This document shows, one piece after another, positions 1-64,000 of a DNA stretch of 64,000 nt (position 1 is the first letter of the stretch; the number at the start of each line of letters is the position of its first letter). Below the pieces are notes generated by a model. It was not told the DNA's origin and searched no databases. It saw nothing but the letters and a program-made list of their open reading frames with translations. A program made the position numbers and the translations under genes. Source of the stretch: a virus. Taxonomy: Duplodnaviria; Heunggongvirae; Uroviricota; Caudoviricetes. The stretch lies in the IMG/VR virus record IMGVR_UViG_2861084961_000001; one strand, 5' to 3'.

Positions 1-251
1 AGTTCAGGTTGGCGTTCTTCCAGCACCATCATCATAAGACGACTTGGCTCAATACCCAGCGCCAGCGCCAGCGGACGAACCTTATCGATAGGCAAAGGAA
101 TTTTGCCACTTTTAATTAAAGAAAGGTTGTTGGCATTTTTATAACCAATAAGTCTGGCTATTTGGGCCTGACTCATAGGTGAGGATTCAATCAGCCCTGC
201 GATAAAAGCAGCATAGCGACTTTCTATAAATTCAATCTTGTTGTCAGACAT
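1..251 (-). CDS. XRE-family helix-turn-helix transcriptional regulator, partial (runs off window start)
   Basis: Reverse-strand ORF starting at ATG 251-249 (MSDNKIEFIESRYAAFIAGLIESSPMSQAQIARLIGYKNANNLSLIKSGKIP...), HTH_XRE-like pattern; not in ORF track because it is truncated by the window edge. Confidence 0.5.
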   Translation of the reverse strand, partial: MSDNKIEFIESRYAAFIAGLIESSPMSQAQIARLIGYKNANNLSLIKSGKIPLPIDKVRPLALALGIEPSRLMMMVLEERQPE

Positions 252-502
252 TGTTACAACCTTTGCGCGTTTAATTCTCTCTGGTAAGTGCTTACCGATA
301 TTACATCAAAGGTTAGGGTTGTAAAGCTATTATCATTTTTTTCGGCAGGCACTTGTAAGACCGAGCAAAGGTCCATGCATGGAGAAAAACTAGCCCCAAA
401 TAGGTAAGAAAATTAACTTGCATCTGATATGGATGTATTCAGTATTGATACAAATTTTAGTAGTATTCCTTACCATAGTATAAGTTAGAATGGATTGATT
501 GA

Positions 503-715
503 ATGAAAACCACTATTTCCAGCCTAATCGCTCTTGAGATCGGACACGTACAGAAATTAGCTGATGAGTGTGTAGCTGACATCCTCACCGATCTACCGAA
601 TGAGCAGATTCAGGTTGGTGTGAATGACACAACTGGCTTTATATTCGAACTTAACAACAAACGCTTCACACTTCTCAATACCGGCTCCGGGTCTTTAGCC
701 ATCAGAATCTGTTAA
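503..715 (+). CDS. hypothetical small protein (70 aa)
   Basis: ORF track only; no recognisable motif. Confidence 0.3.
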   Translation: MKTTISSLIALEIGHVQKLADECVADILTDLPNEQIQVGVNDTTGFIFELNNKRFTLLNTGSGSLAIRIC

Positions 716-813
716 CCCCTCTTCTCCCTGCGCGAATGGCTTAGTTCCCTGTTCGCGCAGTGCTACATTAAACACACTAGTAAATAATTTGTTTTCATAA
801 CAAAGGATTAGCC

Positions 814-2921
814 ATGTCTAAAAAACGTTCCATCAAAGAGGTTCAGGACTTCCGTGACAGTGTAAAACGAGTAGTCGCTCTCCTTTCAGGTAAAAACATC
901 CCTGTTGCAGAACGAGGGGACGACGCTTATGTACGCTATAACGATGATGGAGAGCCAATTCTCGTAAACATCCCATCAATCCCGGATAACGCAACACCGG
1001 CATTGATGAATGCTGTGCGCGGATTTCTCGATCATGAGGTTGCTCACATTTTGTTTACCGATATTCGTGTGTCCAACAAAATGAGAGAAAAAGGACGCGT
1101 TCCTTCCTGGTCACTATGGAATGCCTTAGAAGACGTGTTCATCGAGCGAAAAATGGGGCAGGTCTTTAACGGAACGAGACGTAATCTGATGGCAACTCAG
1201 CGCCTTATAATCGAAAAAGTCTTTAAACCAAAGGCTTCAGAGGCTATTGATTATTGTGGCAAAGATCAGCGCGCGCTTTTTCTAAACTTCTTTCTCTGTC
1301 CGGTTGTAAGAGCCTGGGATGGCCAAGCACCGTTCGTAGATTTCATGGATGAATACTGGCCTGTCATTGAGAAACCAATTTCATTATTAAAAGAACATGG
1401 TATCGATGTGGCCGTGCGTAACATGTCTTGCACCGAGGATTGTGTAAAGGTGGCTGCGACCATAGCTAAGATCCTCAAAGACACTGAAAGTGAAAGCAAA
1501 GGTAAGGAGTCAGCTCCGGGAAAAACTTCCGATCCTTCAGATACTGACCAAACGGATGCCTCTGGAGAAAACAATGAAGACAACGAAGATCATGAGACAC
1601 CCTCAGCGTTAGATAATCACAAATCTATCGAATCAGAATCACACAGTAAGCACAAACATGATAATAACGACAGTGATGATTCAGATAATTCTGAATCATC
1701 AGAAACAATATTCGATGATACAGAAAATGATAAAGAGGTATCAGATTCTGATGCTTCTGATAACGCGGCGTCAGAATCATTAACCGCTGACCACGAAAAA
1801 AGAAAAACGACAGAAGACGGCTCTTCAGATATTCCAACTCCGTCAAAAATGAGTCTGGAAGAGGCTTTAGAGGAGCTGGATAGCATAGAAGATGAAGTCG
1901 GAGGCATGACAGAAGATGCTCTATCCGAAACGATTAAAAGCGAGTTAACAGAAAGCTCGAAAGCGAATACAGGCCATACAATCGCTCATACGACTTCATC
2001 GGCTCGATTGATCAGGCAGAAGCCCATATCAAACGGCTTATTAAAACATTCTCCGATATTGATTTAGGAGGATATCCAATCAGCCGCTATCGCATCGTTC
2101 CTGAAGGCAACCAGCTCTTCGACAAATATATTGAAAAGCATCTTTCGTCAGGTGTTTCGTCGACGCTGGCAAAAGACCTGGAGCGAGCAATAGCAAGCAG
2201 AAACAGAGTTCAGTTTATACCGGGCCAGCGTCGGGGGCGCATTCATGGTTCTAGTATCTACAGATTAGCAATGAATGATGATCGCGTGTTTCGTAAAAAA
2301 GAAGAATCTAAAGCCGTTAACGCCTGTGTTCAACAAGTGATTGATTTATCAGGTTCAATGAGTGGTATAACGATACAATTGGCTCTTGCAAGTGCATATA
2401 CCATCGCCGATGCCCTTGATCGAATAAATGTTCCCAACATTATCACCGGCTTCACTACATTTGGTAGTCATATGGCGGCAGGAGAACTTAAGGCTGTCAA
2501 GTATGAGTTCTCTCGCTTTGAATCTTTAATGCTACCTATCATCAAAAATTGGAATGAAAAGGCAAATTCTCGCGAAGTTCGCTCACGTATGGGGTGCGTA
2601 GGCTACACATTCCCACTTCTTAATAACGTGGATGGTGAAAGCATAGCCAGCCTTGCATCGTTATTTTCTGGTCGCATGGAGGACAAGAAGATCATGCTTG
2701 TTCTAAGCGATGGCGCGCCGTGGGCTGTTGGGAGAGGTTTTGACGCTCATTTGCGTTCGGTTGCGAAGCAAATTGAAACGCAGACTGACATTGATTTGAT
2801 GGCAATTGGCATCATGACTGACGCACCGGAGAGATTTTACGCAAACCATGCCCTGGTAACGAGCGTTGATAGTCTTGGTTCATCTGTAGTTACTGAACTA
2901 TCTCGTATCATTTTGAAGTGA
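814..2921 (+). CDS. CobT-like protein: N-terminal domain, D/E/S-rich acidic linker, C-terminal vWA domain (DLSGSMSG MIDAS motif); split by a frameshift near 1935
   Basis: ORFs 814..2067 and 2271..2921; the frame of 2271 is open back to about 1938 and reads as natural protein, junction at an A-run. Confidence 0.5.
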
Positions 2922-2938
2922 TTAGAACAGCCTTAATG

Positions 2939-2959
2939 ATAAGTAATCACTTACGTTAT
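2939..2959. promoter_or_regulatory. motif A palindrome (ATAAGTAA-N4-TTACGTTAT)
   Basis: Intergenic, upstream of 3017 gene. Confidence 0.4.
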
Positions 2960-3016
2960 TTGATGGTATATTTATATAAGAAGTTGAAAGCTCATTAGAA
3001 AACAAAGGAAAAACGC

Positions 3017-3289
3017 ATGACTACTACTGCACTGCAAAATGAAAAAAATCCTTCTGATTACCTTGTTTGCAAGTGGTGCGGAAAATCATTTCACTATTTT
3101 AAGTCCCATGTAGCCAATGGTAATTGCGAGGGCATTCCTGAGTCAGTAAAAGATGCCGATCCTGACACCGTACTGAAAATGTACACAACGCAGTTTCCAG
3201 ATGAGCCAACGCTATCGAAAAAGGCACTTGATGCAATTCAAGCTAAACGTGCCGAGCAAAAAGCGAAATGGCCAAATCATCTGGCGTGA
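3017..3289 (+). CDS. hypothetical Cys/His-containing small protein (90 aa), possibly an N-terminal extension of the downstream ATPase
   Basis: ORF track; CxxC...H...C pattern; preceded by AGGAAAAACGCATG start context. Confidence 0.3.
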   Translation: MTTTALQNEKNPSDYLVCKWCGKSFHYFKSHVANGNCEGIPESVKDADPDTVLKMYTTQFPDEPTLSKKALDAIQAKRAEQKAKWPNHLA

Positions 3290-4251
3290 CCAATAGCCCA
3301 GGCTATACAGGCACAGTTGAGTACAAGACAGATCTGGTCGCAGCTCACGAACTGCTAAATGTAACGGTGAAAGAACTCGGAACAAAACGTGGGACGCCGC
3401 TCATGGTTAGCGTCAACGTCAATACGCCGTTTCCAGAGTTCGTTCCAGAAGTGAAGAAGGGATACGTATATGGCGACTTCGAACTGATCAAAGACATTTT
3501 CATGATGCTTGAACTTGGCATACCAGGCTATTTGTGGGGTCATGCAGGAACAGGCAAATCTTCATTGCCTACACAACTATGTGCTTTGCTCAATCGTCCG
3601 TTAATCCGTGCCCAACATACAGCATCAATGGAAGAGGCTCATGTTACGGGACAAATTCTGGCGCGTGATGGCTCTACGTATTTCGAGCCTGGCTTGCTTG
3701 CGCTCGCAATGAAGCATGGCTGGGTTTACCTCGCGGATGAATACGACTTTGCGTTTCCACAGATTCTTGGCGTGTATCAGCCAGTGCTGGAAGGTGAAGC
3801 GTTGGTCATCAAAGAGGCGACTCCAGAATGGCGTCGCATTACTCCGCATGAACGGTTTGCTTTCATTGGCACTGGCAACACGAACGGATCTGGTGATGAA
3901 ACCGGCTTGTACCAGGGTACAAACATCCAGAACGCCGCTAACTTTTCGCGTTTTGGCATCGTTTCGAATGTGAAATACATGAGCAAAGAGGCAGAGATCA
4001 ACATGTTGATAAATGCCGGCATCGTGGATGAATACGCTGAAAAGATGGTTAAGTTTGCCGGTATCGTTCGCGATGGATACGAAGAACACCTGATCAGTCA
4101 GCCGATTGGCCCTCGTGAACTTTTGTTGTCGGCCAAGATTGGAATGATGCGAGGCGACTTTGTGACAGGTATTGAGCGTTCTTTCATTAACAAACTCCCT
4201 TCAGCTTCTGCGCAAGCGGCACGTGAAGTTGTTCAAAAAATATTTGGTTAA
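3268..4251 (+). CDS. MoxR/CobS-like AAA+ ATPase
   Basis: Walker A GHAGTGKSS, Walker B-like VYLADEYD, about 327 aa, adjacent to vWA partner. Confidence 0.65.
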   Translation: MAKSSGVTNSPGYTGTVEYKTDLVAAHELLNVTVKELGTKRGTPLMVSVNVNTPFPEFVPEVKKGYVYGDFELIKDIFMMLELGIPGYLWGHAGTGKSSLPTQLCALLNRPLIRAQHTASMEEAHVTGQILARDGSTYFEPGLLALAMKHGWVYLADEYDFAFPQILGVYQPVLEGEALVIKEATPEWRRITPHERFAFIGTGNTNGSGDETGLYQGTNIQNAANFSRFGIVSNVKYMSKEAEINMLINAGIVDEYAEKMVKFAGIVRDGYEEHLISQPIGPRELLLSAKIGMMRGDFVTGIERSFINKLPSASAQAAREVVQKIFG

Positions 4252-4430
4252 TCGTGCGTAAAGGATGTTTCGGCTCTCTTATCGCTGCTTCTGAAACTGG
4301 CAAGGCTTGTCTGGTGTGTCCAGACAAGCCCGATTGTCACCAATCAGCAAAAGAAGTTGCGATTTCGATGTATGGGAAGTTCGTAGGCTTCCCCAATGAC
4401 AAAATCAAAAAACCAGAAAGGTAAAAACAC

Positions 4431-7400
4431 ATGAAGGCTCTGATGGTTCGAACTGACTTCTCTCTTGGGGAGTCGGCTCTAAAAGCAGAAAACGCGGTGA
4501 AGATTGCCAGAGAAGCTGGCTACACCGCTGTAATTTCGGCAGATAGCATGAATATTGCGAGTGTTATTCCACTACAACGTGCCGCTGGTGACGACATGGC
4601 GGTTATTTGTGGTGTGAAACTAAACATTGTTGATGATCCCACATACGAGCACCGGGCTAAACTTGCTAAAGAGTCTATGGGATGTATGGAATCATTAGAG
4701 CGTGGGCGGAACTACTCCTTTACCGCTCTAATTAAAAATGAGCAGGGATATCGAGACATCTGCGAACTAATGACGGCGGCCAACACACGAGAACAGTTCT
4801 ACTTTGTACCGCGTCTCTCGCTCGAACAGTTGGTTTCTACATATGCCAAAGGCAACATCATCCTGCTAACTTCCGACATCGGTAGCGTGTTCCAACGCAA
4901 CGATTTTGCAAAAATCATAAGCTCACTGATTACAGCGGGTGGAAAAGACAACTTCTATAGTGTGGTTTATCCGCACCCTACCCATTCTACGACCAGATTA
5001 ACGTCCGGGCGATGAAAGTCGCCAGCGCACTGAAAATAGAGCCAGTAGCGTTCTATCCCGCTTATTACGAATCGATCGACGATGCAGACATTAAAGACAT
5101 TGCGCACATGGTTACGAACAACATCAAAATCGACCAGCCGCATCGTCTGCGTATCCCCACCAGCGAGATAACGCCGTCAATTGTCGCCGCCATCTCCTTG
5201 AGGCGCTGAAAGCCTTCTCCGTTCGCATGGATGTGCCGGTAACAGCTGCAATGGCCTCAACAACGCAGGATACCATTATCGATGCCTGCACATGGCGCTG
5301 GCATGAATTGCCACCAGCACTGCCAAAGATGGCAGACGACGAGCCTGCAACTCTGATGAAACTGGCCGTTGCTGGGCTGCGTAAACGTCTTACCACAAAA
5401 GAGTTTGGCTACACACCACCGGCTTCTGAGAACAGGGTTTATGTTGAGCGACTTAAGTACGAAATGGATACGCTGACTCGCCTGGGATTCTGTGGTTACT
5501 TCCTGATGGTGCGCGATCTGATGAATCATAGTCGTGAAACTGGCATTCCCGTTGGGCCTGGTCGTGGTTCCTCTGCTGGCTCTTTGGTGGCATGGTGCAT
5601 AGGCATAACCAACGTCGACCCAATCCGTCACGGTCTTCTGTTTGAACGTTTCATCAACCCTGAGCGTCTCGACTTGCCGGATGCGGATTTGGACTTCAGC
5701 CAGGCACGTCGCCATGAAGTGATCGAGTATCTGAATGAACGCTACGGCGAAGATTACGTTGCGGGTATTCCGAACTTCACATATCTGGGCGCAGCCTCTG
5801 CACTACGTGACACCGCTCGTATTTATGGTGTGGAGTCCGCAGATATGGCGGTATCAAAGAACTGAAGAACGTCGAGGATGATAGCCTTCCATTGGAAGAA
5901 CTGCGCGAACAACTGGCAAGTCTCGACAAATACGCAACAAAATATCCTGATGCATTCAATGCAGCCTGCAAGTTACAAAGCCTTATGCGTGGCTTTGGTA
6001 GACATGCGGCAGGGATGATCGTAGCAGGTGTTCCTCTGACAGAACGTACACCGGTTGAACGACGTGGTGACGCGCGTTGTATCGCATTTGACAAGCGTTA
6101 CTGCGAGGCTATGGGCCTAATTAAGCTGGACGTGCTTGGCCTGGCAACTCTCGATTTGCTCGATAGTGCAAAACGCTACATAAAAGAGAACACAGGTGAA
6201 GATATCAATCTTGATGCCATTTCTCTTGAAGATCGCAAGGTGCTGGATGGTTTTGCTGCTGGGTACACTCAAGGTGTTTTCCAGCTTGAATCAGGCCCAA
6301 TGCGCAAGCTGCTTAAAGATTTAGGTGGTGGAATTGAGCCAATGAGCTTTAAAACGGTCGTCGCTACGACTGCGCTCTTCCGGCCGGGGCCAATTCAGTC
6401 AGGCATGTTGGATGACTATGTTTCTGTAGCCAAAGGCTTTATGAAGCCGGAATCATTACACCCCGTTCTTGATGAACTTACCGCAGAAACAAATGGCGTG
6501 ATTCTCTATCAGGAACAGACGATGAACGCGACTCGATTGCTTGCTGGCTTCACAATGGCTGAAGCTGACGGTGTTCGTAAAGCGATCGGCAAAAAGGACA
6601 TGGAAAAATGAAGAGCATGGGCGAGAAGTTCATCGTTCAGGCTCAAGCTGGCTGGATAGACGTTGAGCTGGAAGATGGCACTACACAGCGCATTCACCGT
6701 GCGGAACATTTTAAATGCGAAGACGGAACTCTGAAAACTGTCGAAGAGGCACTTGAGTACGGCGCAAAACTACCTATAAACGCAGTACGCGTTACAGCGT
6801 CACATCCAGGGCTATCAGAGATGAAAGCGAAGGAGATCTGGACCGCATTCGAAAAAAATGGAGCCTACCAGTTCAACAAATCACACTCTGTTGCTTACTC
6901 CTTAATCAGTTATCAATCTATGTGGTTGAAAACTCATTATCCCGCAGAGTTTTCGCTGCTGCTCTCACTATTCTTGGCGAAGATAAACACCAGGGGCTGG
7001 TTAAAGATGCGCTGACCTATGGTATTCGCGTATTGCCACCAGACGTTAACGTGTCATCTAACCGAATCGAGATCCGCACGCTTGAAGATGGCAGCCAGGT
7101 GCTGTATGCGCCCTTCTCTGCTGTGAAGGGGTGTTCTGAGAATGGCTGCCAGGCCATCATGAGAGCGCGAGAAAGGGTTGGCGGCAAATTCGAGTCACTG
7201 GCGCAATTCGAAGAAGCTGTCGAGAAACGTGCCTGTAATAGTCGAGTGCGCGAATCACTGCAAAAAGTAGGTGCGTTTGCGTCCATAGAGCCAGGTAGTC
7301 TGCCAGCAACTGATCCAGAGCGTCTCCGCGACCAAGCAGAATTGATGGGAAACCTTGTCATAGATGCAGTTAAAGCCTCACGTCCGTTTGAGATGAACCC

Positions 7401-7506
7401 CAAACGTTCGGCTGAGATTAACGTGCTCATGACACGGATGGCGGCTGAAATGGGCTTAGGTGATGAACTAATCCGCCCAGCATTGGTATTAAGCCGAAAA
7501 TCATGA
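4431..7506 (+). CDS. dnaE: DNA polymerase III alpha (DnaE-like), fragmented into six ORF pieces by frameshifts
   Basis: PHP domain at N-terminus; motifs GIPVGPGRGSSAGSLVAWCIGIT, GHAAGMIV, KLDVLGL, GVFQLES, ALFRPGP, ILYQEQ, YQFNKSHSVAYSLISYQSMWLKTHYPAEF in successive ORFs 4431..5015, 5012..5209, 5227..5865, 5892..6611, 6608..7015, 6922..7506. Confidence 0.75.
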
Positions 7507-7943
7507 TCATTCTGGACAATGCGAACGGCAATGATGCTCGAACCGGTTACTTCATGGAGAACGGATACGACGATTTTAAGGCCAAGCTATTGACGGCTGG
7601 AGATTTACGCATGGGCGATCTCTATGTCACAGGCGTTTGCAAAAAGGTGAAAGACAAAGAAAAGGACTACACCAAAGACGAGATCGGCCAGTTCACCGAC
7701 TTTATGCGTGAAGAGATCAATCTGGTGCGTCCGACCTATGTGCTGACGTGTGGCAGCCGGGCAACGGCATTGTTTAACAACAAAAACAAGCCATCCGATT
7801 TGGTCGGCAGGAAGGAGTATCTTCCAGACCTTGACGTTACTGTCTTTTACGGGTTTAACCCCAACATTCTTTACTTCAGACCTGAAGAGGGAGAACGACT
7901 AGAAGCGATATTAGCCGACGTAGCAGAAACTATTAAGACGTGA
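7503..7943 (+). CDS. uracil-DNA glycosylase-fold (family 4-like) protein, possibly fused to DnaE in the true sequence
   Basis: Weak pattern match to UDG family 4 blocks (YVTGVCKK, LVRPTYVLTCGSRATALF, FYGFNPNILYFRP); no Fe-S cysteines. Confidence 0.35.
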   Translation: MIILDNANGNDARTGYFMENGYDDFKAKLLTAGDLRMGDLYVTGVCKKVKDKEKDYTKDEIGQFTDFMREEINLVRPTYVLTCGSRATALFNNKNKPSDLVGRKEYLPDLDVTVFYGFNPNILYFRPEEGERLEAILADVAETIKT

Positions 7944-8046
7944 TCCAATAAACATGGCCATAAAGGCCATGTTTTCCCTTATCCCCTCACATCCCCCTAT
8001 CTTCAAGCTCATTGCCTCATCATTACAATGATATAATCAATACAAA

Positions 8047-8502
8047 ATGATAAGTGATAAGGAAATGCGCATGATCGCCGATATTTACGAGAAAATAATG
8101 TCTGATCTCGAGTTTGACCGAGACAATCTGGAAGAAGTCTGGCGTAGACAACCCCGCCTGTTGATGGAATATGGCTCAAAACTCGCTCATGCAGAAAAAA
8201 GTGTCGCAGAGGCAAAACTTAACCTTGAAGCTGTTGAAGCAAAGCTATACGACACAGAGCGTAAGAACTTGAGTATGAACGGCATTAAGTTCAACGAGTC
8301 TGTACTGGACGCTAAGGTTAAAACAAACCCACAGTATCTGTCTAAACGGCAGAAGTTGGATGAAGCACGGCACATCGCAGACATATACAAACATGCTGTC
8401 GCCGCCTTTTCGCATCGCCGAGACATGATCGTTCAGGCGTCGAAGATGGCCATTGTTGAATTGGAGCGATTAGGCTCCGAACGCTTTATTACTCCCCGTT
8501 GA
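8047..8502 (+). CDS. hypothetical protein (151 aa), coiled-coil rich
   Basis: ORF track; no motif. Confidence 0.4.
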   Translation: MISDKEMRMIADIYEKIMSDLEFDRDNLEEVWRRQPRLLMEYGSKLAHAEKSVAEAKLNLEAVEAKLYDTERKNLSMNGIKFNESVLDAKVKTNPQYLSKRQKLDEARHIADIYKHAVAAFSHRRDMIVQASKMAIVELERLGSERFITPR

Positions 8503-8619
8503 TTTTTGATAGATAATAAGTAAGTACTGATCTATCATTGAGCAGCTCGAAAGAGCCACGAATGAACGAAAGCCCAACGCGCATAGCGCCATCGGCCAAA
8601 TCACAACAAGGAGAAACAC

Positions 8620-9648
8620 ATGTCTAAGACATTACTTGATTTGCTTAACAAAACTCGTGAAGACATTGCCGCCAAACGTGGTAACAACGTTGATCTGACT
8701 CGCTTAAAAGATGGCGTCAACTATATCCGTATCTTCCCGAATAAGGACGACCCAAACGGTAAGTTCTTCCAGACTTTCGGTATGCACTACGTTAAGTATC
8801 AGAACGAGGACGGTAAAGAAGCAACCAACGCTTATATTTGTGAGCAACATACTCACGGTCGCGCTTGTCAGCTATGCGAAATGGTGATGGAAGGTCGCGC
8901 TCGTCACAAGGGTAACAAAGCAATGGAAGAACGCATCGGTCAAATGCGTGCCACTCCTCGCTACCTGGTCAACGGCATTCTTTCAGCTCGTGAGGATTTC
9001 GCCGATGCAGAGAAATGCCAGTTAATCGAACTGCCTTCCACTGTATTCGATGATATCTGCAAAGCAATCACCGAAGACATCGCTGATGATATCGGTAATC
9101 CACTGAGCAAAGAGGAAGGCTACGCATTCCTGATTAAACGTACTGGCTCTGGTCGCGATACCAAATATGACGTCTCGCCTAAGCGTAAAGTCTACAAAGG
9201 CGATATCGAAGATAAATTCTGGAATACCCAGCATGATCTGATCGCATACGCAAATCAGGCTGATGAAACTCGTCTTCTCTCGACAGTTCGCACTATGGGC
9301 CGTCTGATTGGCATCGCAGCACCAACTGCCTCTGCATCTGCACCAGCAATTTCCTCTACCGCGAAAACATCGGCCGCGGCACTGCCTGGATTTGGCTCTG
9401 TCACTGGTCATACGGAGGGTGCGACTGCTGTAGCAACCGCTCACACCCCAGCATCTGAACCAACCAGTCTGGTTGATGAAGAAATCCTCCGAGCCGTTGA
9501 AACTGAATTTAAACCAGAGGCAAGTTCCGCTGCCGTTGCCGTATCAGTCAAAGAGTCTGAAGCAGTCGCAGCGACATCTGTAGCAGCCGCATCTGCGACG
9601 GAAGATGAAGGTCTGGATGATCTACTGAGAGAGCTTGACTCTCTGTAA
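8620..9648 (+). CDS. putative ssDNA-binding protein (Zn-binding Cys/His cluster, Ala-rich linker, acidic C-terminal tail)
   Basis: CEQHTHGRACQLCE cluster and terminal EDEGLDDLLRELDSL; AGGAGAAACACATG start context; position among replication genes. Confidence 0.35.
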   Translation: MSKTLLDLLNKTREDIAAKRGNNVDLTRLKDGVNYIRIFPNKDDPNGKFFQTFGMHYVKYQNEDGKEATNAYICEQHTHGRACQLCEMVMEGRARHKGNKAMEERIGQMRATPRYLVNGILSAREDFADAEKCQLIELPSTVFDDICKAITEDIADDIGNPLSKEEGYAFLIKRTGSGRDTKYDVSPKRKVYKGDIEDKFWNTQHDLIAYANQADETRLLSTVRTMGRLIGIAAPTASASAPAISSTAKTSAAALPGFGSVTGHTEGATAVATAHTPASEPTSLVDEEILRAVETEFKPEASSAAVAVSVKESEAVAATSVAAASATEDEGLDDLLRELDSL

Positions 9649-9666
9649 TCCCATTACGTGACCAGT

Positions 9667-9693
9667 AAGGCGTCTACGGACGCCTTACTTTTT
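9667..9693 (+). terminator. rho-independent terminator hairpin AAGGCGTC-TACG-GACGCCTT followed by T-run
   Basis: Perfect 8-bp stem plus ACTTTTT directly after the 8620..9648 stop. Confidence 0.55.
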
Positions 9694-9708
9694 GGAAGGA
9701 ATGTACCG

Positions 9709-10653
9709 GTGAATTATCTCTTCGTAGATGGCAATAGCCTGGGTTATTACCACCAACAATCTGACAAATTGCACAACGGCGAAATGGAAGTACAGGCTGC
9801 TTTCGGCTTTGTTAAGAACGTCCGTCGTTATGCCTCCATCCTCCATGCCCGACCTATGATTCTTTGGGATGGATTTAGTGACAAGCGTCGCGACTTTTAC
9901 CCGGACTACAAAGCAAATCGCGACGACGATCCTGATATGAAAAAGATGAAGGAAGGCTTTGCTATCCAGAAGCCATACATCCTCAAAATGATGACCGCGC
10001 TTGGAGTTACCCAACTCATTGCAAAAGATGCAGAAGCGGATGATCTGGCCGGGCTGCTGGTATCCCGCATGGCACCGCAGCCAACCGTTGAACACATCTA
10101 TCTGTTAACAGGCGATAGCGACTGGCTTCAGTTAGTTCGTGAAAACGTAAGCTGGGTAAGCCTGCGTGAAGACGCCAAAAACAAGCAGGTTAATTTTGAG
10201 CAATTTGCGAAGCTGACAGGATTCGCCACGCCTCGCGCATTTTTGGAAGCAAAAGCATTACAAGGCGATAACTCGGACAACATTAGCGGTGTTGGTGGCA
10301 TTGGTGCTGGCGGTGCGAAAGAGCTGCTGCATGAATGGGGAAGTGTCGCAACGATGGTACGCGGCATCAACGACGGCTCAATCGTGGTTAATAAAGGGCG
10401 TCATAAGACCGCCTTCAACAAACTAGCGAAGAATGCCTTCAACGAGAAAACAGGCTGTCGAATGCTCGAAGCGTTCAAGAGAAACATCACGCTAATGAAC
10501 CTGATTGAGACGAAGTTTCCGCCTACCGAAATCGAAACAATCAAAGGCAATCGTGACGTGAAAGCATTCGAGCAACTGTGCTACGAGCTGAATTTCCGTT
10601 CGTTCCTTGAAGACCTTGAAGTGTTTGTTCTTCCATTCGAAAGGTATTGCTAA
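9709..10653 (+). CDS. 5-prime to 3-prime exonuclease / flap endonuclease (PIN plus H3TH)
   Basis: LFVDGNSLGYY, DGFSDKRRDFYPDYKANR, LLTGDSDWLQL, GDNSDNISGVGGIG; start moved to in-frame GTG 9709 after the terminator with GGAAGGA RBS (track ORF 9658..10653). Confidence 0.65.
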   Translation: MNYLFVDGNSLGYYHQQSDKLHNGEMEVQAAFGFVKNVRRYASILHARPMILWDGFSDKRRDFYPDYKANRDDDPDMKKMKEGFAIQKPYILKMMTALGVTQLIAKDAEADDLAGLLVSRMAPQPTVEHIYLLTGDSDWLQLVRENVSWVSLREDAKNKQVNFEQFAKLTGFATPRAFLEAKALQGDNSDNISGVGGIGAGGAKELLHEWGSVATMVRGINDGSIVVNKGRHKTAFNKLAKNAFNEKTGCRMLEAFKRNITLMNLIETKFPPTEIETIKGNRDVKAFEQLCYELNFRSFLEDLEVFVLPFERYC

Positions 10654-10919
10654 TGCTTAAATCGATTATTAATGGCGCTACAACCACCCCTGCCCAACTG
10701 GCAAAAGAGATTGTCTTTTATCACGGTGAGTACGCTGTCATCGCACTGCCGTCAATTCTAGGCACTGCCGGAATGAAAGCGACAGATCGCGAGTTTGGAT
10801 TAGTCAGCGAGCAGGTCGTAAAAATCCTCGCTCGTGTATCCAGACTCCTTAACCACGATGCGATTGTATTCGACGAATCCGCCGCTTTAAAACGAATCAA
10901 CGAAACAAAAGGAGCCTGA
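10647..10919 (+). CDS. hypothetical protein (90 aa)
   Basis: ORF track. Confidence 0.35.
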   Translation: MLMLKSIINGATTTPAQLAKEIVFYHGEYAVIALPSILGTAGMKATDREFGLVSEQVVKILARVSRLLNHDAIVFDESAALKRINETKGA

Positions 10920-10921
10920 TC

Positions 10922-11995
10922 ATGGCAAAAGGAAAATCCGCACTGGCACTTGCTCTGAAAAAGAAAATCGGTAGCAACGACGAAATTCAGAAAGTAACTC
11001 ATTGGATTGACACAGGCTTTCCTCCGTTAAACAAAGCTATTTCCGGTCGTTACGATGGCGGTTTCCCATGTGGTCGTATCGTCGAAGTATTCGGGCCGCC
11101 AAGCGCGGGGAAAACTTTTTTGGCAACGGCAGCAATGATCTCCGCTCAGAAACAAGATGGCCTGGCGGTATTCCTCGATCATGAGAACAGTTTTGACGTT
11201 GGCCTGGCTGTCGCCAATGGTCTGAACGCAGATGAGGATGACGGCCAGTGGGTATACAAGCAGCCTGATACCTTCGAAGACTCTGTAGAGTTGATCGGCA
11301 CAATACTTAAATTGGTACGTGATGAAGAGCTTATCCCTGAATCAGCACCTATCTGTATCGTGGCTGACTCACTTGCGTCTATGGTTCCGAACTCCAAAGC
11401 CGAGAAGTTCGAAAAGATGGCTGAAGGCACTGCCAAAGACAAAGATCAGCTAAACATGAACGACAATACGGCGCTGGCTCGTGCAACGAGTGCGAACTTC
11501 CCCACTCTGGCTTTGTGGGCACGCAAATACAACGCCTGCATCATCTTCTTGAATCAGGTTCGCACAAAAATCGGTGTAATGTTTGGCGACCCTACTACGT
11601 CACCAGGCGGCGATTCACCGAAGTTTTACGCTTCTGTGCGCATCCGTCTCGGTGCATCGGTGATGAAGGATGGTAAAGAGAAGATCGGTCAGGACGTAGG
11701 CGCAGAGTGCATCAAAAACAAAGTTGCACCACCGTATGGCAAATGCACCTGGAAATTCTACTTCGATCCTACTCGTGGCCTCGACGTTATCGAGTCGCTC
11801 GTCGAGTACATGCTGGAAGAAGGATACCTGCCAAAGAACGCCAGCGGTCGAGTAGAAATTGGTGACAAGAAATACACCAAATCACAGATCGTCGAGATGT
11901 ATCGGGAGAAGCCACTAGCTGAAATCATTGCAGCTTTACAGGCAATCGACGACCGGAGAGCAAAAGATACCCCCACCGAGTCAGTAGAAGGGTAA
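10922..11995 (+). CDS. RecA-like recombinase
   Basis: Walker A GPPSAGKTFLA, 357 aa, RecA-like layout. Confidence 0.6.
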   Translation: MAKGKSALALALKKKIGSNDEIQKVTHWIDTGFPPLNKAISGRYDGGFPCGRIVEVFGPPSAGKTFLATAAMISAQKQDGLAVFLDHENSFDVGLAVANGLNADEDDGQWVYKQPDTFEDSVELIGTILKLVRDEELIPESAPICIVADSLASMVPNSKAEKFEKMAEGTAKDKDQLNMNDNTALARATSANFPTLALWARKYNACIIFLNQVRTKIGVMFGDPTTSPGGDSPKFYASVRIRLGASVMKDGKEKIGQDVGAECIKNKVAPPYGKCTWKFYFDPTRGLDVIESLVEYMLEEGYLPKNASGRVEIGDKKYTKSQIVEMYREKPLAEIIAALQAIDDRRAKDTPTESVEG

Positions 11996-11999
11996 ACAC

Positions 12000-12026
12000 A
12001 AGGCGTCCATAGGACGCCTTTTTTAT
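12000..12026 (+). terminator. rho-independent terminator AGGCGTCC-ATA-GGACGCCT plus T6
   Basis: Directly after the recombinase stop. Confidence 0.6.
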
Positions 12027-12039
12027 CTCTTGAAAATAT

Positions 12040-12055
12040 ATAAGTACTTACTTAT
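12040..12055. promoter_or_regulatory. motif A palindrome (ATAAGTA-CT-TACTTAT)
   Basis: Intergenic, upstream of 12088 gene. Confidence 0.4.
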
Positions 12056-12087
12056 TATTTTCGCATAACAACCACATAGGAAAACAC

Positions 12088-12288
12088 ATGATCAAAATCT
12101 ATCTATTGGCAGTAGCCACAGGCCTTTCTGTGGCTCTCATCTACGGATTACTGGTTCCGTCGCTGATTTCTGCAAAGAGTGATTTGGCCGTCATGCTTGG
12201 AGTTCTCGTTGGTTTTGGCACTCCTGTAATCGGTCTTATTGCTGGTCGTAAGTTTATTAACTCATTAATCAAAGCAAAGGGGAAATAA
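12088..12288 (+). CDS. small membrane protein (66 aa, two hydrophobic segments)
   Basis: ORF track; hydrophobic composition; AGGAAAACACATG start context. Confidence 0.4.
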   Translation: MIKIYLLAVATGLSVALIYGLLVPSLISAKSDLAVMLGVLVGFGTPVIGLIAGRKFINSLIKAKGK

Positions 12289-12291
12289 GTA

Positions 12292-13121
12292 ATGAAGAAA
12301 GGTTTACTTGCAGTTGCTCTGGCGGCTATTTGCACAATGGGTCTTACTGGCTGTGATCGCGTGGAGCCTGGATACGTTGGCATCAAAGTAAACAAATTAG
12401 GTGAAGACAAAGGGATTGGTGAAGTGGTTGGCGTTGGTCGCCAATGGACAGGTCTTAACACCGAACTTTACGTATTCCCGACCTTCAAACAAATGAAGAC
12501 CTACGACGAGCCGTTCACATTCCAGATGAGTGACGGTACTGCTATTGGTCATAAAATTGGCGTTGCGTATCTGGTTAATCGTGACAAGGTAACGACGGTG
12601 TTCCAGACCTATCGCAAAGGCGTAGACGATATCACCGAATCAGATCTGCGTCAGAAAATTGCCGACTCTCTAAACCGTTTGGCCAGCCGTATGACCACTG
12701 ACTCATTTATCGACGGTGGTAAGGCGCAATTGCTGGACAACGCACTGAAAGATATTCAGAAAGAGATGTCTCCGGTTGGTATTGAGGTACTGAGCCTATC
12801 ATGGGTTGGAAGCCTGATTACCCAAAAACCGTCATTGAATCTATCAACGCCAAAGTAACGGCTAACCAGCGTACTCTGCAACGTCAGCAGGAAGTCGAAC
12901 AACGTAAAGCTGAGGCGAATATGCTGCGTGAACAGGCTAATGGTGAAGCTGATGCTATTCGTGCTCGTGCGCAAGCAGAAGCAGACGCTATTCGTCTGCG
13001 CGGTGAAGCTCTGCGTCAAAACCCGAACGTTATGGAACTGGAAGCCATCAATAAATGGAATGGCCAGTTACCGCAGTACATGACTCAAGGGGCTAACACT
13101 CCTTTCATTACAGTGAAATAA
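12292..13121 (+). CDS. SPFH/band-7 domain lipoprotein (frameshift near 12810-12850)
   Basis: Lipoprotein signal MKKGLLAVALAAICTMGLTGC (lipobox LTGC); C-terminal Ala/Glu/Arg-rich coiled coil AEANMLREQANGEADAIRARAQAEADAIRLRGEA typical of SPFH proteins; ORFs 12292..12858 and 12801..13121. Confidence 0.5.
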
Positions 13122-13139
13122 CTCTCTTTAAGAAGATCA

Positions 13140-13163
13140 GGCGTCCAGTTGGACGCCGTTTTA
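13140..13163 (+). terminator. rho-independent terminator GGCGTCCA-GT-TGGACGCC plus T-run
   Basis: Perfect stem plus GTTTT. Confidence 0.55.
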
Positions 13164-13216
13164 TTCTCGTTATTATCACACACAAGAAAACAATTTGTTA
13201 AAAGGTTAAGTTAATT

Positions 13217-14041
13217 ATGCCCAACCACATTACAAACGAAATCCGAGTCATAGGTGGTACAAATAAACAACGCTTAGATTTCATACGTGCCATAACTAAC
13301 AAAAAAGGTCTAATTGACTTTAATACCATTTGCAGACGTCCGAAAAGTATAGAAATGGAAGAAAACAATCATATCAGGCGCATGGCCTCTGCAATGGCGG
13401 GCGAAACAGTTTACGACTACATGTTCGGTGAATTAAAGACTCCAGAACAGGTCGAATTAGCTATGCGTGAATCTGGAATGACACGCAAGGAAATTCGCAA
13501 AATCAAAGAGCAGGCTCTTATGCGGCTTGAGAATTATCGTCGCTATGGCTATTACTCATGGTTTGACTGGTCGCGAGCTAATTGGGGAACAAAATGGAAT
13601 GCCTACAACATCGAAATGCCCGTAAAACGTATCCCTACACGTATTAAGTACGGCCATAATTTCCGCCATACACACGTTCGAGCATATGCAAAACGAATCT
13701 ATAAAAAACGTCTTGCAAGACATGCCGCAACTGGTGGTGAGTTGGTGATTCGCTTTGAAACAGCCTGGTCTATGCCAAAACCAATTTATCAAGCGATGGC
13801 TAGAAAGTTCCCGCACCTTGAATTTGTAATACGTTATGCAGACGAAGACTTCGGCAATAACTGCGGATTCATTTTACTTCGCAACGGCAAATGGGAATAT
13901 GACTACATTGCACCGGCGAATAACGAACAATCGTCAGAAGAAAAAATCAAATGGCGCAAGTTCGCCTTTGAGTTATGTTGTCCTGGTATTACTCCACAAG
14001 AATACGGTCTAAATGAAGAATACGAATACGCCGGATATTAA
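13217..14041 (+). CDS. hypothetical protein (274 aa)
   Basis: ORF track; no assignable motif. Confidence 0.45.
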   Translation: MPNHITNEIRVIGGTNKQRLDFIRAITNKKGLIDFNTICRRPKSIEMEENNHIRRMASAMAGETVYDYMFGELKTPEQVELAMRESGMTRKEIRKIKEQALMRLENYRRYGYYSWFDWSRANWGTKWNAYNIEMPVKRIPTRIKYGHNFRHTHVRAYAKRIYKKRLARHAATGGELVIRFETAWSMPKPIYQAMARKFPHLEFVIRYADEDFGNNCGFILLRNGKWEYDYIAPANNEQSSEEKIKWRKFAFELCCPGITPQEYGLNEEYEYAGY

Positions 14042-14166
14042 AAAATTGTCATTTAGCTTTACGCATGAAGCATAGAGGTTAATAAGATGAAAAGAAAATT
14101 GAAGAACCAAAAACAACCCTTAATAAACATGGGGAAAAAATTCAAACACATCCAGCGTTCGGTCTT

Positions 14167-14826
14167 GTGAAAACAAGCCGTGTTAGCACAACTGGCATTC
14201 GCCTATTTGATTCAGAACTGGAACATAGAGACTATATTGAAATAGGCGTTTACGAGGCAGAGCTGTCCTTAGACAATGAACGAACCCGGCCACAAAGAAG
14301 TAGCAATAGACGGCCTTTAGTTGAAATTAGACTTAGCCAGGCACAATGGGCTGCTATGGTTAGCAGTTTTGGTGTGGGCGAAGGTGTGCCATGCACTATT
14401 TCATATAAAACCATTGGCGACTCAATTAGAGTTCATGATATTGCCGAGCAAAAAAGTATTCGGCAAAAATTCAACGATCAAATAAAGGCAGCTACGAATA
14501 GTGAGATTGATCGACTTAATCAGCAAGTTTCAGAGCTAGGTGAGCTTGTGAAAAAAGGAAGAGCTGGAAAACGTGACCTTGAAGAACTATATAGAAAACT
14601 TGCATCTGCTGTAGCTAACCTTCCTGAAAATCTGTGCTTTGCTACCGAATTAATGCAGGAGCAAATGGATGAAATTGTCTCATCTGGAAAGGCGGAGATT
14701 GAGGCGTATGTTGCAGGCACTGTTATGCGTAAAGGATTAGCAGCATTAGGTACAGAATCATGCATTAACGATGATCCTACAGTCTCTATCACCAAAATGG
14801 AAAGCGGTAAAGAATTACTGCCATAA
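14167..14826 (+). CDS. hypothetical protein; true start probably ATG 14087 with an A-run indel
   Basis: Frame is open from 14086; ATG 14087 sits one frame off next to an A-run. Confidence 0.4.
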   Translation: MKTSRVSTTGIRLFDSELEHRDYIEIGVYEAELSLDNERTRPQRSSNRRPLVEIRLSQAQWAAMVSSFGVGEGVPCTISYKTIGDSIRVHDIAEQKSIRQKFNDQIKAATNSEIDRLNQQVSELGELVKKGRAGKRDLEELYRKLASAVANLPENLCFATELMQEQMDEIVSSGKAEIEAYVAGTVMRKGLAALGTESCINDDPTVSITKMESGKELLP

Positions 14827-14893
14827 ATGTATCTGAGGTACTGACAATGCTTTTAATTCAACCTGGGTTCGGTTTAAAGATAAAAAAGGACAT

Positions 14894-15235
14894 ATGTTTG
14901 GTGAGAGAGATTCCAAACGAAAAATTCTGTCTATTCGATTGCCATTTATCACCATTCATTGGTTAAACAGAGAGTCAACCGATTATTGGTATAAATGTGC
15001 AAGAGCAGCATTTAACGACCCTGACTGGTTTATAGAAAACCACCACGCGGTTCGTCAGGCAAAAAGAAAGGCAAATACGACATATATGAAGGCATATCAG
15101 GATGCCTGGGAAGAACATCGTGGTCGATACCAAAAAAACATTGAAAAACTTGAATCTGAAAATATGGACCTAAGAAGAAAACTCGGTGAAGCACGGCGAG
15201 ATATTGAAGCATATAAACGTCTTGTATCGGAGTGA
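14894..15235 (+). CDS. hypothetical protein (113 aa)
   Basis: ORF track. Confidence 0.4.
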   Translation: MFGERDSKRKILSIRLPFITIHWLNRESTDYWYKCARAAFNDPDWFIENHHAVRQAKRKANTTYMKAYQDAWEEHRGRYQKNIEKLESENMDLRRKLGEARRDIEAYKRLVSE

Positions 15236-15397
15236 ATATGACTTTACATTGTTTTTCAAAGGGCATTGCTTTTCACTATACAGAAACAGAAATAATAATG
15301 GGGCATTCTACATATGTAGTAAATGTGGCAGAACAAAATATCTTCCAGATGTCAAATTTGAAGGTCCTTAAATGTTTGCATTAAATGGGCAATACAG

Positions 15398-15814
15398 ATG
15401 ATCGCAACAGACTTTTCTAAATTAAGTGATTTTGAAATTAACAGACGAGTATGTGAGGCTTTAGATATGGAGGAGTATTTCTTCATACCTGATGACGAAG
15501 CAGATTTCGATTCGGAGATCCCCACTGATGAAAGAGGTCCTGTTTGGCAAACGTCAAAAAGGGATATTAATGGCTTCCGTGCTTCAAACGGAAATTGCTT
15601 CAATCCTTGCAACAATCCGGCAGACGCAAAGCCTATTATCGTAGAGAATAGAATTGGCATCATTCCAGCGCCAGAAAATGGATTATGGAAGGCTGCGCAT
15701 AGAAAGGTTGGTAACGATAATACTCCATACCATATGACTCAAAATGTAAATCCACTCCGCGCCGCTATGATTGTCTTTCTGATGATGAAAGAAAGTGAGA
15801 GTTGTACCGATTAA
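15398..15814 (+). CDS. hypothetical protein (138 aa)
   Basis: ORF track. Confidence 0.4.
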   Translation: MIATDFSKLSDFEINRRVCEALDMEEYFFIPDDEADFDSEIPTDERGPVWQTSKRDINGFRASNGNCFNPCNNPADAKPIIVENRIGIIPAPENGLWKAAHRKVGNDNTPYHMTQNVNPLRAAMIVFLMMKESESCTD

Positions 15815-16112
15815 TGAATATATACGATTTTTTAAAAAACCTAACACATGTGTCAGAAAAGGGTATAGACCGTCAGTCATCGATTGCTGGTCGCTATCAG
15901 CAAATAATCTCAACAATGTATTCAAAATGCATTGGGAGTTTCTTTGTGAAGCGCGCGGCGTTCTCGACATGACAGTCAGAGAAGCAATTATCTGGATTCT
16001 TTGGTTTCCGGTAAGAACATTTATGACTCTGACGTACCCATTTACCTTCTGGATTTGGGGAACCGTCCTTTATTTCATATTAAAAGGAGAAGTAAAACAT
16101 GGCAGCAATTAA
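15795..16112 (+). CDS. hypothetical protein (105 aa)
   Basis: ORF track. Confidence 0.3.
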   Translation: MRVVPINEYIRFFKKPNTCVRKGYRPSVIDCWSLSANNLNNVFKMHWEFLCEARGVLDMTVREAIIWILWFPVRTFMTLTYPFTFWIWGTVLYFILKGEVKHGSN

Positions 16113-16524
16113 GAAACTCTACGATGCCGCAAACGCGGCTCTGAATGTTATTGATGATGAAGTATCAAAAGGCTTTCCTGAACCTGATTGGGCGCATCAG
16201 CTACGAAACGCTATCGCCGAAATGAAGCCACCAGCTCCGACCACCGACGAGACAGACTGGCAGCGATTTATCCGTATGTACGCTCAGGAAATAGGTCCAA
16301 CGCCAACGGCAGAGCAAGCAATGCTGCTGAAATACTTCAAAGAGGCGGGAGAGGATTTACCAATTGATGACTCAGCATATTGGTTCCACTGCGCATGGCG
16401 TAAATATGACGTGATATTCACACAAGGCATGGGGAGCAAAGATATGGTTGTGTGGCATCTACTCCATATAGACACAGCCGTTGACAGAGTTATTGAACAG
16501 TTTTTCCCTAAACAAGAAGATTGA
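16099..16524 (+). CDS. hypothetical protein (141 aa)
   Basis: ORF track. Confidence 0.4.
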   Translation: MAAIKKLYDAANAALNVIDDEVSKGFPEPDWAHQLRNAIAEMKPPAPTTDETDWQRFIRMYAQEIGPTPTAEQAMLLKYFKEAGEDLPIDDSAYWFHCAWRKYDVIFTQGMGSKDMVVWHLLHIDTAVDRVIEQFFPKQED

Positions 16525-16579
16525 TCGCCTATTCATAACTAACAAAATAAGTAAACACTAACCACAAAAGGAAAAACAC

Positions 16580-16855
16580 ATGAGAGTTTTAGTTCGAATC
16601 GTTACCAGCACTGTCTATGACGTGTTTCCGCTTTTTATGGTCAAAGCCGATGGCCTTAACGACGAAGAAACTGACGCACTGATCCAGCGTATTCTCGTTG
16701 AATATACAGGTCATGACGCTGATTCAGTGATGGTTGATGATGATGGTGTTTGTTGGCATAACGGCAACTGTTGGTACGTAGAAGAGACTCAACAAATCAG
16801 TGATGAAGATGCCGCACATCTTGAGCGTATTCTAAGCATCAGCACTTTTGAGTGA
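16580..16855 (+). CDS. hypothetical acidic protein (91 aa)
   Basis: ORF track; AAAGGAAAAACACATG start context. Confidence 0.4.
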   Translation: MRVLVRIVTSTVYDVFPLFMVKADGLNDEETDALIQRILVEYTGHDADSVMVDDDGVCWHNGNCWYVEETQQISDEDAAHLERILSISTFE

Positions 16856-17069
16856 GTTTACAGTAAAATTTATATAAGTTAGTATCTACCTATCATGAAG
16901 ATTTTATTGAATACTTGTTGCTCATCGTGTCAATAGCTTTTGTCATCGACTGCATTTTCACTGGTGTCATTCGTAAAGTCTTTTCCCCGGTGAACGACGT
17001 AGTCATAAACGCTTTGGCTATCGTGCTCGTATTTAATTCAGCATTTGATGTAATCAAAGAGGTGGCAGC

Positions 17070-17405
17070 ATGAAGGCCATCCCATTCGCGCTGTTGTTCC
17101 TTTCTTCGATCGTTGTGGCCGACACCACTGTTTATCAGTGTGAAATGTCTGTAGCCGACGTTAAGAATGGCGCTCTTACCGACGTCATAAAAGCACCATA
17201 TGGAGCGATGGTCGTAGACAGCGGCGACCAGTTCTATGTTGTGCGTGACGATCGAGTATTGTCATCCCCATATCTCACAAACCGTAATGGCAAATTAACC
17301 GGCGTCGGAGAAGACCACTTCGTATACAACAAATACAAGGGCTTCTATGGCGTTCACGCTTCTCAGCAAAGCTACCTTTTCGATGACTGCAAGGAGGTTG
17401 GATAA
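17070..17405 (+). CDS. secreted protein with N-terminal signal peptide (111 aa)
   Basis: MKAIPFALLFLSSIVVA signal-like N-terminus. Confidence 0.45.
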   Translation: MKAIPFALLFLSSIVVADTTVYQCEMSVADVKNGALTDVIKAPYGAMVVDSGDQFYVVRDDRVLSSPYLTNRNGKLTGVGEDHFVYNKYKGFYGVHASQQSYLFDDCKEVG

Positions 17406-17617
17406 TGGCATTAACACTAGCAGGTCTGGAAATCGAGAAAACAAGCGGATACTGGCGTGCTAAGGGTTTCAAGCAGCCTGGCGTTCTTGAGCGTCTGGAG
17501 CGTGAAGATGGGTATATCGTCCACCAGCGGCGTGAATGGCGCATGTACGATCCAGAAACAGGAAAACTGACTACAAAAGCCGGAACACTTTGGGGTCTGT
17601 TAAAGAAAATACACTAA
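17405..17617 (+). CDS. hypothetical protein (70 aa)
   Basis: ORF track; followed by hairpin GACTGCGG-CTCGTT-CCGCAGTC at 17627-17648. Confidence 0.35.
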   Translation: MALTLAGLEIEKTSGYWRAKGFKQPGVLERLEREDGYIVHQRREWRMYDPETGKLTTKAGTLWGLLKKIH

Positions 17618-17663
17618 ATGCAAACTGACTGCGGCTCGTTCCGCAGTCATATTTCATAGTCGT

Positions 17664-18195
17664 CACCGCTGACAGCATACACAATCAACTGCCGCTGATA
17701 GCATATCGAGAGTCTATCTCACCGCTCACAGCATACTTTACTCGATTTTTACCGCTGACAGCATACTTAAGGCATTGCATGAATAATGTGTACCGGTATG
17801 GGTATAACCAGAACAAAATTACCGCTGGCAGCATACGAAGGTCTGACATATGCCATTAATTACCGCTGATAGCATATCCAAACAAAATTCCTCAATAAAA
17901 CACCGCTGACAGCATACGTTCTATCAGGGAGCAGCAGGCAATAAATGCCTTTCACTACAAGTAATCAGCGCAATGGCAATAGAATGTTAGTGAGCGCAAA
18001 CCTATATGGAATGCACTCTTCGAGGTTAGTAACCACTGGGGAGGTATAAAAGAGCATTGAGTGGTGATAGATGATTTACCGCTCACGGCATACGTTCATC
18101 TCACTATACCGCTGGTAGCATATCTTTAACCGTTCACAGCATACTTTTCAGAAAAATAGCCGCTGATAGCATACATTTCACCGCTGACAGCATAT
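17664..18195. repeat. iteron array: 12 direct copies of CCGCTGACAGCATAC-like 15-16 bp repeats downstream of repA (incA-like copy-control locus)
   Basis: Copies near 17666, 17692, 17722, 17752, 17822, 17863, 17903, 18079, 18109, 18130, 18160, 18181, same orientation. Confidence 0.8.
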
Positions 18196-19288
18196 CAAAG
18201 CAGTTTGAGACTATTGGAAAGGATCTCAATCATCTTGATATTTTCAGGCGTCAAATTCTGTGAAAGTTCGGTTATCTTATTGATAATGTTCTGTTTGGCA
18301 TCAATTTCCCCGGCTTTCTCATCTGGTTTTTTGGGTTCGATGTCTTCAGGTTTTGGCGGTGCGACTTTGAGTTTTGGATTGCGGCTGTGAATCTGGATAT
18401 AGATCGACCGCCCTCGCTTAATCTCGCTGTATTCGAGATAACCCAAATCTTGGAGAGCTTTTAAGCCGTTACGTATAGTCTGATTCTGCGAGCTGACATT
18501 CCTGCTACTCAAATTGAGTCGCGCACGCAATCGAGCAAGCGATACCGGCGCAGGCTTGGTTGGAAGACTTTCGATGAAGGTGTACAGAGCCTGTGCTGTT
18601 TCTTTGCGTGGTAGCTTATTGATAACCTTTAACTGTAAAAGAACCTTATGGTCAAAGCGATATAGTTCGGCCAGCTTCGGTTCTGCATAGAACACCACCG
18701 TATCTTTCTGCTCGTTGTAGTCCACGCTATTGATGAGGTGCACCATCAGAAGCGAGATCTTGTTAGAGCCGTCGACATTCTTTTCTTCATACGTTCTCTG
18801 GAAAGACAGAGTGGTACGCATAATCTTCAAAAGACTGTTTGTAAGCCGGTCGCGGAGTGTTTTGCGGATCTGTGACGATGGATAGCCACAAAACTTCGCA
18901 AATTTCGTGATGCTTAACTCGACACGACCGTTAGGTTCGCCGTATTCTGCCAGCGAACGCACAACGCCCACCCACGTTTTGAAATCATGATCCATGTCGA
19001 GACGAGGACCGGTTATCTTGATATCGGAATAGCCTTCAGAACGGGCTACTTCGAGCTGAACAAGCTCCTTTGAAGCATCGATCTCATTTGGCTTGTTACG
19101 CTTGCTGTATTTTGTCCCTTGAGCGTTGGCACGAACAACCCCAGCCGCATCAACGCAATTGGTTGGACTGTATTGTTGCTATTAGGGACAAGTTCCCCTG
19201 TGTACAATTCAAGGGAACCTTCTTCAAAGTTGTCGAGATTATCTTCTACTTCTTTGTTATTTTTACCTTTTTTATTTTTTGTGGACAT
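18195..19288 (-). CDS. repA: RepA replication initiator (P1 RepA / RepFIB family), one frameshift near 19125-19140
   Basis: Blocks match recalled P1 RepA: NSNNTVQPIALMRLGLFVP, KITGPRLDMDHDFKTWVGV, LPRKETAQALYTFIESLP, HSRNPKLK; ORFs 18195..18995 and 19046..19408 in different frames. Confidence 0.8.
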
Positions 19289-19309
19289 GTGGACACCTTT
19301 GTCATTCAA

Positions 19310-19410
19310 CCGCTGACAGCATACTTGATTTGCCGCTGGCAGCATACCAAAAACAGTTGGCAGCATACGGCGAACCGTTGACAGACTATCAATTACCGCT
19401 GGCAGCATAC
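19310..19410. repeat. five iterons of the same family spaced about 21 bp upstream of repA (origin)
   Basis: Copies near 19310, 19334, 19354, 19374 (degenerate), 19396. Confidence 0.8.
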
Positions 19411-19450
19411 ATGAACATGGCTTCAGACCAGTCGTGGCGCGGCTTACAGC

Positions 19451-19523
19451 GATCGGGGATCTTATTTGATCTATACAAGGATCTATCTATGGATCTCTTT
19501 ATTAGGATCTATCCTGTGGATAT
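19451..19523. promoter_or_regulatory. origin-associated cluster of six GATC sites in short repeats plus DnaA-box-like TGTGGATAT
   Basis: GATC at about 19451, 19458, 19468, 19480, 19492, 19506; TGTGGATAT at about 19515-19523. Confidence 0.55.
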
Positions 19524-19608
19524 GTAATAATTAAAACAGGCATTTACTACCTTCGGCGCACCTGGTGGGTTATCGTTGCCTCGGCTAACAATCACAGAAA
19601 AATGACAT

Positions 19609-20253
19609 ATGGATCTAAAACGCACGCGCTGGGTTCGTCGTCTTGAAGACGGCTCCTACACTATCGAATCAAATTCCAACCTGAATAAGCAGAAGCTGCT
19701 TTGTGACATCTGCGGTATAGCGGCGAAGTGCCCGATCTACGAAACCAGAATTAAACTTGATAAGGCTGGTGTGAATTTTCATTTAAACAGTTGCATCAGG
19801 TACGTTCCATTGCTCGCATTTCGTAAACCGATCATCGGATTGGATGCCCCCTACTTCAACACACTCCGTTCAGGTGTGACGTGGCGAGATCGTTTATCAC
19901 CAGACAAGCTGATTTGCCTTGTATCCGCAGACACAGGGAAAATCATCCGTTTTGGGAAAGTAGACAAGGTTTACTCAGGTCCAGTAGACGAAATGTTGCG
20001 GAAACACAGCCGGTTTAATCATCTCTGTATGGGGGGTGAGAAAATCGAAAAGGTGGAAGAAGTGATCCGTAAATCCTACGGACACTTCCTGACCAAAGAT
20101 AGCCTGCTCACCGCAATCTACATCAGACATGTAAAACGTGAGTTCGACCTCGAATACCACAGTGAAGAAGAGCTTAACCTTGTTGACCCACGTCCAAAAG
20201 CTGGCGTCATAAGCATAAACGCAGCGCGTAAAAAGCCCACTGACGCGCTGTAA
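19609..20253 (+). CDS. hypothetical protein (214 aa)
   Basis: ORF track. Confidence 0.4.
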   Translation: MDLKRTRWVRRLEDGSYTIESNSNLNKQKLLCDICGIAAKCPIYETRIKLDKAGVNFHLNSCIRYVPLLAFRKPIIGLDAPYFNTLRSGVTWRDRLSPDKLICLVSADTGKIIRFGKVDKVYSGPVDEMLRKHSRFNHLCMGGEKIEKVEEVIRKSYGHFLTKDSLLTAIYIRHVKREFDLEYHSEEELNLVDPRPKAGVISINAARKKPTDAL

Positions 20254-20375
20254 CCCTCCAGATCGCATATTGGCGTAGATAGAATCTACGCCCCCTCAAA
20301 ATAGCTCTCATAGCGTTCTACAGTGATTCTGTCTTATTTTTAGTCATACAGACAAGCAAAGTTGCGCCACGATAA

Positions 20376-20395
20376 ATAGGTATATACTTACTTAT
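20376..20395. promoter_or_regulatory. motif A palindrome (ATAGGTA-N5-TTACTTAT)
   Basis: Intergenic, upstream of the SbcD-like gene. Confidence 0.4.
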
Positions 20396-20507
20396 AAATT
20401 TTGTATATTAAGACGCTCGTTTCATTCCTAACATACCGTTATGCATAGTTGTTTACCTTCTCATTGCTCTTAAAATTTGTATCAAAATAACCACAAAGGA
20501 AAAACAC

Positions 20508-21409
20508 ATGACTTTGCCATACGGCGTCATTTCTGACTGCCACTACCACAAATGGGATGCGTTCTCCACGACGAACGCTGAGGGGCTTAACTCCAGACTT
20601 GAAATACAGTTGGAAGCAACGAAAGAAGCAGCCATCGCCATGAAGAAGGCCGGTTGTAAGTACATGTTGGTTGCCGGTGATACATTTCACGTCCGAGGAA
20701 CTGTGTCCCCTTCTGTTTTGCATTACGTAACTGAAACGTACAAGTGGATTATCAACGAGCTTGATCTGACAGTAGTAATGCTGGCCGGTAATCACGATCT
20801 TGAAACCAACGATTCAGTATATAGCGCCAACGCAGCAGCATCGCTGAGTTCTATCGGCGTGGTAATCGTATGTGGCAAGCGCCCACACTCAATAAAAATT
20901 GGTGATGTCACTGTCCACCTGATTAGCTGGCGTAACAATCATGCGGAGCTTATCAGCGATCTGAAAGCATTACGTAAGAGCGTAGAAGGTGATAATCATG
21001 ACGTTGTTATCCATACATCCATTAACAAAGCCATTCCAACAATGCCTGACGTCGGTATCGATGCGCAGGAGTTAAAGGATATCGGCTTTCGTCTCGTGCT
21101 TAGTGGGCATTACCACAACCACAAAGAGGTCATTCCTGGAGTTATCAGTGTCGGTGCACTGACCATCAAAATTGGGGAGATGTTGGATCTCTGGCTGGTT
21201 ACATGATCGTAAACCCGGACGGCAGTTTCAGTCACTACGAAACCAGTGCGCCTAAATTCATTAACCTGGAAGATTATGTTGCCGATGATCAAATTCGCGG
21301 CAACTACGTGCGTTTCCGCGCCGTAATGAGAACGATGAAGAAGGCATTAAGTACCAGAACATCCTCAAAACAATGGGTGCAAAGGTGTTGTGTGCAACTT
21401 CATCCGTAA
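20508..21409 (+). CDS. SbcD/Mre11-like nuclease (calcineurin-like phosphoesterase), frameshift near 21195
   Basis: SDCHYH, AGDTFH, LAGNHD, SGHYHNH; CAAAGGAAAAACACATG start context. Confidence 0.65.
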
Positions 21410-21823
21410 GTCATCAATGATGGAAGGGACAGCAAGCACAACGGAAACCAGCAAAATCGATAGCCTGGGAGAGTCGGTATCTGCTTATTGCAAGATTGTC
21501 CACGATACTGACGGCGGATTTGATCTGAGCAAGTTGGATATTTTGTGTCAGGAAATCCTCACCGAAGCGGAGAGTTCGGAGGCTGTGTGAGGCAAAGTCG
21601 TTATGGGAGCTTTCGAGACTTTGCCATCACGATGAAAAGACTTGAACGAGGCCAGACGGTGATGTTTCACAAGCCCTACCCGCCACAAGGAAATCCCGTA
21701 GCGTTTTATCTTGGAAGGTTAACCAGAAAAGGCGTATTGAGGCGCAGATCCTTCCCGGCGCATACGGAGTTCAGATTGAAAGAAGGTCAAAAGCTAACAC
21801 ACGGTATCAAAGGTGTTATATGA
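21390..21823 (+). CDS. uncertain ORF fragments, possibly the C-terminal part of the SbcD-like protein
   Basis: ORFs 21390..21590 and 21545..21823 in alternating frames. Confidence 0.2.
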
Positions 21824-23733
21824 AGTTTTTAAAACTCCAGGTTGAGAATTTTATGGCTATCGCCAGCGCGGAGGTCGAGTTAGATCAGCGTGGTTTAGTG
21901 CTAATTCAGGGCATTAATAGTGATGATAGTTCCGCATCAAGTAATGGCTCTGGAAAGTCAACTCTAATGAATAGCCTGATGTGGTGTCTTTATGGCGAAA
22001 CAGCTCATGGTGTGAAGGGTGACGATGTGTTGTCTACCGACCATGAAAAGAACTGTCGTGTTGCAGTAACCATCGAGGATGAAGGCAAGAGATATGCGAT
22101 CATTCGTCACCGTAACACAAAGAGTTCAAAAATCGTCTTATCGTTCGTGGTGAAGATGGCGATATGACGAAAGGCAAAGATGCGCTGACGCAGGAGTTCG
22201 TCGAGCGTCTGATCGGTGCATCTAAAGAGGTTTTCATGGCTTCCATCTATGCGAGCCAAGAAGCTATGCCAGATCTACCTGGAATGTCCGACAAAAACCT
22301 CAAAACCATCGTAGAAGAAGCCGCTGGCGTTGACAGACTGACACGCGCCTACGCTATTGCTCGTGAACGAGCTAACGCAGCTGCCGCACGCATGGACGTG
22401 GTTAAAACCAAATTGGAGTCGACAATCTCGACCATTGAGGCAACACAGTCAGAAATTGAGTCCGCGAAAGCCTCCTCTGAATCATGGGAACAAGAGCGTT
22501 CTAAACGTTATGACGATGCCCTAGCTGGGCTGGCAAGTGCCGAAGTTGAGTTAACGGAAGTTGAACTTGAGATCCGCACTCTTCCCGAACAGATCCGTGA
22601 TACCGAGAAGGCAATCGAAAGTGAGCGCAAAAAGTTAGCCTCAAAAGAAGAACATGATGCCAAGTTGCTCAAAGTGCGTGGTGCGATAACTGATATTCGG
22701 GCAAGCATCAAAGCTACAGAAATAGTCAGGCTGATGCAATGAGCCGCGCGCGCAATTTTAAGACCAAAGCAGAAGAGGTTGGTACTAAAGTAGGATCACC
22801 ATGCCCTACTTGTGGCAAAGCCTACTGCGAAGAAGATCTATCAACGGTGAAGGAGAATTTCATTGAACAAGCACGTCAGGAAATTGGTCAGGCGAAGACA
22901 CTTGCAGAGGCAATGGCTAAACACAAAACGAATCTTGAGAAGGCGTTAAGCATTGAGTCTGCCCTTGTTAAAACGACACCTGATGTAACGGCTATCATTG
23001 CCCGGATTGAAGAGCTTACTAAACAACTTTCATCTTTGCGTCATCGTGAGAAGGAGGTTGTTGCTATTGAGTCTCTTGTGACTCGTGCTCGTACTGAGGT
23101 CGATCGTATATCAAAAGAGATTAATCCGTTTATTGCTCTTATCGCCAGACACGAAGATAACCTGGTATCCAGTAAGTCTACCTTCAAGTCCTTAAAAGAT
23201 GAGTTGAAGGCTATTCAGGAACAAACGTTGCTATTGGAAAAAGCTCGTCAGGTCTACTCTCCTGCCGGGGTGCGTTCTCATATTTTGACGTCTGTTACGC
23301 CTTTCCTGAATACACGCACTGCCGAGTATCTCAATACGTTGTCTGACGGGAATATTACTGCTGAGTGGTCGACGATGGATGTCACTAAAAAGGTGAGTAT
23401 CGCGACAAATTCAACATTAGTGTGCAGAAGAAAGGTTCAAGTAAGTCGTTCCAAACCCTCTCTGGTGGTGAGAAGCGGAAGGTTCGCATTGCGTGTTCTT
23501 TGGCATTGCAGGATCTGGTTAGTAACCGGGCGAGTAAAAACATCGATTTGTTTATCGGCGACGAAATTGACGATGCACTCGATACAGCCGGTCTTGAACG
23601 CCTCATGGGTATTCTGGAGTCCAAAGCTCGCGAGCGAGGTACTGTGCTGATTATCTCCCATAAAGAGATGAAGTCATGGTTCCGGGAAACTATTACGCTG
23701 GAAGTTAAAGAGGGGCGCAGCTATGTCGTTTAA
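21820..23733 (+). CDS. SbcC/Rad50-like ATPase, split in four ORF pieces
   Basis: N-terminal FLKLQVENFMAI...GINSDDSSASSNGSGKSTLMNSLMWCLYGE, coiled-coil middle, C-terminal FQTLSGGEKRKVRIACSLAL...LFIGDEIDDALD; ORFs 21820..22167, 22164..22742, 22739..23650, 23422..23733. Confidence 0.65.
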
Positions 23734-24465
23734 ATTAAGCCGCACGCAGTTTTTGCAGGTATTTGCAGTGATGCAGTCGATAAAACTGATCAATGGGCAT
23801 ACTTCCAATGGTGCGGCTCCACGTATTCTGTGGGGCAGCAACAATATTGACGGAGTACAATTCGCCGCGTTGCTTGGTCTAATATCCGAGACACCATTGA
23901 TGCAAAGTTTGAAATCACTACCACCTGGATGTATTGCGCCGATCCTGATTAATCCTTTTGTTGAGGGGGATATCTTCCCAACGTCGGGCCTGGGTTTATT
24001 GCATCCCATGAAACTGAAGATCTTAACATTAATAGCGAAGGGTTCTTTGGGGGAATGGGTGCGCATCACTGTATGGCTTTCACGAACCTTATTCGACTTG
24101 CCAATAAGCGGGTGGATAGTTTGGCATCTCCAGGTGATGCTTTTACTGATTTCCTTATCCAAAGGAGGGATAAAAAGTACAGTGCGGACAAACTACAGTT
24201 TATTGGTAAGTATGGAGAAATGGTAGAAATCGAACTTCAGCTCCCTCATGTTTTAGCAAACGATAGTGCAGACAGTCGGAGGCTGTTGGGCATCATGCGT
24301 CATTTCATAGCAAGTGGCGTTAAACATGCCGTAGATAAACGTGTCACGCAGGAAAATGAGTATTCAGACTTTGCAAACTATCCCCAACCAACGTTGCAAA
24401 CGGCAATAATAGCCAATTCGTTGGAGGCGAGATTATTGGAAAACCCTATATGGGGAACATGGTAA
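23723..24465 (+). CDS. hypothetical protein (ORFs 23723..24226 and 24055..24465, likely one gene)
   Basis: ORF track; overlapping frames. Confidence 0.3.
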
Positions 24466-24511
24466 GGAGACTATATGAGTAAAAAATCAGCGTAGTTGGT
24501 GTTGATCCTCA

Positions 24512-25041
24512 ATGAGTAACTTTGGGCTTGCTGTGGGCACTTTAGACCTTGAAACGGACGAACTTGAGATTCACGGCCTTACTCTTGTTGAGACTAAAGC
24601 GGGGAGTAACAAAAAGACAGTTCGTGTGAACAGCGACGATCTGCGCCGTGCCAGTGAAATATGGCGTGTTGCGAAGCCAATCATTGATAAGGCAAATATG
24701 GTTTTTTGTGAGCTACCGGTTGGGAGCCAAACTCTCGTTCGCAGACGTCTTACGGAATTTGTATCGGTGTACTTGCGTGTGTGGATAAGCCATTGATCCA
24801 GGTTACTCCAAACGAAATTAAGCATTTTGTCGGCAATAAACTTACTACATCGAAAGAAGAGATTATCCAGTGGGCTACGAAAAAACACCCTAAAGCACCG
24901 TGGCTGCGTCGTAAGCAATCTGGACAGGATGTTCTCGTGAACAAAAACGAACATTTGGCTGATGCGGTGGCTGCCATCCATACCGGTATGCAAACGGATC
25001 AGTTCCGCCAGGTGCGCGATGTTCTTAAGTCTCTCATTTGA
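24512..25041 (+). CDS. RuvC-like Holliday junction resolvase (frameshift near 24785)
   Basis: N-terminal LAVGTLDLETDE and C-terminal NEHLADAVAAIHTG resemble RuvC blocks; ORFs 24512..24796 and 24781..25041. Confidence 0.4.
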
Positions 25042-25049
25042 TTTCATTG

Positions 25050-25069
25050 ATAGGTAAGTGCTTATCTAT
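25050..25069. promoter_or_regulatory. motif A palindrome (ATAGGTAAG-TG-CTTATCTAT)
   Basis: Intergenic, upstream of nrdA. Confidence 0.4.
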
Positions 25070-25114
25070 TAACATGGGCCACTATATTTAGTGGCCCTCT
25101 TTATTTGGTGATAC

Positions 25115-27430
25115 ATGATAAGCATCGTAAAACGTAACGGCCAAACAGAGCCGTTATCCGAAGAAAAATACAACCGCGTCGTAATGTATGGCGTAGAAGG
25201 CATTCGTGGTGTAAGCGCATCCGCTGTAGCAATGGGAGCTGCGGCCAGCATTTTTGATGGGATTACCACCAGCCAGTTGCATGAGGCTTTGGTTAAATCT
25301 GCCGCTGATTTGATCTCACCAGATGCACCAAATTACTCACAGGTGGCTGCCCGCCTGAACATTTTTAAAATCCGCAAAGATGCCTTCGGTCGTTACGACT
25401 ATCCGAACTTCTACCAACACATTGTCAAGAACGTTAACAAGGGCGTTTATGACAAGGATTTGCTGACACATTATTCGTTTGAAGAGATCGAAGAACTCGG
25501 CAATTACATTAAGCCTAAACGTGACGATCTTTTTGGCTATGCAGCTACGGTGCAATTGCAAAGCAAATACCTCGTTCAAAACCGTGTTACTGGTGAGATT
25601 CATGAGGGGCCGCAACATATCTATATGCTGGTAGGCATGTGTCTGTTCCAGAATTGGGAAGACGACTGCGCTGGCAAAACACGTATGGAGATGGTCAAAG
25701 GTTTCTATGACGTTACAAGTACGTTCAAACTGTCTCTGCCCACACCAATCATGGCCGGCGTCCGTACTCCAACCCGTCAGTTCTCCAGTTGTGTGCTGAT
25801 TGAGTCTGGCGATAGTCTGAAAGGGATTAGCGCAGCTTCAGCCGCAATTATCGACTACGTTTCACGTCGTGCTGGAATTGGTATTGGTTTTGGCCGTATC
25901 CGTGCGCTGGGCAGTGAGATCCGCAATGGTGAAGCCACCCATACCGGAGTTATTCCATTCCTGAAGCATTTCCAGACGGCTGTTAAATCTTGCTCGCAAG
26001 GTGGTGTCCGTGGTGGCGCAGCAACAGCGTTTTACCCGATTTGGCATCTTGAAGTTGAAAGTCTGCTGGTGGTGAAAAATAACCGTGGTATCGATGAAAA
26101 CCGCGTTCGCCATCTTGATTACGGTGTCATGAGTAACCGTCTGATGTACCGTCGACTCGTCAGAAGCGAGAACATCACTCTGTTCAGCCCGCATGATGTG
26201 CCTGATATGTACGAAGCCTTCTTCACAGACCAGGATCTGTTTGAAAAGCTGTACCATAAATACGAAGCCGATGATTCAATTCGCAAGAAGTCAGTGCCTG
26301 CCATTGAGCTGTTCTCATCTCTGATGCAGGAACGAGCGTCCACGGGCCGAATTTATATTGCGAACGTCGATCATATTAACGAGCATGGCGCTTTCATTCC
26401 TGCTCTTGCACCTGTCCGCCAGTCAAACCTGTGTATGGAGATCACCCTACCCACCCGTCCACTGACATTTACCGACGACCCGAACGGTGAGATCGCGCTT
26501 TGCACTTTATCCGCTTTTAACCTCGGAGCCATCCGTTCACTGGAGTCTCTTAAAGAGGTGGCGTTCTATGCCGTCGCTGCACTGGATTCGTTACTGGATT
26601 ATCAAGACTATCCGATGGAGGCAGCCGAAGTGCCTGCCAAAGCTCGTCGTAGCCTGGGAATCGGTGTAACCAACTTTGCTTATTACCTGGCAAAGAATGG
26701 CGTTCGTTATTCTGATACCGCTGGCAATAAACTGGTGCATGAAACGTTCGAAGCTATCCAGTATTACCTTCTCGATGCCAGCTGCCAACTTGCTGAAGCT
26801 AAAGGTGAGTGTGACTGGTTTGAGCAGACCAAATACGCAATTGGTCAGTTGCCGATCGACCATTACCGTTCTTCATTAGACGAAAGTGGTGAAACCAACT
26901 TTGAGTTAAAGATGCCGTGGGAAGAACTGCGTGAACGTATTGCAAAATTCGGTCTTCGCAACTCCACACTGACGGCACAAATGCCATGCGAGACTTCCAG
27001 CCAGATCACTAATTCCACCAACGGCATCGAACCGCCTCGTGGACCGGTGTCGGTGAAATCTTCTAAGGACGGCATCGTTAAGATGGTCGTGCCTGAGTTT
27101 GAAAAACTGAAGGAACAGTATGAATACCTGTGGGATATGCCGGACAACCGCGGCTATCTGACAAAGGTGGCGATCATCCAGAAGTTCTTTGACCAGGCTA
27201 TTTCAGCCAATACCAACTATGACCCTTCTCGCTTTGAAGGCGATAAAGTCCCAATGATGACGCTACTGTCAGATTTGCTTCTCGCCTACAAGATGGGAGT
27301 TAAAACGCTTTACTACCACAACACCAGAGATGGGGCAGGAAAGCGTGATGACGACGAACCGCAGAATCCACTGACGCAAGCTGTAGCCGTCGAGCCAGAA
27401 GATGAGTGCGACGGAGCCTGCAAAATCTGA
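25115..27430 (+). CDS. nrdA: ribonucleoside-diphosphate reductase alpha subunit (class Ia)
   Basis: 771 aa intact ORF; N-terminal ATP-cone-like region, active-site region NLCMEITLP, C-terminal CxxC tail. Confidence 0.9.
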   Translation: MISIVKRNGQTEPLSEEKYNRVVMYGVEGIRGVSASAVAMGAAASIFDGITTSQLHEALVKSAADLISPDAPNYSQVAARLNIFKIRKDAFGRYDYPNFYQHIVKNVNKGVYDKDLLTHYSFEEIEELGNYIKPKRDDLFGYAATVQLQSKYLVQNRVTGEIHEGPQHIYMLVGMCLFQNWEDDCAGKTRMEMVKGFYDVTSTFKLSLPTPIMAGVRTPTRQFSSCVLIESGDSLKGISAASAAIIDYVSRRAGIGIGFGRIRALGSEIRNGEATHTGVIPFLKHFQTAVKSCSQGGVRGGAATAFYPIWHLEVESLLVVKNNRGIDENRVRHLDYGVMSNRLMYRRLVRSENITLFSPHDVPDMYEAFFTDQDLFEKLYHKYEADDSIRKKSVPAIELFSSLMQERASTGRIYIANVDHINEHGAFIPALAPVRQSNLCMEITLPTRPLTFTDDPNGEIALCTLSAFNLGAIRSLESLKEVAFYAVAALDSLLDYQDYPMEAAEVPAKARRSLGIGVTNFAYYLAKNGVRYSDTAGNKLVHETFEAIQYYLLDASCQLAEAKGECDWFEQTKYAIGQLPIDHYRSSLDESGETNFELKMPWEELRERIAKFGLRNSTLTAQMPCETSSQITNSTNGIEPPRGPVSVKSSKDGIVKMVVPEFEKLKEQYEYLWDMPDNRGYLTKVAIIQKFFDQAISANTNYDPSRFEGDKVPMMTLLSDLLLAYKMGVKTLYYHNTRDGAGKRDDDEPQNPLTQAVAVEPEDECDGACKI

Positions 27431-27474
27431 CATATGGTGGGGGGTATCCCACCTTCTCTTTGATTTGTAAGCCT

Positions 27475-27508
27475 TGTTTAAACAAATAAGATAACAACTT
27501 GTTTAAAC
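27475..27508. promoter_or_regulatory. motif B palindromes (TTGTTTAAACAA and AACAA-C-TTGTT)
   Basis: Upstream of nrdB. Confidence 0.4.
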
Positions 27509-27534
27509 ACATCAAAAAGCAAAAGGAAAAACAC

Positions 27535-28677
27535 ATGTCATATTCAACGTTCCGTTTGGGTGCTAATGATGCAACCAAAGAGCCTATGTTCCTCGGACAA
27601 TCTGTCAACGTGGCACGTTACGATCAGCAAAAATACCGTGATTTTGAAAAGTTGATTGAACGTCAATTGTCTTTCTTCTGGCGGCCGGAAGAAGTTGATA
27701 TTTCGAGCGATCGTATCGACTTCAACACGAAGCTGCGGGACCACGAACGTCACATTTTTCTGAGCAATCTCCGTTATCAAACGTTACTCGATTCAGTTCA
27801 GGGACGTAGCCCAAATGCAACGTTGCTGCCGCTTATCTCTATTCCTGAACTGGAAACGTGGGTTGAAACATGGTCTTTCTCTGAGACTATCCATAGCCGC
27901 AGCTACACCCACATTATTCGTGGCATGGTGGACGATCCGAGCATTGTTTTTGACGGTATTGTTACGGATGAAGAAATCATCAACCGAGCGATCAGTATCT
28001 CTGCTGAATATGACAGGCTTTATGGGATGACCTGCGAGCGCCAGTCGTTAGGTGAGAAGGAGTTTGAACGTCTGTACGTAAATGAATATGGCTGGGAGCC
28101 ATACCCTTTGCACCGTCAGCTTTTCCGCACGTTGGTGTCCATTAATGCGCTTGAGGCGATCCGTTTCTATGTAAGTTTTGCATGTACGTTTGCCTTTGGC
28201 GAACGGAAGTTGCTTGAGGGTAACACCAAAATTATGCGCTTTATTGCCCGTGATGAAGCTCTGCATTGCGAAGGAACTGAACGCATGATCCGCTTCATGC
28301 GTACCGGTCGCGAAGGTTTATTGTGGAAAGAGATTGCTGCTGATGAAGAAAATGTCATTTACGACACCATGAAATCAGTCGCCGAACAAGAAATGAACTG
28401 GGCAGACTATCTCTTCAAAGACGGTTCGATGATTGGTTTAAACGCGGATATTCTGAAGACCTATGTAAAATACCGCACCAATCTGGCTATGAATCGTCTT
28501 GGCCTGAAGGCTTTATTTCCAGAGGTTACCACCGATCCGCTGATCTGGATGAACAAGTGGTTGTTAACCGACACACTGCAAATTGCACCACAAGAGGCAG
28601 AGCAAAGCACATATCTGGTAGGTCAGATCGATTCTACCGTGGATAAGGCTTCTCTAAGCCAGTTTGCTGACCTGTAA
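27535..28677 (+). CDS. nrdB: ribonucleoside-diphosphate reductase beta subunit
   Basis: 380 aa; di-iron/tyrosyl-radical R2 pattern; start at ATG 27535 behind AAAAGGAAAAACACATG (track ORF starts at upstream TTG 27499). Confidence 0.85.
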
Positions 28678-28754
28678 ACCGATACAAAGCATTATGTGGC
28701 CTGGCAACGCTGGGCCACAATGGATCACAAGAATTAAGAAGGAACAAAACTAGC

Positions 28755-29624
28755 ATGAACTTTACCAAACTGACTGACCACCTGAAACTTGCCACCGATC
28801 GACTCATTGGATTTAAACCAGAACCATATGAGTTGCATGAAGGTCATGGTGTAGCTACTGAAAGTATTTACAAGATGGTCGATCAGTTTCATGAACTCTT
28901 CCAGCATCCGAGACGCGTTATGCCGACACCAGAGCTGCTTCGTCTCCGTGCAAGCCTGATTCATGAAGAAGCTGTAGTGGAAGGTATTCCAGCCGCAATG
29001 AATGGGGATATTGAGCAACTGCTGGATGCAATGGCCGACTTTTTATACGTTGGTGTTGGTACGATGGTCGCCATCAAAGGTGGTATTTCTACCGGCATGA
29101 CCTATTACACGCAGGAACAGAGCATTGATCGCTTTATGCAGACAATTTTTGTGCCTGGTAACACTGTTTTCGATGATATGGCAATGCCATTTCAGGAAGC
29201 TCGTGAGGCGTCATGTATGCTCGAAGAGCTGGCAGATAAACTTGAGAACAAGACTGTTAAGGATTCTGAGCTGATTCAGGAACTGCGCCGTGTCATGAAC
29301 AAAATCTATGTGGCGTGCATGATGACCTATCGACTGGCTGATTTCCTCGGTATCAATGTCGTCGAGCTGGTTGGCGAAATTCATCGGTCCAACATGACAA
29401 AATTATGGCCTGCAGATGCCGAAGAGCGTCGCCATGCTGTGGCCAACTGCAAATACGACTCTTCTGACCTGGGATTTCGCCATGCTGATGGCACCGATAA
29501 GATGATCGGTTTTCGAATTTCCGATGGAAAAATTCTGAAGTCTCCAACCTATAGTGATGTCGATTTATCCTCCTTTGTTGAGCAAGCTAAAGCCTCAGCA
29601 ATGTACGGAATGATCAAAAAATAA
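28755..29624 (+). CDS. putative MazG-like nucleoside triphosphate pyrophosphohydrolase (two-lobed)
   Basis: Weak: two helical blocks with acidic clusters (LIHEEAVVEGIPAAMNGDIEQLLDAMADFLYV and LVGEIHRSNMTKL); position in nucleotide-metabolism cluster. Confidence 0.3.
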   Translation: MNFTKLTDHLKLATDRLIGFKPEPYELHEGHGVATESIYKMVDQFHELFQHPRRVMPTPELLRLRASLIHEEAVVEGIPAAMNGDIEQLLDAMADFLYVGVGTMVAIKGGISTGMTYYTQEQSIDRFMQTIFVPGNTVFDDMAMPFQEAREASCMLEELADKLENKTVKDSELIQELRRVMNKIYVACMMTYRLADFLGINVVELVGEIHRSNMTKLWPADAEERRHAVANCKYDSSDLGFRHADGTDKMIGFRISDGKILKSPTYSDVDLSSFVEQAKASAMYGMIKK

Positions 29625-29764
29625 TTGTAGGTAGTTATCTATCTATGTATATTGTGTCGGCGCGTTAAATTTCTGAAACAACTATCCGTTTTTGGTGGCC
29701 TATGGCCACCATTTTTTTATCTATCTGGTCTTGTTCTCTCAATAAATGTAAACTCACACGATGA

Positions 29765-29780
29765 ATAAGTAATTACTTAT
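29765..29780. promoter_or_regulatory. motif A palindrome (ATAAGTAATTACTTAT, perfect 16-mer)
   Basis: Intergenic, upstream of thyA. Confidence 0.45.
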
Positions 29781-29850
29781 CTCTGTGAGGTTTTTGTGTC
29801 ACTCCTTTTGAATCGTGAGCATACGAACGGTCAGGTAACAAACGCATCGT

Positions 29851-30898
29851 ATGCAAAAGTTATTGAGACGGTGCTTAAAGCGGCGTGCAGGCTGATGATC
29901 GCACAGGCACTGGTACTTTAAGCACCTGCTACGTTCCCTCTTACTACATGCTTACTGGTGGGACTGTGCCGCTTATTTCTGGAAAGGCGGTAAATCTTAA
30001 GCCACTACTTGTCGAACTTGAGTGGTATCTGAAAGGCACGGGTAACATCCAATTTCTCAAGGATAACGGCGTGAAGATTTGGGACGCATGGGCCGATGAG
30101 AATGGTGATTTGGGGCCGGTTTACGGCAAGCAGTGGCGTCGCTGGGAAGATACCCGCATCGTGAGCCATAGTGAGTATCTGAGCAAGATCGATACGTTCC
30201 GTGAACGCGGGTACAAAGTCGAGGGATACCTGGGTATCAGTGAAGATCGCGTAGTGCTGTCCCGTGAAATCGATCAGCTACAGCGTATTGTCGATACACT
30301 GCGCACGAACCCTACCGATCGTCGCATCATGCTTAACGCATGGAACGTAGGCGAGCTTGAGGATATGAAACTGCCACCTTGCCACTTTGTCTTCTCTTTG
30401 TGGAGTCGTGAGCTTGATTTTGAAACCCGTTTAACGATGGCAACTGACATTGGTCTTCAACACAGTCGCCTCGGTTACGAGTCTATCTATACCAAGATGC
30501 TATACGATCTGGAGATGGTCGGCAGTGTTACTGAAACTGAACTGGATGAACTTGGAATCCCCAAACGCATCCTCAACTCCTGCCTCGTACAGCGTAGCGT
30601 AGACACTTTTGTTGGTATGCCATTCAATATTGCTGGTTATGGCATTCTCACTCATTTTCTCGCGAAGATTACGGGTCACATGGCCGGTGCCTTTGTGCAT
30701 TTTGGCTTTGACGTGCATTTGTACAACAACCACATGGAAGGTGTGTGTGAGCTAATGAAACGACAGGCTCCAGAGCATTCAGATCCGGTCGTTATTTTCC
30801 CTCATGAATGGTCAGAGTTGGATGATTTCAAATGGGACGAGGTTCTAATTCTTGGCTATGCCCCTCTACCGTGGATCAAGGTTCCAGTGGCGGTGTGA
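29851..30898 (+). CDS. thyA: thymidylate synthase (frameshift in first about 12 codons)
   Basis: DRTGTGTLS, DENGDLGPVYGKQWRRW, PPCHFVFSLW, QRSVDTFVGMPFNIAGYGILTH; ATG 29851 reads 14 codons then stops, GTG-started ORF 29885..30898 carries the rest. Confidence 0.85.
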
Positions 30899-30899
30899 T

Positions 30900-31313
30900 A
30901 TGGCAAGAGGTATGTATGTCTTATGCGAAATTGAAGGTGTGCTGGCAAATACCAGCCATCGTAAATCTGTATCTGACGCGGATGCAGGCCAGCTCATTGC
31001 CGGTGATGAACTCATTTTCCCCACCAGCCGTATGTTGCGTGGTTTTGCTCGCTCAGGGGCTGAAGTGGTGCTTATCAGTAGCCGCTCTGAAACTCTTGAA
31101 GCGCCCACTAAACGATGGCTGAAAGATTTTGGTGTTGATTACGACTGGCTTCATCTCGTACCGAATGGCATCAGTTATGAGAAGCATATTAAGCGCACAT
31201 TAGCGGAGCATAAAGGCGATCTGCTTATCGCTGCGCTGGTGCACGATCCTCGACTCCGTGCCGCTTTAGCTGACTCTCATCATAGACCGGTCATCTATGA
31301 GGTGGGCAAATGA
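30900..31313 (+). CDS. hypothetical protein, possibly HAD-like hydrolase fold
   Basis: ORF track 30852..31313; internal ATG 30900 directly after thyA stop; weak HAD-like blocks. Confidence 0.3.
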   Translation: MARGMYVLCEIEGVLANTSHRKSVSDADAGQLIAGDELIFPTSRMLRGFARSGAEVVLISSRSETLEAPTKRWLKDFGVDYDWLHLVPNGISYEKHIKRTLAEHKGDLLIAALVHDPRLRAALADSHHRPVIYEVGK

Positions 31314-31785
31314 AGATGATAGCTGCTGTTGGCCGTAACTATGAGATCGGCATAGCGAACGAACTGCCCTGGCGTTGTTCTACCGATCTGAAGCTATTTA
31401 AGAGACTCACCAAAAACGCCACTGTCGTTATGGGCGTAAAACGATGGAAAGTCTCAAACGTCCTCTTCCAGAGCGTCATAACCTCGTTTTGACGCGCTCT
31501 CATGGCTTTGTACCAAATGGATTCTACCCTGCTGGTGTGGATGATGTGTTGCGATTACCAGAGCCTGTGTGGGTGATTGGCGGGGAACAAATTTACTCGC
31601 TATTCATGCCGCATGTTGAAGAGATTTGGCTCTCCCACATCGGCGTTGATGTACCAAACGCTGATGCATTCTTCCCGGCAAGCATGATGCGTAACTTAGG
31701 CTTTGTGCCTGTTGAAACAGCTTATACCCAACGAGCCAGCGAGGAAGAGCCTGGCTTTTCGCAGATCGTATACAGAAGGTCGTAA
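31310..31785 (+). CDS. folA: dihydrofolate reductase (frameshift near 31440)
   Basis: MIAAVGRNYEIGIANELPWR, VVMG, LPERHNLVLTRS, WVIGGEQIY across ORFs 31310..31492 and 31444..31785. Confidence 0.75.
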
Positions 31786-32428
31786 TGGATTACCGGATTG
31801 GGATCACTGGTGCTCAGGGCAGTGGGAAAACAACCCTGGCTAAATATATCGACAAACATTACGGAATCCCTTACGTGGATGCTGGTGTCGGAAGTTTGAT
31901 GAGCCGCCTCGGTGTTCGAGTAGGTGAGTCTATGCCTCTATATGAGCGGCTTCAGATTCAAATGGAAATAGCAAAGCATATAGAGCTACTTACGCGTGGT
32001 GTTGAAGGCTTTGTTATCGATCGCACACCTGCTGATGTTATGGCCTACACGTTGGATTTGGTCGGTCATACCAATGAAGATCGGTGTATTGAGTTAGCCC
32101 TCGATATCGAAAAGTTTTGCCACAAAACTGCTATTTCAAACTTTAACGCCATTGCTGGCCTACGCCCGGAGTCGCTCTCACAGAGCGAGATTACTTGCGA
32201 TCACAACGAGCATCATTAGACCGTCTGTATGTTGCTCGTATTGATGCGTTGATGTGCGGGGAACTGACAAAAATTCACCTGCATCCGCAAAGGGGAGATC
32301 TGCAAACCTTCGTCGTTTCCAACCGATATCGCACGGTTGAAGCAAGAGCCAGATCAGTGATGAGAATGCTAGATAACGCTGTAGAAAAGATAGAAAACCG
32401 GTTCTGTGGCCGAGTGACCGTTCATTAG
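31785..32428 (+). CDS. P-loop nucleotide kinase (dNMP kinase-like), frameshift near 32200
   Basis: Walker A GITGAQGSGKTTLAKYI; ORFs 31785..32219 and 32195..32428. Confidence 0.45.
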
Positions 32429-32489
32429 AAATTGTTCGCCTCTTCTACATTGCGACAATAAAACTCTCAAAATGGGTTAAGGATAAAAA

Positions 32490-32909
32490 ATGTTTAGTGA
32501 AATGTTGCTTGAAGATGAACTGGATCGGAAAACAACAGAGGCTTTGATTCGTGTAGCGGACGAACATTCCCGGTCGCTTATGACCGATCGAGAGGCTCGT
32601 CTGGCTATTCGAGCCATATTCGAAACTGCGCAGGGGCTTGTTGGCGCACAAGTAGGTGAAGCCATTAACATCGCCATGTCTCAGTTCAGTGAAGGCAGTA
32701 AAAAGCCTCTGTTTCCTATGCATTTGATGCTGGCTGGTGGCACGGTGCTTTATATCTCTGTTTGTCTGGATAGCAACCAAATCAACATTCTCAACACAGC
32801 ATCAGGTAAGTGGAAAGATCCGATTGTCTGTGAAACCAGTGAAGAAACTTTGAAAAAAGCGGCTCAATTTGTACGTAGCGCACTACTTAAGGGCGCTAAG
32901 AAGTTGTAA
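32490..32909 (+). CDS. hypothetical protein (139 aa)
   Basis: ORF track. Confidence 0.4.
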   Translation: MFSEMLLEDELDRKTTEALIRVADEHSRSLMTDREARLAIRAIFETAQGLVGAQVGEAINIAMSQFSEGSKKPLFPMHLMLAGGTVLYISVCLDSNQINILNTASGKWKDPIVCETSEETLKKAAQFVRSALLKGAKKL

Positions 32910-32918
32910 GGAGTTCTG

Positions 32919-33475
32919 ATGACAACGATTGTTGCAGGCATCGATATCGAGTCTACGGGACTGGATTTCCTTGCTGGTCATAAAATTATTGAAATCGCAA
33001 TTACCCGCTATGAACTGGAGACACAGAGACATATTGATAGTCTGGAGATGCGTTTTAACCCTCGCAGAAACATAGATCCGAAAGCTCAAGCCGTTCATGG
33101 CATTTCATTGGAACAGCTCGCAGCTGAACCTTTGTTGTCAAATCATGCCAGCGAAATTGGCGCTTATATGGGGGCATGTAGTGCGTGGATTGCTCATAAC
33201 GGCGAAGCGTTTGATATACCATTTATTCGACACGAGTTTTCAGGGTATGGAGTAAGACTGCCAGACGTTCCTGTTATAGATACTATGTTATCGGGATTGT
33301 GGCCACAGAAGACGGTAAACGTCCCCGCCTTGAAGAGTTGGCCTTCTCTCTTGGCTTTATATACGATCATGCCAAAGCACATAGTGCCTTATATGACACA
33401 AACTTAATGATGCAATGCTTCTTTAAGGCACGTAATAAGTACGGATTTTTTAAATTACCCTCTGAAATTGTGTAA
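32919..33475 (+). CDS. DnaQ-like 3-prime to 5-prime exonuclease (DEDDh), frameshift near 33300
   Basis: Exo I GIDIESTGLD, Exo II HNGEAFDIPFI; Exo III HSALYD appears in the alternative frame after 33310. Confidence 0.65.
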
Positions 33476-33635
33476 AGCAAAAGCCTACTTTAAAGAGAGT
33501 TTAAAGTAGGCTTTCTTTTAAAGAACAGTCGCCTTTCAATCATTTCCTGCCTGTATTTAATACTTTTCCGCCTGATAGGTTTAGTCAAAATATAGCCATC
33601 GAAACGCAAATGTAACCAAACAGAAGGAGACTTAC

Positions 33636-34058
33636 ATGAGTTCGGTTGAAAATGTAATGACAAATGATGATCTGGACGAACTGACAGCTATGTTGCAATC
33701 ACTTGATGAACCGGTAAAAAAAGCTGCACAGGTTGAGAATACTGATGATATTGACGATCTGCTTCTAGGCCTCGATGCTGGCGTAGCCATGAGTTCTGAT
33801 GATGTTGCCGAAGAACTGTTCAATGAAGAAAAAGCAGGTGATTTTAGCTCCGCTTTAAATGAGTTGGAGTTAGCGCATGAGCCTATAAACGTAATTAACG
33901 CTGAAAGTGGTGAAGCTGCCGAAAATGAGCCAGAACAGTTGGGGATCATTGAGGTTGAAGAGTGTGTTGAGGTTAATGATGAATTAAAAGTTCAACAGTC
34001 AAATGATAGCAATACAAATAAAAAGCTCGTGCTGCAAGAGGTCCTCGTTTTACTTTAA
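33636..34058 (+). CDS. highly acidic protein (140 aa)
   Basis: Very high D/E content, strong RBS GAAGGAGA. Confidence 0.4.
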   Translation: MSSVENVMTNDDLDELTAMLQSLDEPVKKAAQVENTDDIDDLLLGLDAGVAMSSDDVAEELFNEEKAGDFSSALNELELAHEPINVINAESGEAAENEPEQLGIIEVEECVEVNDELKVQQSNDSNTNKKLVLQEVLVLL

Positions 34059-34216
34059 GTGATAAAGATGATTCGTTTTTCAATAAAGCAGGCTTAGAAA
34101 AAGATATTTTCTTAGACGCTTATGAAAACGCGCCTGTCAAAGCGAAGGATAAGATATTAAACCTTCTTAATTGGTTTAGCGGAGGTCCAGATATTAGTGT
34201 TTACACGGTAATTTCC

Positions 34217-34444
34217 ATGAGACACCTTCTCACAGAAAAGAAGGCTACAAGTAATAGTATTAAGATTGCTTTAATGAGCAATCCAGAAAAACCGTATCCG
34301 CTTAACACTGCGTCAACTCAGGCTGGGCAAATGATGGCTGTATTTCCAGCTACAGGAATTGCCGTTAGAGACGGTGGAAATCTAACATTGAACGAAGAAT
34401 CACCGATCGTTAAGAAGTTTGTCGCGGAGTACACTATTGGATGA
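34217..34444 (+). CDS. hypothetical protein (75 aa)
   Basis: ORF track. Confidence 0.35.
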   Translation: MRHLLTEKKATSNSIKIALMSNPEKPYPLNTASTQAGQMMAVFPATGIAVRDGGNLTLNEESPIVKKFVAEYTIG

Positions 34445-34518
34445 CGTTCCCCTACTGAAAATAAAGCCCATAGAGAGCTTTATAGTGCTGGGTAAGCTAA
34501 CCCATACCCAGCACCACA

Positions 34519-34566
34519 AAAACGCGCCAGAGAGCTTCTTGTTCGCATTTCTGGCGCGTTTTATTT
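34519..34566 (+). terminator. terminator hairpin AAACGCGCCAGA ... TCTGGCGCGTTT
   Basis: 12-bp inverted repeat with T-rich tail. Confidence 0.5.
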
Positions 34567-34597
34567 GATTGCCATACATAAAATCAAATGCAAAAAT

Positions 34598-34617
34598 AGG
34601 TAATCACTTACCTATTG
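34598..34617. promoter_or_regulatory. motif A palindrome (ATAGGTAA-TCAC-TTACCTAT, perfect arms)
   Basis: Immediately upstream of the Dam-like methyltransferase start. Confidence 0.45.
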
Positions 34618-34626
34618 AGAAAGAAG

Positions 34627-35220
34627 ATGATTGCAGCCGAAAAAATCAAACAGCGAAAGCGCGACAACTCTCTTCGTGACCTCTGGAGAACACCTGATTG
34701 GCTGTTTTCTGCCATTCAACGTTATCTTGGGGTGACATTTGATGTTGACGTTGCCTGCAACAAGGACAATGCAAAGCTGCCTAATTTCATAGGCGTTGAG
34801 CGTGATGCTTTGAAATCTGAATGGGGACAGCCAGGTACAATTGCCTTCCTCAATCCACCCTACTCCAAAATCTCCCCCTGGATTGATGCTGCTATACGTG
34901 AGCAGGCTCGCGGAGTTACAACAGTGATGCTAATTCCTCAATCCCTCGATACAAAGTGGTATGAGCGTGCAACAGAGTATGCGAATGAGACGATTATTCT
35001 GTCTGGTGGCCGCGTAGCGTTTGTCGAGCCTGACGTCAATTTGGGTCAGGTAGAAGTAAACATCAACCCCGGTGGCAGTATGCTCGTTGTTTTTCGAGGA
35101 TTCTGTCAGGACGCTGGGCACTCTATAAGCAAGATCCCTTTGGACGTAATGAAAAGTCTGGGAGGGTATGATCCTGCGAATGTGGTCAGGAAAAAAAGAC
35201 CATCAAAGAAGGCTGCTTAG
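34627..35220 (+). CDS. DNA methyltransferase, NPPY motif (likely N6-adenine, phage Dam-like)
   Basis: FLNPPYSKISPW; start ATG 34627 (track begins at an alternative start 34615). Confidence 0.55.
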   Translation: MIAAEKIKQRKRDNSLRDLWRTPDWLFSAIQRYLGVTFDVDVACNKDNAKLPNFIGVERDALKSEWGQPGTIAFLNPPYSKISPWIDAAIREQARGVTTVMLIPQSLDTKWYERATEYANETIILSGGRVAFVEPDVNLGQVEVNINPGGSMLVVFRGFCQDAGHSISKIPLDVMKSLGGYDPANVVRKKRPSKKAA

Positions 35221-35405
35221 TTTGTTCTGGCGAGTGTAATTAACCTGCTTCTGTATATAAATAACTACATATTAATTATTAATATACGGAAGCAGGCTGT
35301 TTTGTATCAGAGACTCCCAGACCTGAACACCACTACAGAATCCACTAGAACCCCTTCTCAGACGCTTTAAAATCGATTTTATGAACCACTTTAAGGAAAA
35401 CTAAC

Positions 35406-35636
35406 ATGTCATACCCGACCAATGTTGTTGCGCTCGTAGAGAGCGATTTTCTGGCTAAGGCTCGTGAAATGATGAAAGATCGCGAGCAGGCTTTCAACTT
35501 GTACGAATGGGCAATTAAGTGCTTGCATCTTGGGGAGCATCGCGAACTTGTTGAACAGCTTTTAGGTGAGTTGATCAACGAGGTGTTTGCCTTGAATGTT
35601 CAACTACATGGTCGAGAAAATAACCAATCGAAATGA
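35406..35636 (+). CDS. hypothetical protein (76 aa)
   Basis: ORF track. Confidence 0.35.
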   Translation: MSYPTNVVALVESDFLAKAREMMKDREQAFNLYEWAIKCLHLGEHRELVEQLLGELINEVFALNVQLHGRENNQSK

Positions 35637-36217
35637 TAGATAAGTACAAACTATTCATAAGATGGATTGTAAGTGCTAAGATCTGATAGTTTCCAGTCGT
35701 AGACTGGAGACTCGACCTGATGGGTGGGGGTAAGCGTCACTGGCGTCAGGTTTAAAAAAGCTCACTACCAGCGTAGAACCGGTGCCGTTTAGGTGTCGGG
35801 GAAGGGGGAACCAAAGTGAGCGGAGACAAGGGTCACTTTATGATTGTCGAGTCTGGGATGTTTCGAGAGGTTGAATCCAGTACTCCCCTTCATAAAGTGT
35901 GGGAAGATCTCGGTTCTGGGGTGCTGTCATCCATAACTTCCCAAGTCTAAGCTGGCAGTAGACTTAGACCATAGCTTTTCAGGTTATGAAACGACCAGGT
36001 TGGTGAGGAATTTTATACTCACCTCCCTGGGAGAGTATTACCTGAAAAGACAACCTCTCACTTCGTTCGAGGTGAACTTCACTCACTTCGTTCGTTCAGT
36101 TCAGGTTTATAAAAACCTGTACTGGGAAGTAATTTGTTTATTTTAATAATTATTACACGCACGCGTGTGCGCACGCGCGAGGAAAAAATCGGCGCGGCGC
36201 TTGATTCAGGAGTTTAT

Positions 36218-36808
36218 ATGACGTCGAAGACACCAGCCCGGTCGCAAGCAAAAACTCGCAAAAAAGACAAAAACAAAAATTCTCCCCGCACCAATCCCAC
36301 AACGCCTGTCGTAGAGTTCAATCCCCAGCTTAAAACCGTGAAAATCTTCAGTGATGGCTCTTGCCTTAAAAATCCGGGTGGCCCGGGCGGTTACGGTATA
36401 GTTCTCCAGTATCGTGGTGAGGAACGCGAGTTCTCAGATGGTTTTCATAGCACCACCAATAACCGCATGGAGATGATGGGGGCACTTATCGGGCTGGAGC
36501 GTTTGAAATATCCATGCAACGTTATTTTGCACTCTGATAGCCAGTATCTGAAAAACGGCATGACACAGTGGATGAAATGGTGGAAACGCAATGGATGGAT
36601 GACTTCTGACAAAAAACCGGTAAAGAATGTTGATCTGTGGAAGCGTCTGGATGAGGCCGCAAGTCGACATAATGTTCGCTGGAAGTGGGTTAAAGGTCAC
36701 GCCGGGCATCGTGAAAATGAAATATGTGATCGACTCGCGAAGATCGCAGCTTTTTCCGCAGCAGATATGCCTCACAAGAAAGATATTGGTTTTGTTTATA
36801 ACAAGTAG
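36218..36808 (+). CDS. rnhA: ribonuclease HI with about 45-aa basic N-terminal extension
   Basis: [91 protein letters not shown]; ATG 36218 inside track ORF 36134..36808. Confidence 0.85.
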
Positions 36809-36827
36809 TAAGTAAGTGTTTACCTAT
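36808..36827. promoter_or_regulatory. motif A palindrome (GTAAGTAA-GTGT-TTACCTAT)
   Basis: Intergenic, after rnhA. Confidence 0.4.
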
Positions 36828-36956
36828 CATTTTAAATCATGTATCTTATCGGCGTCAGGATGACAATGTGTCGGTAAGACACAGTTCCAGGATGGAACGA
36901 GAAAGGCGGCTGGCAATCGCCAGCCGCAACTCTTTCTGACACTGGATGGAGTCCAC

Positions 36957-37464
36957 ATGGCACGTCAAACCTATTTCACTTCTGCAACTAAACGTCCTCG
37001 TTCTTTACGTCAAATTTTGGCCGAATTATTTAGCGGTCGTGTTATGTCACGTCTTGATGAACTAGAGACTACCGTTCGGTTGCTGAATGAACGTTTAGAT
37101 AATCAAGCGTCAGTTGTTGCGAACGTGGGGGCGATTGTTGCCTCTGGTTCTTCACGCGAAGCGAAAAGTACACGGCCTTTAGTGAAGGAGAAAAACAACA
37201 AGGACAGTTCGAATGGAAAATTTTCAAAGAAAGAGGCTGAAACCAATGGCCTACGTTCTCATTATAGTTTCACTGGCGACGGTAGCCGTTCCAGCCGGCC
37301 AGAGCCTTTTGATGCCGGATTCATCCATCACCACACCTTCGTCGACGACAATTACCACCACTCCAGTGGAGCGTCCTGTCACTCTGGATGGGATGGCGGT
37401 GGATGCGATACCTCAAGTTCATCCAGTTACTCAGGATCATGCTGTGACTAAGGCGGTTGTATGA
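36957..37464 (+). CDS. hypothetical protein(s) with C-terminal transmembrane segment; frames 36957.. and 37213.. probably one gene
   Basis: ORF track; hydrophobic AYVLIIVSLATVAVPAG in second frame. Confidence 0.3.
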
Positions 37465-37649
37465 ACTGGTTTTCAAATCACTTTGGAAAAATTTGGCTGG
37501 CAATTCTTGCCCTCATGGCCGCCGGTTGGGTATCGAACATTATAAAACTTGTTTGCTCTGGCGATCTCCAGTTTCAGGCTGGCATGACCTTGGCTCGTGT
37601 AGTTGGGATTTTTGTTTTTCCAGTTGGTTCGGTACTTGGTTATTTCTGA
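37461..37649 (+). CDS. small two-helix membrane protein (62 aa)
   Basis: ORF track; hydrophobic segments. Confidence 0.4.
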   Translation: MNWFSNHFGKIWLAILALMAAGWVSNIIKLVCSGDLQFQAGMTLARVVGIFVFPVGSVLGYF

Positions 37650-37704
37650 CGGCTGTTAGTGCATATGCATTGACCATCTCTGCGTAAGCAATTTATGTAA
37701 TTAG

Positions 37705-37719
37705 AAAACAACTTGTTTT
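37705..37719. promoter_or_regulatory. motif B palindrome (AAAACAA-C-TTGTTTT)
   Basis: Upstream of TerB-like gene. Confidence 0.45.
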
Positions 37720-37742
37720 GACAAATAATAAAAGGAAAACAC

Positions 37743-38167
37743 ATGTTAGGTTTCTTCAAAAAGAAAACTCGTAAAGCTGTTATCGAAGTCAAAAAATGGA
37801 GAACCGTGATGCGGTTGAGGCCACCGTGTGGGGCGCGTACATGATCTCCTATGCCGACGGCACATGTGACGCAAAAGAAATTGCCATTCTTGAGAAGACA
37901 ATTGCAGCTCTGCCTGCGTTTTCTCCGTTTGCTGGTGAAATTGCCCAAATGAGCGCCAATATCCGTGCTCGTTACGAAGCGTCCCCTCGTTCTGCTAATG
38001 CACAGGCTATTCGTGAGCTGTCTGATATTGCGGGTACTCCAGAGGCGGTCGATGTTCTGTGTCTGTGCCTTGATATTGCCGATCAGGACGGCATTGGTGA
38101 ACAAGAAGAGCAGGCACTGAAAAAGATCGCCCAGGCGCTTCAGTTGTCACTGGATGCTTATCTCTAA
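37743..38167 (+). CDS. TerB-like domain protein (frameshift at an A6 run near 37790)
   Basis: TerB-like helices with acidic motifs (DGTCDAKEIAILEKTIAAL, LCLCLDIADQDGIGEQEEQALKKIAQAL); ATG 37743 behind AAAAGGAAAACACATG is out of frame with ORF 37796..38167. Confidence 0.45.
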
Positions 38168-38328
38168 TGCTTGAGAGATTCCGGCTTGTGATCGTCATTG
38201 CTCTTCTGGTGATGGCGGTGTTGGTGGATTTACGGGAAAGATGATGTCTGTCATTTCTGATGGCGTCCTCATTGGTTTGGCGATCTACTTCGCTTATCCG
38301 TTAGTTCGTAAAGCAAAGTGTTAATGAC

Positions 38329-38352
38329 AAGGGCCAAATGGCCCTTGTGTTT
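38329..38352 (+). terminator. rho-independent terminator GGGCCA-AA-TGGCCC plus T-rich tail
   Basis: Hairpin after two small hydrophobic ORFs. Confidence 0.5.
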
Positions 38353-38431
38353 CGTTGACCGAAATAGAGAGTTTGCACCTTTACGTTTAGCTTGCTCCCC
38401 TTTTATGCCACATCACAATAAAGCCAATAAG

Positions 38432-38445
38432 AAAACAACTTGTTT
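38432..38445. promoter_or_regulatory. motif B palindrome (AAAACAA-C-TTGTTT)
   Basis: Upstream of 38464 gene. Confidence 0.45.
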
Positions 38446-38463
38446 AAGCATTAGGAAAAACAC

Positions 38464-39030
38464 ATGTGCAAGAAATGCAAAGCGATAGCTGATGAACAAA
38501 ACGCCTTATTCGAAGAAATGGATGCTAATGAACTGGTCAAAATGTTAGCCATTCTTCGAGGAATAGAAGACGTTTCCATATTTGAGAGAGTGGTTACAGC
38601 ACTTAATTTTGAGTCCACCTTTGAAGAGCCAACTCAGGTTGTAGCTTTAGCACATCATTTCGGTGTTCATTATCTTGCTGAAAAAGAGAGAGCTGATAAG
38701 TTGCAAGCGACTTTGGATATGGTGAGCGAGACTCAAGGAACTCATGACGGTAACAAAAGTGAGACGATTATTGCCAGCAAAGATCGTGAAATTGCCGGGC
38801 TTAAATCCTCTCTAACGATGTTGATGTCTGCAATTAACCTTATGTCTTCTAAAGCAGGTTATAAAATGCCATCACTAAACAGCGACGATCCGATGGCCGT
38901 TCGCCAGCTTTTAGGTGCAATGGCCGACCAGCTCGACGACACAAAGAGTCGCCTTGAAGACATGATGCGGGAGCTCACGCATCGCCATGACTTGAATAAG
39001 CAGCCACACAAAACGCAATACGCACTCTAA
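38464..39030 (+). CDS. hypothetical protein (188 aa)
   Basis: ORF track; AGGAAAAACACATG context. Confidence 0.45.
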   Translation: MCKKCKAIADEQNALFEEMDANELVKMLAILRGIEDVSIFERVVTALNFESTFEEPTQVVALAHHFGVHYLAEKERADKLQATLDMVSETQGTHDGNKSETIIASKDREIAGLKSSLTMLMSAINLMSSKAGYKMPSLNSDDPMAVRQLLGAMADQLDDTKSRLEDMMRELTHRHDLNKQPHKTQYAL

Positions 39031-39047
39031 TACTGCACCAGTCGACA

Positions 39048-39069
39048 GGGGGCGAAAGCCCCCATTTTT
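39048..39069 (+). terminator. rho-independent terminator GGGGGC-GAAA-GCCCCC plus T5
   Basis: Perfect stem plus ATTTTT. Confidence 0.6.
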
Positions 39070-39127
39070 ACGCCTTAAATCTGCTGTAACGCCTATGAAT
39101 GCAGCTTTTATGCCTTTTCAAGTTTGC

Positions 39128-39173
39128 GATAATTACACCAATAAGAAAACAAATTATTTAATGGTGTAATTAT
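39128..39173. promoter_or_regulatory. 12-bp perfect inverted repeat ATAATTACACCA / TGGTGTAATTAT enclosing a degenerate motif B; right arm overlaps the methyltransferase start codon
   Basis: Arms at about 39129-39140 and 39162-39173; ATG at 39172. Confidence 0.4.
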
Positions 39174-40857
39174 GAATACAGCCCTTTCCATCATCGACGA
39201 TGCCAGCTCAAACACGGCTATCGACTATCGTCAGGAAATGAATGTCATCCACGAAATCGTGGACGAGTGCGAGAAAGAGATCGCCTTCATGTATCAGGTA
39301 CACGACTTCGTTTATGGCGACGAACGCCACAACATGATTAATCGCCTGCTGAGACTAAACCATCGACCAGATGAAGATCGCTCGCGTTTAAATCGAGGTT
39401 GGTTGGATAAAGTTGATCTGGAATGGGTGAAACAGAATATTTGGGCCGAGTACTGGAGGAAGGTCACGGACATGACTAACGTTTTGCTGATCATGCCAGC
39501 TTCCCGTCGAGATGAGTGGCGCGAGCAGTTTATAGAGGGCAAACAGGAAGTCATCAAAACTGACAGAACCGGCTACCAGATGAAGGTTAAAGAGTTCGTT
39601 GGTGTACCGGAGTTCAAAGCAGAAACGGTCATACCCACGATGCTTAATTTGCTGAATGACAGGCACAAATATCTCTCTGAGCGCGTGTATGGCTTGTTTA
39701 AGGCGCTGAGTCCTGCGCACAAGACAAATAAGACAAACGGTTTCAGCGAGCGTCTGATAATCGCTGACTGCATTTCTGATTTCTGGCGGGACAGCGTTAG
39801 CGTGAACTATCGCAAAGAGGACTACATCGACGATCTGCGTGTCTTGCTTCATTTCTTCGCGCACAAAGAATTTATTACCATCAACCGCACTGCTGAGGTG
39901 CTATCAGCTGCGTATCGGGCAAACGACTGCCAGACCGGTGACTGGATGAACGTCGATGGAAATCTGATGCGCGTGAAGATGTTCAAGAACGGCAACGTTC
40001 ACTTTGAAATACATCCTGACGTGGCCTGGAAGTTGAATGAGGTGCTGGCTTACAGTATGCCTGCTGCAATCCCCGCGCCATGCCGAACTGCGCCAAAAAC
40101 ACGGGCACCAAAGCAGTTCGGTTTAATCCAGAAGACGATCTCCGTGCCGGTTCGCACTGCGCTTCGTGACGGGCGATTGAGCAAAGACAAAGGCGTATGG
40201 TACTTCTCTGATTCAGCTCTCCAGAAGTCGCAGGTGGAAGAGCTTGAGCGCACACTGAGCTTCATTGGCGGCGTGCAGGAGAAAAAGCACTGGCAGTTCC
40301 CGTATGACATCGGCCATACGCTAAATACGATTGTGGCTACCGGTTTAATACCGGATACAAAATCACACCAGTTCTACCCTACCCCACGCTTGATTGCTGA
40401 GTACGTTGCCAGAGCCACTGAATTGAAGCCTGGTGAGAAGCTGCTTGAGCCTCACGCCGGACGTGGGGATCTTCTGGCCTATATTAACGCCGATCTGGAA
40501 GATGTTACCTGCATAGAAATCGCACCTCTCTTCGCTGATATCCTGCGTGGAAAAGGGTATACGAACACGATTTGCTGCGACTTCATAAAGTGGTCTGAGG
40601 ACAACGCAGGTTATCAGTTCGACAAAATCGTTATGAACCCGCCGTACTCGCTTGGTCGTCATAGGGAGCACACGATGGCTGCGCTGGGGCATCTGAAAGT
40701 CGGCGGGCGTCTTGTAGCAGTATTGCCGGGCACTGCGCCAATACTGGACTGGATGACGATGGATAATTACGTTTATGCCAGAGGGAAGTCGTTTACCAAC
40801 GAGTTTGAAGACACAGGGATCACAGTCAGCGTATACGTTTTCAAACGCGTTAAATGA
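39172..40857 (+). CDS. DNA methyltransferase with about 400-aa N-terminal domain of unknown function and C-terminal NPPY-type catalytic domain
   Basis: LEPHAGRGDLL (SAM-binding-like) and DKIVMNPPYSLG; 561 aa intact. Confidence 0.6.
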   Translation: MNTALSIIDDASSNTAIDYRQEMNVIHEIVDECEKEIAFMYQVHDFVYGDERHNMINRLLRLNHRPDEDRSRLNRGWLDKVDLEWVKQNIWAEYWRKVTDMTNVLLIMPASRRDEWREQFIEGKQEVIKTDRTGYQMKVKEFVGVPEFKAETVIPTMLNLLNDRHKYLSERVYGLFKALSPAHKTNKTNGFSERLIIADCISDFWRDSVSVNYRKEDYIDDLRVLLHFFAHKEFITINRTAEVLSAAYRANDCQTGDWMNVDGNLMRVKMFKNGNVHFEIHPDVAWKLNEVLAYSMPAAIPAPCRTAPKTRAPKQFGLIQKTISVPVRTALRDGRLSKDKGVWYFSDSALQKSQVEELERTLSFIGGVQEKKHWQFPYDIGHTLNTIVATGLIPDTKSHQFYPTPRLIAEYVARATELKPGEKLLEPHAGRGDLLAYINADLEDVTCIEIAPLFADILRGKGYTNTICCDFIKWSEDNAGYQFDKIVMNPPYSLGRHREHTMAALGHLKVGGRLVAVLPGTAPILDWMTMDNYVYARGKSFTNEFEDTGITVSVYVFKRVK

Positions 40858-40876
40858 TAGGTAAATACTTACTTAA
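40857..40876. promoter_or_regulatory. motif A palindrome (ATAGGTAA-ATAC-TTACTTAA)
   Basis: Intergenic, upstream of 40919 gene. Confidence 0.4.
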
Positions 40877-40918
40877 TTTATGTAAGAATGTAGTAACTAA
40901 ACGATAAGAGAAAAACAC

Positions 40919-41623
40919 ATGAGCAACCTCCAGTTAGAGCATTTTAACGTCACAGGCCATTCCGATTTTCCTTTCAAGTTTACATTGAAAGGTTATGCGG
41001 AGGATGCGGTAGGCCAGATCATTATTGATAAAGGTATCGTTAAGTTTGAGGGGAATTTTGATGAATCCGCGAAAACATTCATAGACTTCGTTGCCAAACG
41101 TTGGAGCGAGCAATGGAAAGACCTGGAAAAGCGCGCCAATGAGTTTGATCGGTTCATGGATGCAATGGATACAGCAAAAGAGGCTCTGGCTGCCGGGACT
41201 CCGTTAGATCTGGAGTCACTTTTCAACGGCACAATGGCCTCTGCGATGTTCGCCACCATGTTCGCGGGTGAGTTCGTCCGCAGCGGTGCCAAAAACTACC
41301 TTGAGCTGGATTACAACGTCCCTGAAATTGGCGATTTCGTCGTTACCATCCAACGAAAAGAAGGTAAGACGCCAGGTGAACGCGTCGCAGAACTTGAGGC
41401 CGTTGTGGAGCAGCGTAACGGCGAGTGCGTTCGTTTGATCAACGAACGTAATGCTCTTCGTGAAGAAAAAATATGCACAGGTAGCAATACACGTAATGCA
41501 GCGGATATCTACTTCCAGTTAGTTGAGGAATGCCAGATTCCACCAGGTGGCTCTCTTGTCGATTACGTCAGACATTTAATGGCGGAAGTTAACTCCAGCC
41601 ATAAAGATGGTGAGGTGCGCTGA
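40919..41623 (+). CDS. hypothetical protein (234 aa)
   Basis: ORF track; GAGAAAAACACATG context. Confidence 0.45.
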   Translation: MSNLQLEHFNVTGHSDFPFKFTLKGYAEDAVGQIIIDKGIVKFEGNFDESAKTFIDFVAKRWSEQWKDLEKRANEFDRFMDAMDTAKEALAAGTPLDLESLFNGTMASAMFATMFAGEFVRSGAKNYLELDYNVPEIGDFVVTIQRKEGKTPGERVAELEAVVEQRNGECVRLINERNALREEKICTGSNTRNAADIYFQLVEECQIPPGGSLVDYVRHLMAEVNSSHKDGEVR

Positions 41624-42003
41624 TGTTTGGCATTGATGCACAGCGTATAGCAGCTTTTGCAAAAAGCCCTCTTGATAATCCCTTGTCTCGTAGTGAGCAA
41701 ATGGAGCTGGCAAGGCTTTTTCTTCACATTCAAAAACAGGCAGACGTTTTCAATAACATGCCTGATCAACCTATTCTGGATGGTCACATCCAGATGGTCA
41801 TTAACAGTCATGAGAAAGGCTGGGCTGCAATCGTCCCCTGCACAATTACATACAAGTTGGCGAAAGAGGTTCAAGAGTTTCGAAAAGCCAGTGTCGAATC
41901 GGAGTCTACCAAAGCCGCAATAAACACTCTTATTCGCATGGGGTTCACATGGGACGGTGGAGTTTACTGGCAAGCACCTCAACCCATTTTATCCGGCAAT
42001 TAG
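41623..42003 (+). CDS. hypothetical protein (126 aa)
   Basis: ORF track; start overlaps previous stop. Confidence 0.4.
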   Translation: MFGIDAQRIAAFAKSPLDNPLSRSEQMELARLFLHIQKQADVFNNMPDQPILDGHIQMVINSHEKGWAAIVPCTITYKLAKEVQEFRKASVESESTKAAINTLIRMGFTWDGGVYWQAPQPILSGN

Positions 42004-42062
42004 GCGCTACAAATCCTTCTGCATGAATAAATAAAGGCCATAACTTATGGCCTTAAATAAAT

Positions 42063-42113
42063 TGTTTTCTACCTTTTCTTATTTGTGAAAATAACCACAA
42101 CTAGAAAACAACG
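42063..42113. promoter_or_regulatory. motif B half-sites as inverted repeat TTGTTTTCT ... AGAAAACAA
   Basis: Upstream of the HD-hydrolase gene. Confidence 0.35.
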
Positions 42114-42122
42114 GAGTTAAGA

Positions 42123-42764
42123 ATGTCTAGTATTTCCGAAGCTCATATGTTCGCCGCTGGCGCTCATGGTGGCGTTGGTCAGAAAAGAAAATATACCGGC
42201 GAAGACTACATCAACCACCCGGTTGCTGTACGAGAGATTGTTGCATTGCATGACGGAACCGTGGATATGCAAATCGCGGCGCTTCTGCATGATGTGGTCG
42301 AAGACACCCATGTAACCATAGAGATGGTTCGTGATCACTTCGGTGAGCGCGTAGCTGAAATGGTTCAGGCTCTGACCAACATTGCAAGGCCAGAAGACGG
42401 CAATCGAATACAGCGTTTCATCATCAATGTCCGGGAGCTGGAGCAAAATCTCGACATGCAGACGCGCATGATCAAGCTGGCTGACCTGCTCGACAATACC
42501 TCTTCTATCGTGAGTCGCGATCCTGAGTTTTCAGCTATCTACCTTGCAGAGAAAGAGCTGATGCTGGACGTACTTTTTAACGGGAAGGAGATTGGTGCCA
42601 ACGCTGATGTTGTCGAGTACATGGAGAGGATAGGTATAGAACACCCGTTGCTATTAAGCGCAATGGCGAAAGTCACTGAAGGTATTGCGCTTCTGAAACC
42701 GGAACACATCAAACGTTATGAAAAACACAAATCGCTGATCTGGAGCGCGTGGGAGGCTGCATGA
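42123..42764 (+). CDS. HD-domain phosphohydrolase resembling the RelA/SpoT (p)ppGpp hydrolase domain
   Basis: AHGGVGQKRKYTGEDYINHPVAVREIVAL...AALLHDVVEDT matches the SpoT-type HD signature; 213 aa, no synthetase domain. Confidence 0.55.
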   Translation: MSSISEAHMFAAGAHGGVGQKRKYTGEDYINHPVAVREIVALHDGTVDMQIAALLHDVVEDTHVTIEMVRDHFGERVAEMVQALTNIARPEDGNRIQRFIINVRELEQNLDMQTRMIKLADLLDNTSSIVSRDPEFSAIYLAEKELMLDVLFNGKEIGANADVVEYMERIGIEHPLLLSAMAKVTEGIALLKPEHIKRYEKHKSLIWSAWEAA

Positions 42765-42907
42765 AGGTAGAAAAAATAGATGTTCTTTCCTTTGTGCTGA
42801 CGGATCTGGAACGTCTCGATCCGGTTCGAGTGATGATTGAAAACTACGAACCTGGTAAGGGAAGAATCACCATCACCTGCTACGGAAAAGCGTGGACTGC
42901 GGCTTAG
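42761..42907 (+). CDS. small ORF (48 aa) coupled to HD gene by ATGA overlap
   Basis: Read from sequence; below track length cutoff. Confidence 0.25.
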   Translation: MKVEKIDVLSFVLTDLERLDPVRVMIENYEPGKGRITITCYGKAWTAA

Positions 42908-42913
42908 TTTGCT

Positions 42914-43303
42914 ATGGGCGGTGATGATGTGCAGACGTTCATCAAGCGAGTTAGCAACGACTATCTAATCGACAATTTCGACCCTCAACTGCTAAGCACG
43001 GTCGACGATGACAACGATGCAAATCTGCTTTTCGTGAAGTCAGAAATCATAAAGTTACGAAGAGAGAGAGAAATCGACGCCGTACTAGCTCGTGAAATGT
43101 GGGACGAGGCGGAAAACGCCGATGACGTAAAAGAAAGCTGCTGTTGTTTCGGCGTCGGTAACAAACTGTTGAATCTCTTTGGTGATGATCCGTGGTATGC
43201 CGACTGGCCAACTGTACCAAACCCGAAATACCAGTATCTGGAACGCATTGTGAACGCGGTACGTGAAGGGCTGAAAGAGTTAGACAAGTTAGAGGCATCG
43301 TAA
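42914..43303 (+). CDS. hypothetical protein (129 aa)
   Basis: ORF track. Confidence 0.4.
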   Translation: MGGDDVQTFIKRVSNDYLIDNFDPQLLSTVDDDNDANLLFVKSEIIKLRREREIDAVLAREMWDEAENADDVKESCCCFGVGNKLLNLFGDDPWYADWPTVPNPKYQYLERIVNAVREGLKELDKLEAS

Positions 43304-43758
43304 TGAGAGAGAAAATCAAGAACCCGGTCGTCGTATTGTATAAACGGGAAACCAGCGATTCTTATGCGGTATCCATCACTGATGGAAGCCAGAACATGCA
43401 CGATGGTCTGCTAATGGCCGCCGTATCTCCTGATGATTCGGACTACCCTTTCGCCACTTTCGCTATGGTTGGTTACTACATGGCTGCCGAAATTGAGAAG
43501 TTGCGGGCGCAGAGAGACGCATTAGCGGCGGAGAATGCAGCCCTGAAAGAATCTGAGCGAGCATTCGATGCGATGTGTGCCGAGGAACACGGAGATAATT
43601 GGGTTAGCGAATTAACGGAGACTCCAGCCACCGATGCTTTTCTGGCTGAAGTACGTGCGCAGGGCGTGGAGATGTTTGCGGAGTGTGCATACACACTTGA
43701 ACATCATGATCACGCAGTAGCTTTTGCCGCCGAGCTACGTAAAGGAGATAGACAGTGA
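43303..43758 (+). CDS. hypothetical protein (151 aa)
   Basis: ORF track. Confidence 0.4.
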   Translation: MREKIKNPVVVLYKRETSDSYAVSITDGSQNMHDGLLMAAVSPDDSDYPFATFAMVGYYMAAEIEKLRAQRDALAAENAALKESERAFDAMCAEEHGDNWVSELTETPATDAFLAEVRAQGVEMFAECAYTLEHHDHAVAFAAELRKGDRQ

Positions 43759-44228
43759 GTGAGATTAACTACCTGGCGTTACGTGAGCGTTATTCACCAA
43801 AACCAGCGCCTAGATGCTCTGTTTGTGGCGAGGAAATGTCAATACAGCGCATATCTGGAGCACATGTCGTTTATGCCTGCTCCGGTGAGGGTGATGACGG
43901 ATATTTTAAGATAGGACGTACTTTTGCAGACGAACATTATGAAAAATCACGCGTAACAGTAGTTGATGATAGTGATCCCGATGTGATTGCACTGCTGGAA
44001 GAACTGGATAAAAGACGACATTACATCGGACGTCTTGAGCAGGAGAACGTAGAGATGGCCCTAACGCTTGAGAAGCTGCGTGTTGAGATGAAGGCAGCCA
44101 AATCAAAACTCAACGAGCAGCGTGAGTATTACGAAGGTGTTATCTCGGATGGAAGCAAGCGCATAGCCGCTCTTCTTTGCAAGGACAATCTTGTCAGCAC
44201 CACGAACATTGAAGGTGAAAGAAGATGA
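43755..44228 (+). CDS. hypothetical protein (157 aa) with N-terminal CxxC...C cluster and coiled coil
   Basis: ORF track. Confidence 0.4.
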
Positions 44229-44548
44229 CCACATCGCATTCTGCTATTACCCAGGAAAAAGCCTTCAACATACTCGAACGACTAGAGACGCTCGCTACGG
44301 AGGAGGAGATATCCCTGGAGAAACTGGTTGAGTTCAGCCGTGTGATATTGCGTCGCAAGAACGATATGGAGCGGCTGACATCTGGCGCTCCATCCTTATC
44401 AGCCAGGCGAACACTTTGTTGCAGCTTCTGCAACAAATCCCAGTACGCCGTCAAAAAGTTAATTGCTGGGGACGCCGTTTTCATCTGCGACGAGTGTGTG
44501 GATGTGTGCAACAGAATTATCCGGGGAGAGAAAGAGGGATCAGCATGA
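44225..44548 (+). CDS. small protein with ClpX-type zinc-binding domain at C-terminus
   Basis: [35 protein letters not shown] matches the ClpX N-terminal C4 zinc-finger pattern. Confidence 0.5.
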
Positions 44549-45096
44549 AATTTTCCAAATTTTCTGAGTCGGTGAATCGTATTTTGTCCAACAACCACAG
44601 CCATCGTCGCGATATGGATGTAACGATCGTTGTTCATTCGCCTGGTCGCATCGGTTCAACACCATCAGTTGAGGTTCAGTCAATTCAGGCGGGTTTTGAT
44701 TGGGATGCCGGGCAAGTGATGATTTTTCCAGCACAGCCACTGACCACGCTAACACCGGAGCAGGTTGCTGATATTACTGAAAGTGTGCACAAAGGCCAGT
44801 CATGGCACGCGTATCAGGAATACAAGAAGCATAAAGAGCAGTTGGAAAAATTGTCGATGGAGTTGGAAGCCGCTAAACAGAGGGAAAAAGATCTGTTTAT
44901 GGAAAATGTTCGACTTAAGTCAGGTATAGCCGGTCTGATACACCTCGGTATTCGATATGCGGATGTCGAGGTCATGAAAATAGCTGGAGATGCCCAGCTT
45001 TCTACTCCCTGTACTGACAGCATCATAAACAGTATTGCATCAGGCGTTTTCACCAAAGAGGGTCAGCATGATGAGAACAGTAGAAGTTCGCGCTGA
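44545..45096 (+). CDS. hypothetical protein (183 aa)
   Basis: Internal ATG 44545 overlapping upstream stop inside track ORF 44416..45096. Confidence 0.4.
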
Positions 45097-45256
45097 AGAT
45101 GTAACCCCAGGCGATGTGGTCATAACATCTAAAGGCAAACGATGTGCGGTTAAATCTTTCTGGATGAACGGTGAAAAAGTGACTCTGTTCGGTACGGATG
45201 GTTCCGAAACTGATTATGACTACGACGAATTGCTTGTTGTTGAGAGAGCTACCTAA
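45068..45256 (+). CDS. hypothetical small protein
   Basis: Track ORF 45035..45256, RBS-supported internal start. Confidence 0.3.
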   Translation: MMRTVEVRAEDVTPGDVVITSKGKRCAVKSFWMNGEKVTLFGTDGSETDYDYDELLVVERAT

Positions 45257-45792
45257 TGACCACCTTTACCAAAGAACAGTTAATCTCCCATGCACGCGAA
45301 AGCGTTAGTTATCTGGAAGACTTGAAAGGACGTGTTAGTAAAGAAGGAGCGGACTGCAAAGTTGTTCATGAGATGGTTGAACGAGATCTAAAACTGGCTC
45401 GAATTGCGCTGACCTCACTGGAGGCAGAGCCAGTGGCGTGGCAGGTAACACTCACAAAAAACGATCAGGAATCAGTCTCTATTATTTACCGTGACTGTGC
45501 AGAGAAAGATACATGGGTTCGGATATATGAGTCACTCGGTTCTGTCGCACATGTTGCCCCGCTTTACATGGCGCAGCCAGAACCGTCGAAGGAGGAGAAA
45601 GGACGTTCAGTCATCCAGGGTAAAGCCGATAATTCACCATTGCCGCGCTACCAGGTTATCGAATTAACAATGCTGGTTAAACAATTGGTCAGCCAACTGA
45701 AAAAAGCAAAACCTGATTGCAAATTACCGGATAGGGCGATGGATTATCTTTTGCGGAACGGACTGCTAAGTGTGGAGGATGCCTTACGATGA
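45256..45792 (+). CDS. hypothetical protein (178 aa)
   Basis: ORF track. Confidence 0.4.
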   Translation: MTTFTKEQLISHARESVSYLEDLKGRVSKEGADCKVVHEMVERDLKLARIALTSLEAEPVAWQVTLTKNDQESVSIIYRDCAEKDTWVRIYESLGSVAHVAPLYMAQPEPSKEEKGRSVIQGKADNSPLPRYQVIELTMLVKQLVSQLKKAKPDCKLPDRAMDYLLRNGLLSVEDALR

Positions 45793-46067
45793 TTGAAATG
45801 ACAAAAGAAGAACTAACACAGGCAACAAAGGATTACGGAAAAATGCACATCGCACATCGTATGGCGAATGTGTTACTGGCCTTGTCTGAACAAAAGCCAT
45901 CTGCGTTTGTAATGAAAGATGATTTGGCCGATCCGGCAATTGTTTCGACTCCGGCATATTTAGATATTGAGGATGCGGAACAAAAAACGATTGGGATATT
46001 GTCGCGCTTTATGCCGATCCCTTTCCTGTCATCGGCGACACTACTGCTCTTGTGGACGATATTTTAA
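45789..46067 (+). CDS. hypothetical protein (92 aa)
   Basis: ORF track. Confidence 0.35.
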   Translation: MIEMTKEELTQATKDYGKMHIAHRMANVLLALSEQKPSAFVMKDDLADPAIVSTPAYLDIEDAEQKTIGILSRFMPIPFLSSATLLLLWTIF

Positions 46068-46375
46068 ACATTCTCGCGCTTCTTGAGGCTGGCGATTGGT
46101 CAGAACATTGCACTAAAACGGAGTTAGGCGGTCGGCTTGAAAGAGAGATTACACAACTTATTGGTGATGCCCAAAATGATTTGTCACCTGAGCATCTCCC
46201 CTGCGATGTAGTCCTTGTGCCAGGGATGAGGATACACGAAGGCGTCAGAACGAAAACATTATTAACCGCATTACAGAGAAGAGCCGAACTAAGCTCGCGG
46301 ATAAAGTTGATGCCATCCAAAATATTTGATGTCGTCAAATTTACGCCATCGCAACATACTGAGAGAGATAAATGA
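46052..46375 (+). CDS. hypothetical protein (107 aa)
   Basis: ORF track. Confidence 0.35.
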   Translation: MDDILNILALLEAGDWSEHCTKTELGGRLEREITQLIGDAQNDLSPEHLPCDVVLVPGMRIHEGVRTKTLLTALQRRAELSSRIKLMPSKIFDVVKFTPSQHTERDK

Positions 46376-46998
46376 GCACGGTAGCGAAAGATCTCACAGA
46401 AGATATTCTCAATGAAATTATTGTTGGTGCAAATACCTCGCTTGAGCAACTTCTTGCGTTAGCACTGAGAGCCGAACGTCGAGACAGAAATCGTTTTTAT
46501 GAGCGATTACCTGGGAAACGACCAGATAGATCAGATGAAGAAGGTTGCGATATAGACTACATGGAGCCTTCAGAGATTTATCAACTTGGTAAAGATGACG
46601 GCTGGAACGCTTATCACGATGCTGTGATGAAGTTGGATGAAAAAGTTAAACCTCTTTCTCGAACGGTAGATCACGGTTTCCGCGATAACTGCGAATGCTC
46701 TAGTTGCCAGACCACGGCCCGTATTTGTTCCGAATTGACAGATAAATCCAGCCTAATCTACGAAGTTAATGTAGGCGGTAATACATGGGTCGAATGCACA
46801 AGAGCTGCATACGTAAGAGCAAAAGACAAGGGTGAATTAACCAGAGTTGTTGCCCATCACCCAAATAATGAGCTTAAAGATCACCAAATTCGAGAACTGG
46901 TGAACGAGTTGAGGGATATTGCGGTTCAGTACCACGGAACGCAGCAATTGCGGGAGAAGATTGCCAGAGCAGTGAACAACTCAGTCCGTAAAAAATAA
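46372..46998 (+). CDS. hypothetical protein (208 aa)
   Basis: ORF track; followed by hairpin AGGCCCCAT...ATGGGGCCT at 47006-47030. Confidence 0.45.
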   Translation: MSTVAKDLTEDILNEIIVGANTSLEQLLALALRAERRDRNRFYERLPGKRPDRSDEEGCDIDYMEPSEIYQLGKDDGWNAYHDAVMKLDEKVKPLSRTVDHGFRDNCECSSCQTTARICSELTDKSSLIYEVNVGGNTWVECTRAAYVRAKDKGELTRVVAHHPNNELKDHQIRELVNELRDIAVQYHGTQQLREKIARAVNNSVRKK

Positions 46999-47440
46999 GC
47001 AATAGTACGATAAAGAGGCCCCATGCTCTTGATGGGGCCTGTAGCAACTAGCGTTATGGACGCTGGTTTACGTACTCAATGATCGCTTTGATAATCGCGA
47101 ACATCGGCGGCACGATTTTGAACAGTAAGTTAACCATAACAGGCCTCACTTAGTTTTATCGCGCCTAGCTGCAAATACCTTTGGGCTTGCCTTTGCAGTT
47201 GCAATATCTGTAGTCGCCAGATACTTACGGCACGATTTCGAGTTAAGGTAAGGTTTTAGAGTCACCAAAAACCTGGACTTAAATCTTCTTTGAGAACAAC
47301 GATGTTTAGTAAATGGTCATTATTACCTGGTATGACCACTCAACGTTTCTTGATGAATCCAGTACATTCGGTTAATCTTAATTCAGTCGCCAGATACTTA
47401 TGGCTCAGGAACAGAGCCGCAAACTCTGTTTCCTTTTAAA

Positions 47441-47469
47441 AAGCCCAGCCTAGTCAACTGGGCTTTTTA
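47441..47469 (+). terminator. rho-independent terminator AAGCCCAG-loop-CTGGGCTT plus T5, preceded by a second hairpin at about 47408-47433
   Basis: Stem-loops with T-run inside a 760-bp non-coding stretch. Confidence 0.5.
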
Positions 47470-47763
47470 ATGTCTATTTTTAACCCAATGAACCTTCAAT
47501 ACCGCAACATCAGTGTCTTGCGAATTAAGATAGTGTGTATAGGTTATACATGCAAGTGCATAACTCTGTGGATAACTCAGGAAGGAAAAAGTAGCTTCCG
47601 CGCAATTTAGGCCAGACAAGGCTTTCGCAAAAATCAACGGAGAGAAAAAAATTTGTTAAAAATAACGTTTGTTGGAATTGTATATATTTATGCCTTTCAA
47701 TAGTTAGCATCTTATTAACATCTTTTTTAAGAGATAGAGTTCAAAAATATATAGCTTCAACAT

Positions 47764-47783
47764 ATACTGTATGCATATACAGT
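47764..47783. promoter_or_regulatory. LexA (SOS) box TACTGTATGCATATACAGTA
   Basis: Perfect CTGT-N8-ACAG palindrome about 17 bp upstream of the umuD-like start. Confidence 0.7.
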
Positions 47784-47800
47784 ATTAAGAGGCGAGTATT

Positions 47801-48190
47801 ATGGGCTTCCCTTCTCCTGCGGCGGATTATGCTGAGAGCCGTATTTCTCTTGATCAGCAGATAATTAGACATCCTTCAGCGACCTACTTCTTGAGGGCAG
47901 CTGATAGCCATCATCGTGAGGGAATATTGCAGGGTGCATTGCTGGTGGTCGATTCCTCACTCACTCCTGTTGATGGATCTCTTCTTGTATGTGCTCTGGA
48001 TGGGGAATATCGCGTAAAAAGATACCGGAAGTATCCACGTCAGCATCTGGAGGATTTAAGAACTGGTAAGAAGGAAGCATTGCCAAAGGATGATGATGGA
48101 TGCACGGGCAGCAATGCCGTGTTTGGTGTGATCACTCACATTATCAACGACGCAAGAAGTGGCGAGTTTGATGATTGTCCTGTGATGTAG
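47801..48190 (+). CDS. umuD: UmuD-prime-like protein (S24 peptidase fold, begins at the position matching the UmuD cleavage product)
   Basis: MGFPSPAADYAESRISLDQQIIRHPSATYFLRA...DGEYRVKRY matches the recalled UmuD core from residue 25 onward. Confidence 0.65.
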   Translation: MGFPSPAADYAESRISLDQQIIRHPSATYFLRAADSHHREGILQGALLVVDSSLTPVDGSLLVCALDGEYRVKRYRKYPRQHLEDLRTGKKEALPKDDDGCTGSNAVFGVITHIINDARSGEFDDCPVM

Positions 48191-48201
48191 GAGAACTGTT
48201 T

Positions 48202-48222
48202 AGGTGGTGCATTGCACCACCT
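48202..48222. terminator. perfect palindromic hairpin AGGTGGTGCA-T-TGCACCACCT between convergent umuD-like and mrp
   Basis: 10-bp perfect stem; T-run on plus strand. Confidence 0.45.
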
Positions 48223-48227
48223 TTTTA

Positions 48228-49328
48228 TCACACTGCGCGGAATGCGATTTCGCCAGGTATTACTTCACCTTGCCAATACATTTGGGCAGCAACGCGATCT
48301 GCGAGGTCACGATAAATAGCCGTAAATTCGCTATCTGGACGACTAATAACGGTTGGTGTTCCGTTATCCAGATCCTCACGAAGAGAGATATGAAGTGGCA
48401 TTTGGCCTAACAACTGCGTGTTGTATTTCTCGGCCAGTTTCTGTGCGCCACCGGTGCCAAAAATTGGCTCGTGATGACCGCAGTTACTGCAAATATGCAC
48501 ACTCATGTTTTCGACGATACCTAGTACCGGCACTTCGACTTTTTCGAACATCACAATGCCTTTCTTCGCATCGATCAGCGCGATGTCTTGCGGCGTAGTT
48601 ACCACAACCGCACCAGTTACAGGAATGTTCTGCGCCAGCGTCAATTGAATATCACCAGTGCCCGGCGGCATATCGAGAACGAGATAGTCCAGATCAGGCC
48701 ACAGTGTTTCCTGCAACATCTGCATCAGCGCCTTGCTGGCCATCGGTCCACGCCACACCATTGCATTGTCGTCGGTGACCAGATAACCAATAGAGTTGGT
48801 TGCCAGGCCATGAGACATGATAGGTGCCATGTGAGTACCGTCCGGTGAGGTTGGACGTTGGTTTTCCGCACCCAGCATGGTTGGAATTGATGGACCGTAG
48901 ATATCGGCATCCAAAATACCAACTTTCGCACCTTCAGCAGCCAACGCCAGTGCCAAGTTTACTGCTGTGGACGATTTGCCTACACCGCCCTTGCCTGAGC
49001 TGACGGCGATGATGTTCTTAACGCCATTAATGCCTGGTTGGTTTTTGACGCGCTTAAGCGTGGCAATGTTGTACGACAGCTTCCAGTCGATAGCCTTTGC
49101 GCCAGTGATACGGAGCAGATCACCACTACATTGCTCTTTCAGGTCTTCAAAAGGCTTATTCCACACGAAAGGCATGATTAGTTCGACATGCAGTGTGTCA
49201 TCCATCAACGCAACATGGTGTAACGCTTTAAGCGTAGTCAGGTTGTGCTTCAGGGTTGGGTGCTGAAAATTAGCCAGCGTACCGGCTACCATTGCTCTCA
49301 GGGCATCCGGCGATTTGGACTCGCTCAT
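48228..49328 (-). CDS. mrp: Mrp/ApbC Fe-S cluster carrier ATPase, intact, host-type
   Basis: 366 aa; deviant Walker A SSGKGGVGKSSTAVNLA, CxxC motif; near-identical to recalled E. coli Mrp. Confidence 0.9.
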   Translation of the reverse strand: MSESKSPDALRAMVAGTLANFQHPTLKHNLTTLKALHHVALMDDTLHVELIMPFVWNKPFEDLKEQCSGDLLRITGAKAIDWKLSYNIATLKRVKNQPGINGVKNIIAVSSGKGGVGKSSTAVNLALALAAEGAKVGILDADIYGPSIPTMLGAENQRPTSPDGTHMAPIMSHGLATNSIGYLVTDDNAMVWRGPMASKALMQMLQETLWPDLDYLVLDMPPGTGDIQLTLAQNIPVTGAVVVTTPQDIALIDAKKGIVMFEKVEVPVLGIVENMSVHICSNCGHHEPIFGTGGAQKLAEKYNTQLLGQMPLHISLREDLDNGTPTVISRPDSEFTAIYRDLADRVAAQMYWQGEVIPGEIAFRAV

Positions 49329-49485
49329 CCCGTCTCCTTTATTTTAATTTGCGCAATTGTCGCCTTGTAGTGTACTCCAGCTACGACATTTAATCATTTA
49401 TGAGAAATGCTGTTATCACATGGCAGACATAAGGCCATTTTGTTACTATCAAGCCCCTTTTCACTACAAAGAAGTAATGCCTACT

Positions 49486-51519
49486 ATGACCCAAGTCGCG
49501 AAGAAAATTCTGGTGACGTGCGCGCTGCCGTACGCTAACGGCTCAATCCACCTCGGCCATATGCTGGAGCACATCCAGGCTGATGTCTGGGTTCGTTACC
49601 AGCGAATGCGCGGCCACGAGGTTAATTTCATCTGTGCCGACGATGCCCACGGTACGCCGATCATGCTGAAAGCACAGCAGCTTGGTATCACACCGGAACA
49701 GATGATTGGCGAAATGAGCCAGGAACACCAGACTGATTTCGCAGGCTTTAACATCAGCTATGACAACTATCACTCGACGCACAGCGAAGAGAACCGCCAG
49801 CTGTCTGAGCTTATCTATACTCGCCTGAAAGAGAACGGTTTTATTAAAAACCGCACTATCTCTCAGTTGTACGACCCGGAAAAAGGCATGTTCCTGCCGG
49901 ATCGTTTTGTGAAAGGCACCTGTCCGAAATGTAAAGCGCCAGATCAATACGGCGATAACTGTGAAGTTTGCGGCGCGACCTACAGCCCGACTGAACTGAT
50001 TGAGCCGAAATCGGTAGTTTCTGGCGCTACGCCGGTAATGCGTGATTCTGAACACTTCTTCTTTGATCTGCCCTCTTTCAGCGAAATGTTGCAGGCATGG
50101 ACCCGCAGCGGTGCGTTGCAGGAGCAGGTGGCAAACAAAATGCAGGAGTGGTTTGAATCTGGTCTGCAACAGTGGGATATCTCCCGCGACGCACCTTACT
50201 TCGGTTTTGAAATTCCGAACGCGCCGGGTAAATATTTCTACGTCTGGCTGGACGCACCGATTGGCTACATGGGTTCCTTCAAGAATCTGTGCGACAAGCG
50301 CGGCGACACTACCAGCTTCGATGAATACTGGAAGAAAGACTCCACCGCCGAGCTGTACCACTTCATCGGTAAAGATATCGTTTACTTCCACAGCCTGTTC
50401 TGGCCTGCCATGCTGGAAGGCAGCAACTTCCGCAAGCCGACCAACCTGTTTGTTCACGGCTATGTGACGGTGAACGGCGCGAAGATGTCCAAGTCTCGCG
50501 GCACCTTTATTAAAGCCAGCACCTGGTTGAATCATTTTGACGCTGACAGCCTGCGTTACTACTACACCGCCAAACTGTCTTCGCGCATTGATGATATCGA
50601 TCTCAACCTGGAAGATTTCGTTCAGCGCGTGAATGCCGATATCGTGAACAAAGTGGTTAACCTGGCCTCCCGTAATGCGGGCTTTATCAACAAACGTTTT
50701 GACGGCGTGCTGGCAAGCGAACTGGCTGACCCGCAACTGTACAAAACCTTTACTGATGCCGCTGAAGTGATTGGCGAAGCATGGGAAAGCCGCGAATTTG
50801 GTAAAGCTATCCGTGAAATCATGGCATTGGCTGACCTGGCTAACCGCTATGTCGATGAACAGGCTCCGTGGGTGGTGGCGAAGCAGGAAGGACGCGATGC
50901 CGATCTGCAGGCGATTTGCTCTATGGGCATTAACCTGTTCCGCGTGCTGATGACTTACCTGAAACCGGTACTGCCGAAACTGACAGAACGTGCGGAAGCA
51001 TTCCTCAATACGGAACTGACCTGGGATGGCATCCAGCAACCGCTGCTGGGCCATAAAGTGAATCCGTTCAAAGCACTGTATAACCGTATCGACATGAAAC
51101 AGGTGGAAGCATTGGTGGAAGCGTCTAAAGAAGAAGTGAAAGCTACTGCCGCGCCAGTTACTGGCCCGCTGGCAGACGACCCGATTCAGGAAACCATCAC
51201 CTTTGACGACTTTGCCAAAGTTGACCTGCGCGTGGCGCTGATCGAAAACGCAGAGTTTGTTGAAGGTTCTGACAAACTGCTGCGCCTGACGCTGGATCTC
51301 GGCGGTGAAAAACGTAATGTCTTCTCAGGCATCCGTTCCGCTTATCCAGACCCACAGGCACTGATTGGCCGTCACACCATTATGGTGGCTAACCTGGCTC
51401 CGCGTAAAATGCGTTTCGGTATCTCCGAAGGCATGGTGATGGCTGCTGGCCCCGGCGGGAAAGACATCTTCCTGTTAAGCCCGGATGCTGGTGCTAAACC
51501 TGGCCACCAGGTTAAGTAA
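49486..51519 (+). CDS. metG: methionyl-tRNA synthetase, intact, host-type
   Basis: [29 protein letters not shown] (HIGH-type), KMSKS, C-terminal tRNA-binding domain; start at ATG 49486 inside track ORF 49357..51519. Confidence 0.95.
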
Positions 51520-51540
51520 TTAAGCAACCATTCTTCACAA

Positions 51541-51566
51541 TGCCCGGCAATACGCTGGGCATTTTC
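51541..51566 (+). terminator. rho-independent terminator after metG
   Basis: TGCCCGGC-AATAC-GCTGGGCA plus TTTT. Confidence 0.6.
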
Positions 51567-51602
51567 ATATAGACACAATCCCTTCTGACTTTAACAAACC
51601 CT

Positions 51603-51668
51603 AAAACAATTTGTTTTCTGCCTTTTGTTGATTGAGATAATAAGCCACATAAGAAAACAAATTGTTTC
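51603..51668. promoter_or_regulatory. two motif B palindromes (AAAACAA-T-TTGTTTT and GAAAACAAATTGTTTC)
   Basis: Immediately right of the metG terminator, upstream of 51681 gene. Confidence 0.45.
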
Positions 51669-51680
51669 GGAGTGGTTGAA

Positions 51681-51980
51681 ATGTTGAACATTACCCAAGC
51701 CTACCAGGTGGCATTGATCAGTTCATCTCATACATCAGAGGAAGATGCTCGCCGATTCATGATCGCAAGCAATGAGCTGGATTGGGTTTCGCAAATTGAC
51801 GGCGGTTGTATTGTCCACGCCGGGTTACAGGATGATGTCTGGAAAGACGACTTGCGTCGATATGGTATATCCGAAGGCGCGATTGCTAACATTCAGAAAG
51901 TACTTGATGTAGGCTTTGACTCTGTACATTTTGATTGTGGTGCGCCGGTCGTTGAAGGGCTTGAGTGCTGGAACTGGTAA
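51681..51980 (+). CDS. hypothetical protein (99 aa)
   Basis: ATG 51681 within track ORF 51672..51980; motif-B sites upstream. Confidence 0.4.
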   Translation: MLNITQAYQVALISSSHTSEEDARRFMIASNELDWVSQIDGGCIVHAGLQDDVWKDDLRRYGISEGAIANIQKVLDVGFDSVHFDCGAPVVEGLECWNW

Positions 51981-52025
51981 CAGATATTAAAGCATTGGTA
52001 GTTTGTTTTTAGGATTATCAAAGAA

Positions 52026-52759
52026 ATGAAAAAGTTGAAAAGTTTAGAAATCCCTGGGACTGGTTATAAATTCTTTATGGACAACGCGGAGTGTGCGCCT
52101 AACGCGTTGGAAAAAATACAAAGTCTTATCAACAGCCTTACTGAAGAAGCGAAAGAACTGAAGAGCGAGGCGACAAAGGACAATACAGCTAAAATCCAAT
52201 GCTTAAATCTCGTCTCTTATTGTTTATATCAAGTATCCAAAACACTGATTAAAGGCAATATCTATTACGACGATGAAGACACCTCGACACCTGAAGAAAA
52301 GATAGCGATGAAGAACTCTATGAAGATATCTCTACTAGTGCGGGTCACGCTGCCTTCGATGCTATGGGTAAATCGTCAGGCATCAGATCATTTGTTGAAC
52401 AGAACAATTCGACAATAATGATTGAGTACTGTGAACAAACAAGCTCCAAGGCCATACATGTTCTTCACGATGTTGCTGCAGGGGTTCGTTGTGAGGCTGA
52501 AGCGGTAAGAAAAGATGTATTTGGTGCAGACAGTAATACCGTGAAAGCGTTTATCAACAGTGCTCTGCTAAATTCTTACTCAAACCTTATAGTCAATGCG
52601 GCACTATGCGCAAATTCAGGTGAAGAACACATTGTCATAACCGAAACCAAACATGAGCATCAACAGTCACCAACCATAGAAGAGGTAACTGCATTGGCTA
52701 TCAAACAGGCGAGTGAAATTAGTGATGAAATTCTCTCTCTGCTAAACAAAACTAGGTAA
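52026..52759 (+). CDS. hypothetical protein (ORFs 52026..52418 and 52364..52759, probably one gene)
   Basis: ORF track; overlapping frames. Confidence 0.35.
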
Positions 52760-52869
52760 AACATTGATAATGGCGGTCACAATTTGATTCTTTTCTATAA
52801 GAATCCGTTGATCGCCACTACTCCCCTTCCATACCTGCAATCACATCCTTAAATATCAATAGGTTGTAG

Positions 52870-53660
52870 TTGTTTATACAAACAAGAAAACAACTGAATA
52901 ACAGATCAACGAAACGTCAACGCTTTCACCCGATTTGGTCTAAAAAATTGACGTTTTCACACATCACTTCTTATACCCGCAATCCTACGCAGCAGACAGC
53001 GCCACAGCGTCCAATTTTCACCACAGACGACCCAACACACCACCAACAAAAACACACGCTCAAAATCGCTCTCGTTGCGTTACATAACCATATAAACAAC
53101 TTATTTTCAGGCATAACAAAACAACTAAATAACACATACGCAATTCCCAAAAACAACCAACCTCTTTATTGCAGGCTACCGAAAAGACCCACCTCTTCTT
53201 CCCAGGCTACCGGACAACCAACCTAACTTTCACAGGCAATCCGAAAACATTCATGCGCGCGATACCCACGACACGCCATTCCCCAAACAGCGAAGAAACA
53301 CCTGAACCACCGAAACCCCAACGAAGCCTGTAACCGCAAGGATTCTCTCAATCCCAAAAGACACGAAACATAACAATCACGGGAAACGCCATTACCCAAT
53401 ACACGAATAACTACAAAAGCCTTTCACACACTCCAGACAAACAACTCAAACACAATAACGAAAGGAATCGCCCACCTGCCATTACTCCATACACGGAGAA
53501 GAACAAGCACCAAAACGACGAGAACATCCCACAGAAGAACCACCGCAAAACTAACGAAACCATTTACACCGACAGAGAGAACAACACACCCAATTCACCA
53601 ACAGAATTAGTCGCCGTATAGAACGTTCTGGAAGGAGTGAGCATTAACGTCCATAGAGAG
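52870..53660. repeat. strand-asymmetric CA-rich non-coding region containing CAGGCTACCG-type direct repeats
   Basis: Plus strand almost free of G or T runs for about 800 bp; only ORF there is low-complexity; repeats near 53170, 53200, 53235. Confidence 0.45.
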
Positions 53661-53779
53661 GTTGAGACAGATAAAACACGAAGAAAACACAACATGTATA
53701 GCGAAGAAGCCAGGTATGTATAAGTGGGGAGGGAAGGAGGGGTGTCGCCTCCTTTTTCGTATTTATTCAACTCCTGATT

Positions 53780-53960
53780 TTATCCCCCGTAACACCCCTA
53801 CGGTCAGCCTTCGGTCCATACAGGGAAAGGCTGCATCCCGCTACAGAAACGGCTGGGTTGCCTTTGGGGAACGGCTGGAGGTTTTCAGGGAAACGGTCGA
53901 GTTGCCTTTGTGGATTTCGGGAAAAGGCTCGATGCCGGTTCAGGAACGGCGGCGTACCGG
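53780..53960. repeat. array of about six GGGAAACGGCT-like direct repeats spaced 22-30 bp
   Basis: CAGGGAAAGGCTG, CAGAAACGGCTGG, GGGAACGGCTGG, GGGAAACGGTCG, GGGAAAAGGCTCG, CAGGAACGGCGG. Confidence 0.45.
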
Positions 53961-54286
53961 TATAGCGAGAGGGAGAGTTGCGGCTACCCACCTGTAATGT
54001 GCGGGAAGAAGAGAGGCGCTCACGTGCAGGCGGACTTGCTTACCGCTGGATTCCCTCTGAATGCCCAGCTACAGCGTAATTGTGCCAGACAGCCAACGGG
54101 TCACGATCGATTTCAGTAGGTTTTCGGGGAGAGGATTATTCTGTCCACCAGCCACCTTCGGCCACTAAATCAGAATAATGTAAAAAGTGTACTCGGTACT
54201 GAACCTGAAAACTCACTGCCAAAACCACATTCACCGGAATAAAATCCTTTTTCGCCTGTGCGTTATTGCGATAATAACACCAACAA

Positions 54287-54301
54287 GAAAACATGTTGTT
54301 T
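54287..54301. promoter_or_regulatory. motif B palindrome (GAAAACATGTTGTTT)
   Basis: Upstream of 54314 gene. Confidence 0.4.
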
Positions 54302-54313
54302 AAGGATTGCTTT

Positions 54314-54643
54314 ATGTTTGCACATATCGACATCAACCAAATTAAGAAATTGACTCAAAAAGAGTTTGACCAGTTCTATGAGCTGGAAGGTTGGTCTTCC
54401 ACTCTGATTAATTCAAGATGGGTGCTGGAGCTGATGACTCGTGATGACGCACCTGCTTTGATGATTAGCGACCTGGGTGAAGATGCTGACTTTATGGATA
54501 TGAGCGAATTTTGTGTGGACACATACAACCGCAGCCAGAAGTACTACTTCACATGCGATAGCGAGAATGACGTGATTTCTAAGGTCTATCTTCACCTCGT
54601 CCAGCATTGGGACGTTCAGGAGTTTCTTGAGGTATTCGCGTAA
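54314..54643 (+). CDS. hypothetical protein (109 aa)
   Basis: ATG 54314 inside track ORF 54293..54643; motif-B site upstream. Confidence 0.4.
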   Translation: MFAHIDINQIKKLTQKEFDQFYELEGWSSTLINSRWVLELMTRDDAPALMISDLGEDADFMDMSEFCVDTYNRSQKYYFTCDSENDVISKVYLHLVQHWDVQEFLEVFA

Positions 54644-54769
54644 ACCAATCAAAGCCAGCATTGCTGGCTTAATTTCTCTATAGCCGCAGGGAGGAACCTG
54701 CATATCGCTCATGCACCTGATCAATATGCTTTGTAGCCGTTTTCTTACTGGTATTATTTACGCCATTGA

Positions 54770-54783
54770 GAAAACAAGTTGTT
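54770..54783. promoter_or_regulatory. motif B palindrome (AAAACAA-G-TTGTTT)
   Basis: Upstream of 54796 gene. Confidence 0.45.
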
Positions 54784-54795
54784 TACGGAGTTGTG

Positions 54796-55107
54796 ATGAA
54801 AAAATCATTGGTTCTTGGTCTGGACAAAGACCAGAAGAGAAAAGAGAAGCCTGCACTGGTTGCTCAATTAACTTTGCTGGACATCGTTGCCAATGGAACC
54901 TCTATTCGTCTGTTCCGTGAAACAGCGGTGTCTTTCGATAAAAACACCTTTACTCGTTATGTAATGAATGTTCGTCGCCAGCGTGGAAAAGGCTGGGTGG
55001 CATTTCAAAGAATGTGGCCGGAACATCAGCTCGAACTGGCTTTGATGGAAGTTAACCGCGTGGCCCAGCAAGAAATTCAGAGAGCATCAGTGATGGCAAT
55101 AGCCTGA
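54796..55107 (+). CDS. hypothetical basic protein (103 aa)
   Basis: ATG 54796 inside track ORF 54766..55107; motif-B site upstream. Confidence 0.4.
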   Translation: MKKSLVLGLDKDQKRKEKPALVAQLTLLDIVANGTSIRLFRETAVSFDKNTFTRYVMNVRRQRGKGWVAFQRMWPEHQLELALMEVNRVAQQEIQRASVMAIA

Positions 55108-55140
55108 TAATGTGCAAGTGGTAATTAGTCGACAGTACGA

Positions 55141-55171
55141 CAGCCCCGCCATCCTTACGGGGCTTTTTTGT
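55141..55171 (+). terminator. rho-independent terminator CAGCCCCG-loop-GGGGCT plus T6
   Basis: Stem plus TTTTTT. Confidence 0.6.
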
Positions 55172-55233
55172 ATTGTAAGTACATACCTACGACTATAAAA
55201 TAGAAAAATAACCAATACACTACGGAGAGTGAA

Positions 55234-55629
55234 ATGACCGTTAAACGCGAAAAACTGACAGTTGATGTTTACTATGCCTCTGAAACTGCCGAAGGTAAGA
55301 ATGTGGCAAAAATCACCGTTGTTACGTACAACACCGAAACTGGTGCCGAAGTCCAGGCCAGTACGATCGTGCGTAAAGGTGATGCCTCCGGCGGCGAGTA
55401 CGCGACTCAATACCAGTCCATTCTCGATGCAACTGACCCACTGCTGCTGAAAATCGAGAACTACTTCCGCCAGGTTGATGAAGAGGTGTTTGAAACCATG
55501 ATGAGTATGGTTAATTCCGTATTCACCTCCAGCCTGAACACTAGCACCACCTGGATTGGCCAGTACGGTCTGCGCATTACCTCCGGCATTCCTGCTGACA
55601 CCTTAATCCCTGAAAGCGTATTCGCTTAA
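55234..55629 (+). CDS. hypothetical protein (131 aa)
   Basis: ORF track; RBS GGAGAG. Confidence 0.45.
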   Translation: MTVKREKLTVDVYYASETAEGKNVAKITVVTYNTETGAEVQASTIVRKGDASGGEYATQYQSILDATDPLLLKIENYFRQVDEEVFETMMSMVNSVFTSSLNTSTTWIGQYGLRITSGIPADTLIPESVFA

Positions 55630-55638
55630 TCCTCTTTA

Positions 55639-55664
55639 AATGGCGCGTAAACCGCGCCATTTTC
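55639..55664 (+). terminator. rho-independent terminator AATGGCGCG-TAAAC-CGCGCCATT plus TTC
   Basis: Perfect 9-bp stem. Confidence 0.55.
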
Positions 55665-55673
55665 TTATGCCCG

Positions 55674-55690
55674 ATAACAATTTGTTTTCT
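55674..55690. promoter_or_regulatory. motif B palindrome (AACAA-T-TTGTT)
   Basis: Upstream of 55747 gene. Confidence 0.4.
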
Positions 55691-55746
55691 GCCTTATCTG
55701 ATTTGTGAAAATGATTTCACTGAAGCAACTTAATAAGGAAACCATC

Positions 55747-56121
55747 ATGGGACTTGATATCTATATCGAGACGCAGCCTAAAAACGATCTGAATAACGAG
55801 GCATCCAGAAAGCGGGTTGCTTACTTCCGTAAGTTCAATGCGCTCGTTGGGTGGATGGAGCGCAACGTAGGTGAAGTCGAAAATTGTGAGCTTTTAGAAT
55901 TAACGATGAATGACATTTGTTTTCTGAAGGCTCATTTGATGCACATAAATGAAAGTAATTGCGAAGAGTACTTGCCTACCCGGGAAGGTTTTTTCTTCGG
56001 CAGTCAGGAGTACGATGAAGGTTACTGGCATGACGTGGATAAGCTGAAAAAACTTGTGGAAGACCTGATCATGAACCACGACTTTCACAATAACAGACTG
56101 ACCTTCTGCGCCTGGTGGTAA
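55747..56121 (+). CDS. hypothetical protein (124 aa)
   Basis: ATG 55747 inside track ORF 55705..56121. Confidence 0.4.
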   Translation: MGLDIYIETQPKNDLNNEASRKRVAYFRKFNALVGWMERNVGEVENCELLELTMNDICFLKAHLMHINESNCEEYLPTREGFFFGSQEYDEGYWHDVDKLKKLVEDLIMNHDFHNNRLTFCAWW

Positions 56122-56124
56122 ATA

Positions 56125-56268
56125 TGGGCGATTTCAAGAAACGCCTGAAGGAAAGAGCCGAGATGGTCAGAAAGCGAAACGCCTATTCTGTCATCAGATA
56201 CGCAAGGCAGTTTAGTCGCAACAACAAATCAGTTGAGGAAAAGATCCTTAGCGTAATCGGGCGATAAT
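56125..56268 (+). CDS. small basic ORF (47 aa)
   Basis: Read from sequence; followed by hairpin AAGACCACC-AGCAT-TGGTGGTCTT at 56273-56296. Confidence 0.25.
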
Positions 56269-56436
56269 TATTAAGACCACCAGCATTGGTGGTCTTAAAT
56301 GACCATCCTGTTTCCCGCAGGCTAAAAACACCAACCTCTTACCTCCAGGCAACCGACAAACCCACCTGTTCCCGTCAGGCTACCGCAACTTTCCACTTTG
56401 ACGCCTTATTCGTACAACGATAATTAACGCCAACAA

Positions 56437-56451
56437 GAAAACAATTTGTTA
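56437..56451. promoter_or_regulatory. motif B palindrome (GAAAACAATTTGTTA)
   Basis: Upstream of 56472 gene. Confidence 0.4.
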
Positions 56452-56471
56452 TTTACGATAAGGAATTAATC

Positions 56472-56954
56472 ATGAATTTTATCGCTACTGTAAACGCACC
56501 CGCACATGGCAATATCGCTGTAACGTTCTCTGACATTGAAAAACGAGTACTTGGTGCCTGGCGTCACAATGAGACGGTAGAACTGTCAGCACAAGAAAAA
56601 TGCATTATTGCACGCGACATCATTGGCAATCGTCGTTACTCGCGGGTATTTGAGAAAGCGTATGTGGTAAATTCTGGATTCGGAACGTTCGTCTTTCCGG
56701 TGCGCTCCGGGCGATTCTGCCAGTCCAAGCTGATTGAGTTCGCTACGCAGATTTCTGTCTGGATTAAAACTCAATCGTCGTTCAAATTTTCCGACGATGA
56801 AGCAGTATCGCAGGGGATGCGGATCGCCAACAATGCAATTAAATGCAAAAACATTACGTATACCGCTGGCGTTGATACATGGAAACTGTTTTGCGCTAAC
56901 TTTATGCTGAATGTATACGCAAGCAACCGCATCCACATCCTTGATGGCGTGTAA
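56472..56954 (+). CDS. hypothetical protein (160 aa)
   Basis: ORF track; motif-B site upstream; followed by hairpin AGGGCC-AGAAAC-GGCCCT. Confidence 0.45.
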   Translation: MNFIATVNAPAHGNIAVTFSDIEKRVLGAWRHNETVELSAQEKCIIARDIIGNRRYSRVFEKAYVVNSGFGTFVFPVRSGRFCQSKLIEFATQISVWIKTQSSFKFSDDEAVSQGMRIANNAIKCKNITYTAGVDTWKLFCANFMLNVYASNRIHILDGV

Positions 56955-57570
56955 CTGAGAAGAGGGCCAGAAACGGCCCTTTCTCTATAGCCACCAGCTG
57001 CCGCAGGGAAATTTTCAGAAACGGCGAGGAACGTATTCATGAGCCGACGGGAAACGGCCAGGATTTTTTTCGGGAAACGGCTGTATTCGCCTTTATGTAG
57101 AAAAACATCGGGAAGCTGGTGGAATCCAACCAGCGGTTGTCGGACAGGTGAGCGGGGAAAATTATAATGACTTTCGTCGCCTGAGACATCCAGATTTCTT
57201 TCGTAGCATAATCACATACGTGATTAAGTGGTGTGATTATGTGAAAAATCACGCGCACATAATACGCGATCGGACACAGAACAAAACAAAATGCCGATCC
57301 GCACCGACAAATACACGCTGATCACATAGCAAGACTAAAAGCCAATGATTAACCATACTCTATAGCGCAATATAACGCGCTTTAAGCGCGTTAATGTGTT
57401 AAGTAATGGGTATGTACTGGCGAGGATATAAAAGCGCGACTATGGCGTTATTTTGGCGCTTATTTTTATGTTGTTGGAGTGAGTTAAAGACAATAAATAA
57501 CGCGCCAATGATGGCGCGTTATGGTGGGAGTATTGGAAACGAAAAAAGCGCCCATAGTGGGCGCTCGATT

Positions 57571-57798
57571 TTATTTATGTAAACTGATTTCAAATCCCAT
57601 TTCTACGAACGCTTTTAACATTAAAAATATATCAGCGTCGTTCACGTCTGCTTTTTTTCGCTCCTGGTCGCTCAATAAGTCAATTTTGCGCGTCGTTTCA
57701 TCTATAAGCTCAACAGATCCAGCGTAACCAGCGATCCCAGCAATATCATTAACACAATATTCATTGTGGACGTTAACGCCAGCGATAAGAACAAACAT
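57571..57798 (-). CDS. hypothetical protein (75 aa)
   Basis: ORF track; followed on minus strand by hairpin AGCGCCCA-TAG-TGGGCGCT and T-run. Confidence 0.35.
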   Translation of the reverse strand: MFVLIAGVNVHNEYCVNDIAGIAGYAGSVELIDETTRKIDLLSDQERKKADVNDADIFLMLKAFVEMGFEISLHK

Positions 57799-57819
57799 GA
57801 TTAAGCTCCTTAAAAAAAA

Positions 57820-58023
57820 TTAAATAGAATTTTGAAGTTTTCCGATTAATGCGCTTAAGCGTAAGTATTCACGTTTGCGCTTGCAATCTCGCTTGCTGTT
57901 AAGCAAATCAGAAAACGTAAAATTTAATTGGTCGCGTTGCGCGATCAAATCATCGATTAATTCCAGTTTGTAAGCGCGATACTTTGCGCGATATTCCGCG
58001 CGGATCTTGTCATAGCTGACCAT
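57820..58023 (-). CDS. hypothetical protein (67 aa)
   Basis: ORF track; strong AAGGAG RBS. Confidence 0.35.
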   Translation of the reverse strand: MVSYDKIRAEYRAKYRAYKLELIDDLIAQRDQLNFTFSDLLNSKRDCKRKREYLRLSALIGKLQNSI

Positions 58024-58070
58024 TTTAAAGCTCCTTTAAAGCGCCCATAGTGGGCGCTTGATTCCATTAA

Positions 58071-58720
58071 TTACGCTTTGAAAGCATCAGCTAGATAATT
58101 GTAGAAATCATTCTTGATAAAGCGATATTGCTGCGTACCAGCTTTGGCGCTTCCCATTCCTTTGACTTTCTCAACAAGTCCAAGACGTTCGCAAAGATTG
58201 ATCAACTGGTTGGCTTGAGTATAGCCAGCGTCCAATTTAATTTCGCACGCTTTTTTAGCTTCATTCATCAAATCGAAAACAGCGCCATTAGTGAACGTGT
58301 CGATCTCGTCGTTAATCATATCGATTAAAGCGAATACACGAGATCCAGACATATCAGCGACGGAATAAACACATTTACCAGCTTTAATGGATTTAACCAG
58401 ATAAACCAGTTTTCCAGTGAATAACTATTAGTCATAGCATCACGGAAAAATACTTCTGGCGCTTGTTTGCTTGCTTTAATCGCATAGTAGAAAACAGAGC
58501 ATAATTTTTCGTCTTCTACAGCGTTTACAACGTTGTTGATGAAGTAAGCAAGTTTAGTGGTCGCAGCTTGCATATTTGCTTTGTCTGCTTTAGTGTGCGT
58601 ACCATTTTTATAATGTTCGTTATATGTTTGAGTTGCCAGATCTGCTTTTTCGCGCAGCTCGTCGGATACAATAGATGCAGCTTCAATGATGGACTTTTTA
58701 GAAATGATAATGTTAGCCAT
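58071..58720 (-). CDS. hypothetical protein (ORFs 58325..58720 and 58071..58352, probably one gene)
   Basis: ORF track; overlapping frames. Confidence 0.35.
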
Positions 58721-59001
58721 GATAATTTTTCCTTATGTAAATTTAAAATTTATTGTCGTTAGCGTCTTCGCTTTCGACGAGTTCAATTATCGATATGCGA
58801 AAAAAGATTGCAAGTATTTTTTTTAAATTTTTTGCAGGGATGAAAGTCCTAGAAATAAAAGCGAGATCGTCGAAGGTGTTCCCTAAATAAATAATCGATT
58901 CCGGCTTTCGACCTTATATATTTAGGTTGTTTGATTTATAGATATAAAGAAGTGATGTGAAAAATAATAACCGGACTTAGCCGGTTATTAACCTTATAGA
59001 T

Positions 59002-59310
59002 TTATTGAACAGACTCTACAGCCTTACGATTGGTGTCAAATAGCGCATCAACGAACTGTGCCGATGACTCGCTAGATTCGCAATCCAACATTGCCCGTTC
59101 TTCATTTGCCACTTTCTTACACAGTTCCACATTCTCACCTATCGCTTTTCCTGCTTTTACGGCTGCCGAAAATTGATACATGCAAACTGATACATTCTGA
59201 GATGTTGAGCACACGTCATTCATCAGCGACTGAATGACAGGCTTATAGTCCATTGCATTTGCTGCAACTGAGCAAAGTAAAAAAAATGGTGGTAACAATA
59301 TCGATTTCAT
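59002..59310 (-). CDS. secreted Cys-containing small protein with signal peptide
   Basis: MKSILLPPFFLLCSVAANA signal-like N-terminus. Confidence 0.4.
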   Translation of the reverse strand: MKSILLPPFFLLCSVAANAMDYKPVIQSLMNDVCSTSQNVSVCMYQFSAAVKAGKAIGENVELCKKVANEERAMLDCESSESSAQFVDALFDTNRKAVESVQ

Positions 59311-59353
59311 AACTCAAAAAGGCAAAATTCGCTCAACCCAATCGAACAAATAA

Positions 59354-59836
59354 CTATTTTTCTACCGTTCTCGACACGTAGTGTAACCTGACAAGCATCT
59401 GCGCCTGCTGACACCCCTCAATTTCACGGCCATCCGCCATGTACACTCTTATAGATTTGTTTGCTTTATAGGCTTGGTTGCAAATAGCAAAAAAATCGCG
59501 GCGTGATGGCCGATTATCGACATAATCAGGATGAACTGTTAATCGACCTTTGAAATCGTGAGCGATACTGTCAACCACACCTGATTCAATTGTACTAATG
59601 CGTTCAAGTGGGAGCCTTATACGATTTTCTTTGTCAAAAGGGGCTGGGCAAAGGTCAACTTTGTTACGAGATGGCATGAGGCCATAAACGTACATGCAAA
59701 ACGCCTGGCCATCTTCCAGAGTGGCCCTTACAGGAATTTGTTCTCTGCGCCAGAACATCAGTAGTTTTTCAACGTTAGTGTAATCTCGCGGCCAGAGTTC
59801 AGCTTGGATACCGTAGGTAATATCTTTGGTTGTCAT
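59354..59836 (-). CDS. hypothetical protein (160 aa)
   Basis: Internal ATG 59836 directly after the upstream stop inside track ORF 59354..59914. Confidence 0.4.
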   Translation of the reverse strand: MTTKDITYGIQAELWPRDYTNVEKLLMFWRREQIPVRATLEDGQAFCMYVYGLMPSRNKVDLCPAPFDKENRIRLPLERISTIESGVVDSIAHDFKGRLTVHPDYVDNRPSRRDFFAICNQAYKANKSIRVYMADGREIEGCQQAQMLVRLHYVSRTVEK

Positions 59837-59840
59837 GTCA

Positions 59841-60305
59841 TCACAGAGTTGTTGGCAGAATGTCGATGTCGCCAGAATTGCTGGTGAACACCCTGAACGC
59901 TTTTGTGTCTCCATTCTTCAGAGTCGTTTCTCGCTCTTGACGAGCGGGGTTTAGAGCACATAAACCTGCACCTTCAAGAGATGCACCCACAATTAATTCT
60001 CCGGCATTTAAATGGAAAGTCGCTTTTTCGCCTGTAGCCAGTTTTGCGACAGTTTCGCCGTTGATGAAAATGGAAGCATCACATCCAGCTCCTACAAAAC
60101 CTGTGTCTCTCATTACCACCAACGTAGCTGGCGCTGCGCTTTGATACTTGAACACTTTGGCCTGCGGTGCTGGTTTGGCGTCATGGATTGATATTGGGCG
60201 TGATTGGCACGCGGTAAGCATCAACACTGGTAACGTTAGTAGAGGGAGAAGCGAGTATTTCATGATAGTTTTAGAACAGAAAGTGAACAGTATGGGAGAC
60301 TTCAT
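59841..60305 (-). CDS. lipoprotein (lipobox LTAC), Gly/Ala-rich beta-type
   Basis: MKYSLLPLLTLPVLMLTAC signal with lipobox; RBS AGGGAGA before ATG 60305. Confidence 0.5.
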   Translation of the reverse strand: MKSPILFTFCSKTIMKYSLLPLLTLPVLMLTACQSRPISIHDAKPAPQAKVFKYQSAAPATLVVMRDTGFVGAGCDASIFINGETVAKLATGEKATFHLNAGELIVGASLEGAGLCALNPARQERETTLKNGDTKAFRVFTSNSGDIDILPTTL

Positions 60306-60331
60306 CTTTGTCTCCCTAATTGATAGCGTGA

Positions 60332-60610
60332 TTATTTTAATCTGCTTAATAGCGTTTCGAGATCTTCCTTTGTCATATTAGAGTTCTCATAGATACGCAT
60401 GATTTTCTCACGAGTCTTAGCGGAAGCCCCGACAGAAGATATAACCTTGTCAAAGTCGGCCATTGTCAATTGTTCCAGAATGGTATTTATGACTTCAGCC
60501 TTAGACATTTTGATATTTTTTTCTTTTAGTTTCACTTGAAACTTTCCAAGTTTGTCATTGGCCTTATCAGACAATGCTACCTGACAGTAAGTTGTTTTCT
60601 TTTCACTCAT
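60332..60610 (-). CDS. hypothetical protein (92 aa)
   Basis: ORF track. Confidence 0.4.
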   Translation of the reverse strand: MSEKKTTYCQVALSDKANDKLGKFQVKLKEKNIKMSKAEVINTILEQLTMADFDKVISSVGASAKTREKIMRIYENSNMTKEDLETLLSRLK

Positions 60611-60612
60611 AA

Positions 60613-62172
60613 CTAATCTCGTTTCAGAACCCCAAAATCGAATGCTCCATCAATAGGCAATACACCTTCTGCAAAGCCAGGTGTGGTGTCGATGATGTGT
60701 TTTCGCTCATAAGAGTGAGACAACAGGTATTTGTTGCTAATGTCAATGAAATCAGTGATAAAACACACGTTTGCCTGATTTTTTTTGGCTCGTAAGCCAC
60801 GACCGACACGCTGTCTCATTTCAACTTCTGCTTTCCCACCACCAGCAAGAATGACCGCACCAACGCTTGGCACATCAACACCAACATCCAGAATAGTCGA
60901 GCCTATTAAAACATCTATTTCACCAGACGCTAAACTGTTCAGCTTTGCTTGCCTTGTCGTCTGGTTAGATTCCCCATAGATGAAATCAACTCTAAGACCT
61001 GACTCCTTCATCATCTCCATCAGGATTTGCCCGTGGCGTTTAAGACGAACCAGAGTCATGCAGTTGAGTGAATGTTGCTTATAAAGCAATGCCTCGCGCA
61101 CTATGGCCTCGTTACGTCCCAAATTATACACGATCCCCAACTGATAAGCCTTTTGGTAGGCGGTGCTCATACCAACTCTAAAATTGAGGTGTTTGTTGGC
61201 AAGTTCGGCCTTGATTCTGGCCTCGTCTGGTTTGTAGGCAACTTTATGATAAAGGAAGTACGGCTTTGCCAGAATGCCTCGATCAATCAGGTACTTTTCT
61301 GTGACTTTAATTTCAATTCGCCCGGCCACCGCCATCAGGCGCATGTTGGCTTCCGTCGAATCCTTCATGAACGGCGTGGCTGTAAGCGCCAGACGATAGT
61401 CTGCGTTCACACATAATCTGGCGATGTCATAGAAATTTGAGCCTGAAGACTCATGCGCCTCTTCCAGAATAAGAAGAGAGACACTTGAAAGGAAGCGTTT
61501 CACCAACTCCCGACGTTTGAGGTGGTAGCTCTTCTTATCTGGAGTTGCATCGCGTGGTGGTTCTTCAAGGAAACTTGCCAGAGTTTGAACTGTAGCGACG
61601 TTGATATGTCGTGATACCTGGAACTCACCCGAGCCAATTACTCCAACCTTTTGGTCTTTTAACCACGGTTCGCCATTTTCGGCGCGGTAGTCGATGGATC
61701 TCTGGAAGTTTTCGGCCATCTGAAACATCAGAACAGAGCGGGTTGTTAAAAATAATGTCATTCGACCGATACGTGCAGCTGCTTTGCAGGCAACATTAGA
61801 TTTCCCGCCACCAGTAGCGATCTGCGCAATCATCATTCCCTCGCGAACTAGCGTTTCCACAGTCTGATCCTGATACGCATAATCAGGATTGTATGGGAAT
61901 GGGTTAACCGCCGGATTTGGCTTTCCAAGCGCCGGGGCTTTGTCTTTGCGGATATGAACACATTTGATGCCCGCCTTGTTCAAGTTCGCCGCTACAGGCT
62001 TGGCAAAGCCAGCAGGGAACGAGTTTTTACTCCAGTTGAACATTGTGCTTGTGCCCTTCCAGTCGCCAGTCTCGACTTCGTAGCTCAACATCTGTTGCAC
62101 CAGTTGCTTTACCTTGTCATCTGCGCCAGAAATAAGCGCATTAACTGCGTTAGATACAATCCGAACAGTCAT
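60613..62172 (-). CDS. superfamily-2 DNA/RNA helicase
   Basis: Motif I ATGGGKS, motif II LEEAH, motif III TATP, motif VI QRVGRGLR; 519 aa intact. Confidence 0.7.
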   Translation of the reverse strand: MTVRIVSNAVNALISGADDKVKQLVQQMLSYEVETGDWKGTSTMFNWSKNSFPAGFAKPVAANLNKAGIKCVHIRKDKAPALGKPNPAVNPFPYNPDYAYQDQTVETLVREGMMIAQIATGGGKSNVACKAAARIGRMTLFLTTRSVLMFQMAENFQRSIDYRAENGEPWLKDQKVGVIGSGEFQVSRHINVATVQTLASFLEEPPRDATPDKKSYHLKRRELVKRFLSSVSLLILEEAHESSGSNFYDIARLCVNADYRLALTATPFMKDSTEANMRLMAVAGRIEIKVTEKYLIDRGILAKPYFLYHKVAYKPDEARIKAELANKHLNFRVGMSTAYQKAYQLGIVYNLGRNEAIVREALLYKQHSLNCMTLVRLKRHGQILMEMMKESGLRVDFIYGESNQTTRQAKLNSLASGEIDVLIGSTILDVGVDVPSVGAVILAGGGKAEVEMRQRVGRGLRAKKNQANVCFITDFIDISNKYLLSHSYERKHIIDTTPGFAEGVLPIDGAFDFGVLKRD

Positions 62173-62217
62173 AAACCTCTTTCCTTAGTGCCTTTTGTAT
62201 GTTATTTGGCTATTATA

Positions 62218-62237
62218 ATAAGTAAGTGATTACTTAG
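62218..62237. promoter_or_regulatory. motif A palindrome (ATAAGTAA-GTGA-TTACTTAG) in the divergent helicase / ParB-like promoter region
   Basis: Between 62172 (minus-strand start) and 62255 (plus-strand start). Confidence 0.4.
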
Positions 62238-62254
62238 TGGATTGTAGCAATAAA

Positions 62255-62935
62255 ATGGATGTAAAAATCACGATTTTGCAGGTTGATGTTGCCAACCTTC
62301 GCCCGAATACCTGGAACACCAATTCGGTTGGTGCGCAGAATTTTGAAAAACTGAAAGGTTCTATCGAAAAATTGGGCTTTTTTAAGCCAATTTTGGCTCG
62401 TGAACTTGAAGATGGATTTTTTGAAATCCTCGGCGGCGAACATCGCTGGCGTGCCGCTATTGAGCAAGGAATTTCAATGGTTCCAGTGCTTTCTGTGGGC
62501 AAAATTAGCGATGTCGTAGCTAAACAGATGTCACTGGTGGACAACGAGCGATACGGTGAAGACGACCAAATCGCATTGCAACGCTTCATTGAAGAAATTC
62601 AGTCAGAACTTGACTATCAACTGTCTGAAATCGCCCCGTATGACGACGAAATCTCGATGGTTTTAGCAAAAGAGGCGGCAATCGACCTTGAAGCACTGGA
62701 GGCGTTGTCTCGTGGTAGTGATGAGCCTGTCGATACCGACAAACGAGAGAAAACCGAACGTGTGGGGGCGGAACATCAGACCATGCGCTTCAAAGTAACT
62801 TTCGATGCGTCAGATCGTGTTGCAGAAACCATAAAAAACATCATCAAAGAGCAGGCTATTAACACCGGTAATGAAATGGAGAACGCTGGTGAGGCTCTGG
62901 TGTGGCTGGTCGACTACTACAAGGAGCGTATGTAA
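62255..62935 (+). CDS. ParB/Srx-fold nuclease-domain protein
   Basis: LRPNTWNTN...GFFKPILARELEDGFFEILGGEHRWRAAIEQGISMVPV; ATG 62255 within track ORF 62237..62935. Confidence 0.55.
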   Translation: MDVKITILQVDVANLRPNTWNTNSVGAQNFEKLKGSIEKLGFFKPILARELEDGFFEILGGEHRWRAAIEQGISMVPVLSVGKISDVVAKQMSLVDNERYGEDDQIALQRFIEEIQSELDYQLSEIAPYDDEISMVLAKEAAIDLEALEALSRGSDEPVDTDKREKTERVGAEHQTMRFKVTFDASDRVAETIKNIIKEQAINTGNEMENAGEALVWLVDYYKERM

Positions 62936-63602
62936 TGACCAAAAAGTTTGAAATCGTATATCGCGACCCGGCAGATCTTATTCCCTATGAGATGAATGCC
63001 AAAAAGCATGATGAACAGCAGATCCGAGATCTGGCCGCAGCCATTAAAAGCGCGGATTTGACCAGCCAATTACGGTCGATAAGAACGACGTAATTATTAC
63101 TGGCCACGGCCGCCGTGAGGCTGCAATTTTTGCTGGACTTGAGCGCGTACCGGTTATTGTTCGCGATGATCTCAGTGATGACGAGGTTCGTGCGAAGCGC
63201 CTTGAAGATAACCGACTTGCCAGCATTGATTACGATGCAATTAAGCTACAGAAAGAACTTGAGTCGCTTGTTCTGGACGATATCGAGGTTTTCGGCTTTG
63301 AAGAGCGGGAGTTGAATGTTCTCGTTGGCAGCATGACAGAAGAAATGGACACCGACTCGCTAGTTATCGATCTGGGCGAAGAAACTAAACGACAGAAGGA
63401 TGAACACACCGAGATCAGTCGTGAAGTTGCAGCGGAAGAAGTACGTGTTGTCGACGTATTGGGCTTTAAAACGCTCCCTGCTGGCTCTGCCATTGTTGTT
63501 GGTGATTTGCTTGCCCACATGGAAGAAATGACGGGAGAAAGCGGGGTAGACGCATTTGTGGCATATGCGGAGAAGATCTCTTCCGGGGAGATGGCTGCAT
63601 GA
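62935..63602 (+). CDS. second ParB-like domain protein (frameshift near 63050)
   Basis: IVYRDPADLIPYEMNAKKHDEQQIRDLAAAIKSA then, in the other frame, FDQPITVDKNDVIITGHGRREAAIFAGLERVPVIV. Confidence 0.5.
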
Positions 63603-64000
63603 GCAAATACATCATCAACGTATCGTTTCAGACACGCGTAAATAAAACCACGCGCACGTTGGAAATCGCTGAGTCGTTCGGGCTTGGCCTGGACGAAAAA
63701 GAGTGGACGCTTTACGACAATCTGGAGCTGGAAGTGAAGCAGGCGATGTGGTGTACATCACCGGCCAATCCGGTTCAGGTAAATCCGTTGTGTTGCGCGA
63801 GTTGCAACGCCAGATGAAGGATGAAGGGCTTTCTGTAGCTTCTATTGATGACTTTACCTTCGATAATGAGGTTAACGTCATTGACCAACTGGGCAAAACT
63901 ACCAGTGATGCGCTTGGGTTGTTATCTATGGCAGGTCTGAACGATGCATATCTGTTTGTTCGCAAGCCTTCTGAAATGTCAGACGGTCAGAAATATCGTC
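63599..64000 (+). CDS. P-loop ATPase (ABC-like), partial at window end, frameshift near 63745
   Basis: Walker A GQSGSGKS and SDGQKYR in the frame following ORF 63599..63817. Confidence 0.4.

Follow-up and report, generated by a model that had tools for sequence, protein, structure and literature searches.

A paralogous ParB pair and a soluble ABC-type ATPase open a putative DNA-acylation operon upstream of the terminase genes of SSU5-like phage-plasmids

The window analyzed here, a stretch of 64,000 nucleotides, belongs to an SSU5-like phage-plasmid and is 99.8% identical to the E. coli plasmid ESBL242. Positions 62255-64000 at its right-hand end hold two paralogous ParB-N genes followed by the codons for the first ~134 residues of an ABC-type ATPase. 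This region is the 5' part of a five-gene operon encoding ParB1, ParB2, the ABC ATPase, a GNAT protein and a small HTH-like protein, and in SSU5-like phage-plasmid relatives the operon lies directly upstream of the terminase genes. The features of the locus are as follows.

60613-62172, minus strand: UvsW/DEAD-box-type helicase, 519 aa (Pfam ResIII, DEAD, Helicase_C)
62173-62254, no strand: divergent intergenic region between the helicase and ParB1 genes, 82 bp (read from the sequence)
62255-62935, plus strand: ParB1, ParB-N protein (ParB/Srx NTPase fold), 226 aa (Pfam ParB_N, E 1e-12)
62935-63602, plus strand: ParB2, ParB-N protein (Pfam ParB_N, E 1.3e-8); frame broken at 63046-63049
63599-64000 (window end), plus strand: soluble ABC-type ATPase, N-terminal ~134 of 221 residues (Pfam ABC_tran); frame broken at 63742-63743

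The genes of the module overlap by 1-4 nt: the start of ParB2 overlaps the stop of ParB1 by 1 nt, the start of the ATPase gene overlaps the stop of ParB2 by 4 nt (ATGA), and in relatives the GNAT gene overlaps the ABC gene by 4 nt. An alternative GTG start of ParB1 is found at 62237. The 82-bp region at 62173-62254 is presumed to be the promoter region of the rightward operon; a scan of 61900-64000 for a consensus promoter and for terminators gave nothing above chance.

Neither ParB2 nor the ATPase is encoded by an intact open reading frame in the window, a point missed in the preliminary description of this DNA. In comparison with the plasmid of 99.8% identity, an A5 run is shortened to A4 at 63046-63049 in ParB2 and GGG to GG at 63742-63743 in the ATPase gene, each a 1-nt deletion. 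Across 58784-64000 all five indels relative to the plasmid are deletions in homopolymer or TA runs, alongside 8 substitutions, and in 15 of the 15 plasmid matches listed 2001 query bases align to 2003 record bases. Because every indel is a homopolymer or TA-run deletion and all 15 listed matches cover two more bases in the record than in the query, the frame breaks in both genes are, as judged from these alignments, most likely sequencing or assembly errors and not signs of pseudogenes.

The preliminary description had recognized two tandem ParB-like proteins followed by a P-loop ATPase, and all three lie where it had placed them, with matches far beyond chance. ParB1 is a lineage-specific paralogue of ParB2. 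Both carry the ParB-N NTPase domain with a GxxRxxA motif (Pfam and motif inspection), which reads GGEHRWRAA in ParB1 and, as originally reported, GHGRREAA in ParB2 (63102-63125). ParB1 falls in PHROG 723, and its orthologues in five distant phages are 31-39% identical to it. ParB2, which is 222 aa long in relatives, falls in PHROG 930 (E 1e-112) and resembles the ParB domain of ParB-methyltransferase fusions (PHROG 498, E 2e-31; PADLOC MTase_II, E 3e-17); the single ParB preceding the ABC gene in Streptococcus prophage 315.4 is also nearer to ParB2 (E 3e-25) than to ParB1 (E 3e-7). Each protein appears to consist of a ParB NTPase domain and a C-terminal region without a detected HTH: at E <= 0.01, Pfam matches residues 9-97 of ParB1 and 23-90 of ParB2 only, and the C-terminal ~120 residues of both give no Pfam match at this threshold. 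The AlphaFold2 model of ParB1 was unusable (pLDDT 40, from an alignment of near-identical homologues only), and the apparent lack of an HTH is a sequence-level observation. Membership in a known defence system was considered and not accepted, the PADLOC matches being weak or partial (the ParB part of MTase_II, mad3/mad8, PtuA).

The third protein is indeed an ATPase, and its assignment can be narrowed from a P-loop ATPase to an ABC-type nucleotide-binding domain. The Walker A motif GQSGSGKS (63763-63786) and the SDGQKYR motif (63979-63999) noted earlier are both confirmed, the latter being the ABC signature, and a Q-loop is present; the gene runs off the window end, and the window covers the motifs from Walker A through the signature only. 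An intact orthologue matches Pfam ABC_tran with E 5.8e-13, and the match of the ATPase to CbiA/ParA is weak (19 bits against a cut-off of 25.4). Six orthologues from distant phages (53-57% identity) show no variation in the Walker A, Q-loop, signature, Walker B (DEF), D-loop and H-loop motifs. In single-chain ABC-GNAT proteins, the homologous part is the N-terminal half.

The GNAT gene lies beyond the window end, and records 97-99.8% identical to the window indicate its presence in this genome. In relatives, the ATPase gene is followed by genes for a 296-aa GNAT (p296), a small protein, a putative small terminase, the large terminase and the portal. A standard ParA-ParB-parS arrangement downstream had been named as the observation that would speak against a non-partition reading, and extension of the window through relatives revealed GNAT, small-protein and terminase genes and not ParA or parS. 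The p296 protein folds as a GNAT acyltransferase, and members of its family bear the JGI name 'ABC-type ATPase with predicted acetyltransferase domain'. The candidate small terminase between the module and TerL, p210, corresponds to PHROG 867 ('DNA binding domain'). Sequence searches of the PDB gave no real match for either the GNAT family or p210. Of 771 plasmid records, 719 have an intact module, and the records carrying the cassette include Klebsiella, E. coli, Enterobacter, Salmonella and Yersinia pestis replicons.

The gene order of a leftward helicase, two ParBs, the ABC ATPase, small inserts in some cases, the GNAT, a small protein, the putative TerS, TerL and portal is kept in distant phages, namely Pseudomonas phage nickie, Rhizobium phage RHph_N1_15 and Stenotrophomonas phage BUCTxx99, as well as in a prophage on a 3.27-Mb contig, where it stands beside flagellar motor genes, and on a 295-kb Ectothiorhodospira contig. 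The divergent helicase holds the same position beside ParB1 at six loci (L001, L003, L004, L005, L008 and L009) and is absent beside ParB/ABC-GNAT in the Leptospira, Gordonia and Streptococcus phages examined; it is conserved throughout the phage lineage, yet probably not part of the module.

In many other viruses ABC and GNAT are a single polypeptide. A profile search retrieved 891 ABC-GNAT relatives, many of those listed being 430-560 aa long with the GNAT part beginning at about residue 200; Pfam and sequence inspection show the ABC domain followed by the GNAT domain in one chain with the same motifs. Further fusions were found among these relatives. One chain (P0197) has an N-terminal ParB-N-like domain scoring 26.9 bits (E 2.5e-10 as a single target, 2.5e-4 when scaled to a million-sequence database), others (P0205, listed in 35 contig-collection blocks) are fused to a family-B DNA polymerase inside a replication module, one (P0155) carries a TFIIB repeat, and one (P0166) carries an intein. 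A ParB followed by ABC-GNAT also lies upstream of the large terminase in the unrelated phages Leptospira LE4, Gordonia Axumite and Streptococcus 315.4, and in the last of these an ASCH domain gene comes after the module. In the Mu-like phage phiE255, ABC-GNAT and a formyltransferase follow the tail-fibre genes, without a ParB, in a slot that we take to correspond to the position of mom in phage Mu. Mom itself, a GNAT-fold DNA adenine modifying enzyme, shares the fold only, has no specific sequence or structural affinity to the GNAT considered here and works without an ATPase or ParB partner. ParB is not a universal partner of ABC-GNAT: among 37 viral ABC-GNAT clusters, the 17 with ParBs are all of the split SSU5 type with two ParB genes, and the other 20, all of the fused type, have no ParB-N gene within the sequence fetched (up to 6 kb on each side). 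A phage with DNA resistant to restriction enzymes, Stenotrophomonas phage DLP3, was set aside as a different lineage lacking ABC-GNAT.

The Gordonia phages of the genus Sourvirus provide an instance of cassette exchange at this position. Their gene-1 ParBs are orthologous (55-66% identity) and their terminases 72-81% identical, and between the two genes lies one of three alternative cassettes: DpdA with QueC/D/E and FolE in Sour, ABC-GNAT with a formyltransferase in Axumite, and TET/JBP-type oxidoreductases with a kinase in CaiB (PMC9302106). ParB-fold partners of DNA-modifying enzymes are known experimentally in two cases, DpdB for DpdA (PMC10164549) and ParB176, a phage ParB without a DNA-binding domain that activates a thymine dioxygenase on double-stranded DNA (PMC13229309). 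The Sourvirus ParB orthologues precede either TET/JBP genes or ABC-GNAT, paralleling the 5mYOX176/ParB176 pair, whereas the partner in the phage-plasmid operon is a predicted ATP-dependent acyltransferase and not an Fe/2OG dioxygenase, and two ParBs are present instead of one. The DpdA cassette of Sour likewise occupies the same slot behind an orthologous ParB; DpdB, however, has a DGQQR-type motif and a large helical C-terminal domain, in contrast to the GxxRxxA-type motifs and short C-terminal regions of ParB1 and ParB2, and the DpdA chemistry is base exchange, as opposed to the acyl transfer predicted here.

The closest precedent is the GNAT coupled with an ABC ATPase that was predicted to catalyze an uncharacterised acyl modification of a DNA base (Iyer et al. 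2013, as presented in section 3.4.7 of PMC7824862). On the best reading of the sequences, the cassette would be a further case of this predicted ABC ATPase-GNAT kind as outlined in that section. The ABC protein and the GNAT encoded downstream of it match the single-chain, COG2401-type proteins as homologues in each motif, and viral and DNA-associated contexts are common to both. The differences are that ABC and GNAT are separate genes here, sometimes with small genes inserted between them, where the known form is a single chain, and that two paralogous ParB-N genes precede them, where elsewhere there is one or none. Searches of the literature (SSU5 ParB/ABC, COG2401, GNAT with ABC ATPase in phage) found no experimental work on members of the ABC-GNAT family.

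On balance, we consider it probable that the operon encodes a ParB-assisted, ATP-driven, post-replicative modification (acylation) machine whose substrate is the DNA of the phage itself. Acyl groups would be moved from acyl-CoA to a DNA base by the GNAT subunit, and the ABC ATPase would be its obligate partner, with ATP binding and hydrolysis gating or driving access to the substrate. ParB1 and ParB2 may be accessory factors that bind NTP, engage double-stranded DNA and keep the enzyme on it or activate it there, a role analogous to that of DpdB for DpdA and of ParB176 for the phage thymine dioxygenase. Packaging of the modified DNA by the neighbouring terminase would follow. The purpose may be to evade host restriction or defence, or to mark phage DNA. 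The gene content with its order and overlaps, the intact catalytic motifs, the GNAT fold, the fusions and the conserved contexts are observed; DNA as the substrate (from context), the roles of the ParBs and of ATP, and the purpose are inferred. The preliminary description had suggested a DNA-modification or nuclease system in place of a partition locus. Modification is favoured by the comparative evidence because the module is conserved outside plasmids, has a GNAT partner, occurs in ABC-GNAT, ParB-ABC-GNAT and PolB-ABC-GNAT fusions and swaps with DpdA and TET/JBP cassettes, while the nuclease alternative gained no specific support.

A more specific and distinctly tentative version of the acylation proposal, which we regard as possible but hardly probable, is that phage-plasmids of the SSU5/pHCM2/pMT1 type install an undescribed N-acyl base in their DNA through a heteromeric ParB1/ParB2 NTP-gated clamp, by which the ABC-driven GNAT would be loaded on DNA already replicated and about to be packaged. 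N4-acetyl-deoxycytidine is the candidate base by analogy with the ATP-dependent formation of ac4C in tRNA by TmcA. Some ASCH proteins are N4-acylcytosine amidohydrolases, and the ASCH neighbour in the Streptococcus prophage would therefore fit an N4-acyl reading. If true, no ATP-dependent DNA acyltransferase pathway would have been characterised before this one.

The constancy of the Sourvirus ParB beside the terminase while the cargo changes also fits a role of ParB in packaging, and one alternative is that the operon encodes a packaging accessory complex, in which ParB-N, with or without the ABC ATPase, would recognise the packaging site, make it ready or link replicated DNA with the terminase, and the GNAT would regulate the process, for instance through acetylation of a protein of packaging or of the nucleoid. 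Only small genes separate the module from the large terminase downstream of it in all lineages examined other than phiE255, gene 1 at the genome end of Sourvirus is always the ParB, with variable genes up to the terminase, many metagenomic ABC-GNAT genes lie ~1.5 kb or less from a contig end, and Terminase_6N is the commonest Pfam family among fused-type neighbours (4 of the 85 proteins scanned, at 12 loci). We nevertheless consider such a complex improbable, given that p210, a candidate small terminase in its own right, is encoded between the module and TerL, that ABC-GNAT of phiE255 is away from the packaging genes and without a ParB, and that PolB fusions put ABC-GNAT in replication modules. 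Moreover, the Sourvirus slot is otherwise filled by recognised DNA-modification enzymes, and for TET/JBP-type enzymes a ParB partner is known to activate the modification (PMC13229309).

The enzyme might also carry out ATP-dependent acylation of RNA or protein, as a TmcA/NAT10-like tRNA cytidine acetyltransferase or a Rac-like acetyltransferase of host proteins active while the phage takes over the cell. TmcA combines a P-loop ATPase with a GNAT, an architecture like that of the present pair, and the usual substrates of GNATs are proteins, small molecules or RNA. In line with such a substrate, the window contains a MetRS-like gene, tRNA genes lie near the module in phage nickie, the NAT10/TmcA helicase domain has a match in one protein encoded near a fused ABC-GNAT, and the ASCH gene of prophage 315.4 may be read this way as well. 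However, every identifiable fusion or fixed partner found is DNA-associated (ParB-N, DNA polymerase B, TFIIB repeat), the module swaps with DNA-modification cassettes in Sourvirus, and the ATPase is of the ABC type and not the helicase-type module of TmcA, and we judge acylation of RNA or protein unlikely.

An atypical plasmid partition or maintenance system, with centromere-binding ParBs and the ABC ATPase in place of ParA, would agree with the database annotation 'chromosome partitioning protein ParB', with the nature of the element, a low-copy phage-plasmid with an IncFIB-type RepA and no canonical parAB seen in the window or in the annotation of a relative, and with retention of the module in Yersinia pestis plasmids. 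As in canonical ParABS systems, ParB1 and ParB2 have the ParB-N NTPase fold and a GxxRxxA-like arginine motif. Unlike those systems, the operon has no detectable ParA, HTH_ParB domain or ParA-interaction motif, and both ParBs score below the curated TIGR00180 cut-off of 58.45 bits (41.3 for ParB1 and 43.1 for ParB2). The earlier remark that no ParA-type partner is present holds: among the open reading frames over 42-64 kb, and in the annotation of a relative for the rest, the sole ParA/MinD-like one (48228-49328, minus strand) encodes an Mrp/ApbC-type Fe-S carrier (PF10609, E 2e-102). The suggested connection of the ParBs with GGGAAACGGC repeats gained no support; these are enriched in the window (10 matches with <=1 mismatch versus 2.8 expected) and lie at 53381-57081 and further upstream, 5-9 kb or more upstream of the operon, with none in or next to it. 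The ATPase is of the ABC type and fused to GNAT elsewhere, and the operon runs into terminase genes. Partition is very unlikely because the arrangement of a leftward helicase followed by ParB-ParB-ABC-GNAT-terminase is kept in non-plasmid phages of Pseudomonas, Rhizobium and Stenotrophomonas and in a chromosomally embedded prophage, and we reject a partition locus on the cut-off, HTH and ParA tests together with this conservation. Lastly, the ATP-binding subunit of an ABC transporter, which many records annotate and with which the ABC_tran match and the best PDB sequence matches (transporter nucleotide-binding domains) agree, is rejected as next to inconceivable, the domain being fused to GNAT in relatives and no permease or substrate-binding gene occurring in any neighbourhood examined.

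The cassette is apparently intact in more than 700 sequenced enterobacterial plasmids and also occurs in cultured phages of several proteobacterial hosts, and it is labelled in databases as 'chromosome partitioning protein' and 'ABC transporter'; a corrected annotation as neither partition system nor transporter is useful even if the acylation reading is wrong. With SSU5, Cyrano and their relatives available as cultured phages, that reading is open to direct test. Should the operon encode a DNA-acylation machine, it would represent a new chemical class among phage DNA modifications and, after two others, another case in which a DNA-modifying enzyme has recruited a ParB-fold protein as its partner, here with a distinct mechanism. 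Such a modification could affect the sequencing and base-calling of these clinically common elements, and could explain how phage-plasmids evade host restriction and defence.

The window ends in the following genes:

60613-62172, minus strand, a helicase of 519 aa (ORF list and sequence)
62255-62935, plus strand, ParB1, the first of two tandem ParB-N genes (ORF list and sequence)
62935 onward, plus strand, ParB2, the second, with a 1-nt overlap with the ParB1 stop
63599 onward, plus strand, an ATPase that starts in an ATGA overlap and runs off the window

A megablast search with 62000-64000 returned matches in 689 plasmid records and nine phage records, led by E. coli plasmid ESBL242 (NZ_KP792123, 99.8% identity) and including Escherichia phage Cyrano (98.5%) and Salmonella phage SSU5 (83%), and the window is thus assigned to an SSU5-like phage-plasmid. 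Neither ParB2 nor the ATPase is a continuous ORF in the window. Alignment of this region to the 99.8%-identical relative revealed one substitution and the loss of a single nt at two places (at 63046-63049 an A5 run is reduced to A4, at 63742-63743 GGG is reduced to GG), and the two extra bases are present in 15 of the 15 plasmid matches listed. Over 58784-64000, eight substitutions and five indels (the same two, and 58914, 59347 and 59413) separate the window from the plasmid, each indel being a 1-2-nt deletion in a homopolymer or TA run, which, judged from the alignment, is the signature of systematic assembly error. Because the indels are all run deletions and the listed plasmids carry the extra bases, we treat both frameshifts as assembly errors. 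Further alignment blocks between the window and the relative contain 2-16 gap openings apiece, so other apparent frameshifts call for distrust. The two ParB genes and ATPase of the preliminary description are present, with the caveat of the two frameshifts, which its translation had evidently crossed. Where two alignment blocks meet (ESBL242 L007:15375-17714, window ~11113-11123), about 1.3 kb within an ESBL242 gene annotated as LAGLIDADG homing endonuclease is absent from the window; this difference may be the presence or absence of an intein or homing element.

Domain assignments were made on intact orthologues. ParB1 and ParB2 are paralogues of common layout that match Pfam ParB_N (E 1e-12, residues 9-97, and E 1.3e-8, residues 23-90, respectively), with no HTH or further domain found by Pfam, and both fall under the TIGR00180 partition-ParB cut-off; ParB2 is similar to the ParB module in ParB-methyltransferase fusions. 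The ATPase is of the ABC type (ABC_tran, E 5.8e-13), and its Walker A, Q-loop, signature SDGQ(K/R)YR, Walker B DEF, D-loop and H-loop are unchanged in six distant phages at 53-57% identity. Extension of the window through ESBL242 and Cyrano gave the downstream order:

First, the ABC ATPase, 221 aa
Second, a 296-aa protein, with a 4-nt overlap with the ABC gene
Third, an 88-aa protein with weak winged-HTH-type matches
Fourth, probably the small terminase, a 210-aa protein matching PHROG 'DNA binding domain'
Fifth onward, a large terminase reading frame, portal and major capsid protein

By its GNAT fold the 296-aa protein is an acyltransferase of putative activity. Searched with a profile, 1.84 billion representatives yielded 891 relatives, many among those listed being 430-560 aa long with the GNAT part from near residue 200, and Pfam and inspection resolve these as one chain, ABC then GNAT. 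Since the fused chains and the phage's separate genes have idiosyncratic motifs in common (AEAFGLG, G(D/Q)SGSGKS, LSDGQKYR, DEF..LDR, ATTH, FHY(K/R), PKYRGIGL and YNPF.EKAGM), the window ATPase is half of a split ABC-GNAT enzyme. One single-chain protein, P0197, carries an added ParB-N-like domain (26.9 bits with P0197 left out of the profile), and another, P0205 (35 contig-collection blocks listed), joins ABC-GNAT to a family-B DNA polymerase in a Prim-Pol/RecA/FEN replication module; such a fusion, 1260 aa long and with the polymerase complete, is encoded in metagenomic viral contigs L012-L014 (L012:10001-13783). Other fusions hold an intein within the ABC domain or a TFIIB repeat. The identifiable fusion partners are all DNA-associated.

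On balance, we lean towards a ParB-assisted acyltransferase, driven by ATP, that would modify phage DNA before packaging, with the ParBs as its putative clamps or activators and anti-restriction as the possible purpose. A passage in PMC7824862 refers to an earlier prediction (Iyer et al. 2013) that a GNAT coupled with an ABC ATPase adds to a DNA base an acyl modification that is uncharacterised, and fusions of the ParB-CTPase fold to enzymatic domains, acetyltransferases included, are frequent (PMC12704722). Acylation of RNA or protein, consistent with typical GNAT chemistry and a TmcA-like architecture, appears unlikely.

Sourvirus is the most informative of the independent contexts. Its gene-1 ParBs are orthologous (55-66% identity), its terminases are 72-81% identical, and three alternative cargos stand between them:

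Sour, DpdA with QueC/D/E and FolE
CaiB, TET/JBP-type oxidoreductases and a kinase, these being counted among the 'nucleotide modification enzymes' of the genome announcement (PMC9302106)
Axumite, ABC-GNAT and a Formyl_trans_N protein

ABC-GNAT thus trades places with DNA-modification cassettes of two recognised classes. What stays constant on the terminase-proximal side here is the ParB, which speaks for a packaging-associated ParB role, a reading we consider improbable. As to the acyltransferase itself, a Formyl_trans_N gene lies directly 3' of the fused ABC-GNAT in two unrelated phages:

L016:1805-2449, Axumite gene 3 (E 1e-8), annotated 'tRNA-methyltransferase'
L018:5044-5655, Burkholderia phage phiE255 gp30 (E 3e-21)

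In the Mu-like phiE255 the pair follows tail-fibre genes, without a ParB. This recurrent pairing hints at a two-step modification.

The order helicase (minus strand), ParB, ParB, ABC, zero to three small inserts, GNAT, a small gene, putative TerS, TerL and portal is kept in Pseudomonas phage nickie, Rhizobium phage RHph_N1_15, Stenotrophomonas phage BUCTxx99, a prophage adjoining flagellar motor genes on a 3.27-Mb contig, and a 295-kb Ectothiorhodospira contig; this conservation argues against partition. The split type makes up 17 of the 37 clusters of ABC-GNAT loci in IMG/VR, with two ParB genes upstream in all 17 (directly adjacent in 15), and for the 20 fused-type clusters no ParB turned up within the fetched stretch of up to 6 kb each side. 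Leptospira phage LE4 and Gordonia phage Axumite have, upstream of their large terminase, a ParB and then a fused ABC-GNAT. This arrangement recurs in Streptococcus prophage 315.4, where the GNAT is degraded: ahead of the terminase, consecutive genes (L017:3354-5355) encode ParB-N, the ABC ATPase, an 89-aa fragment faintly similar to GNAT and an ASCH-domain protein. ASCH is a candidate for reading or erasing marks of the N4-acylcytosine type.

Neither ParA nor a parS-like arrangement was found downstream of the ABC gene in ESBL242 or Cyrano; the standard ParA-ParB-parS arrangement by which the preliminary description would have been refuted does not appear there, and the operon runs on into the terminase genes. 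Its statement that no ParA-type partner is seen also holds: among ORFs over 42-64 kb, and in the relative's annotation for the remainder, the sole ParA/MinD-like ORF (48228-49328, minus strand, 366 aa) matches PF10609 at E 2e-102, which makes it an Fe-S carrier of the Mrp/ApbC type. As a partition ParA this protein, annotated 'MinD' in Cyrano, was rejected in favour of an Mrp/ApbC/NUBPL-type Fe-S cluster carrier ATPase. Its gene and a methionyl-tRNA synthetase-like gene (49357-51519, plus strand) are arranged head to head, an unusual auxiliary pair for a phage-plasmid.

The GGGAAACGGC-type repeats, suggested as a binding target to test, are enriched in the window (10 matches with at most one mismatch, 2.8 expected) and lie grouped 5-9 kb upstream of the ParB operon, at 53381-53942 and 57049-57081, with none in or beside it, leaving the suggested link without support. 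Two sets of three tandem ~30-nt units (ACCnACCT...CAGGCTACCG) lie 3.1 kb apart among small ORFs at 53150-53246 and 56296-56389 and, by their sequence, look like iteron or operator arrays. A pair of hairpin elements (AAAGCGCCCATAGTGGGCGCT with an A/T-rich tail; 57545-57578 and 58038-58071; 88% identical, 493 nt apart) probably represent a repeated intrinsic terminator on either side of small genes.

The locus is very probably not a ParABS partition locus, a conclusion much firmer than the positive functional claim; we give a role in partition very little credence, and one in transport practically none. Gene-order conservation, fusions and the Sourvirus swaps favour DNA modification over partition, as the preliminary description had suggested; its nuclease idea has no support. 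The searchable literature yielded no experimental work on ABC-GNAT proteins. A module of this kind has already been predicted computationally, its function is putative, and it is widespread and mis-annotated.
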